A DNA stretch of 64,000 nucleotides from Chlorokybus atmophyticus (taxonomy: Eukaryota > Plantae > Mesostigma and Chlorokybus algae). Positions 1 to 64,000 of the stretch are shown piece after piece. The translations under genes were made by a program, and so were the position numbers. The stretch spans positions 62,001 to 126,000 of the forward strand of contig RHPI01000017.1 of assembly GCA_009103225.1 (NCBI GenBank), given 5' to 3'. Under the pieces are notes generated by a model, which had not been told where the DNA came from, searched no databases, and saw only the letters and a program-made list of their open reading frames with translations. Every line of letters begins with the position of its first letter. Position 1 is the stretch's first letter.

Positions 1-1805
1 GGGACCGGTCGATATCTGCGGCAGACTCACAACCTACCGATATCCGCCACAAGTCATGAAAACGTCGTGCTTAATGAATAGGCCAAAAAAGGTCCTAAGA
101 TCATGAAACTCGGCCTCGACTGTTACACTCCTCCCCCCTTAGGTGAGCTTCGTCCTCGAAGCTCGCGAGGTTGTCATGATCGTCGTTGCAGAACTTGTTG
201 TGCATTCGCCAGGTGCTCCTCCGGTTCTCAAGTGGCCTTATGCATAGGGTAGCCCTTCCACTTCACGAAGTATTTGCGCACGTTGCGCACCAGTTTCTCC
301 CCCACAATGTCCTCCACTTCATATTCCACATGATTGACTGTAGTAACTTAGGCGGTGGACATAATGGTGATTCTCCTCGATATGGTTTCAGCAGGGATAT
401 ACGAAAGACAGGATGGATGTGCATAGTCTTAGGTAGTTGCAACTTATACACGACGTCCGAGAACATCTTTATGACATTAAAAGGTCAAAGCCAACATTCA
501 CTCAACTTGCGAACTCCAGCACGCACCCGTAGTTCCTTGCAAAAAGCATAACCATGTCGCCTTCTCGAAATGTGACATGTCGGCGATGCGCGTCCGCGTA
601 TTGTGTTTGCCTATTTTGTGCCACCAATAGCGCCTCCCTCGCTGCCTTGTTGATGTCCGCACACGTTGGAAGAAAATTGCTTACAACTTCCACATCAATG
701 TCACTTCGTTGCGGTGTCCATGTTGTCAGCGGTGTCAGCGTGTGTTGGCCATAGTTCATGAGAAAGGGGGTGACACCCGTGCTTGCATTGGTGTGGTTGT
801 TGATGGCAAATTCCACCACTTTCAGCAACTCCGCCCAATTGTTTGTGAAGCGGGATCCACGATCGCTCACAATGCTTCGTGGTAGTCCGTGGGAACGAAA
901 GATATGCTTCATAAACAAGCTTGCTGCCTCTAGTGCCGTGCAAGACTCATAACACGGTGTCAAGTGTACCATTTTGCTGGTTTTGTCCACAAACACGAAT
1001 ATTGCGTCGTACCCTTCTGTTGTCTTCGGCAGCCCCGTAATAAAGTCCATAGTATAGTTGCTCCCACTTGGACAATGGCACGGGAAAGGGTTGTAGCAAC
1101 CCACCTGGCTCTTGGTTGCTTGCTTTCACCATTTGACATGCGTCGCACAACGCCACATAGTCGCGTACATCACGATGCATCTCCCGCCAGTGACAGCGTT
1201 GTTTCAAGCTTGCTAACGTCCTCTCCACTCCTTGGTGGCAAGCAATGGGTACGTCATGAGCTTCTTTAAGGAGTTGAACGCGTATATGTGCAACATTGGG
1301 GATGTACAAGCGGCCATGATGCCATAATAGGCCGTCTTGCTTTGTCCAATGTCCACTTGTGTCCGTTGCTGTGCTCTCCATGTCCCGCAAGACTCTCCTA
1401 CCTTCTGTGTCTTCGCAAAGCACTTGTCGGATCTAGTCGGCCCACTCCGGTTGCACTTGAGCGAGTGCTTCAATCGCATATAACCGGCTTAGCGCGTCGG
1501 CCACAATATTAGACGTACCGGGCTTGTACTTGATCTTAAAAGTTGAAAGAACTCCAACCACCGCGCTTGTCTCCAGCTTAAATGTGGTTGTGTCTGTAAG
1601 TACCTCGATGTTGGATGGTCCGTCTCTAGCACGAACCTTTTGCCCTCAAGAAAGCAATCTGCAACGCCATTGTCGCAGCGCCAATAGCTCCTTCTCGTGC
1701 ACAGGGTAGTTCAGCTCTGCTCCACTCAATTTTTTACTATAGAACGCTACAGGTTGAAGACCCATGCCTTGGTCTTGCTGTAACACAGCTCTCACAGCCC
1801 TGTTG
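1..1805 (-). mobile_element. pol: Decayed Ty3/gypsy chromovirus 3' half: RNase H, integrase, chromodomain, PPT and start of 3' LTR
   Basis: Minus-strand motifs: RNase H 'AVLQQDQG..QPVAFYSKKLSGAELNYPVHEKELLA' (~1680-1800); integrase zinc finger 'HDVPIACHQG..CDACQ' (947-1423); core 'MDFITGLPKT..FVDKTSKMVH..IVSDRG' (502-1104); chromodomain 'VEYEVEDIVGEKLVRNVRKYFVKWKGYPMHKAT*EPEEHL' (~200-330). Polypurine tract AAGGGGGGAGGAG (140-128) directly precedes TGTAACA (127-121). Frameshifts and stops present. Confidence 0.93.
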
Positions 1806-1829
1806 CGGACCAGTTTCAGGAGGCCATAT

Positions 1830-2100
1830 ATTGTGCTGCGGGCCTGCGTAGGACAACATCACAGCATGTTACCAGGAACGCATCACAAGTTGTGCCCAGC
1901 ATGCCATTGGCGCTAGCCAATGGGCACGACATCGACAGTACTTGCCGGTCAGTCCCGGTGATGAGACACCAAATCTGGCCAAGGAGGTCAGTGAAGCTGT
2001 GGTGGAAGCTGCTCCTGAGTCTCACCGCGCCTACATGGTCATGGCAGATGGCAATGTTGGTTGGATGCGTACGCAGACATTGACTCCCATGGAGTCCTAA
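1830..2100 (+). pseudogene. Possible terminal exon encoding an SH3-like domain (weak)
   Basis: Unlisted + frame reads '..YLPVSPGDETPNLAKEVSEAVVEAAPESHRAYMVMADGNVGWMRTQTLTPMES*', resembling the SH3 pattern Y..P..DE.......V......V...DG..GW....L. An in-frame stop lies just upstream. Confidence 0.25.
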
Positions 2101-3219
2101 TTGTGCACAAGATATGCAATGCAGTATTGTGCCATGCCTGACCTGTGTGGGGCACGTTGCCCTGTTTCAACAAGGGAGAGCTGTTTCATCACAGAGTGTC
2201 TTGCTATGAAAGAAGGTCTTCCTGCAGATTTGCAGGTTGCATCACACAGCACTGGTACAATAACGGTGTGTGGTTGGCATGCATCAGCATGCGAAACGGC
2301 GTTCTTGACAGCAAAAAAGGGGCGGGATTGAAGTCGGCAGGCAGTTAGATAGTGCACAGTAATAGAGTGGAAGCATGCAACCAGCAGCTGCTTTCTTGCT
2401 TGCCATGTTTTGCACGTGACAGGGCGAGCAGCATGAGCGTGGTGCAGGTTGTAAGAAAGGGGTATGCTGCTCTGTACTAATTACGGGGATACTCATGCCA
2501 ATCAACAGGTGCCTGTGCACTCTTTTTCCTCTATACCATCTCATCGCATGCATGCACATATTCATGCCACCATCATCATGCATAAGTGACTGATGTAGTA
2601 TAAAAGAGATAGTATGCTAGATTAGTGTGCTAGTCAGCATTCAGTTCGAGCAAATATATGTACAGTTATAAATAGTACATAAGTGTTTTGCTTACATGTG
2701 GCTGTGAGGCGGTGGAGGCGCCATTGGTAAAGTCAACGGCGTTACAAGCACCTGCTGTAGAGGCAGCTTGCTTGCTTATTGTTCCTTGCAAGCTGTATTT
2801 ATGTATATCAATGCGATGAACCTGGCTTTGATGTTCAACAAACATGGCTGCCAAGCGAAGTGTCCAAAGCTGATTAAATAAGGTTTGTCTCATGCAATCT
2901 GCTTCCTTGTCACACATAAGCTGAACACTAGCCAGCTGCTTGCCATCCAGCTGATCAGCATGTCAGGCAGCAAAGTGCAGTACAAGCACACAAGTGTTTG
3001 TACAAAAGATGCAAGAGGGAATGCGTACATGCATGTTCGCGAAGTCTATATCACATAGATCAATGGTAATTGGGGAGCCAGAGCGTCACACAAGCAAAGA
3101 TATTGCAACTACACAAGCCAGTAAGTCGCCCCACTATGTACATTGTTGTGCGTTAGAGAGCTGTTGCTTGCCGGCGGACTGTACAAAAGCACTCCACTAG
3201 CACTACGCGTACCCCTTCG

Positions 3220-5276
3220 TCACACTACATCTACAACTTCAAGACTAGAACCATTCCGCTCCTGAATGCACACGCGGTTGGCATACAACGCAGACCTGCG
3301 CATGGCTGTTTCCGCCTCCTCAACATTGGGTTGCTGAATAGAACAAATAACAGCACCATCCTTTGTACGACTCAACCAGCGCACTTTACCTGTCGCGCCA
3401 TTGCACACCAGCCATGTCTTAACCGTACCGACATTGTCTTGCCAACCATGGAGTTCTCGACCAAGCGAATACAACACCATATGTCCACTAGTTCTACAAG
3501 CATGTTTATTGTATTGGGTACTGCCATAGGCATCGGGTTCAGTGATGCATGTTGCACTGTTCACCTCAGAGCGCTGCACGGACCTGGACCATAACTTAAA
3601 GTGGCTTACGATAGAGTTTAGTATAGGCCCTCTGCGTATCTCTTTAATCACAGCCAAAGCCATGGGGAGCAGCGCCAACTCGCCCCGACGCAAATCAGTG
3701 ACTTCAAGAACACATTGTTCCGTTGTGGTGTTGAAGACTCTTACACCATCTTTGTAGATTGTGCCTACCTCAACATCAGCTGCGTTCAGCGCGACAGATG
3801 GCTTGCGGTAGCCAAGTGGTTTCAATCCTTGAACACGCAGTGGCACCACCTTGTATTGGTTCAAGTCTCTCCTCCACACCCGGAGTTGACTGTTGGGAGA
3901 ATCCCAGAACACTACTGTGTCGCCATGGACAGCCAGCGGTTCCTCATGCATGGCAATGCTTTCTACACGAGCAGCACGCTCGATGTCCCACACCTCCAAA
4001 CGGTAACCTATGTTGACCCTTGCCCGTACAACGGACACATTCACAAACAGCAGCTCCCCACTCCAGTACAGGCGGGTCCGACCAGGTGTTTCAAGGTCGT
4101 CATTAGGGATTGTCCCACACGGAATGCTTGAACAGCTGTCATCCAATAGGTTCCACACATGCAGCTCCCGCTCGCCACCCCGACCCCAGCAGGCCGACAC
4201 CACGCGATCAGTGCCACAGAAACACACGTCCAAAATATTTTTGTCTCCAATCCGTCGTGGCAGCAGAGTACAATTGTCTGTTGGGTGATGTGTGCGCTGC
4301 TGCACATTGTCACCAGGTGATGAATGCGCAGCAATGAAGACTGTGCGCCAATCAGCAAGCCAGCCGGGATTTTGTCGCTGTCTCTCAGCATAAACGGGGT
4401 ACTCTTTTTCGCAGAACTTCCGCCAGAGGTTGTCCTGTGCCTTGGATGTTGCCCTCCAGTGCCTAGCACGCCATAAGGTATGAAAAGCATGAATAACTGC
4501 ATGATCAAGTTAATGAGTAAATGAATCAACAAATGTCTGTTTGCTGAATTGATACGTTGTTGCGCAAATATGCAGTGTTGGCAAGTTTGCACACACTCAG
4601 AGATTGCTGGAACTTGCAGTAGAAAGGCCTGGTCTTTCATTGTAGGGTGCCAGTGCTAAACAGAACATGAGAGCTATACGCCGACAAATGCATAAGTTGA
4701 AAACAACACCAAGAGGGCAGTCTCATTCATGATGTTTGTGGCTGGTTTCATTGTGCAGGGCCTGCAGCGGACTGAGCGTGCTGCCAGTATAGATCGTTGC
4801 AACAGCAAGCAGCTCATGCCAGCTCGCAATGCATGCTGTGAATAACTTGGAGCTTAAAAGCAGTCGTTGTCCCACAGCCCACAAACGAGCTACAAAGGCA
4901 AACACACACCACTCTTATGAACAAACCATGTAGCTGTCATGACGCAACTGGACCAGTACGTGCGAATTGAAACCCAACCCAGCATACCGCATCTCTTGTG
5001 TTCCAGCAGTCAAGTCACCAGTCAAGCTGAGGGATTAACAACCAATGCACACAGACCGCTGACAGCAAGTAGTAGAATACAACTAACCAACTCTGTGTGC
5101 AGCAGCACGAGCAATCGCGCTCTCTGTCTCACCAAACCGCTAGGGCAAGTCAGCAAGGACTGCCTTCGTGCCATTGCTGCTGCTGCTTACCGACATACAG
5201 CAGACGCCGCGACAGCTGCCTTCCACCCAGCAAGCTCCAGCGCTGACTCCAGAAAGTCGGCGTCCAGCTCACCCAT
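3220..5276 (-). CDS. F-box protein with C-terminal WD40/beta-propeller-like region; 2 exons (5276-5191, 4462-3220), about 442 aa from this ATG
   Basis: Exon 1 'MGELDADFLESALELAGWKAAVAASAVC' + CG|GTAAGC donor. The CTAG|G acceptor at 4463/4462 continues in frame as 'RHWRATSKAQDNLWRKFCEKEYP', completing an F-box (VCRHW...LWRKFC). The frame then runs open into the listed 361-aa ORF with WD-like 'VVSACW..ELHVWNL', 'RLEVWDIE', 'QLRVWR'. Confidence 0.75.
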
Positions 5277-6518
5277 GTCGCCGCCCACTCCGCCCTCTAT
5301 CGCCGTCGGCTGCAAAACAGCACGCTAATTTCGCAGGCTTGAGTTTGCCACCCTGTGAAGTCAAGGTTGTCACATCATTTCATGTAAACGGAGCTTACTA
5401 AGCTGATGCCCCAGCAATGCAGCACAAGGGTGTCGTCGTTATTGTCGTCGTTGATGTCGTTGTGGAGCTGTGCAGCTAAAGGAATCACTCGCAGCCACAT
5501 GCACAAGGTCTCCCTTTTAGAGCTGCAGCTTAAACTACGTACCACTGTCACAAGGTTGACAAATGGTTGGCATGCTGTTGCCTGCCAAAGGGAAAGCAAA
5601 GGCATGCTGCAATGCATGCTTGACACTGTCTGAATAAGAAGAATACATTACACGGGTGCCAACTGGCGGTTGTGGTGTGCAGTGTCCAATGAATTGGGCA
5701 GAGCAGAAGCTTGCAGGCAGCAAGAAGAGGCACACAGGCAACACCCCCTGCAGCACTTTGACCGTTCTCCCGGCAGCGTTGTGTACCACACCTCCACTTA
5801 CGGCTCCTCACAGCAGAGCTTGCGCTCAAGCTCAACCCAACTCCCGCTATCACAAGCCAATGCATATCCTCCTACCACCCAGCAGCTGGAGCGCAGCTGC
5901 TTGCTTGCTTGCTTGCCAACCCTCTTATGACAGGTAAGCACTGGCAGCAGTGCGAGCGGTGTGCGGTTGTGTAAACGGGTTGGTGTGCTGATCCACGAGG
6001 TGAGGATAACGGTGTTGCAAGCAATACCTGAGGCATCTTGCTTGTTGCATGGTGTACTTGTGCATGTCAGTGCGATAGGCCTGGCTGTCGACACTACATA
6101 AATATGGCTGCCACGTGAGGACCATGATACTGTTTGAATGTGGCTTGTCTTATGGCCACTTCTTCCATGTTATAGAGAATTGAATTGCTGGGCACCCGCT
6201 AGCTGCTTGTTGTTCAGCAGCTAGATAGCAAGCAGCGAGGTGCAACAAACACGCGCACCAACATGTTTACGCATGTATCCATGTTACACTTGAATGTAGT
6301 GAGGTTGGGTAAGCTTGTTGCCAGTGCCACACAACCAAGCCACTTGATAGCCCACACAAGAAAATTGGTAGCTACTAACAATGACAACAACATTCCACCT
6401 GACAGCATGATACGCACATGGGTACCCCTTCATCACCCTACATCTGTCACTGAAAGGCTCGGAACAAAGCCATCCCAATCATGTTTGCAGCATATGCAAA
6501 CGCGGTTTGCATATGCTG

Positions 6519-7662
6519 CAAACATTTAGATTGCTATCTCCGCCTCCTTAGCATTAGGTTGTTGTGGTGAGAAGACAACATCACCATGCTTCGTGCGACT
6601 CAACCAGCGCACTTTACCTGTGGCACAATTGCACAATAGCCACGTTTTTGCTAAAGTCCCGATCGTCGTTGCGATCAGCGAACTCTCGGCTCAGTGAACA
6701 CAACAGCATGTGTCCATTAGTTCTACATACCGCTTTAGTGCCATAAGCATCAAGCTCGGTCATGCATGTGGCACTATTCACGCCAAAACTTGATGTGAAC
6801 GTGGACCACAACTAAAAACGACTGCGTGTCTGCCGATCGTCCGGCCACTCATCACTGTGCAAATCCTTAATCACAGCCAAAGCCATGGGGAGCAGCACCA
6901 ACTCACCAAGTTGGTGTTACGAGATATGACCGAAGTTGCGACTCGAAGAACGCACTCTTCGGTGGTGGTACCAAACATTCTTACACTATGGAGGGTAACC
7001 ACCTTAATATCAGCTGCGTTCAGCATGATAAATGGCTTGGGGGATGGTGTAAAAATATGCTTTCACCGCTGGATGCAGTGGCAACATCTTGTGTACGTCC
7101 AGATCTAGCCTCCACAGCCGATTCTTATAATCCGTCTCATTCCAACACACAACTGTGTCGCCATATATAGCAAAAATAGTGTCCGTCATGGCGATGCTTC
7201 TTGCACGTGCAGCGCGCTCAATGTTCCACACCTCTAAACGTTTGCGCTTGGAACTAAATTGCCATAGCCGCTAACAGCAACTCCCCATTCTGGTAAAAGC
7301 GAGTCTTTGACGCTACTGGAAATACGTCCGCATCAAGCAATCTCCCATGCGCAATGCTCAAATGGGTGTCATGTAATAGGTTCCACACATGTAGCTCCCA
7401 CTCCCCACGCACATGCGAGCATGCCGAAACCACCCGATGGCACCGCAAAAATACACGTCAAGTACTTGTTTGTCTACGCACCCGTGCGGCAGCAAAGAAC
7501 AGATTTTTGTCAGGTAGTGTTTGTGTTGTTGTCACCAGGCGATGTACGCGCCAATCAACAAGCCAGCTGGGGTTTTGTTTCTGTCGCTCGGCGTATACGG
7601 AGTATGCTTGCTTAGAAAACTTGTGTCAGAGGTAATCTTGCTTTGATGTCGCCCTCCAGTGC
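6519..7662 (-). pseudogene. Tandem pseudogene copy of the F-box/WD40 gene (exon 2)
   Basis: Colinear nucleotide similarity to 3220-4462 with the same CTAG|GCACTGG acceptor. It translates 'HWRATSKQDYL*HKF..' (TGG>TGA) and breaks into several frames (7254-7448, 7010-7231, 6614-6811). Intron similarity extends to ~8240; no exon 1 is seen adjacent. Confidence 0.8.
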
Positions 7663-8324
7663 CTAGCGCACAACCAAGTGAGTCAATGATTAAATCAAAT
7701 GACTGAAAGGTCGTACGTCCTGGTGCATGTACTGCGAAGTTTGCACACCCTGAGAATAATTGAATATGCTCATTTCAACTACAGATTGGCAGCTTGAAGT
7801 ATAGAGAGCTATAAGCTGACAGCCGACCAACTTTACACAACAGAATGCATTAATTTCAAGTCCAGGTGGTCGTGGTCAAAGTAATGTGTGCATGGCCTGC
7901 AGTGGTTGAAGGTGTGCCCGTATAAAACCGGGAGAGCGATAAGCTCATGCAAGCAATGCATGCTGCAGACAACTTAGAGCTTGGTAGCAGTAAACAGATT
8001 CATCGTTGCAAACAAACGAGCTGAAACGCACACAAGGCTCTCATGCATAAAGCACTAGGCTGCCATGTTGCGAGCAAACCAAGAAGATGTGTGCACATGT
8101 ATGCCACCAAAGCAACATGACATCTCCTTTACTCCGGCCAGCATGCCCATCACCAATCACGCTGAGGGTAAAACAATGCACTTGGAAATGCTAATAGCAT
8201 ATGTATGCAACTTTCGTCGCATGGCACAAAGTGTATAGCAGCACAAACAGTCTCACCCACTGTCTTTTGTCGCAAAGTGTTACCCCTAACGGCCGATTGA
8301 ATATAGAGGATGGTTGTGGGTCTG

Positions 8325-8368
8325 AGGATCCCCGGTAGACTGTCGTTGTTCAGTCTACCGGGGATCCT
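8325..8368. repeat. Perfect 18-bp inverted repeat (8-nt loop)
   Basis: AGGATCCCCGGTAGACTG (8325-8342) / CAGTCTACCGGGGATCCT (8351-8368). Confidence 0.95.
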
Positions 8369-8505
8369 GATACAGGGGCCTAAGCATAACGGCCGTCACC
8401 AGCAGTCGGCGACCATCTGCATCAAGGGACTGACTCCAACTGACAAATACATGTATACCCATTCATCAAGCAAAAGGCACTTGATCTAATTGGCAAGTTA
8501 TCAAC

Positions 8506-8617
8506 CGGTACCCAACAGGTAGGTACCGTCGACTGTACACTAACTTATTGTGCCTGAGGTACCTTATAGTACCTGCTGTTACCGAATTGTAGCTTTAAAG
8601 GTACCTGTTGGGTACCG
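8506..8617. repeat. 16-bp inverted repeat pair in a GGTACC-rich segment (possible MITE remnant)
   Basis: CGGTACCCAACAGGTA (8506-8521) / TACCTGTTGGGTACCG (8602-8617). Confidence 0.7.
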
Positions 8618-8736
8618 TTCAGTCATAACTAGATACCTCACGTGAACGTCGTCAACAATAGTAAATTAAATCATAAAGAAATCATAATACATATATTGCA
8701 AGTCATACTGGTGCTATGCTACAACATGAATAACTT

Positions 8737-8794
<58 letters not shown>
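8737..8794. repeat. (TAC)n microsatellite
   Basis: Pure CTA/TAC trinucleotide run. Confidence 0.97.
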
Positions 8795-10380
8795 CTACCC
8801 CCACTCTAATATAAGGCCTTATACTAAGCCGCCGCTCTTGCGCACCACCTCCGCCGCCGCTCCTTGTCGATCGCCGCTTCCGTAAGCACAAGTTAATCAC
8901 ACCAGCGCCATGAACAGCAGCATACACATCAATACTTACATTGTAACAACTTACACACACATGCCGCCGCCGCCTGGCCTCACCTAGCCTGGCCTGGCCT
9001 GGCCGCCATGAGATCATAAAAAGCAATTAGCTTATATGCGCTGATGCGCACAACACAACGCTACAACACAGAGCATTGCTTACTTATAGTTGCCCGTTGC
9101 CGCCGCCACCGCCACTGCTGCCGTCGCTGCCACTGCACAACTCGCTCAACGGTTCTCCAGCGCTTGCTAAAAATCTCCTCCATGCAGCTGACCCCATTCG
9201 ACGCTCACGCCTTCGCCTTTCTTCAATCCCGCCGGCTTTGCACAGCGCTGCACTCTGGCAAGCAGCAACAACAAGGTCATAGCTGTTAAGGGGGCTATGC
9301 AACGCGGTTGTGGATTCATTGCCAGGAGAGACACCCTCGACAGCCTTATGAGCCTACCTATGTACTTATCAGGCTCTGCTACAGCATATGTCACTGCTCT
9401 GAAACATGATGATATTGATCAGCATCTTTGGGTACAACCGATTTGGTGGTAGCTACCACCAGTCCACCACTCGTGTTGTTGTAGTTGTGTGCATTAATGA
9501 TGCAATGAAGGCTCAATTGCTAGTACTCCATGCTTCCATACAAACTAGTTTAAACACGCATCTGTACGCATTAAAATCCACATGTTAAAGCACCTCACTC
9601 ATGCTCTGGTTTGTCAAGCTAAGTTTGTTGAAGCTTTTGGATCTGTGTCGCATTCCACAACAAGTGCAGCCTGAGAACATTATTACGGCGCAGGCCATGG
9701 TGGCGCGGTGCGAAAGCTTTCCCATTCGTGTGCTTGAGCCAGCATGTTGCTCTTGAAGACATATGCTGTATATTTTGTTGGTACTGTGATGTACTAGGTG
9801 GTTTTGCTGCGCTAGTAACTGACAGTTGACATGGCAATCAAGTGAAACTATTATTACATTTTGCGCGAGCAGCCTTGTGGATACTGATGTGTTGTATGCA
9901 ACATTGCCAGCCTCACAGAGCACTTTTCCCACGTATGTGTTGCATGAGGTATGCACCTAGCCAACACACACGCTTTTTCACACTCACCAGCTTGGTCAAG
10001 CGCTGCTCCGCTGCGACTTTGATCATGTCGACGGGTTTGCGCCCGGTGAGAAGCTCCAGCAGAGTCACTCCAAAGGCGTACACGTCCGAAGCCGTACGGT
10101 ACTGGTCATTACTCGTTGAGGCTGACTATTGGTCAGCTAGATTAAAATAACAAACTGTTAACCATTTAATTAATACTAGTTGTTAACGCTAGGGTTAGTT
10201 GACACACACACGTGTCAACTTACTGTTCAGTCGCGGGTGGCCCAAGCGGTTATCCGCTGCTGCAAAGAAGCTGCCACAAAGTTGTCCGCATCCTGTCAGT
10301 TGCGGCCGTCACCTCAGCGGCGTCGCTGGCGGCGGCGCTGACGGCCGAAAGTTCGGCTGAGAGTTTGGGGATAGGGGACG

Positions 10381-12016
10381 ATGCCGCCAAATAGGCGGGC
10401 CGCGGCTGCTGGCGGGCAGGGCGGCCGGAAGAGAAAGGCCGCTCAAGCTGCGCAGCCTGAGCAGGCCGCTGGAGGTAAAGAAGCGGCCGATGAGGGGCCG
10501 ACCAGCGAGGCCAGCCCAAGGCGTGCGCGCAAGGCTACGCAGGCTACGCAGCCTGCTGCGCCGCTAGCTACACAGCCGCCGCCAGCGTCACGCGCGGACA
10601 AAAGGCACGACGCTGTGACGCTGGCTCAGAGCGTGACGCTGGAAGGCGCTGCACAGCCTTCAGCGCTCGCTGTGGAGCTGCCCAAGGTGCCACGGCTTCG
10701 GCGCAGCAGAGGGGAGACCTCCTCCTCTTCAGATGAGGAGGAGGAGGTGAACAAAAAGAAAACAGACAAGAAGAAGAACAAGAAGAGAAAGAAGAAGAAG
10801 GCGAAGACACTCACGTCATCCTCGTCTTCAACTTTCTTATCGTCATCCAGTTTTGATGAGGACAGCTCCGACTCTGGGGACAAACATACCAAGTACATCA
10901 AGCACACAGGCTTCATCAAGCGCATGTTCAGACAATCGGAGACGTATGCTTTGTGGGAAGAGTATCGCACGCGCAACCTCTCCACAGGCGTAAAGGGCTG
11001 CTTCGAGGCAATCGGTCGCGCCCTCTTCACAGGTCCGCCAGTTGCGCAGTTGGTGTCTTTTCCGTATCAGATGCTGCTCACGCACGTGCACGGTAGTGTC
11101 GACTTTGCCACAGCCTTTGCGACCGGGGCACGGGGTATCATTAACGATGCCCGCATCGATCGCAAGCACAAGGAAGCCAAGGTCATCCGCCGCCTGACAA
11201 AGCTCGCCAACAGCTTCCAGGGCAAGGCAGCAATGCAGAAAGCCAAGACCTCCATTCCTCGGTAAGTCTATTGTTCATCTGAGAAGTTTGCTCATGAGAA
11301 TGCACAATGTGTGCATGCAATCTGCGCAGCAGCTGCTCAACTATAATGGTGCAATGTGCGCCTGTTCATAAACATGCACAATGTGTGCATGCAGTCTGCT
11401 CGGCAGCTGCTCAACTATAATGGTGCAATGCGCGCCTGTTAATGAACATGCACAATGTGTGCATGCAGTCTGCTCAGCAGCTGCTCAATTGCTATGGTGC
11501 AATGCGCGCCTGTTCAATAACTTGCACAATGTGCGCATACAGCATGCACGCCGGTTGAAGCCAGATATACATGGTGCTACGCGCGCCTATACGTCAATAT
11601 GCACATTGAGTGCATAACATACACACATCACTTGCAGTGTCATGTCAATCGTGCAGTGCGCGCCGTTGACGCAATTGTGCGCATGTAGGCGCTCTGTCAC
11701 AGAAGAGGGGAACACCCAATTCCGGCCACAGCGTGGTCGAGGTCGCGGTTACGGCCGTGGCGGTCGCGGAGGTTATGGTCGCGGAGGAGGCTACTATGCC
11801 CAGCAGGCAGCGCCCGCTCCACAGGATGTTGCCCTACTATGTGCCTGTGCAAGAGCAGCCACGCCTAGCCTTGCAGCAGTGAGTGGTGCCACTAGTCACG
11901 CGCGAGTAGCGCATAAGCAATGCATGTCTGAAGGTGGCCATGTGTATCATAACAATGCGCAAGTGCGCATGTATGCATGTACGTGCGCATATGTGCGTGT
12001 CTGTGTGTCTCGATGA
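10381..12016 (+). CDS. gag: Gag-like ORF1 of the YR retroelement, probably spliced (10381-11261 + 11689-12016)
   Basis: 294-aa basic/acidic low-complexity ORF ends at CG|GTAAGT. The acceptor CATGTAG|G at 11688 restores frame into 'RSVTEEGNTQFRPQRGRGRGYGRGGRGG' (RGG nucleic-acid-binding stretch). Confidence 0.6.
11300..11538 (+). repeat. 74-bp tandem repeat, about 3.2 copies
   Basis: Units starting ATGCACAATGTGTGCATGCA at 11300, 11374 and 11448, with a partial unit at 11522. Confidence 0.92.
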
Positions 12017-12128
12017 TGATGTATCATAGTGTACATGACTCAGAGTGCGACTCTTGACTGTCGTTACAATACCTACAGGAATTACATGTCAAGTACATTG
12101 CAACTAGCTTCATGCTAAAGGTGCACCC

Positions 12129-14472
12129 TTGCACAGTATAACCGAGTTGCATGTGCGCAGATGTAGCACATATGTCGAAGTTGTTGCTATTAGCGACATT
12201 GATGAGGATGATTGCATACAAGATGAGTGGGATCCTGCAATGCCAGCATTGGCAATAGACCCTTTGTCCCCACCAGAGGCATACATTGACGTCATTCCGC
12301 AAGTGAAACGCACTGTTGAAGTCATACCTGCTGAACAACAATGCAGCGACATTCGCTCCGTATATGCGGAGCTGTCACAGGTGACAAATGGTTTGGAAGA
12401 ATGTCCCACCTCAGCAATGCAATGGGCAGAGCAACTACGCGCAGACACTTTGGATGCGGACAACTTTGTGGCAGCTTCTTTGCAGCAGCGGATAACCGCT
12501 TGGGCCACCTGGTTGCAACTGACTATGCAAGGCAAGAAGAGCTTTGTGCTGGATTGGTTGCGTGACGGGTATCGCTTACAATGGGTAGGCACTCAAGCAT
12601 CTGATACACGCAAGTGGGACAAAGTGCAAGCACTATTAAAGGCCGAAGGCTTTGGAGATAATGATATTACAGCCATGCTGTCACGCAATTCTCCAACACT
12701 AGTTGTGTTTCGAAATCGCAAGTCCGCTTCCATACATGGCAGTTATGTTGTCAGTGAATTGGCCAACTTGGTGAAAACAGGAGCAATTTCTGTTGTTGAT
12801 GCAGTGATGTGGCAGTAGTCACTGGCATAGGCGTGGTGGAACAAGAAAAGCGTTTGAGGCTCATTATGGATCTGAGATACATCAACCTCTTTTTGCGCCA
12901 CATTCCCTTCAGCTATGAGCGGTTGCGCGATGTGTTGTTATACACCAAGCGTCATTTCTGGCAAGTTACCGCAGATCTCAAGTCAGGCTATCATCATGTG
13001 CCCATTCACAAAGACAGTAAGCCTTACTTCCTCTGCGCTTTGCTGGGGTCACCTACAGGTGGAATGTGCTGCCGTTTGGCCTGAATCAAGCCTGCTGGCT
13101 GTTTACAACCTTGATGTCGACTGTGTTCACGCCTTTGCGGGCAATGGGTTTTCCCTGCCTTGCTTATATTGACGACATGCACTTCAGCCATTCCAATCGT
13201 TGGCATTTGTGTTGGCGCATTCGCCGCGTGCTGCGTCTTTTGAAGTTGCTTGGGATATTTGTCTCTGTGAAGAAAAGCCAATTGTGGCCAGAGCAAGTTG
13301 TGCAGTTGTTGGGTCTGCTGGTGGACACGATCACTGGCTCTTTTGTCATACCCGCCAACAAGCTGGCTAAGATATTGCAGTTAATGAAGGACATCGCGCA
13401 CGCGCCTGTACTGACCAAGCGTCACTTGGCACGCATTGCTGGCAAACTCATTGCGTTGAAGCTCGCATTTGCACATGCAAGCATTTATGCTCGCCACCTG
13501 ATGGGTCTGGCATTGGCCACAGATGCATGGGATGACAGCATCGGTGATTTGAGCGCCTTCAAACACTTTTGTGATTGGACGGCTGCGGGCTTGCAGACCT
13601 ACAATGGCAATGCTTGGTGGAAGCCCCCTGTGCAGCTTGAGCTACATGTGGATGCATCCGGTACAATTGGTTGGGGGGCGACAGGACCTTGGCCTCGCAT
13701 GGCAGGCAACTTCAAGCCTGAGCATATGACACTGCCTTCAGCAGTTAAGGAGGCACTAGCCTATGTGCAAGCATTTACAGAGGTTGCGCGCGCGTTTCAT
13801 CTCCAGCACTGTACAGTGCGCATTATTGGCGATTGTCAACCAGCTATACAGCTGTTGAACAAGCTGTCTGCATCAGACCCTCAAGTGCTGCAGGCCTTAC
13901 ATCAATTGTGGTCCTTGTGCTGGGAGCGTGACATAGCGCTGACATGTGTGTGGCGCTCTCGCGATGCACTGCGCAATGCGGACGCATTGTCCAAGTTTGT
14001 GGATAGAGGGGACTGGTGTCTAACAGCAGATGCAACTGCGCATGTGCAGCAACATGTTGGACAACCGGCGTTGAATTGTTTTGCAGCCGATTGGAACAGC
14101 AAAACACCCGCTTATTTCAGCTACATACACATGCCTGGAAGTTTGGGAAATGCTCTAACTACAAATTGGCGTGACGTTCTTCAACGCTTGGGTGGCGGCT
14201 TTGTTTGGTGTCACCCGCCATTGGCTCTCCTGCATGAAGCCATAGCATTATTGCAGTACTATCAGCTACCAGCTGTGGTGTTGGTGCCTGAATGGCACTC
14301 TGCTGTGTGGTGGCCAGTATTTCACAATTGGCAATTCAGTTATAATGAGAGGTTGGGCTCAAGACCTGAGTGGTTTCAAAGGGGTGCGCGAGTACCCGCA
14401 AACAGCATCAACCCTGGACGCTACCCATACATTTGTGCTTTTGTGCACTGGGTAAGCGCACCTCTCATGTAG
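12129..14472 (+). pseudogene. pol: DIRS-type pol: reverse transcriptase + RNase H + Dam-like methyltransferase remnant (frameshifted)
   Basis: RT 'LRLIMDLRYIN..ADLKSGYHHV..LPFGL..YIDD'; RNase H 'LHVDASG..EALA..IIGDCQ..NADALS'; MT-like 'CFAADWNSK..NALTTNW..VWCHPP'. Frame breaks at ~12810 and ~13070. Confidence 0.9.
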
Positions 14473-15617
14473 ATAACGATGCATGATAACAGGACTTCTC
14501 CATGTGCCTTGAGCTTGTATTTCTTCCAGGGTGACACCGGCATGAAAGGCACTCTGTGCAGCACCACGCCAAAAGGAATGCAACCCCAGGTGCGGCCTAT
14601 AAATGCCACATGCCTTGCAGCAACGCACGAAGGCATGATAAGCACAATTGCCTGACATGCAGTGTTCTTCCCACTTCAACCTATTCTTTGCAACAGGTCG
14701 GAATAAAGGACCAGCAGTGATGGCAAAGGAGCTGTTGCGACAATAGGTCAGATAGGCGTAGAGCACTTCAGAGAACTCCACAGGGAGACCACTGCTGCGC
14801 ACTTGTATAGTAGGTGCACCTCCCGTGCTGTAATTTTTCAGATGTGTTAAAGTGGCCGCTAGCCCTGAGCTTGAATCAGCCGCTTGTATCTCGTGATTTG
14901 TAAGCGCGCACCTTCACCACCCCGTTGCCATGTGCACCACAGGTATATGCATAATGTGTAGTCGCGCCAGAGCACAGCCTTGTCATGTGTGACAGTAAAT
15001 GGCTGAGGTATGGTAGACAGCTGTTGCTGGAAGTGGTAGATCAGCGTGCGCATGTCATCCATCGCCAGTGGTACAGCAGCAATAAGTTGCACGCCTTGCC
15101 GAGCAGCAATCTTCGCATACCCTTGGCGAAACTCGCGCACGTCTATGGACAGAAGCGGGTTGCCCACAGACCTGTCGCTGTCCCAAGGGCTGATGCGTCC
15201 CAGCAATCTGAAGGAGCATGTGAGATGGGAAATGACATTGTCCAGTGTCGTGCTAGCGATCATGCGATGGCCATGGCGGTCAAGCCTGCGAGCTTTGCCA
15301 ATGTGTGTGTCGGTCCAGTGCTCAGCAAGGTAGCTTGTGACAACTGCTTGGGAGACGTTGGCAACAGCAATACTCAGCTCAGGATGTTCAAGATAGTTGA
15401 CAAACTCTTGCCACACGCGATTACGTAGATTGCGAGTCTCATTGCAGACAGCTTCACGGCTGATGCGCTCCACATCTATCAGCGCTGCCGCAGCTCGCTC
15501 ACGCAGATTACAACTGCTTATTGGTTGAGGACGAATTGCTGCGCGTGCGGTGCGTTGCACATCAGCGGTTTGCTGCAACCGCTGTGCAAAATCCATCTGC
15601 GGACACAGACAAACCAT
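14359..15617 (-). pseudogene. Tyrosine recombinase of the retroelement (antisense to pol)
   Basis: N-terminal helical domain, then 'WQRGGE' (R), 'THLKN' (K, after a frameshift at ~14870), 'LGLHSFWRG' (HxxR with R>W, CGG>TGG), 'GTW' and 'HRYL' (Y). Its 3' end overlaps the pol 3' end convergently. Confidence 0.88.
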
Positions 15618-18600
15618 TACTCAACTACTAAACACAATGACCTGGACTATAACTTTGGCAAGAAACTATACCAAGCTCTACACCTATAACCCTTACCTAC
15701 TAATATATGCTTGAGAGGGTGCGGTAGAATTTTTGATGCATCTACAGTCGTTCATCGTGTAAACCACAACTATAACGATGAAATGCGTTGCATCGTAGGG
15801 CTTAGGTGTTCTTGCCAAAGTTGGACTGTAGGTAGGATTGTTGTTTGTGACAAAAGGAATGTAAATCGCTCATCGTGTGCAAAGTAGTATAATGGTCATT
15901 ACTCGTTGAGGCTGACTATTGGTCAGCTAGATTGAAATAACAAACTGTTAACCATTTAATTAATACTAGTTGTTAGCGCTAGGGTTAGTTGACACACACA
16001 CGTGTCAACTTACTGTTCAGTCGCGGCCGTCACCTCAGCGGCGTCGCTGGCGGCGGCGCTGACGGCCGAGAGTTCGCCCTTTCCGCCCCACCCTGTTGCG
16101 CCACTGCGCCAGACACATGCGCCCAGTCTCAATTGCGCTGGCCAGTGCATTCGCAATTGTTGATCAAGCTGAGCTGATTGTGAATCCGAATGCGTTCATG
16201 ACATGTAACGAGGATCCAGACATGCGAACAGCGTATTTATCACCGTACGTTCGTGTCGTTACATCCACGGTGATACGCGTCATTATCAACCACCGTCAGT
16301 ACGTCCCGAATGTTTGATGCATCTACAGTCGTTCTTCATGTAAACCACAACTATAACGATGAATGCGTTGCATCGTAGGGCTTAGGTGTTCTTGCCAAAG
16401 TTGGACTGTAGGTAGGATTGTTGTTTGTGACAAAAGGAATGTAAATCGCTCATCGTGTGCAAAGTAGTATAATGGTCATTACTCGTTGAGGCTGACTATT
16501 GGTCAGCTAGATTGAAATAACAAACTGTTAACCATTTAATTAATACTAGTTGTTAGCGCTAGGGTTAGTTGACACACACACGTGTCAACTTACTGTTCAG
16601 TCGCGGCCGTCACCTCAGCGGCGTCGCTGGCGGCGGCGCTGACGGCCGAGAGTTCGCCCTTTCCGCCCCACCCTGTTGCGCCACTGCGCCAGACACATGC
16701 GCCCAGTCTCAATTGCGCTGGCCAGTGCATTCGCAATTGTTGATCAAGCTGAGCTGATTGTGAATCCGAATGCGTTCATGACATGTAANNNNNNNNNNNN
16801 NNNNNNNNNNNNNNNNNNNNNNNNNNNNNNNNNNNNNNNNNNNNNNNNNNNNNNNNNNNNNNNNNNNNNNNNNNNNNNNNNNNNNNNNNNNNNNNNNNNN
16901 NNNNNNNNNNNNNNNNNNNNNNNNNNNNNNNNNNNNNNNNNNNNNNNNNNNNNNNNNNNNNNNNNNNNNNNNNNNNNNNNNNNNNNNNNNNNNNNNNNNN
17001 NNNNNNNNNNNNNNNNNNNNNNNNNNNNNNNNNNNNNNNNNNNNNNNNNNNNNNNNNNNNNNNNNNNNNNNNNNNNNNNNNNNNNNNNNNNNNNNNNNNN
17101 NNNNNNNNNNNNNNNNNNNNNNNNNNNNNNNNNNNNNNNNNNNNNNNNNNNNNNNNNNNNNNNNNNNNNNNNNNNNNNNNNNNNNNNNNNNNNNNNNNNN
17201 NNNNNNNNNNNNNNNNNNNNNNNNNNNNNNNNNNNNNNNNNNNNNNNNNNNNNNNNNNNNNNNNNNNNNNNNNNNNNNNNNNNNNNNNNNNNNNNNNNNN
17301 NNNNNNNNNNNNNNNNNNNNNNNNNNNNNNNNNNNNNNNNNNNNNNNNNNNNNNNNNNNNNNNNNNNNNNNNNNNNNNNNNNNNNNNNNNNNNNNNNNNN
17401 NNNNNNNNNNNNNNNNNNNNNNNNNNNNNNNNNNNNNNNNNNNNNNNNNNNNNNNNNNNNNNNNNNNNNNNNNNNNNNNNNNNNNNNNNNNNNNNNNNNN
17501 NNNNNNNNNNNNNNNNNNNNNNNNNNNNNNNNNNNNNNNNNNNNNNNNNNNNNNNNNNNNNNNNNNNNNNNNNNNNNNNNNNNNNNNNNNNNNNNNNNNN
17601 NNNNNNNNNNNNNNNNNCACCCACCCACCATTGATAGATCTGGGCTTCCAGAGATCCGTTTATCATAAGCTCAAGCACCAGCAGGAATTGGTTGCTCTCG
17701 TAGCAGTACTCAAGCACCCAAACCAGGTGCTGGTGGCGAACCCTCGCCAGCATCGCCAGCTCCGCCGCAAACTCCTTCCGGCCAATCGCACCCGACCAGG
17801 ACTCCTGCAGCCTCATCACCGCCACCCAGCTATCGTCACGCAGCTGCGCACTGATACCATGCAATCACGATGGAGGTGGAGGGGTTGAGTTGCTTCACAT
17901 TACGGGCAAGTCCAGGCAGAAGATGACTTCGAGCATGGTAGCTTGTTAGTGGATGGTCATACCTGTACACAGTGCCCAGGCCACCGCTACCAATGCGCCG
18001 GTCGGCGCTGAACCATTTGGTGGCTTCAGTGAGTTCTTGCAGAGTGTACACCACAGCAGTTACATTTTCTTCCAGATCGTAGGGACCACTTGGTTTGGAT
18101 GCTGATTGCCCTGCATGCACAGTGTCAAACACTGCCGTCGTCATGCCATAGAGCGTTGTTCCTATGTTGATACATGGCTTATTCTGCTACATAGCTGACA
18201 GATCCCAACTGCAAGACATCAATAGCACGTGCTAGAACATGTAGGCTTGGTCGAATTGGTTACAAAAGGCAATCCGTGTTTTCTTTTGTGCCACAACACT
18301 GCAGCCGAACAGACAATGACTAACCATTGCTGCCCAAGGAGTATTCTCGCGAGCTGTTAGTGATGATGCTGACGCTTGGAGGCATCTCCTCCCGGAACAC
18401 CTCAGCGGCATCCTTGCCATTGCTGCGCTTGCGCCTCCTGAGCCAACAGCCCGCCAGGATGCAAGCAAGGACAATGGCAACTAGAACAACAACCGCCGCT
18501 GCTATCAACCCACTATGGCTGCTGTTCTTAGCAATCATGGGCACTGATTGAGGTGGAGGAGGGTGAGCAGGAGGAGGAGAAGGTGCCTGCGCAGGAGGAG

Positions 18601-20149
18601 GCGCTGAAGGAAGTGGCACTGGCAATTGCGCATGTTTGAGCATCAATGAAAGATCGTGAAACTGCGTGTGTGTGTACCACATATACATGCAGCATCACAC
18701 AAACAAAATGGCAGCAGACCAGGAACCAGCCTTTTGCACTGCTGCGGACGCACGCACGCACATTCGTGGGTATGCACAGGTTGACAGATTGCTTGATGTG
18801 TACTTGGTTCACTGAGTCTCATGCTTGTCACGGGTGATTTTGACAACAATCAACAAGACCTTTACACGTACATTCGCAGACGGACGGTCTTAACCCCACG
18901 TGCTCCCGTTGGCATCATTCCATGTGCCAGAGACGGTCATCCAGACGCTTTCCTCACGGCAGTAACAGTTGTCCGGCTGCAAGTAGTCCACAACGCTTGA
19001 TCCTGTAACAGTTAATGTTGAAAGGGTGCTGGAGCTTAATCACCAATGTTGATGACAAGAGTGACTCTTGTCTACTACACCGCATATGGCTTGTAACTTG
19101 TGTGCATGGACTCTTGAAGACAAGCCATAGGCGGTGTAGTTAGGGCTGCATCTGTTGACCAGTAGATGATGCTCTTGGTGACTGATCCGACTGTGCCATA
19201 CATCATGCAGGCGATGCTGATCTGTTTGTTTTATAGACAACGTCCCCTCTCAGCGCTTCTCACCGCTTGAGCGGACGGCATCAAAGTTGGAGTACGTGAG
19301 GGCGCTGCCGGCAATGTAGCGGAAGTCACAAGTGCAGTCGCACTGGCGAGCCTGGCCGTCCGCAAGATCCCTTCTGGTCTGGTCTGAAATTGCACTGTGT
19401 ATGGTGTATGGTGCAGTGAGAGAGGTCGAGAGAGGCAATAGCAACACACAACTCTTGTCTGCAAAAAGCCTTGCACTGTTACTTGTTGCAGTAGCTTGCG
19501 ACACGCGCGCGCTTGCACAGTATGATGCACGCGTGCGCGCGCAAACACAACTATAGACACATGTACTCGCACACACACTGCATCCTCTTGTGCAACTTGT
19601 TGCAACGTGTTAGCATATCAGGATCATAGTGCAGGCATGTTGCACACGGGCCCAAAGTTGCAGCTACCTGCAAGAAAAGCAGCTGCTGCATTTGCACACA
19701 GCCTCAGTGCCGCAGGGACTGCAGACAGTGCAGGTGAGTTTATACACAAAAGCAGATAGTAACATGCAGTATTCGCAACCTTGTCAGAGTGCCTTGCTGA
19801 GCACACTGACAAGGCAACATCAACATAGCCATGTGGAAATCCACTGTCAGGTCACACAGCATGTCACTTACTCTAATAGTGCTTGGCAACTTCCCACCCG
19901 CCGTACACCAATCCAGACCTCCTAACCCACAGTTCATCTTTATGTGCTTGGACAATGTAGTACATATGCCTCAACATGCACGATGGTTGTGACAGCAAGC
20001 AGCCTCGGCAGTCATGTCTGTATGCGCACAAGATTGCCAGCAAGTGTGGACACAAAGTTGTTGTTCTTCTCCTCGCTGCCCACGCGCGCCAGATGTGCTC
20101 CCTCCTGCTCCTTCGTACAGGCCTGGCCAACAACAACAAGTTGTGCAGC

Positions 20150-20611
<462 letters not shown>

Positions 20612-21149
20612 GTACCATGTCAGCGCCGACCTGTTTGATCTACTGTCTGCAAAAAGTAGTAGCATTTGCTGTTGAATGCTTGCCATTCTTGAGGACAGCT
20701 CTGAGTGCGTGCGATGGGTATACCACTGCATTTCCAACACAGCTTCAGTCACGCAGCCCATGCAGGCTGCATGCTTACAAGCGATAGACTTAGTGGCACA
20801 GAATCAATGCAAGTAGCTGTTGCACGCATCATGCATGCAAAGCTGTACACAACAGCCAGCGACGATTACTACCGATTAGCATGCTACCTACAACACTACA
20901 TAGATGGAATCCAACACCTGCAATCGCCATGACTGCAAGCTTGACTGTCCTTGTCGCACTCTTCCTGTGCGAATCAAGGAGCGGTGAACTTGCTCAAGAT
21001 TTTGCAATGTGCTGCACTGGCATTGAGCGTACGCTTACTGCAGCAACGTGTCAGTTCAGACACTGAGGTGACTGAGACACACTGGTTGTTGTCTTTGCTA
21101 GATTCCGCACAGCTGAAGGCGACTTGCTATGAGAGTATTGCGATGCAGC

Positions 21150-21295
21150 GTGTACTGCACACTGTGTACGGCTTCCAGCCGGCAAGCTTCCCAGCGCTCT
21201 CTCCGAGAAGCTGGCGTTCAGCACGCCAGGCCTTCACCTCCTGCTACAATAGGCCTACTGCCACCCTCCACCGCCTGCTGCTACAACGCACTGAA
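21150..21295 (-). pseudogene. Degenerate F-box exon-1 homolog upstream of RLK copy A
   Basis: GTGCTGAACGCCAGCTTCTCGGAGAGAGCGCTGGGAAGCTTGCCGGCTGGAAG aligns with GAGCTGGACGCCGACTTTCTGGAGTCAGCGCTGGAGCTTGCTGGGTGGAAG of the F-box exon at 5276-5191. Confidence 0.6.
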
Positions 21296-21594
21296 ACCCA
21301 GCGAACCCCAGTGCATTGCCGCCAAAGGATGAGGTTAGAATCATGCCAGTACGTCCGCGTGTATGCGGCACGAAACGCGGCCGCCGACGCGAAGGCTCTA
21401 TAATGCGGCTCCGCAAGCAGCAAACAATCGCCGCCATGTAGACCCCTGTGCGTGCCTCGCACATGCCTCAGTCGCGTTTCGCGTCGCTTGTAGGCCTAGG
21501 TGCACGTGCGTAGTCGCAGTGTCACTTGGCTTGTGTGCAAAACAACTAGGATGGAGGCTGCAAGGTAACAATTTTAACAAGTTACAGCTAAGGG

Positions 21595-22285
21595 ACCCCT
21601 ATCACTAACATTGGGTCGCAACAGGTTTTCGCTATCCTTAATACCATCATTATTACTATTACTACCACTACCACTATCGCTACTGTCACCAATAATATAC
21701 CTATCCTCAGCCCTATCTTATCCTTATTGGTCTGATCATTAAAATCATCATTGTCACTACCACTATCACTACAACTGTCAGTAATGCTATTGTCATCCCT
21801 AGCCTCATCTCGCGCTATCCTTAATAGTATTATCACTATGATTACGCTACCACTACTACCATCACTATGCTATTTATATCCCCAGCCTCATCTCGAGTTG
21901 TTTTTGCTAATATTATTACTACGAATATCACTACCACTATCACAAATACTACATCTGTCACTATTGATATCCCTGTCCCCCTAGCCTTATTTTTATCATT
22001 GGTAAGACTATCACTGCAATTATGACCACCAGTACTATCATCACTACAGCTATTACTATTCATATCCCTACCTTTAGCCCTATTTCGAATGTTACTGACA
22101 CTATCATCACGAATATCGCAATCACTACCGCTATCATCAAAACTGTCACGATTGCTCATTTCTATCCATGGCCTTGTCTTTGGCCTTACTAGTACTATCA
22201 CTATGATCATTACTACCACTATCACAACAGTTGCCACTATGGCTATCCCTATCCCTATCCCTATCCCTATTCTATGATTATCACT
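21595..22285. repeat. Degenerate 3-periodic low-complexity tract (ACT/ATC/ATT/CCT units)
   Basis: About 700 bp built from interchanging trinucleotides such as TATCAC, CACTAC and TATCCC; no convincing protein. Confidence 0.75.
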
Positions 22286-22914
22286 ATTACTATCGCTATG
22301 GACATCAGTTGCCGACTTTTAACTACCGTGCGGAGCGGCAAAAACACGACAAATACTTAGCGGGCGTCGACTGGCGCGGCAGGGCAGCATCATTAAACTG
22401 CCGAGCTGCACAGTGCATCAACAAAGACGGCGACGACTAGATGAGCGAAATAAACGACCACAAAGTTGAATACCTTTCGCCATTAAAAAGCCCATAGAAG
22501 CATGTGTTGTCACTTATAGCAAAGGAAGCCGCTTGCTTGTAAACACGCTGTCGAGTATAATGGTTGTCACCCCATAACATGGTCTTGATCTAGGGCGTTT
22601 TACACAAGCCTTAATTCGAGTATGATGAGTGTCACAGCATGGCCACAACAATGATGCTCAACCCATAATGCCCGATATAAAGCTATTGTTGTTGTGGTTG
22701 CTTTTATTATTGTGGCTGCTATAACTGCAATACCAATTGTATACCAAATACGTCATTATGTGTCATGTAGCAGGTTTTACGGCATTTTCAACCCCGTAAC
22801 ACACCCTATCAAATGGCATCGTCGACCCTATTTTAAAAATATCTTTAAATAGTGTCCAAGACATGTTGCACTTACCCTATGTGATGCGTACGCGTATTAC
22901 CATGTTTCGTTGAA

Positions 22915-23009
<95 letters not shown>

Positions 23010-23037
23010 NAGGGGTTACATTTGGCAAAAAACGGTA

Positions 23038-23086
23038 GTGTGGGCCCCACACTTACCTATTGGATAGGTAAGTGTGGGGCCCACAC
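23038..23086. repeat. Perfect 23-bp inverted repeat (3-nt loop)
   Basis: GTGTGGGCCCCACACTTACCTAT-TGG-ATAGGTAAGTGTGGGGCCCACAC. Confidence 0.95.
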
Positions 23087-25249
23087 CATCGTATTTGCTG
23101 CCGGGCCGGGTGTGTAGCAGAATCAACAAAAGAACAACGACACTTATCAAACATTGTCAACAATCACACCTTATACGGACGGGGAAGGGGGGGGGGGGGG
23201 GNGGGGGGGGGGGGGGGCTTCAACAAGCAGGTTATGCCTCACACACAAGAGTAGAGTAGAACCACTTGGGCGTGATGGCGGCGCCCAACATGCTAATCGC
23301 AACACCCTTATGTACTCCCCCTTCAAGTTGCGACCCTTCGACCTAGCACATCAATGGTAAGACTCCTTACTTGCCGCTGATGCGTCAAGCAACAAGAGGT
23401 TAAATGACCTTCTCTTGAATTCGGAACTATCATATAGCAAGTACCTGTCATGCCTTCAGGGCTCGTGCCATATGAGTTGAGACCCTTTGCCCAAGCATGC
23501 TATGTATCATACAAATACAGCTATGCCGGTGTAACAGTTACACTGGGATTGCCACCGTAAATGTCGAGAATCGTGCATTCACATTCGGAAATGGCAAAAA
23601 TATAATAATACTAGCTCTGCTATTAGCGTGTCGCACAGTCGGGGGGGACAACTCGTGGACGAAGTTATTGTTCGTGAAACGCGCTAATTTGTGCAACGCG
23701 GATTCTTCTCCGTCTTCGCCCGGCCCTTCCCAAGCTTTTGAACCTTACCGCTCAACCCTTTGCACCCACGCCCTCCACCCAAAATCTTTCTCACCAACTC
23801 CTACAACTGGCCCCGCCAAGCCCCAACACCCTCACCCTCACCCCCGCCGCCACCCGCCTTCTCCGCAGCAGCATGTGCACTCTCAAATGTTGCTCTAACC
23901 CGAACTCAGAGCCTGGCTTGACTCAACTTGTGAGTGTATATGCTCCAAGCTGAGCGTTAAGCGCTGCGGCGTTGACAGCAGTGCCAACGCTACCGACAAC
24001 GTCCCCGCCGCCGCCGCATTAACAGGTGCGTGAGGGGAGCCTTGGGAAGGCGCTGCAAGCGGGCTGCCTGAAGCGTGTGCTGGAGCTAGTGAGCGGCAAT
24101 GTTTGTGTGTAGGTGAGCGACAGTAGACGACGCAACATGCATTGCCAGCTGGGGCTTGTGAAGCATGTGCATGCGTGAGTGCGTGCGTGTAGCAAATGGT
24201 TGTTGTAATGGTTTTGAACTGTCTACTGGGTTTTGCCTCTGCTGTCAGTTGAGCGTCGAGGTTACCGCAAGGTCATACTCATGCATGCTTGTGCATACTG
24301 GACGTGCTGTCATTCCACACGCCTACTGCGCTTGTCCAAATATGGTCTCATTGCGCCTTACGCATGAGGCTCACATGGTATGTGTATAACGGCTCAAGGC
24401 GCTTGAGGGTCCAATCATGTGCTTATTGATTGTTCATCATCGGGGTTGTTGTTAACATAATGTTTCTGCCGGGCTGATAGTATTGTGACGTGTTCATGCA
24501 TGACATCGTAAGTGTTCAGCTCAGTCAGCCCGCTGCCAAGGCCATCAATTGATCGCATGCAATGCATGCACTGCCCCTTAACTATTTCGGGTCCTTCTAT
24601 GTTTGTTGTGACGTATGGCTTACCGCTAGCAATCGATACCAATGCCAACACTTGCAAGAACATCGACCTCTTGTCCGGCAGTATGCACATTGGGCGTCGA
24701 CATGGCAAGAAGTTGGGGCTGGCCAGAAAGCACCACAGCATGTCACAACTATGACTTGACAGCGTTCCTTCTTACCTGCAAGCAACTTCCTTACAAACGT
24801 GGCTGAGTGTATAGTAAGTCTTGCTTGCAGCATCATGTCAAACAGTGAGTCACAACTGTTGTAATTAGTTATGTCCCAGAACCAGACTTGCACAGCCTCC
24901 GTGGACTGGACGTGGACTGTGGCATGTTGTGAATGCGCAATTGTTATCTAATTTTAGCCACCGAGAGATGACGCAGCCAAGCAACACAATGGCGGTTGAG
25001 CCTATATTGTAGGTGACAGCAACTATAATAAACCCTCAATATGGAATACCCTCACATTAAGAGCATCTACGATTTAAGAGCAAAAAGGCCTTTGCATTTT
25101 CGTGTATATAGGCAAAACCACCTCCCAATAAGAGTAAGAGCACTCGATATAGGAGCGCTCTTGTCTAATAGGCAACTCTTTTATCAAGAGGGATTTTGCG
25201 CTGAGGGCGCAGGGGGCGCATGAGCAAGCGGAGGCGGCGGAGGAGGGGA

Positions 25250-25605
25250 ACACACTCGCACTCACACACACTCGCTCACATATACGCACACACCCACATG
25301 CACCCATAAACACCCGCACACACATTGACACACAGTCACAATCACACGCACACCATCACAGCACATTAACGCATATTCACGCACACACTCACGCATAGCA
25401 CACACTCGCACACAAGTGCATGCTGCATGACTGATAAGGACTTATGTACACACACGCACTCACACTCACACATGAACACAGTTACCAACAGTGTAGTGTG
25501 TAGTACACGCACGCACATTCTCGTACACTGACACGCACACCATGATAGCACACTAACACACACATGCACACATACATACGCACACACTCACACCCACGCA
25601 CACAT
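25250..25605. repeat. Degenerate CA-rich low-complexity tract
   Basis: Imperfect (CA)n/(CACG)n composition. Confidence 0.85.
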
Positions 25606-25969
25606 GGATGACGCACCGCTGCTACCTCTTTGCAAGAGCCACTGCTCCTACTTTGAGGTTACCTTACCTTATAATAAGAGCTGTAGCTCTTATTACGAGG
25701 TTCCCTCGGTCAAAGAGCACATGCTCTTGTTTCAAGGCAAGAGCAGCTCAGTTAAGAGCCAAGAGGGCTCGCGTATTTGTGGCTCTTATTTTAAAGTAGA
25801 CTGTATCAGCGGTTGATTTGACGGATGACAGCTGTGGTTGCGTCGCTTGATGGCTCCGTAAGCCACGCAAACAACGAGTTGCGCAGTTTCAGCCCTGTAC
25901 GTCCTCTACAGGTCTGTAGGTCCTCTACAGGTATCTATAGCCTTGCACTGGGCTTTGCTTGGTTTCAGT

Positions 25970-26100
25970 GGCCAATGCTTCACCAGAAGAGGCGACAGAG
26001 GGCGGCAGTGTTGTGGCAGGAGGCGAAGGCCTGGACATCAACCTCTTGGAGAGAGTGCTGGAACTTTCCGGCTGAGAAGCCGCAGCTGTACACTGCAACG
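25970..26100 (+). pseudogene. Degenerate F-box exon-1 homolog upstream of RLK copy B
   Basis: Reads 'ATEGGSVVAGGEGLDINLLERVLELSG*EAAAVHCNAV' versus 'AIEGGVGGDMGELDADFLESALELAGWKAAVAASAVC' at 5310-5191. Confidence 0.65.
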
Positions 26101-26511
26101 CAGTATCCTCAACAGAATCAATCAGTCGCCACCTGCAGCTGTACGAAAGCAAGCAATGTCAACAAGTGTGTTTTGGTCAATCACCAAGAACTGACATGTT
26201 GCTGATGTAAGTACACGCGCAATGCCAGCGCAGCACTGCAACCTCTTGAGCAACGCCAACCCTGCATCTCACAGGAAGAGTGTGACAAGGACAGACAAGC
26301 TGGCAGTCATGGCGTTTGCAGGTGTTAAGTTCCATCGGTATTTTGTTGTAGGTATCGTCATGCTGAGGTAATCGTCGCTGACTGTTGTATAGTACAGCTT
26401 TGCATGCATGATGCGTGCAACAGCTACTTGCATTGAGTGCCACTAGGCCTATCGCTCGTAAGCATGCAGCCTGCATGGGCTTTGTGACTGAAGCTGTGTT
26501 GGGAAATGCAG

Positions 26512-31025
<4,514 letters not shown>

Positions 31026-32499
31026 CTGTTGCTGAAGAAGCAAAGAGAGGTCGATAAAATGCGAGTTTTGAAAGGGGGACGCAGGTATTCTTATATTACG
31101 GATGCGCATACATACATAGAGACTGCATATGTATTGCAGCTAAGTGTGCAACATGGTGCATGGGAGCGCGTGCCCAGTCAGTGGTGGTCGTGCTCAGGTC
31201 GACACTGTCACTCACTACGCTAAACAGAGAGTCTGTCTGCAACCTTATGTGTGTCTACCATGGCGGACTAGGTTGGTAAGCTACCCTAGCAGAGTCTACC
31301 AAGATTAGTAAAGATGGACTTTATCTGGCGCAATAGTCTCATTTCTACCTAGCATGTCTAATCCTATCTAGCAAGGTCTGTCCATCAATGTGGGATTATT
31401 TAACTAAATATCTGGAATACCTTATTTATCTAATTTCATTGGGTTTAATGCCAGAAAAGTACGAGGCCCGGACCAAGGTGTGACTGCTAGCTAAACTTTG
31501 AAGTATCTGTTGCATACCAGAGCGAGCGTGTTTGATAGAACTGATTTGGGTGTGTGCAGGCTCACAGCTATTTTACATGTGTAACATGCACAGTGCTAGA
31601 GGTACAAGGACTTAATGTACACTTGCACAGCCTGGGAATGAGAAAAGCATTCTCGAATTCACATATACAACTATTTTATAACTGTTGGTACTTGCGGTCG
31701 GTCTATCACTACTACAATAGTACTACTTCCTTGCCAGAAGTACGCAACAGCAGCTGGAGGCATGAGATTCTCGCCGGCACGGCACCTCCCATGCGAGACC
31801 GCGTCTTTATGGTCACCTACAGAACACCTGTCGTGTTGAAAGTAGCCCTGCAGCTGTTCTGAACTCTGCACGACAGCATGAAGACCGCGCCACGCCAGCC
31901 TGCACGTGTCGCGACACCTTCGAGCCTAGTCCACTGATCACGTATCGAGATCGGCAACTAGGTGTCCTACGACACATCGACGATACTGCTGACATGCCCT
32001 TGGGCACCGACGAAGCATTGAGGAACCTTATCACTCCTCAGCTTCCGAACAATACTCCGCTTTGGATCAGGCAATCCACTAGCGGCAGGACAAAACTGCA
32101 GCCATCAATGCACGAGCCCAAGCCCTTGCCACCGCACGTGCTTCCATTCCTCGACCAGCAGTCGCTGGCCCATCTAGCACGCCACCTCTCGCCGTCAAGA
32201 CCGACATTAACCAGGCGTGGGCGCTGGCCCAACAAATCAAGGGGTGATCACCATGTTGCTACCCGCCTTGGTGGAGGATATGCCTGAAGATCAGCGAGAT
32301 CCAGGAAGGGGCTACGTGACACTATAAGGGTGTATACAAAGGGGTGGGGCAGGCCTGGCTGGAGAACAACAAATCCGCATCGCTTCACTGCGACAAGCAA
32401 CTATGATACATCGGCAGGAGGGCCTTGATATGACAGATCATGGGAATGTGAGAGGGTGGAAACGCAGCGCGAGCTCCACTAGTGATGTGGCTGGTTACC

Positions 32500-34130
32500 A
32501 GCGGGTATGTCAGACACAGCCGCCTGCATGCAAAAAGTTAACATTGTCAAGCTGCAGTACGCATTACCAACACGTGAAGACTGCATTGTTTGTTTACCTT
32601 GCACTGCGCTCGAGTTGTGTTGCTGTGCGAGGTCTCTTGGCAGGCAGCTAAGCTGTTTTGGTCGCCTGACCAATGACTCTGTCCCATGTGTGTTGTGTCA
32701 GTGCCTCCATTTTCTTGCTAGCAATTGGCCCCTTGGTGGACAATACAGCCAGCTGGTTGGCTGCATTACTGAGGGTGTTCACCCTCCTCTTCAGCCTCGT
32801 GGTCATCATGCCCGGGCTGATCGTCCTTTGTGTCCAAAGCCTTGCTATTGTTTTCGTCGCCCTCATCACCCTCATCGCCATCATTGTTGCCATCCACGTC
32901 TCCATCGCCACCGGCCACCTCAGTCATGGTGCTGTCTTGCTCCGCGCGTTGTATGCTCGCGGGTACCTAGGGATTCTTGTATGCTGTATGCAAGGCACCC
33001 ATGTGAGCATGCGATCATCAAGTATAAGATACCTGTTAGTGTCTGACAGCAAGACCCACTTGCTCACCGGGCAATCGACGCTGAGCAGTTGCCGTTAGTG
33101 CGGGCAGAGGTGCTGATGCCTTGCTAGCGGTCACTGCAGCAGTGGCAGCCTCCGTCTTTTCCCACTTCCCACACGGCTCCCTGGCCATCTTCAAAAGGTC
33201 TTCATCAGCGTCCTGCGGCTCGTAGCATGGGACAAAGTTGCCAACTTTCTCCCATGCACCCACTTCAGCTGCCTTAACATGTGCGACCATAGGTACTCGT
33301 CTGTTTTCGTCACTTTGTGTGATGTCACGCTCGACAGAGCCGGGTCGGCAGTGACGGCGTGCTGGTTTTAAGCGCGTGCGGGGATGGGCTGGTTCGTCCA
33401 TCTGAGGAAGCCATTTGTGAGTGCACAATATACGTCAGCGCCCTCGTGTCGGTCACTCTCAGCATGCAGGCATGGTGCGAATGTACATTTGCTACTTGTA
33501 CCATTGCAACGTTGGCAAATCATGCAACCTACCACAATGAACATTAAGGCGCAGGAACTTCTTGACAAGGGCATGCATGGCTTGGGTTTGGTTCTTGGTT
33601 AGCTGGCTGGACGTGTTCTTGCCTAGCGTGGAATTGCCATGTAGTGCTTGAGAGCACCCTTTCTTGAACGTGTCCTTGCGGCACTGCAACCTGTGTACGG
33701 TGCAGTAAGACTCTGTGCATGTATGCACAATCGGCAACAATGGTAAAGGCAAGCATGGTGTTGTACGCATGCATGCATCGAAGTCCTCCATTGGCACAGC
33801 CAAACAACACACATGCATCGTGACCATCAGCATATCTTGCAAACACTCACCACAATTGCGATATTGGAGATTTACACTGTTGTGGAGAGAAGCACAATGT
33901 CGCTGCAGCCGCTCAGAAGGAAGGCGGTGTCCACAGTGCACTCATTGTACCGAAAACTTAGCATATGGGTGTCGCGGATGCTAAACTTCCCATGCACCAA
34001 CTTCTCCAGCCCTTTGCTGATTGTGCTTTTAGCGAAGAGAAACTTCTTTAGCAGACCCTCGTACTATATGGTGAGGCGCTTGTGCCGAGCATTGGGTTTA
34101 TCATGTCATCGCTGTGTATCGCCATCATTG
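32500..34130 (-). pseudogene. Decayed multi-exon gene of unknown family with acidic region (probably transposon-derived)
   Basis: Protein-like minus frames with scattered stops, e.g. 'YEGLLKKFLFAKSTISKGLEKLVHGKF', 'HALVKKFLRLNVHCG|gt' and 'GDGDVDGNNDGDEGDEGDENN..EAEEEGE'. Confidence 0.35.
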
Positions 34131-34449
34131 TCTTAGCAAGACACAGTGATGGCAAAACTGCACAATTGTATGATTGCTAGGGCTACCCAACCACACCTCA
34201 CACAATGCAAGTGATGCCCACATGCTGAACAGCCACTCAGCTTTATACCACCCATCTGCGCCCACTACCCTCTCAAGCCGCCGCCCGCAACCCTAGCCCC
34301 GCTTCAAGTTCACCTCTTCAAAGTGAAACTCACCTCAAATTGACCTATTTGCGCGCGGTTGACCTACCCTAAACAGAACACCACACTTGTGAGACGCACC
34401 AAGTTACGCATTAGGCCGTCGTGAACACGCAACACGGGAGTAAGTGTAC

Positions 34450-35900
34450 AGCTGCACGCATACCCTTGTCATCCAATCTGGTGTCGGCGTCGGTGTTTTT
34501 GGGGTAACGGATCTCGGTGTGGCACACATGGAACATAAGCTAGACCCTCGGCTTGCAGCGCTGCTGTTGAAGGCGTATCAAACAAAAAGATGCTACGATC
34601 TTCATTGGCAGGTATGCTTTGGTTTCCCCAGCATGAGCTTGTAATTGTGGTTGGCCACGGTGTGGCCTCCTTGTAACGTCTGCACGGATACATGCATGGG
34701 TGTAGCACCAACTCATGCAGTGCACTGACATTTTCAGGTGCCCAATCCATCTGAACTCACTGCTTTCTAGACTTGGCTAACCGCGATGTGAGAAAGGCCA
34801 TTATGCATAAGGGTCGCGACTGGCATCACCTGCAGGATGGCAAGTTCAAGGCACAAATGCTGCCCTGCCTGCATAGTTGCTACATGCACCAGCATGCCTA
34901 CATTGAACCTTGCAGCTTGCCAAATTGGCGGTTGTTGTATAATCAGGTCAGCTTGCAATGGCGCCAAGCCAGCAAGTGCATGTGGCTTTGGACACATCCA
35001 CCAATCGAGTGCAAGTGCGAGAGCCTGCGCCAAAGGGTGAAACTACAATGGCTGCGCATGCACTTGCCAGGTAGGCCCTGCATGACGAGGCTCATGCCAA
35101 AGCAAGAAGCACCCGGTGCGCTGCTGCACTGCTCAATGCCACATCCAGCGCAATTTATTGAGAGTACATCGGCTTGTAGCAGGTGTTCACCCTCCTCCTC
35201 CGCCCACCACAGCTAAAGACCCGGTGGACAACGACCGTGCCTTGGATCTCGAGACATTGGCGCGGCATGAACAGCACCTAGCTGCCTCCACAGCGGCTTC
35301 GAACCACTTGCCTTCAAGGAATGCCGTACACCATGATGCAATAGAAGTGATAGCATGCAGCCAACATGTGAGCAGGCACTGCCAAAACCTCATTGATGCA
35401 CTCTGCTAATGCATGGTGTCCCACTCCAATTTTCGACAGGGGCCAGTATTTGACGCACCTCTTGCACGTCGCTTGGATCCGGAGTTATTTACTGAAGTCA
35501 GTGACTGCTGTGGTGGTCAGCTGTCTGCAGATATGCCCTCCAGTAGTGGAGAAGATGTCGAGGTTATGTCTCCACCTTTGTGCGTAAGTTATTTGTACGC
35601 ACATTTGCGCAAGAGGATGCCGAAGCACAAATCTACTCTTGCATCAAAGCCGCAGGTTAAAGCAGCACGAGCAGCACCTCCTCTTATGTTGCCGCAAAGG
35701 GGTATTGTGCCCCTTGTAAAGCCGTGCGGAGCCTTTATTTTTGCAGCTGCACAAGCAAAAGCTGCTACTGCAGGTGGCGTGCAGCCCCAACAACTTGCCG
35801 ATGCTGCAGCTTGCGTTACAGAACTATCGATTTTATTGAATGAGTATTCAGAGTGTGTGCGTGTGTTCTTCACGGAGATTAAGCTGTAGTCGTACGAGTT
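34450..35900 (+). pseudogene. Mutator-like transposase C-terminal remnant (SWIM-type zinc finger)
   Basis: '(TC)..DGKFKAQMLPCLH..YIEPCSLPNWRLLY' at ~34825-34945 resembles the SWIM C-x-C...LPC-x-H plus the following W..Y motif of MULE transposases; frameshifted. Confidence 0.4.
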
Positions 35901-38900
35901 AGCGGATGCGTGGTATCAGCACTAGATGCAATCCGCTTCCGGTTGCAGTCAGTGTTGTGGCACGCGTGTTGGAGACGCATGCCAGCCCGCTTAGTCCGTA
36001 ATAGCAGCAATTGGCCTGCAAGGTTTTTTGGACTGGAGCGTCAAGTTGCCTAAGGCATTTGTCAACAACTTACTGGCTCGTTATCGGCTAATGGTCAGCA
36101 AGCAAGGCAGACAAAGGCAGTCGTTTGACAACAGCCCAACAGTACTCCTCATATAATACATGCACGTACAAAACCACGGACGGCCATCGCTGAAGACATT
36201 GAAGTGTAGCACACGACGCAATGATGCCTGTTGTTTGGCCCTCAGTGCTACCAATTCCTCTTGCAGCTGGATGACAGGTTGTTGCAACTGCAGTGGCGTA
36301 ATCGCCGCGTTGATGCCGTCCAGAATGCATTGGACTGGGCGAGGAATGGCAACCAGTTCAAGGAAGAGCTCGCACTACAATAGACCTTGAGTGATTAGCT
36401 TCAGTGATAAGCTCAGCACATATGTGCTATAATGGCAGGTCGGTGTGGTAGCACCAAGGACAACCGAGGGTGTTGCCTACAAGGAAAATCTTACGTTGTT
36501 TCTTCTCTTCCAACTGTAGAAAGACTGTCATTTGTACATCTGCACGCAGCATCATTGTACTTATCAAAGTTAATGCATGAGGCAGCAAGGTGTGCGCATA
36601 GCTGTCACATCGACGACAACTAATCTATATCCTGACATGACTTGGTGACTGCAAGACCAACACAAGAAGCCTTCCTGTCTCTTTGGTGGTCTGCTTGGGA
36701 AGGCAGGTGGGCAACGGTTGTGGATGCAGATTGCCATATATTATACATGACCTCACATGTGCCCGTGGTAGAACAAGAATTGGATGGGTCAACAAGCGGA
36801 GATGTCAACACTCCAAGCTGAGCTGTTGCAACATTGATACAAAATGCAGATGCTGCAAGCCAGTACTCCAATTTATGCCCGTTGCTTACAATGACTTCTA
36901 CGGTGTTGTGTGAGTGATTCTGCCGTACAGCAGATTAGTAATGACATTTTGCACTTACGCATGCATGCAGCTAAAGTTAAAGACCCAGCTTTGCTGAAAA
37001 GGTTGGCAACCAATAGCTTGATCAACTATGTGTGCGTAGTACCATGTGCACATACTAGGTCTGCTTTCTCTCGTAAACACACAATTAACATCAAACCACT
37101 TGGTATAGCACACAACGTTCACCAAACCTCGACTTGCTTGGGTTGAGAGAACTTCGTCCCCCGTGTTCATGCGTTTCAACGCGTTCTGCCTGTCAAACAA
37201 CTAACTTCGGTAAGATGTCTACTTGATGTGCTGTGGGTCATAGCCTAAACGACTGGAGTAAACATCCTGATTGTGGTCGCGGCACTTTGACATGCTTACA
37301 TTGCAAACAATACACTTATTATACTGCAGATGCAGTTATTATCGGCAACTTAGCTTAATAAGGCATCCATTTTATAGACCGTTGTAAAGCGTGACACTTT
37401 GCAGCGTGTACATGTGCATCACGTGAATAGGTTACATTATACGACTGATGATTGGTAGGGTTCAATCAGCTGGACTCCCACGTTTTTCTAATGCAAATGC
37501 AAGTTGCCGTGTCGGATACAAAAACTTGCATTTGTAACATGAAAACGCGCACAACGATTATGATGTGTATTTGAACATATGCAAGCACATACACACAGCA
37601 CACCCAACGCAATAGCCCCGTAGCGACGTCACTATAGTCAACCACGTGCCAATTAACGGATCCAACTTGTGTGCCACACATTGGTAACGAGCGTGGCTCG
37701 CCGACAGGATAAATAAGAACTGATTAGTCTTAAAGTGGTCGAGGCCTACACGGTCTTTAGATTTCAACACGTATAATTATAATACGTGTGGGTTATTATG
37801 GGCCATAAATTATGGCGGATGATGATGATGGTCGTACATTTATAGATGTAAGGTGCATGAGGGGTTAGGGTTGGGGCTAACCCTAACCCCGACCCTAATC
37901 CTAATCGACAAAAATTACAAATGATTGCATACATGAGTTGCATCTTGATTTACATGCTACGGGTATGCTGAACTCTCAATGGTTGTGAGGAAGTCGATGC
38001 ATTTAGCTAATATGTAATCATCATTTTCCATGATCAAATAATAACCACATAAAAATACAAGACTACAATACCGTAATCTATTAAAACTATTTTTATATTT
38101 GAATTCATACCCATTTACAACCATTCTATGTTGCGTTATCGCACACCATTCGTTTGCATCGCTACAAATTATAATATATGTCATTGTACATCGCATGACA
38201 TAATATATATACATGGACATACGTTTACATGATTACTTAACATTGCCGGCCAACCGGCGTGCGTTGTTGAACAGTGCCTCACCTTGCATGCATGTTATAC
38301 ATACAGTATGTGTGTACTAAAGCTAAAGGCGCTTGTCACGCGTCATCAATTGGTTACTTAACAATACAATACCGTATTCATGCTTATGGAGCCCCTTCTT
38401 ATAGTACACTGTAATTTTAGGGTTTTTTTTGGGGGGGGGGGGGGGGNGGATGAGCCCTGCACCCCTTTCTACTAAAAAGGGCTTGGTTCGAGAGGAAGCT
38501 CTGATAAAAGGGGCGTCTTCTATCTATTGCTAAAAGTTACGACGGATAGCGTATCTTACGTTGTATAGTAGTTAAACTTGCACTGATCATCGTAATGCAA
38601 GGTTTGCATCGCCATTAAACGGCCAATTGCGGCGGCGGTGACGGCTATGGCTAGGCGGGCTACGGTAGGGCGGCCGTTAGTTGCATGCAATGTGGTCAAC
38701 AGGTTCATAAGCATGTGCATAAAGCATAAAGTTGTCCACACACACACACACACCTTCCCAAAGAGGGCCCCCCCTTACGGCAGTGCTGTATTGGAAGGGG
38801 CGCAGGGGGAGGGGGGGGGGGGGGGGGNNNNNNNNNNNNNNNNNNNNNNNNNNNNNNNNNNNNNNNNNNNNNNNNNNNNNNNNNNNNNNNNGGGGGGGGG

Positions 38901-40586
38901 GGGGGGGGGGGCATCGAAATACTTCGGTAATGATACGTGTATTACACAAATCATTGTACATATGACAAATGTATGATAAGGTTGCATACTGGTATGCTTC
39001 TTCTGCCCAATGTATCGGCTTTTCCTGCCAAAACCTCACACTGAAGCGTCAATGCTGCAACTTATATCGAGTTGCTGGTACCCTCCACATTGCAACCTGT
39101 GTGGCTGCGTGCTTGGATGCCACATGACCGTTCAATACAAAATGCCTGTGCCAGCGTTTTGTATTAAACGAGATGCCGGGCCGGCATTGCTTAATGCAGG
39201 CCCAGCATCTCACCTGCGATGCTATGCGATGCCCTGTTGTGCGCCTTATAGCAACATGACGGTGCACGTTTTGACCCTTACGCTAACACGGCAGCCGCTG
39301 TGAGTAGTGGCAAAACGTTGAAATGTTTGAGCGGCAAGAGACTCTAGCCAAGAGTTATATGCGGCGGCTGTAGCCGTTGTCGAGTTGTGCTGCTGCGCTG
39401 CGTGGCCTTTGCTAGCGCTCCTGTGCAGTGCTGTCAGAGTATCTTCGGCCCATGCTTCTGCTATGTTGCTCTATCCACGCTCCCAAGTTTGGTCAACTAC
39501 AGCACGTGGTTAATTTAAAGGCTACCTCAACCAGCTAGTAGTTGGTTTGTTATGAATGTGCCATAGTGTGTGTTGATGTTATCGTTGCCGTACATCGTGT
39601 AATGCTACATGCCTTGCCTTACCTATTGGCCCCATGTGTTGTATCTATACATGGGATTTGTTTAAGGAGACTAGTCGCTGCAACTCCGCAGGCACCTGTC
39701 GGCACGGAATGTATGCACTACCCCTTTACGCTTTGATACTTTTATTGATGTTTCATAGGTGTTATGCCTGCAAGGGAAGGCTTTACTCATTCTCATGTGC
39801 TGCTCGCTATAGCAAAGCTTGACAGCGAGCTTGCAGATGTCTTCCCAATCATGTGTGGGTCTAATGCACAGTGGTCGGCGATTTGCAACCTGCCTTTCAG
39901 CCCCAGGGCCTCGGGCAGGAATTGTACAAATATTGATAGGAGCCAGCATAGGGTCAATCAGTACGCAGTCACATGATGTGATGTGACATGCTCTGCTGCC
40001 TCATGTGAGGACAACTCCACCTTGGTATCATCCGCGTAAGGGTGCTTTGCTAGACTAGACTTGTAGCTCCACATCCTAAGGTGATGGAGCATATGGCTGA
40101 GGTCAGCACATGTGGCTATGAGGGCACTCAACCAGCTAGTTGATAAGGTGTACGTACCTCTACTGCTAACTTGTGGTCAAGTGGAAGTCAGCAGGTGGGG
40201 GTATAAGGAGCTTGCTGGCAGTGTCCAGACCATCCAGACCACAAGTGTGGGATTCCTTATGCACTACTATGTGAGGGGTGCTTGGCGGTAGCTATTGAAT
40301 GGGCCTTCCCCCTGCTCTATGTTGGGTTGGTAGTGTGCTGTGTTGGGAGCGGTGCGAAGGAAGACTTGTTGACAAGCTTCCTAACGACTGTGTCTTTGTG
40401 TGCTTGCTTCAAAGAGAAGGACTTGAGACCATCCCCTGCTGTGACAGTTTCTACTTAGAGACTGAGTAGTGCTGTCTTGCATACACCGTTGCATGACTTA
40501 AATTACAAGCACATGCTAGTGCTCAGTTGCATTAGCTAGCTAAGTTGCTGAGAAACAGGATTGGTTTAAATGGTCGGCCTTGCATT

Positions 40587-43500
40587 TGGTATCGGCGCTT
40601 GGTTCATATCCGGCATATGCATAGCACAAGTGTTGCTACTGCACAGAGAATAGCCGGTGAGCGTGTGTTGTGTTACAGCACCCACTGGTTGGTCTTGTGA
40701 CATTTGCAGTGCTTTGTGCTATGCGTCACACATCCATTGTGTGACCAAGTTTCGGTCACTCATTACTGGTCTGTGTTAAAGCAAACATGGCCAACAACGA
40801 GGCAATCGACTCAACCGCATTGACGGCCTCCCTGGCTGCTGTACACGCTGAGATGGAAGCTATGTGAGTGCATCATACTGTAGTGCTTGCCAAAGTGGCA
40901 ACCACTACAGTCAACAAGCACTTGCTGCCTCGCCTGGAATGTTTTTCTGGCTCTGCTGATAGCAAAGGCAAGGACGTTGGCACAGTGTTGAGTGACAGGC
41001 TGCCCAATAATAAGCGTGCTCTTTATGTGAGCGGCATGTTGCCCGCCGACGAAGCAGGTGCAGTGACTTTGTTGTCATCATATATGAGAGGTATTGCAGC
41101 CCGCATGCGAGAGGGCGCAAAACTCAGGCTTCAGGCCAAGGGAGAGGATGTTACCATGTTATCAATGTTCGAGCCGCTCACCCATGCGTTTGGGGGTGTC
41201 AACCCTTCGCTAAAGGCACGTAACAAGTTGGCTACTCTGCGGATGCGTCTTAACCACTCGGTTGAGGACTTCCACCTCTTCTTCAACTCGTGGGTTGCCA
41301 AGATCAGCACCTGCATACCCATGGCAGAGACTTGCAAAGATGGTTCGGGCGCTCGCTTTCTATGGCTGTGCAAGAGCAGCTTATCTTCAAGTATGGTGTA
41401 CATGGGCTTTAGGTGTTTACAGATAAGGACTATGATGGTGAGGACTGCCATTAAGGTAACAACCAGCAGTATATGATTGCTAAGACTGAGATGATGACCG
41501 TGGATGAATGTCCATCCTCTTCTGCTCAAGGAGCAAAGCGCAATGCCCGTGTCCTTCATGCAAAGGCAAGGGAAAAGTCAAGGCTCATGTGACCTTGACC
41601 AGCAATAATGAAAAGGGACCGTTGGTAGATACCTTGGGCGTCTCCGTGGATGTTCAGAACTAGCGCCTTCAGGCTGGAGTGTGTCTCAAGCGTGGACAGA
41701 AGGGTCATTGGGTGGCGCAATGCAGCAACCCATCCAAGCCAGAAGACTTTACATAGAATGTGGGGTGAAACTGTAACTTACTCTCTCTCGCTAGCACTAT
41801 ACCATTTGCAACTACTGTTTAGTTTGACAGTAGTAAGCTTTGCTTTTGTGGTCATACAATTGTTTTTTCTTCCTACCATGTTGCAGTGCATGATAATAAT
41901 GTGGGAGTGACTGTTGACCATGATAAGTTGCTTCACACACGTGTGGGAAAGCGTGTGCTATTCAATGCGCCAATCAATGGATTGGTTGCCTTAAGCACTA
42001 TGTTACGTGCAAAAGGAATGGAGCCAGTTGCGGCAAGTGACAATTGTGCGCCGCACTAGTATGTGATTGTGCCAAAGTCTAATGGACACACTACCCTAAG
42101 GGTATGCAAGTAGTTACGGAGTTCATCAAGGGAATAGATACCCCTCGTCAATGAGGATCATGCGTGATTTACTCATTCTTCACCGTGTCTTAAATCTGTA
42201 TCTGTCATGGATGTTCAAGGATACCGTTGCCAAGGCACCTGCAGCTATTATGTAGACCGCAAGCACTCCAAAATGTTTCACGAGTGAGGCCCTGGTACAA
42301 AGGCTTAATGTCCCTGTTAATCAGTACAGTGAACATGTTGTGTCACTAGATGAACACACATTCCCAATGCCTGGGTCAGTGATGTTATTACTGCATATAC
42401 AACGCTACCATGCCCAACTTCATTCCCTGGTAATCTTTGTGAGCATACCCGGTGTGGATAACATTGTTCGTGCTAAGTGGGAGAGGGCTGTTGGCCTACG
42501 CACAGATGCCGACACTAGACAGTGCAGTGTGCGCAAAGGCAAATGACAAGTTGTCCTTTAGGCCGAGCGGCTTGATGTATGTGGTAATCATATTGCCCAC
42601 TGTGCGATTACCTTACCACCTCTGTTGAGTGCAATGCAGGCGAAGAGCGAGGTGAGGAAAGCAGCTAAGCCCTACTGGTCGTGGTGCGTGAGAGCTCACC
42701 CACTGCAGACTCAGACACCTCTCCACCAACAAGCCAGACTGTTGATACTGTCGAGCTGACGTTGTAGCGAATCTGTAACGAGTACACTGATGTGTTTAAA
42801 CAAGGCCTGCCTGATTTGCTACCTGATGGAAGTGTATAGCACATTATCCCTCTTGTGCAAGATGCACAACCTCGATGGACACCAGTTTACAGGCTGAGTC
42901 CTGCTGAACTTGAGGACATGAAAAGGCAAATCAAGGAGTTATTGGCAAGGGGATCTATTGAGCCAAGGAGCTGTTATTCTCTTTGTTCCAAAGAAGAATG
43001 GTAAACTACGCATGTGCATAGATTACCAGGCTCCGAACAAGCTGGCCATCAAGAACAGGTACCCGTTGCCTAGAATACATGACTTCTTATACCAAATGCA
43101 AGGTGTGTTTAGCTCGTTAAACTTGCCTGCAGGGTACCACCAGATCCGTGTAACACCTGAGGATGTGCCCAAGACAGCGTTCAGAACGCCTATGGGCCAA
43201 ATTAAGTACAAGGTACTACTACCATTGGGTTGACAAATGCTCTTGCAACCTTCCAAGCTACGATGAACCAGGTGTTTAAAAAACTGATTGGCAAAATAGT
43301 GCCCGTGTACTTAGATGATATTCTTGTGTTTGGCAAGGACAAGCAAGAGCATGTCACGCATGTGCATGAAGTGTTGGATCCACTGCGTACGAACAAGTTC
43401 CATACAATCATGGACAAATGTGAGGTTGGGAAGTCTGACCTAGAATTCTTGGGCAACTCCTCTGTGAAGGGCCGGGCCGGCCCTTCACAGAGGAGTTGAG

Positions 43501-44362
43501 GGTCGAAAGTATCATCGAAGAAGCGCGTGGACTCCGAACTTAGTAAGACAATTGAGTCACGACGGACTCTGGATCAGGATGCAGTAGAGCCTTGGGAGAA
43601 ACCGCGTAGTTTCGTAAATACGTAAGCGTAGCAGGCGTGGCTTAACTTGTTGGAAAGCTCTGAGTGTAGTGCACGCAGTGCTTGCTACAACACAGACGTG
43701 TGTAGAGACTGGGGCATAAGAGCCCGCAAACTTGTGGCAATGAGAGAGAAGCTTGTAGGGGGCACAATGTAGCGCGTGTATGCTCTTGTAAGGCGGTTGA
43801 TGTGCATGTGTGTATGCTCATGATGTAGCATGTGTGTCTCAATGCGTGCAGTAGAATCATGTGCAATAGCTTGTCCGAATCTGAGCAAGGACGTGCATGA
43901 GCTACATTCATTCCTTGGTCTTAGCAATTACTTAAAAAGCTTATATTGGGATAATCAGCGAGAGTAGCCCCTCTCAACGATCTTACACATGATAAGATGC
44001 AGTGGCAATGGAATGTGAGGCAGTAGTCTGCCTTAAAATTAGTCAAAATTGCCATCATGCAAGCACCAATGTTGCGCTTGCCAGATTACACAAAGCACTT
44101 TGATCAATGATGCAAGCATCTTAGGGACGGGAGCTGTGGTACTGCAAGACGGTCATGTTTTGGCCAATCTTAGCAAGAAAATTTGTCCGAGAAAAACTAC
44201 ACCATAACAGTGCTCTTTTGTGTAATCCACGTGCTAATAAAATGGCGCTGCTACTTTGAGGGGGTGGAAGGCGGTTCGCGGTTGTAACCAACCACAATCC
44301 TCTTACATCCCTTAGACCCAACCAGCTTCGTGAAAAAGACAAGCGTGGGGGTGGGCTGAGCT
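40587..44362 (+). mobile_element. Heavily decayed Ty3/gypsy element (gag, RT, RNase H)
   Basis: Degenerate iMet-type PBS TGGTATCGGCGC (40587). Gag 'LLPRLECFSGSADSKGKDV..KARNKLATLRM..SVEDF'; RT 'LFVPKKNGKLRMCIDY..NRYPLPRI..VYLDDILVF'; connection 'VHELHSFLGLSNY'; RNase H 'DASILGTGAVVLQDGH..NHNPL'. Confidence 0.88.
43454..43859 (+). mobile_element. LTR fragment of a copia-like family inserted in the gypsy RT, with fold-back left junction
   Basis: Shares blocks with LTRs at 58575-58999 and 55997-56465 (CTTGTTGGAAAGCTC, ACGCAGTGCTTGC, AGACGTGTGT, ATAAGAGCCCGC). The left end is a perfect 22-bp palindrome (43454-43498). Confidence 0.7.
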
Positions 44363-44808
44363 TATATAAAAGTTTCACTTTAACTTCAACTTAAAATACA
44401 GGCCTGAAAGAGTTAACATGGCAAATCCCCTTGGTAGATCACCTCTGCTGCTGGCAGCAATGGCCCAAAGGGTGAACCCGAAAAAAGGGAGCACAACCCA
44501 AATAATGAAAGCTGTAACAAAATTGGGAAATTTGAGTTCGTCACCGGTAGGGCGGCGGCGGTAGTCACCTTGTTGCCGTCTTTGGCGTCGGAAATGGCAG
44601 GGGTGTTGGGGACAGCTTGTCCCCCCTCCCGCCCTTCAAAACCCTTATCCCACCCGCAACACACTTTGCCACACTTCCTACCCCATTTTCAACCTCGCCG
44701 CGCCTACAGCGCAGTCGCCACAGCGGCAAATCTGACCATGCGCCTGCTAGCAGAGTCGGCAGCCAAGCACGGCAACGGCGGTGGAGGCGGCGGCGAAGGG
44801 TGGTTAAT

Positions 44809-45072
44809 GCACGCTGTGTGTGTGGCAAGCATAGGAGGCTAACCATGCCTGTCTTGGGCCATCGATGTGAGGCCATCGATTGTGTTGCTCACACCATTGA
44901 AGGTGCACATACCCCTAGCTGTTAGCCTAGGCGGCGGCAAAGGGAGTTCAGTGCACGCTGTGTGTGCGGCAAGCATGGAGGGCTGAGCGTGCCTGTCTTT
45001 GGCCATTGCGGTGAGGCCAAAAATGATGTTTGCTTACACCATAGAAGGTGCACATACCCCTAGCTGCTAGCC
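44809..45072 (+). repeat. Diverged ~144-bp tandem duplication
   Basis: GCACGCTGTGTGTG..GAAGGTGCACATACCCCTAGCTG at 44809 and 44953. Confidence 0.8.
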
Positions 45073-45099
45073 GAATCAGAAAATAGGCACATGAAGGAA

Positions 45100-53060
<7,961 letters not shown>

Positions 53061-53295
53061 TATACACTTGATTAGCGTACGTGCAGCTAGGAATCTTGGA
53101 CTCTTGTCTCATGCTAAATACATTGCTGATTTGCGCGCAAACATTGTCAAAGAGACAAATACAACACAATCTCAGGCACAGGGCCTTTCTCAAAGTGATA
53201 CTTCACCAACTAGGGAGGTATCAACCAGTCAGCAAAGCATGGTAACACAAGGCTCAGGCCCAAGTGGGGAGGACTCCTCCCCACGTAGTTGACAT

Positions 53296-53480
53296 GTGAA
53301 GGGCCTTCACGTGTCAACTAACGCAGATGTGGAAGATGACGTTCCTGATATATTAGACGAGTTGTCTCGTGCTTACTCGGAAGACTCGTGGCTTCGCATC
53401 TTACTGGGACAAGCGGACTCAGGTCTTGCGTGCAATACACACGGCTTGTCGTCCAAGGACCAGGTATGGTTCTTTCAAGG
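53296..53480 (+). pseudogene. Gypsy pol linker/pre-integrase fragment, truncated at ~53480
   Basis: 'DILDELSRAYSEDSWLRILL..SKDQVWFFQG' resembles the segment preceding 'RLYIP' and the integrase HHCC (compare 'KQDGLLWHHGRLYIP' at 947-1423). Confidence 0.45.
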
Positions 53481-55485
53481 ACCCCGCGGACCATACCTGG
53501 TCCATATTCCGCGGGCAAGGACTGCCTGGTCCGCGGGGGACGGATTGTTCCTGGCCCCGAATAGAGGTGCGCACTTGCGCACCAGACATGGTGCGGCGGA
53601 CCAGTCAGGTGCGCTAATGTTTCAATGCAATAACGTATCGTTCCGCGGCTGTCGCGCACCGTACCTAGTTCGTCGTGAACCGCAAATGGCGCGGCACGGA
53701 CCAGTGACATTACTAGTCCGTGTACATATAGGCAGTCACGACGCCAGAGGCCTGCTTCTCAGCCAAAGCTTAAACCGGCCCGGTCATCGTTTTGCGCGGT
53801 GATTCACACCGTGTTGATGTGCTGTGCAGTGTTGCTTTACGTTGTGTTACAATGACTTGCACCGTTGAGGTGGTTGTATCAGCCGCGTGTTTTGACGGTG
53901 AGAGAGGCGCTGATGGATCAGTGTCTGTGTACGCTTGGTTCGGTCAGTTTACTGTTGTCGATCATGCTTATAATGGCATGTAACATCGGCGGATGGTGAA
54001 GTTTAAACGTATACTTACTGTGCGTAAACCGTGGAGAAGCCTGTTTGTGAGTTGTTTGTTAGCGCTGTTCGTCTTCGTGGCGTATGTAGTATATCCGTGG
54101 ATTTTTATCCGCTGCGTTGATATCGACTGTTTGCTGAATGGGTTTTGAGCTGGTTGTTGATGGCAGTGGCAGCGGCGGCGGGTGCGGTGTCATTGTTGTG
54201 CGCGTTATGGCAGCTCACGGTGTTGGCGATGATCATGCGCCATTGAGCGTGTCGTTGTCGCTCGATGGTCCGCTGCCGTTTATTAGACAGAGTGGCTCGT
54301 TTTACCTGGCCGGTTATGAGCAGGTGATCAGTTGACTTGACTCTTGCTGCTGTGTAATCAATGGATGGTGTGAATGCTTGGCGACTAGGTATGCCAATGT
54401 GCTGGTTGTTTGGTTTTGATGTGCGCTGTCTAGGTGTCGTTGGGATGGCCAGCTCTGATAGCTGGTTCTATTGCTGGTGAGGGGGATGGCGTGAGGGAGC
54501 TGCATGTGGCGTTGCTTGGTGGGTTTGGTTTTCGTTATAGTCTGCATCATGTGCGGCGAAGTGGAGGCATGCAGCTGCGGCTGAGCAGTGATTTGTTGGT
54601 TGTGGAGCATGTGGTGGGTGGGGTTGTGTTGGCGCGGTGGGTAATTGCACTCAGTTGTGATATGGAGCCTGGGCGGCGTCGACATTGGGTTGAACAGTGG
54701 CATGATATTGAGTGGTTGCCGTCCGAAGTTGGGCAGTGGAGCATGCATCCTCTGCAAGGCGGAGACAATGGTTACGTTAACAACTCTGGATTGCCCCCCC
54801 CCCCCCCCCCCCCNTGGCAGCCAGTCTTGCCGCGATAGCCTGGTAAGCATCTGCTTGCACGTTACTTGCTGTGCCTGTGCCTCCACATCATTGTGATATT
54901 GTCCAACATGCATGATGTGATGTACATGGCGTTAAGCTGTTGGCACATGTGGTGCACATGTCATTGCAGTAGTTGGAGCGCTTCCTCTGCATCCGGCTGC
55001 AGGAGGATAGAGGCTGCCCTGGTCGTGTCGGCTAGATGCATTGTGCCAGCATTAATAGCTGGTGGTGAATATGCAATGATCATCCCGTTGCAGCTGCTGG
55101 TGCTAGATTGCGTGTGCACCGTGTGGTTAGGAACTTGTTGATGTACGCTCTTCTGCATGCCTTAATTGCCTGTGTTGCTGCCGATGCACAGCAGTGTAGT
55201 GAATGTGACCATGTCGCAGTGCTGTGCACGAGGTACCTAGTGACCAGGTTGTCTGGCCCGCGTGTATGTGACACTCTCGCACTTGGAGCCTGTTGTGTAT
55301 GCGCATGGGGATGAGTAGTCTCCTGCCTAGGGTGTGATAAGGCTGACAGACAGCGTGCGTGTGCGGGGCTGCATGAGTCAGTGCATGTGTCATGTTGTCT
55401 TGTCTAAACATGTATTGAACTTTGCAATTGTGGCCGTGTAGTGACCTGTGCTAGTTGTCTGTGCATGTAGCGAACATATAAAGCA

Positions 55486-57742
55486 CTAGGCGGACCATGA
55501 CAATGGACCGCTACACATTGTGTAGCCTAACCTTTGCAGCATCAACCTGCTAAGGTACTCCGAATACACTGGTGGTATACATTCTACAAGGGTGGGGTCT
55601 CTGCATGTATCCAATCGATGCCGAGTGCATGCTGCCACGCGTGGAGTGTTCCGCGTGAGGCTGCTTTGTCGTATACGGGGAACATTTGCTGTGTGACAGA
55701 CAGTAGATGCTTGGGCAGTGCACTGCCGGTGCTGTGGGGAGACAGTGCTTGAAGGCTTTTCTTCGCATGATCGCGTACCACATCGACTTGCAGTTTGGGG
55801 CTGGTCTCAAATATTCTGTGTGCCGGAATGTATGCAGACGAAACATGGTACCGCAGAGCACCATGGTTGGGGACATGTGAGCTGCAGCTCATGGAACGTT
55901 CTCCACAATGTAAGGCTTCCCGCTGTTGCGCAAGCGACTGAGAAGGTGTGGTAGCAGAGTGCTGTGATTCCATGGCGCCTCGTGCATTGCGCGCTGTGTT
56001 GAGATTCGGACACTACTGACCATGCATGGAGTTGGTGCAAGCACAAGTACACACACTCTACCAGAGCATACACACAAGGCTGATCCACAAGGCTTTCTAA
56101 GGATTACAACAAAGTCATACCGCGGGCTTTTATACCCGCCAGTTCTGCACCTGTCTACTCTAGAAGCCACCACGACTTCTACACTCAACCGATTCCTGCG
56201 CTCTAAGTTGCACCACGTAGGTACTTTCATGAGCTTTCCAACAAGCTATGACACGCGCCATTCAATGACGTAACCACCGAGCTACAACGTTTCTTCTACA
56301 GCGCCTGGAAGTCTCCAGACTCCGGACTCGACTCCGCGCCTGGAACCTTCTCGACTGAAGTCCTCGCCTGGACCTTTCTCGATTGGAACCTTCTCGCGCC
56401 TGAAGCTTCTCGAGGCGATTTTTATCCACAGGGCAAGCTGACCGGATACAAGAATATCCTCAACACGCTGCGCATCTGTTATGCAGGCGGTATAGGCTTG
56501 ACAGGGCGGACTAGCCCAAATGAGGTCATACATGGCGAGATCTACTGTCAAGGCATCTCCTTGCACGAATGGAAACGGGTACTCCGGCTGTGCATTGATG
56601 TCTACACCGGTAAGAATACAGCCCCATGCTAGCGCCGCAGCCGCCGCAGCACAAGTCCAGCACCCGCGGCCGATGTGGTGGACTATCGCTGCGGAGGTGA
56701 GTGTGTGTCATCAGGAGCGGGATCGAGACAGTCCACAGAGGCAATGCATGAAAGGGGGGTTGCACTTTGCGATGTTGCTGCACACGCTGCCCTCCGACTT
56801 GGTGGCAGCTTGTGCTACCATTGTGGGTGAATGTAACGACGATGTTATGCAATGCCATGTTCAGGTGCTGGATGTCATTTTCATGGAAGCGGACACTGTG
56901 ACGACCTGCCACCAACCTTAAGTGAGCCTCGCGACATGGGCGCGCTTTGGCCAACACATGGTGCGTCGGTGTGCATCAGCTCTCACCGCTTTTGCCGTTG
57001 TAAGCATAAATTCTGCCACTGTACCAATTGACGTCCTTGGGCCAGTTCACCATGACGCTATACCCAAAGCACATTTGCCTTCGTGGCAGCGTAGGCGCTA
57101 TACAGCAGAGCCAGGGGCTGCTCCAGGCTGTAACAAACACATTGGGGGTTAGGAGATCTTCCACCACATTTGCAGGTGCGCAAGCATTGGCCAGGGTTGC
57201 TTCATAACATGTGCTCTTGGACTCACCATGTCAGTATCTGTGCTGCTTGAAACAGTTGCGGTGCTCAAGCGTAGCGTAGCCTGTCTGCATCCACAGCATA
57301 CGAGTTGCCCCTGCCAACCATGTGTCATGCGACAATGACATATATGTCATGTGAGGTGTGCTGCTGAACTGGTTGTGTACCGCAGTTCCAACTTATCTGC
57401 CTCTGCTGCTGGGTGGCTTCCGTACTGGCTGCACCCGGTCGCGCATACGGCATACACCGCATAAGATGCCCATGCCACTCAAAAGCAGAGCCATGGCAGT
57501 CAATGCACTTACCCCAGGTTGAAGAACTCCGGACTGGTGCATCTCTGTTGGCTGCGGCAGTACACTATGTGGTGGCCTGCTGCTTGATGATGCCAACAAG
57601 CTGCTGTAAAACCAAATCGCAGCAGGTAGGCGTCGCACTGCTTCTAATATCGGTTCAGCCTTGCTCGCTGTCCATTGTTAACCACGTATGCCTGGTAGAC
57701 GTCGCAGATCAATGTATTCCACCTCTTCGCCGCCATTGACAT
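55486..57742 (-). pseudogene. Spliced Tudor-domain + phage/bacterial-type C5 DNA methyltransferase gene, inactivated by a solo LTR, frameshifts and stops
   Basis: Tudor: 'FGYSVMVNWPKDVNWYSGRIYAYNGKS|GRHSVRFHENDIQHLNM' across an 81-nt GT-AG intron (56986-56906). The same frame runs to MTase motif I '[17 protein letters not shown]', followed by '[21 protein letters not shown]', motif IV '[12 protein letters not shown]', motif VI 'SGKPYIVENVP', 'LCGTMFRLHTFRH/RIFETS', 'WQHALGIDWI' and 'ECIPPVYSEYL'. Candidate first exon 57742-57513 'MSMAAKRWNTLICDVYQAY..'. Confidence 0.85.
55997..56465 (-). mobile_element. Solo LTR (469 bp) with 5-bp target-site duplication
   Basis: Termini TGTTGAG...CTCAACA. 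CGCTG is duplicated at 55992-55996 and 56466-56470. Its 5' 122 bp are nearly identical to 60702-60823. Confidence 0.95.
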
Positions 57743-57801
57743 GGATGGCAACACAACTGGCGGATAGTTGGCAACAATGCGGCACTGGCCATCATGTTGG
57801 C

Positions 57802-57829
57802 AACCCTAATTTTGTGAGTTAAACCCTAA
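57802..57829. promoter_or_regulatory. Two telo-box-like motifs (AACCCTAA) 60-90 bp upstream of the Tudor-MTase start codon
   Basis: AACCCTAA at 57802-57809 and AAACCCTAA at 57821-57829. Telo-boxes are known proximal-promoter elements in plants. Confidence 0.4.
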
Positions 57830-57883
57830 CAAAGCGAGTATTTCATTATCGGAGGTATGAGTCGACGGCAAGCACGACATCTG

Positions 57884-58574
57884 TCAGATGTCGTCCATGT
57901 TCATGAGAGTCAAGTCTTCAACGTCGCTGTCATCGTCGTCGGCCTCATGGTAAACATAGTCTATTGCCACATCAGTGTGGCTGCTGACCGCGGGAACAGC
58001 ATGTTGCCCACATGTCTGTGTCGAGCACGTATCTTGTGCCCCCTCGGTGGCGTTGTTAGCAGCTGCCGCATTGTGGTTTTCACACCCCAGACAGCTGCAG
58101 CTTTCCGTGCACGCTTGTTCAGCTTTCCTGCATTTGCATCATTTGGTGTGCCACCTGCCTGTCTTGCAACCACACCCTTTCATCAGCAGGTGCCTCCTGC
58201 TCATGGCTTGCATGTTGTCTGGCAGGTCTTGCACTGCCGTCCACATGCCGTCCAACTCATAAACATAAAATCCGTACTAACAGAGGTCTGGCAAACGCAT
58301 GTCTGACTCATAACTTTGCATCCACATGTGCACTGATTACACTGCACGCAGTGCGTGCAGCCATAGTGCGTCTACAGTGGGCATGGTGTCTCTGGGAGTT
58401 GATATTTTCTTCCACACAGTTTTGTGGATTGCTTCTAGCCAGGTTCACCCAAGGTGGCTTTATCACTGGTGGTGGCATCAGGTCCGTGGAGCTGATAATA
58501 CAAGGAAGCAAATGTACCACAGTCGAATGAACTGCGGTATTTCTCGAAATACGCACAACCAAGCAGTCGCAGCA
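57884..58574 (-). pseudogene. C-terminal fragment of an Academ-like (XPG-domain + Cys8 zinc finger) DNA transposase
   Basis: 'LRLLGCAYFEKYRSSF', 'WLEAIHKTVWKKIS..MPTVDALWLHALRAV*SVHMWMQ..LPDLC*YGF..' then 'GCGCKTGRWHTK*CKCRKAEQACTESCSCLGCEN' and an acidic tail. This matches my recollection of the PT..AL.LH..R...W / Cys8 C-terminus of AcademX proteins. It is cut on the right by the copia LTR. Confidence 0.65.
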
Positions 58575-58999
58575 TGTTGAGAGTCATTCCTACATACGAT
58601 CAGCATCGACCCTCCACACAGGAGTAGAAGGTCGTAAGGACGAGCACTAGGTCCGGACTTAGCAAGATGGCGTCGTCGGATCAGACTCCGGACTCCAGAC
58701 TGGAGCCTTTCTAACTGCTTCATATCTCCGCGTATACCTACTCATATTAGGCGTGTAAGAGCCTGTTGAGAAGCTCTGATTGTAAGGAAGACAACGCAGC
58801 TTAGTGCGCGTCAAAAGGCTGAGTATAGCTTACGCAGTGCTTGCAAACGTAGACGTGTGTTTAACTGGCTGGTATAAGAACCAGCGGACAACTTGTAATA
58901 GATGAATGTGATGTGACTTGTGTATGCTGTGGTGGCGGTAGCTCTGTCTCTGTGTGTCTATGCTTGCCACAAGTACATGTGCATGCTAGTCCTTCAACA
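58575..58999 (+). mobile_element. 5' LTR (425 bp) of Ty1/copia element
   Basis: TGTTGA...TCAACA termini, immediately followed by PBS GGTTATGGGCCCA (59000-59012). Confidence 0.92.
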
Positions 59000-59127
59000 G
59001 GTTATGGGCCCACACTACGCTTGAGGAGTGTGAGACTAGCTTGTGTGCATAGTAGTTCCACACTACGGTAGCTTGTTGGTAGCAGAGCCTTGGGTGTCAA
59101 CTGCAAGAAAAGGCAGGCACGACAGAG

Positions 59128-60701
59128 ATGGAGGCGACCTACGACAAGGGGCAGATTGCAAAGCTGGACACCGACAACTACAACACATGGTGCGTGGAGA
59201 TGAAGGCCTTGCTCATCCACAAGAAGGTGTGGAAATATGTTTATCTGAAGGCACCACCACCAATACCAGGAGCGAACACTGTGTGGTCAGAGCATTCAGC
59301 AGAAGCACACTCTTTGCTTGTGTTGAACTGCAAACCGCATCACTTTCCCATGCTCACTGCATGTGAAGATGGTAGACAAGCTTGGGAAAAGCTATTAGCC
59401 GTTTTCAGAGCCAAGAACAACGCCAGAAAGTTGCAACTACGCAAGCAGCTGCGCGCACTTAGGAAGGAGGCAGCGGAACCCATCATAAAGTATGTTGCGC
59501 GCGCGAGAGAGTTGTGGGCGGATCTCATTAACGTCGGCCACAACATGGGGGAGACGGAGATTGTGCTGGCTGTTGTTGCAGGGCTACCAGCAGAGTACGA
59601 GGTCGTCGCAACACTGCTGGAGACATCGTCATCAGAGTTGACGCTGGACGATGTACTACCGAAGCTGCTCACCGTGGAGCAGAGGGTGATGAAGAAGGAC
59701 GAGCAAGCTGATGCCGTGGCCTTCTACACCAAGAAGCACGGGAAGAAGAGCAACCATGAAGAGAAGAACAAGGGCAACAAGCTAGGCAATCCTCGTTACA
59801 AAGACCTCACATGCCACTGGTGTGGTTGGAAGGGGCACATTGTGAAGGACTGTAGGAAGAAACAACAGGGGCAACCTAGAGCAAGCACCAGCAACAGCGG
59901 CAACGAGCACCAACACAAGGAGAAACATGTCGCCTTCACTGCATCCAGTTCGAGGGCGGGCACAGCTTTTTGGGTGGTGGACTCTGGCTGCGATCGTCAT
60001 CTCACACCAAACAAGGAGGTGATGGAGGGCTACAAGAAGCTGACGTCCACAATCAAGGTGGCGGGCTTCGGTGCCAAAGTACTGGTGGCTGAGGGAGTTC
60101 GCAATGTACGACTCCAGTGCAAGGTTGGTAACACACTACGCGAGGTGTTGTTACGCAACGTCTTGCATGTTCCTAAGGCTATTGCGAGTCTATTCTCCGT
60201 GAGGGTTGCGGAGCGCTTAGGCGCGGAGATCCTATTTTGGAAGGGTGGCTGCTCAGTCATCCTTGATGGGGTCGTGCACATGGTTGGAATTGCTGATCCA
60301 GGAGGGCTCTACCACGTGGAGCAGCCTCAAGACAGAGACATTCAAGCTATGGTGGTAAAGGACCAGAAGTCGCCAACATTGTGGCATTGGAGGTTCGGGC
60401 ATCTCAGCTACGTCAACCTCACTCGCCTTGTCGCTGAGAAGATGGTCAAGGGCATCCATCTCAGCACAGAACTCAAGACTGCATCAGGTGCACTTTGTGA
60501 ACCATGCCTGGTTGCAAAGCAGCATGCTATGCCATTCCCATCATCCTCTTCTAGCAGTCAGCATCCTTGCGAGCTTGTGCACATGGATGTCTGTGGCCCT
60601 ATGCGCATTGTGGCGAAGGGAGGGGCCAGGTACTTTGCTACATTCCTTGACGACTACAGCAAGCTGTTCATCATCTTTCCATTGACGCTCAAGTCAGAAG
60701 T
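59128..60701 (+). CDS. gag-pol: Ty1/copia gag-pol (gag, CCHC knuckle, protease, GAG-pre-integrase, integrase start), interrupted at 60702
   Basis: 'KLDTDNYNTWCVEMKALL', 'CHWCGWKGHIVKDC', 'WVVDSGCDRH', 'LWHWRFGH', 'CEPC', 'LVHMDVCGP..FLDDYS'. The last 41 residues of the listed ORF are read-through into the inserted LTR. Confidence 0.95.
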
Positions 60702-60823
60702 TGTTGAGGATATTCTTGTATCCGGTCAGCTTGCCCTATGGATAAGAATCGCCTCGAGAAGATTCAGGCGCGAGAAGGTTCCAATCGAGAAAGGTCCAGG
60801 CGAGGACTTCAGTCGAGAAGGTT
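60702..60823 (+). mobile_element. 5' part of an LTR of the same family as the solo LTR at 55997-56465, itself interrupted by a gypsy element
   Basis: TGTTGAGGATATTCTTGTATCCGGTCAGC...AGTCGAGAAGGTT matches the solo LTR start with only a few substitutions. Confidence 0.92.
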
Positions 60824-61111
60824 TGTAACGGCGGTGGTCGCGAATCATCCACCGTCAACGTCATCACCATTATTACTAACCTAGCTAGAAGTTTCGGTAA
60901 CTTAGAAGCTTCGTTAGGTGTAGTATAAAAGACGCTCACTGCCTTTGTTAACGCGTTCTGATTTCGCCTGTCATTTGCCGTTGTCATCTTGCTGCCGCCG
61001 TGCATGCCTTTAGTTTAGGTTTGCTTCACTGGTGGAGACGCGGGGTAGGGACAGTGTGTACCCTACCACGAACCCAACGACAAAAGCCAGAACCCAGTTC
61101 CTACTGCTACG

Positions 61112-62062
61112 ATGGACGCCGAACAGTTCCAGCAGTTCATGACGCTACTGACAGTGACCCTGAGTCGACCACCCACAACTGGAGGACAAGATAGACGTGC
61201 TAAGCCAGCCCCGTACACCGGAAAGGACGACATCGAGATGTGGCTGGACCACTATTCTAATGTAGCAGCCTACCACGACTGGGACAATAATCAAAAGGCT
61301 CGAGAAATGATGTTGCATTTACAAGGGGAGGCAGCGGCATGGTACCTGATACAGCCAAACGACGTAAAGGTGAATTGGGATTTGTTAGTGGCAGCCTTAA
61401 GAGCTCAGTTTGGACAGCCCAATTCCATTGCAGCAGCGTTACAGAAGCTACACCAGTTGAAACAGTCAGCCACGGAGAGTGTTACAGCGTTTGCTATTAG
61501 ATTCAAGCAATTGATTGCCCGTGCGGACCCTACCATGAAGGAAGATGTCAAGTTGAGTTTTCTATGGCCAAGCATGCAACCTTCATATGCCCAAGTGGTA
61601 ATGGTTCATGCACCTGCTACCCTGGCGGAAGCTTTCGCCATCGCTCAAAGGATTGAAACGGCACGGCAGTTAATTAATTTCAAAGCCAAGCCCGCCCCTA
61701 CTTTGGCTACATTTAACACCCTGCCACCGACCAGTACTTTACAGTCGGTACCTGTCCTCACTGACACGGCGAGACCAATGGACGTGGATTCGCAGTCTGC
61801 GCAGTACTCACAATCATCAGCGCGCGGAAATCGGACCCCAAATCAGGTACGACAAATGCCGCAGCGACTTCCGGAGCGCGATGTCGAGGGACGCCCACGT
61901 TGTTTTAACTGTGATCGTTACGGTCACGTCGCCAAGTACTGCCGCGGCCCACGCCGACAGCAGACACCTCGTCTTGAACGACAGAACGTTCAATTTGATG
62001 AAGATGGAGCCGAGCTGTCAATCCCCGCGCCCCACATGTTGCAGGAAAACGGTCAAGCGTGA
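61112..62062 (+). CDS. gag: Gypsy Gag with CCHC zinc knuckle
   Basis: 316-aa ORF: 'PAPYTGKDDIEMWLDHY', 'LQGEAAAWY', 'QSATESVTAFAIRF', 'CFNCDRYGHVAKYC'. Confidence 0.95.
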   Translation: MDAEQFQQFMTLLTVTLSRPPTTGGQDRRAKPAPYTGKDDIEMWLDHYSNVAAYHDWDNNQKAREMMLHLQGEAAAWYLIQPNDVKVNWDLLVAALRAQFGQPNSIAAALQKLHQLKQSATESVTAFAIRFKQLIARADPTMKEDVKLSFLWPSMQPSYAQVVMVHAPATLAEAFAIAQRIETARQLINFKAKPAPTLATFNTLPPTSTLQSVPVLTDTARPMDVDSQSAQYSQSSARGNRTPNQVRQMPQRLPERDVEGRPRCFNCDRYGHVAKYCRGPRRQQTPRLERQNVQFDEDGAELSIPAPHMLQENGQA

Positions 62063-64000
62063 GTGTGAACAGGGCCACGCCCACGCTAGCAACTCAACAA
62101 GCGGTTAGTAGAGGAACAAAGGCAGTTTTAACAGTGTGTCTGGGCATAGGAACTCCTCCATTGCCAATAACAACTTTGATTGACACCGGTTCCTCTTTAT
62201 GTACTATGAATGCTGAATTTGCTCGACGTATGCGTTTTCAAATTGGCACAAGTGCACAGCCAGTGCGTATCACATTTGGAGATGGCAAAGCCTCAGCTAC
62301 TACCACCGCATTTGTTGAAGTCCCTGTACATTTCAATCAGTTGCTACAAGACACCGTCACATTTTATGTACTCCCCGGCCAATTATTCAGTGTTACTATC
62401 GGTTTCGATTGGATTATGAAGACTAAGTCCTGGTGTTCTGAAAAGGGACTCTGGCACCCACGTGCGGGACTTATACCTCGTTCGCCGTCAGAAATCAAGT
62501 CAGTACAATGTGCTATGACCGAAAATGAACGTGCTGACATCAAGAAACTAATCGCGAACCTGTCGGACGTCATTGCCGCGACACACCCAACACAAACCAA
62601 TCATGTACAGCACCACATTGTCACCGGCGACAGCCTGCCCATAAAAGTACCACGATATCGCAAATCCCCAAAAGAAAGTGCAATCATTGCCCTGTTCGTA
62701 TCTGACATGCTTGCCAACCATATCATTGAGCCGTCATCCAGTCCCTGGTCAACTGAGCCGATCGTCGTCCCAAAAGCAAATGGTACCGATTTCCGTTTGG
62801 TAGTAGATTACCGCCGTCTCAACGCTGTCACCAAACCGGACAGATATCCGCTGCCGCTGATTGACGATATTCTTGATAAACTCGGCGGCTCCCTTTATTT
62901 TTCAAAACTGGATCTGGCATCCGGCTATTGGCAAATACCCATGGCACCTGAGGACGCGGAAAAAACGGCGTTCCGCACTGATAAGGGTCTTTATCAATTT
63001 AAGGTTATGCCATTTGGTTTATGCAACGCCCCAGCAACATTTCAACGAACCATGGATAGTATTTTTCGTGGTAAAGAGGACTCGGTCTTGGTTTATGTGG
63101 ATGATATTATTATATTCTCGAAATCTTGGGAGCAGCACATCCGAGACGTTGAGGCGGCAGTGGCAAGGTTACGACAGCACAAAATGCAAATTCGTTTATC
63201 AAAATGTGAATTTGGCATGAAGCAGCTGAAGTTTCTTGGCTATATTATATCCCGAGACGGTATTCATGCAGATCCAGCAAAAACATTGGCCGTTGCTGAT
63301 TTCCCACAACCTCATAATACCAAAGCGGTACGTAGGTTTTTAGGAATGTGTGCTTTCTATGTTCGCTTTATTCCCAACATGGCGGACATCAGTGAGCCGT
63401 TGCGCCGTCTACTGCATAAAAACACCCCATTCGAGTGGACTACATCATGCGAGAAAGCCTTTAATGCTCTGAAGTCCGTACTCTGCGCCGCCCCTGTACT
63501 CGCTTATCCGGACTTTACAAAAACATTTGTTGTAAGGACTGATGCTTCAGACGTGGGGATGGGAGCTGTACTGTGCCAAGAATACGACACCGGTATGCGT
63601 CCCATCCAATTTGTTAGCCGCGCACTGACCGGAGCCGAACAAAATTATTCCGCTACGGACAAGGAATTAGCTGCTGTGATCTGGGCATTCAAGAAATTCC
63701 ATTCTTACTTGCACGGTTCTGACGTAATTATTGAAACGGACCACCGACCGCTTCAGGGACTTTTTGCTAAACAAGATCTACGCGGCCGCGCGGCACGATG
63801 GGTAATGGCTATGCAACCATATACTTTTTCCATTCGCCCGCGGCCCGGTTGTGCTAATATGGACGCCGATGCACTTTCCCGCGCCCCACTTTCGGCGGCA
63901 TGTGACATTTCCTGTGCGCTGCTGACGAGAGCCGCGGAGGAAGAAGAACCCGCCCCGATGATTGCAGACCCCTCGCCGGCACCAACTCCCGGTACCACGA
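62041..64000 (+). CDS. pol: Gypsy Pol (protease, RT, RNase H), open to the window edge, -1 frame relative to gag
   Basis: I translated this frame by hand and found no stop: 'LIDTGSS', 'FRLVVDYRRLN', 'DLASGYWQ', 'MPFGL', 'YVDD', 'TDASDVGMGAVL', 'ETDHRPL', 'ADALSR'. It is absent from the ORF track, probably because it runs off the window without a stop. Confidence 0.93.

Follow-up and report, generated by a model that had tools for sequence, protein, structure and literature searches.

Inspection of a 64,000-nucleotide stretch of contig RHPI01000017.1 from the alga Chlorokybus atmophyticus (hereafter the window) inclines us to the view that a nuclear gene, now dead, lies in it and encoded a compact C5 DNA methyltransferase (MTase) of phage descent, which likely came into the green lineage by way of giant viruses and was probably translated together with an N-terminal Tudor domain as a single protein that aimed 5mC at marked chromatin. 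Firmer than this fusion is a result on the relatives of the MTase: they form a family, here called clade A, with a methyl-CpG-binding domain (MBD) lodged in the variable region of the enzyme.

Enzymes of the C5 MTase fold carry out SAM-dependent methylation of cytosine at C5 by means of the cysteine of motif IV. The remnant in the window (55486-56711, minus strand) is a compact and decayed member of this class, with motifs I, IV, VI, VIII and X present in order and split by the lesions over three frames (Table 1). No intron is evident inside this part. A previous sequence-only reading had listed motifs I, IV and VI and a set of C-terminal signatures, all of which were recovered in their places on the minus strand. 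It had further described the MTase as complete, a description that has to be withdrawn, as the copy has lost about 14 nt downstream of motif I and lacks the MBD insert that its closest relatives have. Its verdict of a pseudogene stands: the copy bears three frameshifts, a stop codon and an LTR insertion, no intact reading frame is left, and the gene is dead, its death being best explained by these same lesions. The LTR and one copy of its target-site duplication (TSD) together come to 474 nt, so that the flanking MTase pieces remain in frame; the proposed rebuilding of the enzyme by excision of 55997-56470 does indeed preserve the frame. A Pfam scan of the window's own pieces, MTase pieces included, gave no family in any of nine, these pieces being short and PF00145 being missed in many intact relatives as well; PWWP was likewise absent in Pfam scans of the window pieces and of 45 relatives.

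Table 1. Features of the locus in window coordinates, in the order in which they would be read on the minus strand
Feature	Positions	Strand	Basis
Possible decayed upstream exons: candidate donors 58085, 57512, 57226; candidate acceptors 58155, 57311; telo-box-like sites 57828, 57808	57226..58155	(-)	Candidate splice sites
Exon with first Tudor-like half: cage W 57044, cage Y seven codons later; 5' boundary predicted from branch-site/acceptor ~57125	56987..57125	(-)	
Intron, 81 nt, phase 1, GT-AG	56906..56986	(-)	Splice signals, cage spacing
Second Tudor-like half: third aromatic +25, acidic +27, +29	56830..56905	(-)	Cage spacing
Linker between Tudor and MTase, open, in the Tudor frame; stops in the other two frames	56712..56829	(-)	Frame analysis
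MTase N-terminus: ATG 56711; motif I (SAM-binding) 56663-56640; frameshift 1 ~56617, with ~14 nt lost after motif I	56619..56711	(-)	Motif, relatives' alignment
Motifs II-IV, downstream of frameshift 1; motif IV SPPC with catalytic Pro-Cys 56512-56498	56471..56618	(-)	Motif, alignment
Host solo LTR, 469 nt, TGTTG...CAACA, 56465 to 55997; 5-bp TSD at 56470-56466 and 55996-55992	55997..56465	(-)	Terminal sequences, second copy, multi-copy coverage
Motif VI ENV 55903-55895; premature stop 55891-55889; LCGTMF 55858; motif VIII region; RH.IFE ~55820; frameshift 2 ~55820	55820..55996	(-)	Motif, alignment
Variable region: MBD lead-in, no MBD core (gap near 55715-55700), then MFPVY...RG; GIDW 55622; frameshift 3 ~55600-55590	55590..55820	(-)	Alignment
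Motif X region (IPP.Y.EY; IPP.Y ~55580) and clade-A tail (LGY...) to the stop 55488-55486	55486..55590	(-)	Alignment

The frameshift-bridging read-through of the MTase matched 224 of 50,697 phage records in tblastn searches, most of the 30 listed being annotated as actinophage DNA MTases, and 588 of 1148 candidate proteins at E<=0.01 (best 7.5e-24); the likeness to phage DNA MTases thus goes beyond chance. In a comparison of profile A3 with PDB, which returned 37 matches at E<=10, DNMT2 appeared only at E 0.004 or weaker and MET1/DNMT1/DNMT3 were not among them. Set against the canonical DNMT classes (MET1/DNMT1, CMT, DRM/DNMT3, DNMT2 and DNMT5, with BAH, chromo, UBA and SNF2 companions), the window MTase falls outside all of them. 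The sequence-only reading was therefore right to place it with the phage/actinobacterial type and apart from MET1, CMT, DRM and DNMT2, but its closest relatives proved to be the MBD-bearing enzymes of clade A and not the ordinary phage enzymes. Scored over a single domain, the read-through is matched best by P0128, P0131 and P0028 (~197-200 bits), as against 150 for the best short homolog lacking the insert.

Two clades of relatives, A and B, were defined from a profile search (150 listed of 4789 matches) and a second homolog search (120 listed of 7870). In the 16 clade-A proteins scanned, whose intact members are 310-390 aa long, the MBD lies within the variable region, after motif VIII and ahead of MFPVY; Pfam places it above the cut-off in eight, below it in three and does not report it in five, of which two are fragments too short to reach the insert. 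It is seen well in P0028, a protein with unusual features in common with the window copy, where it sits mid-protein (Pfam E 7.6e-9; PDB match to MBD2, E 2.5e-7) and, in the alignment with MBD2, retains Arg, Asp, Tyr and Arg at the positions which we take to be the methyl-CpG-reading residues of the domain. Another member, P0152, is a chlorophyte gene model with the source label EukProt/JGI Chrzof1, presumably the code for Chromochloris zofingiensis. In our own scans, with a database size different from that of the survey, just two of the 16 clade-A proteins reached PF00145 at E<1e-4, the filter given in the available text of a recent DNMT survey (PMC12344493), so that the family is easily missed in PF00145 surveys.

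Clade B has a longer insert, which may be an MBD: it is collinear with that of clade A in the profile alignment, but scores E 0.2-1 with the clade MBD profile and gave nothing in Atlas. Its members occur on metagenome contigs of up to 245 kb, and one clade-B gene (E 4e-85) lies on L238, a contig that is labelled giant-virus by its GVMAG name and has a putative packaging ATPase unconfirmed by Pfam; this gene groups with P0299 at 99.3/100. A further clade-B protein, P0190, bears an N-terminal zf-CW domain (Pfam E 7.7e-10). An ML tree of 46 rows selected among the fetched proteins (206 columns, insert left out; SH-aLRT/UFBoot) nests the window copy in clade A with moderate support (93.2/85), recovers clade B at 95.5/98 and joins A and B as weakly supported sisters (71.4/83). 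Likewise, the window copy matches 9 of 20 clade-A diagnostic columns, as compared with 0-5 of 20 in the 19 outgroup rows. With this moderate tree support we place the window MTase among the MBD-inserted compact enzymes of clade A. In the alignment its MBD lead-in is retained and passes straight to MFPVY, the MBD core being absent; the clade MBD profile found nothing in the read-through or in a six-frame translation of the window (best E 1.7). The MBD could have been lost before the death of the gene or after it, and decay after death could account for the gap rather than a swap of readers.

For an intact relative, P0288, a predicted model (pLDDT 91.6) was matched by Foldseek to C5 MTases, and in VIA-align its top 19 rows scored Z 11.2-15.6, against at most 8.4 for others (best Z 15.6, rmsd 4.5, 219 aligned). 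These comparisons place P0288 itself, as distinct from the window copy, in the C5-MTase fold as modelled. The model is 10-18% identical to canonical eukaryotic DNMT structures, and among viral structures it comes closest to a C5 methylase of Pithovirus (35% identity, E 1.5e-19). Scans of IMG/VR with single proteins (P0028, P0137, P0200 and P0400) returned no relative, and no clade-A gene stood out in the 63 of 64 parts of IMG/VR that were scanned. Alignment scans (IMG/VR, A7, A6 and A10) and a metagenome scan had ordinary phage-type homologs among the matches listed, a clade-B gene being reached by one further scan alone, and a GTDB scan with narrow patterns gave 241 pattern matches, none of them confirmed.

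Ahead of the MTase, two Tudor-like halves flank a candidate intron, which had been noted before as a clean GT-AG unit and is real as a sequence feature: it combines the donor G/GTGAG, a CTCAC branch-like site, a GCAG acceptor and an internal in-frame stop, and the cage spacing of RDM15/PDS5C arises only when it is removed. Its splicing gives a single open frame from 57230 to motif I. The spliced peptide then reads W, Y at +7, F at +25, E at +27, D at +29, Q at +31 and H at +38, and matches the aromatic cage (0, +7, +25) and acidic positions (+27, +29) of PDS5/MSH6-type Tudors. In a search that allowed Y/F and D/E, and that read the sequence either unspliced or with a GT-AG intron of anywhere from 60 to 400 nt removed, the five-residue cage pattern came up a single time on the two strands of the window, namely at 57044, where the 81-nt intron is excised. 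Shuffling the sequence twenty times gave a null of 0.3 per strand (loose) or 0.05 per strand (stricter splice sites), the true chance being somewhat above this since the pattern was defined with the sequence already known.

On the strength of this residue spacing, and not of a profile match, the spliced domain is very probably a Tudor of the PDS5/MSH6 type. Profile searches made with the Tudor halves and with the intron read-through, as opposed to the spliced form, gave no Tudor match; against PDB the read-through yielded nothing but repeat artefacts, and among longer proteins none of 235 candidates reached E<=10. The Tudor proposed earlier thus survives as an intron-split domain with PDS5/MSH6-type cage spacing, but the halves and the read-through gave it no profile detection. 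In RDM15 the cage is formed by W616, Y623 and Y641, while D643 and D645 contact H3K4me1 and E647 and Q654 contact H3R2, as given in the available text of PMC8184781. By analogy with RDM15 and MSH6, the window domain may have had an H3K4me1-type specificity. Relative to RDM15, as far as that text describes it, the window has F for Y641, E for D643, Q for E647 and H for Q654, and the specificity may accordingly differ. A PDS5 Tudor has been reported in charophytes, according to the accessible part of 10.1101/2025.05.08.652912.

The claim that the second Tudor half and the MTase share a reading frame was confirmed: from the Tudor to motif I the sequence is open in the Tudor frame alone of the three, an outcome (open and in frame) with a chance of ~0.1 in random sequence of the same composition. 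We consider it fairly probable from this arrangement that the two were translated as one protein. They might instead have been mere neighbours, with a stand-alone viral-type MTase ORF beginning at the ATG at 56711, in or just behind a host Tudor gene whose Tudor exon led to another splice partner or had an end of its own. This would agree with the position of that ATG, which is that of the native start in clade-A relatives, with a homology that reaches back only to ~56700, with candidate donors after the Tudor at 56785 and 56765, with the absence of a Tudor from all fetched relatives and with an MTase part that has no evident intron. Yet the open in-frame linker must then be put down to chance, the ~120 nt between the parts offer scant room for a stop, a 3' end and a promoter, and the MTase family has another N-terminal reader fusion, that with zf-CW; we hold such a juxtaposition to be unlikely, at the upper end of what that word covers. 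A second intron within the linker, for which an acceptor-like site exists at 56689, is also unlikely, since this site aligns with the N-terminus of the relatives and the consensus donors listed would not yield an intron length divisible by three.

Less probable still is that the locus was a chimera dead on arrival, in which a mobile element or recombination brought together pieces of a host Tudor gene and of a viral or endogenous-virus MTase that never came under selection as a protein. The region is crowded with copia, gypsy, LINE-like and DIRS-like remains, the copy has at least five lesions and is missing its MBD, and an intact copy was not found. No intact Tudor-MTase protein was present among the top 150 of 4789 library matches (longest 488 aa) or among the 120 and 120 homologs listed by length-limited searches, and the cage pattern occurred in none of 402 fetched proteins. 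On the other side, the catalytic Pro-Cys, ENV, motif X and the Tudor cage are all kept and the linker is open, which fits earlier selection, possibly before the joining. The single fused protein is the preferred reading.

Upstream of the Tudor halves there are two telo-box-like sites, this 8-mer being found twice in the window, and further candidate splice sites lie upstream of these. The telo-box-like sites may lie inside further decayed exons (Table 1), so that the promoter proposed for them is putative. The upstream frame 58000-57514 had no match in PDB, phages or Pfam.

The locus was earlier taken to reside in a eukaryotic genome, and this agrees with a TE-rich nuclear setting, plant-type receptor kinases and a host LTR inside the gene. 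Retroelement remains are abundant (copia, gypsy and RT by Pfam), and the best solved relatives of the receptor-kinase pieces in the window are plant RIPK, BRI1 and BAK1; the setting is probably a streptophyte-like nuclear genome. In 17 ORFs of the window Pfam recognized TE or kinase domains or nothing, and no viral marker. The window is of ~50% GC with a CpG deficit. The LTR that interrupts the MTase has a partial second copy at 60702-60823 (97.5% identical), and it is multi-copy and deeply covered in sequencing runs X1-X3, unique upstream stretches having depths of 2.5-3.65 in X1. Contigs from X1-X4 (80% likeness, low depth) cover LTRs and two upstream stretches but neither the MTase nor the intron, and show no joints; at such depth they carry no information on expression or copy number. 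Contamination with bacterial or phage DNA, or a chimeric assembly, for which one might cite the mostly phage and bacterial make-up of the wider MTase family and the gaps in the scaffold, is highly improbable, as a multi-copy host LTR with its TSD sits within the coding region, 54815-64000 is free of N, the GC content and CpG deficit of the locus match those of its flanks, the closest relatives carry a eukaryote-type MBD, and X1 contigs agree with the window at 57131-57359 and 57612-57872 with 0 differences.

The most likely route, judging from these sequence relationships, leads from a phage-type ancestor through a giant virus or an alga to this genome, the viral route for clade A being indirect. 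The horizontal acquisition that had been proposed thus keeps its phage-type ancestry, but the direct capture from bacteria is to be revised in favor of an intermediate giant virus or alga, given the algal gene model in clade A and the giant-virus sister clade. The ancestral enzyme would have written 5mC by C5 chemistry, while the MBD in its target-recognition region would have docked on methyl-CpG, making a read-and-write loop. In the window gene, where the MBD is absent, the Tudor, a predicted reader of methyl-lysine on histone H3, would have brought the MTase to H3K4me-marked nucleosomes, before the frameshifts, the stop and the LTR insertion ended its life. Three types of reader occur in the family (MBD, zf-CW and Tudor); the Tudor is present where the MBD is missing, and may have taken over the targeting from it. 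More tentatively, and with odds that we would set below even, these small 5mC writers of phage descent may have circulated between giant viruses and green algae with their readers swapped as cassettes: the MBD within the target-recognition region would make a read-and-write enzyme of one domain, zf-CW would have joined in another branch, and the replacement of an MBD by a Tudor would have coupled an H3K4me1-type mark of gene bodies to DNA methylation independently of MET1, CMT and DRM.

Few cases are known in which foreign DNA MTases were wired to chromatin, and this family suggests that the step was taken repeatedly with different readers. The window copy is dead and its own importance is therefore limited. 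The intact relatives, at their size, are small enough to be expressed, which makes testable both a self-propagating CpG methylation through the internal MBD and the delivery of chromatin-aware writers by giant viruses. If the Tudor fusion is true, an H3K4me1-type mark was tied to 5mC in an early plant-lineage genome.

Compact actinophage and bacterial C5 MTases (~200-230 aa; e.g. YP_010755552.1 of Streptomyces phage Success and WP_329287766.1) have in common with the window copy the motif order, the short layout and ~37-45% core identity to the read-through. Clade A departs from this plan by its MBD within the variable region, by a lengthened helix following motif IV and by a tail of the LGY type, whereas the window copy differs in its surroundings, a eukaryotic locus with an intron, where it follows two Tudor-like exons. 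Bdelloid N4CMT, chlorophyte-type Dam and plant CMT, as laterally acquired DNA methylases with a fused reader, likewise join a writer of prokaryote type to a chromatin reader; they differ from the present case in enzyme family and reader. The reader fused to bdelloid N4CMT is reportedly a chromodomain. Lateral acquisition of N4CMT is described in the available text of PMC12344493, and that of PMC4738411 describes chlorophyte-type Dam with PWWP and zf-CW and treats reader fusions to prokaryote-derived methylases as a common mechanism.

Orphan DNMTs of viral origin and ChloroDNMTs, the latter often with PWWP, a relative of Tudor in the 'royal family', are laterally acquired and lineage-restricted in chlorophytes and charophytes, and the orphan DNMTs are generally without companion domains, the main text of that survey containing no Tudor or MBD fusions (PMC12344493). 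The window and clade-A MTases resemble them in being laterally acquired and lineage-restricted, and are set apart from them by description, as distinct from sequence comparison, as far as the accessible text goes (PMC12344493). The literature searched held no Tudor- or MBD-fused C5 MTase of this type and no account of clade A, and this includes the accessible portions of PMC11244446, 10.64898/2026.10.09.758095 and PMC12210455 with respect to such fusions; subscription reviews and bioRxiv supplements may bear on the point. An MBD placed inside the variable region of any C5 MTase did not turn up in this search either. The available text of PMC5890265 reports that the Klebsormidium DNMTs are Dnmt3 enzymes inside retrotransposons and that those of Symbiodinium are also retrotransposon-borne. 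The window gene has a similar TE context and charophyte setting, but here the LTR is an intruder and the gene has no RT or integrase of its own. Finally, the Tudors of plant PDS5C/RDM15 and MSH6, in the parts available of PMC8184781, 10.1101/2022.05.28.493846, 10.1101/2025.05.08.652912 and 10.1101/2024.10.15.618488, share with the window the cage and the acidic spacing, but are carried by cohesin or repair proteins, whereas here the same type of reader stands before an MTase.

Intact C5 methyltransferases carrying an MBD inside the variable region (listed in the table) are 310-390 aa in size, apart from P0290 (280 aa), which is short at its N-terminus, and most of them fall under the PF00145 threshold (E<1e-4). 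These proteins are candidate single-chain read-and-write enzymes. In the sister clade, the enzyme P0190 bears a zf-CW histone reader at its N-terminus, and a second enzyme is encoded on the giant-virus MAG contig L238. The latter gene lies near glycosyltransferases and near what we take, by motif resemblance, to be a packaging ATPase, for which Pfam gave no confirmation. Separately, in polypeptides of about 450 aa (P0001, P0004, P0016, P0130 and P0133) the compact phage-type methyltransferase is duplicated in tandem, head-to-tail.

Features in the window and among the methyltransferase homologs
Feature	Location	Strand
MBD-inserted C5 methyltransferases, intact	P0028, P0128, P0132, P0286-P0290 (Logan), P0152 (EukProt label)	
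Second sister-clade enzyme	L238:10004-11104 (GVMAG contig)	
Open frame, 429 codons	window 3220-4509	minus
Possible DIRS-type element	window 12108-15620	
Plant-type receptor-like kinase gene	window ~16700-18700	minus
Plant-type receptor-like kinase gene	window ~28300-30400	plus
Homopolymer, ~760 C	window 47344-48105	
Nested elements	window 58576-64000	
Copia gag-pol	window 59083-60701	
Partial LTR copy	window 60702-60823	

Within the window, the nested elements comprise an LTR of very high copy number and a copia gag-pol, the copia element being cut by a partial LTR copy of the same family as that in the decayed methyltransferase, after which comes a Ty3/gypsy element. The two receptor-like kinase genes are mutually related, and beside each of them lie a long GA repeat and a gap in the scaffold. 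The C homopolymer, which adjoins an N, is likely an assembly artefact. The 429-codon frame seems to consist of an F-box tail and, after it, beta-propeller-like repeats; Pfam returned nothing for it at E<=0.01. In the possible DIRS-type element, the RT ORF (PF00078) is the sole confirmed component; the ORFs opposite to it in orientation resemble a tyrosine recombinase, and a C-terminal part may be a Dam-like domain. This layout resembles that of a DIRS-type retrotransposon.
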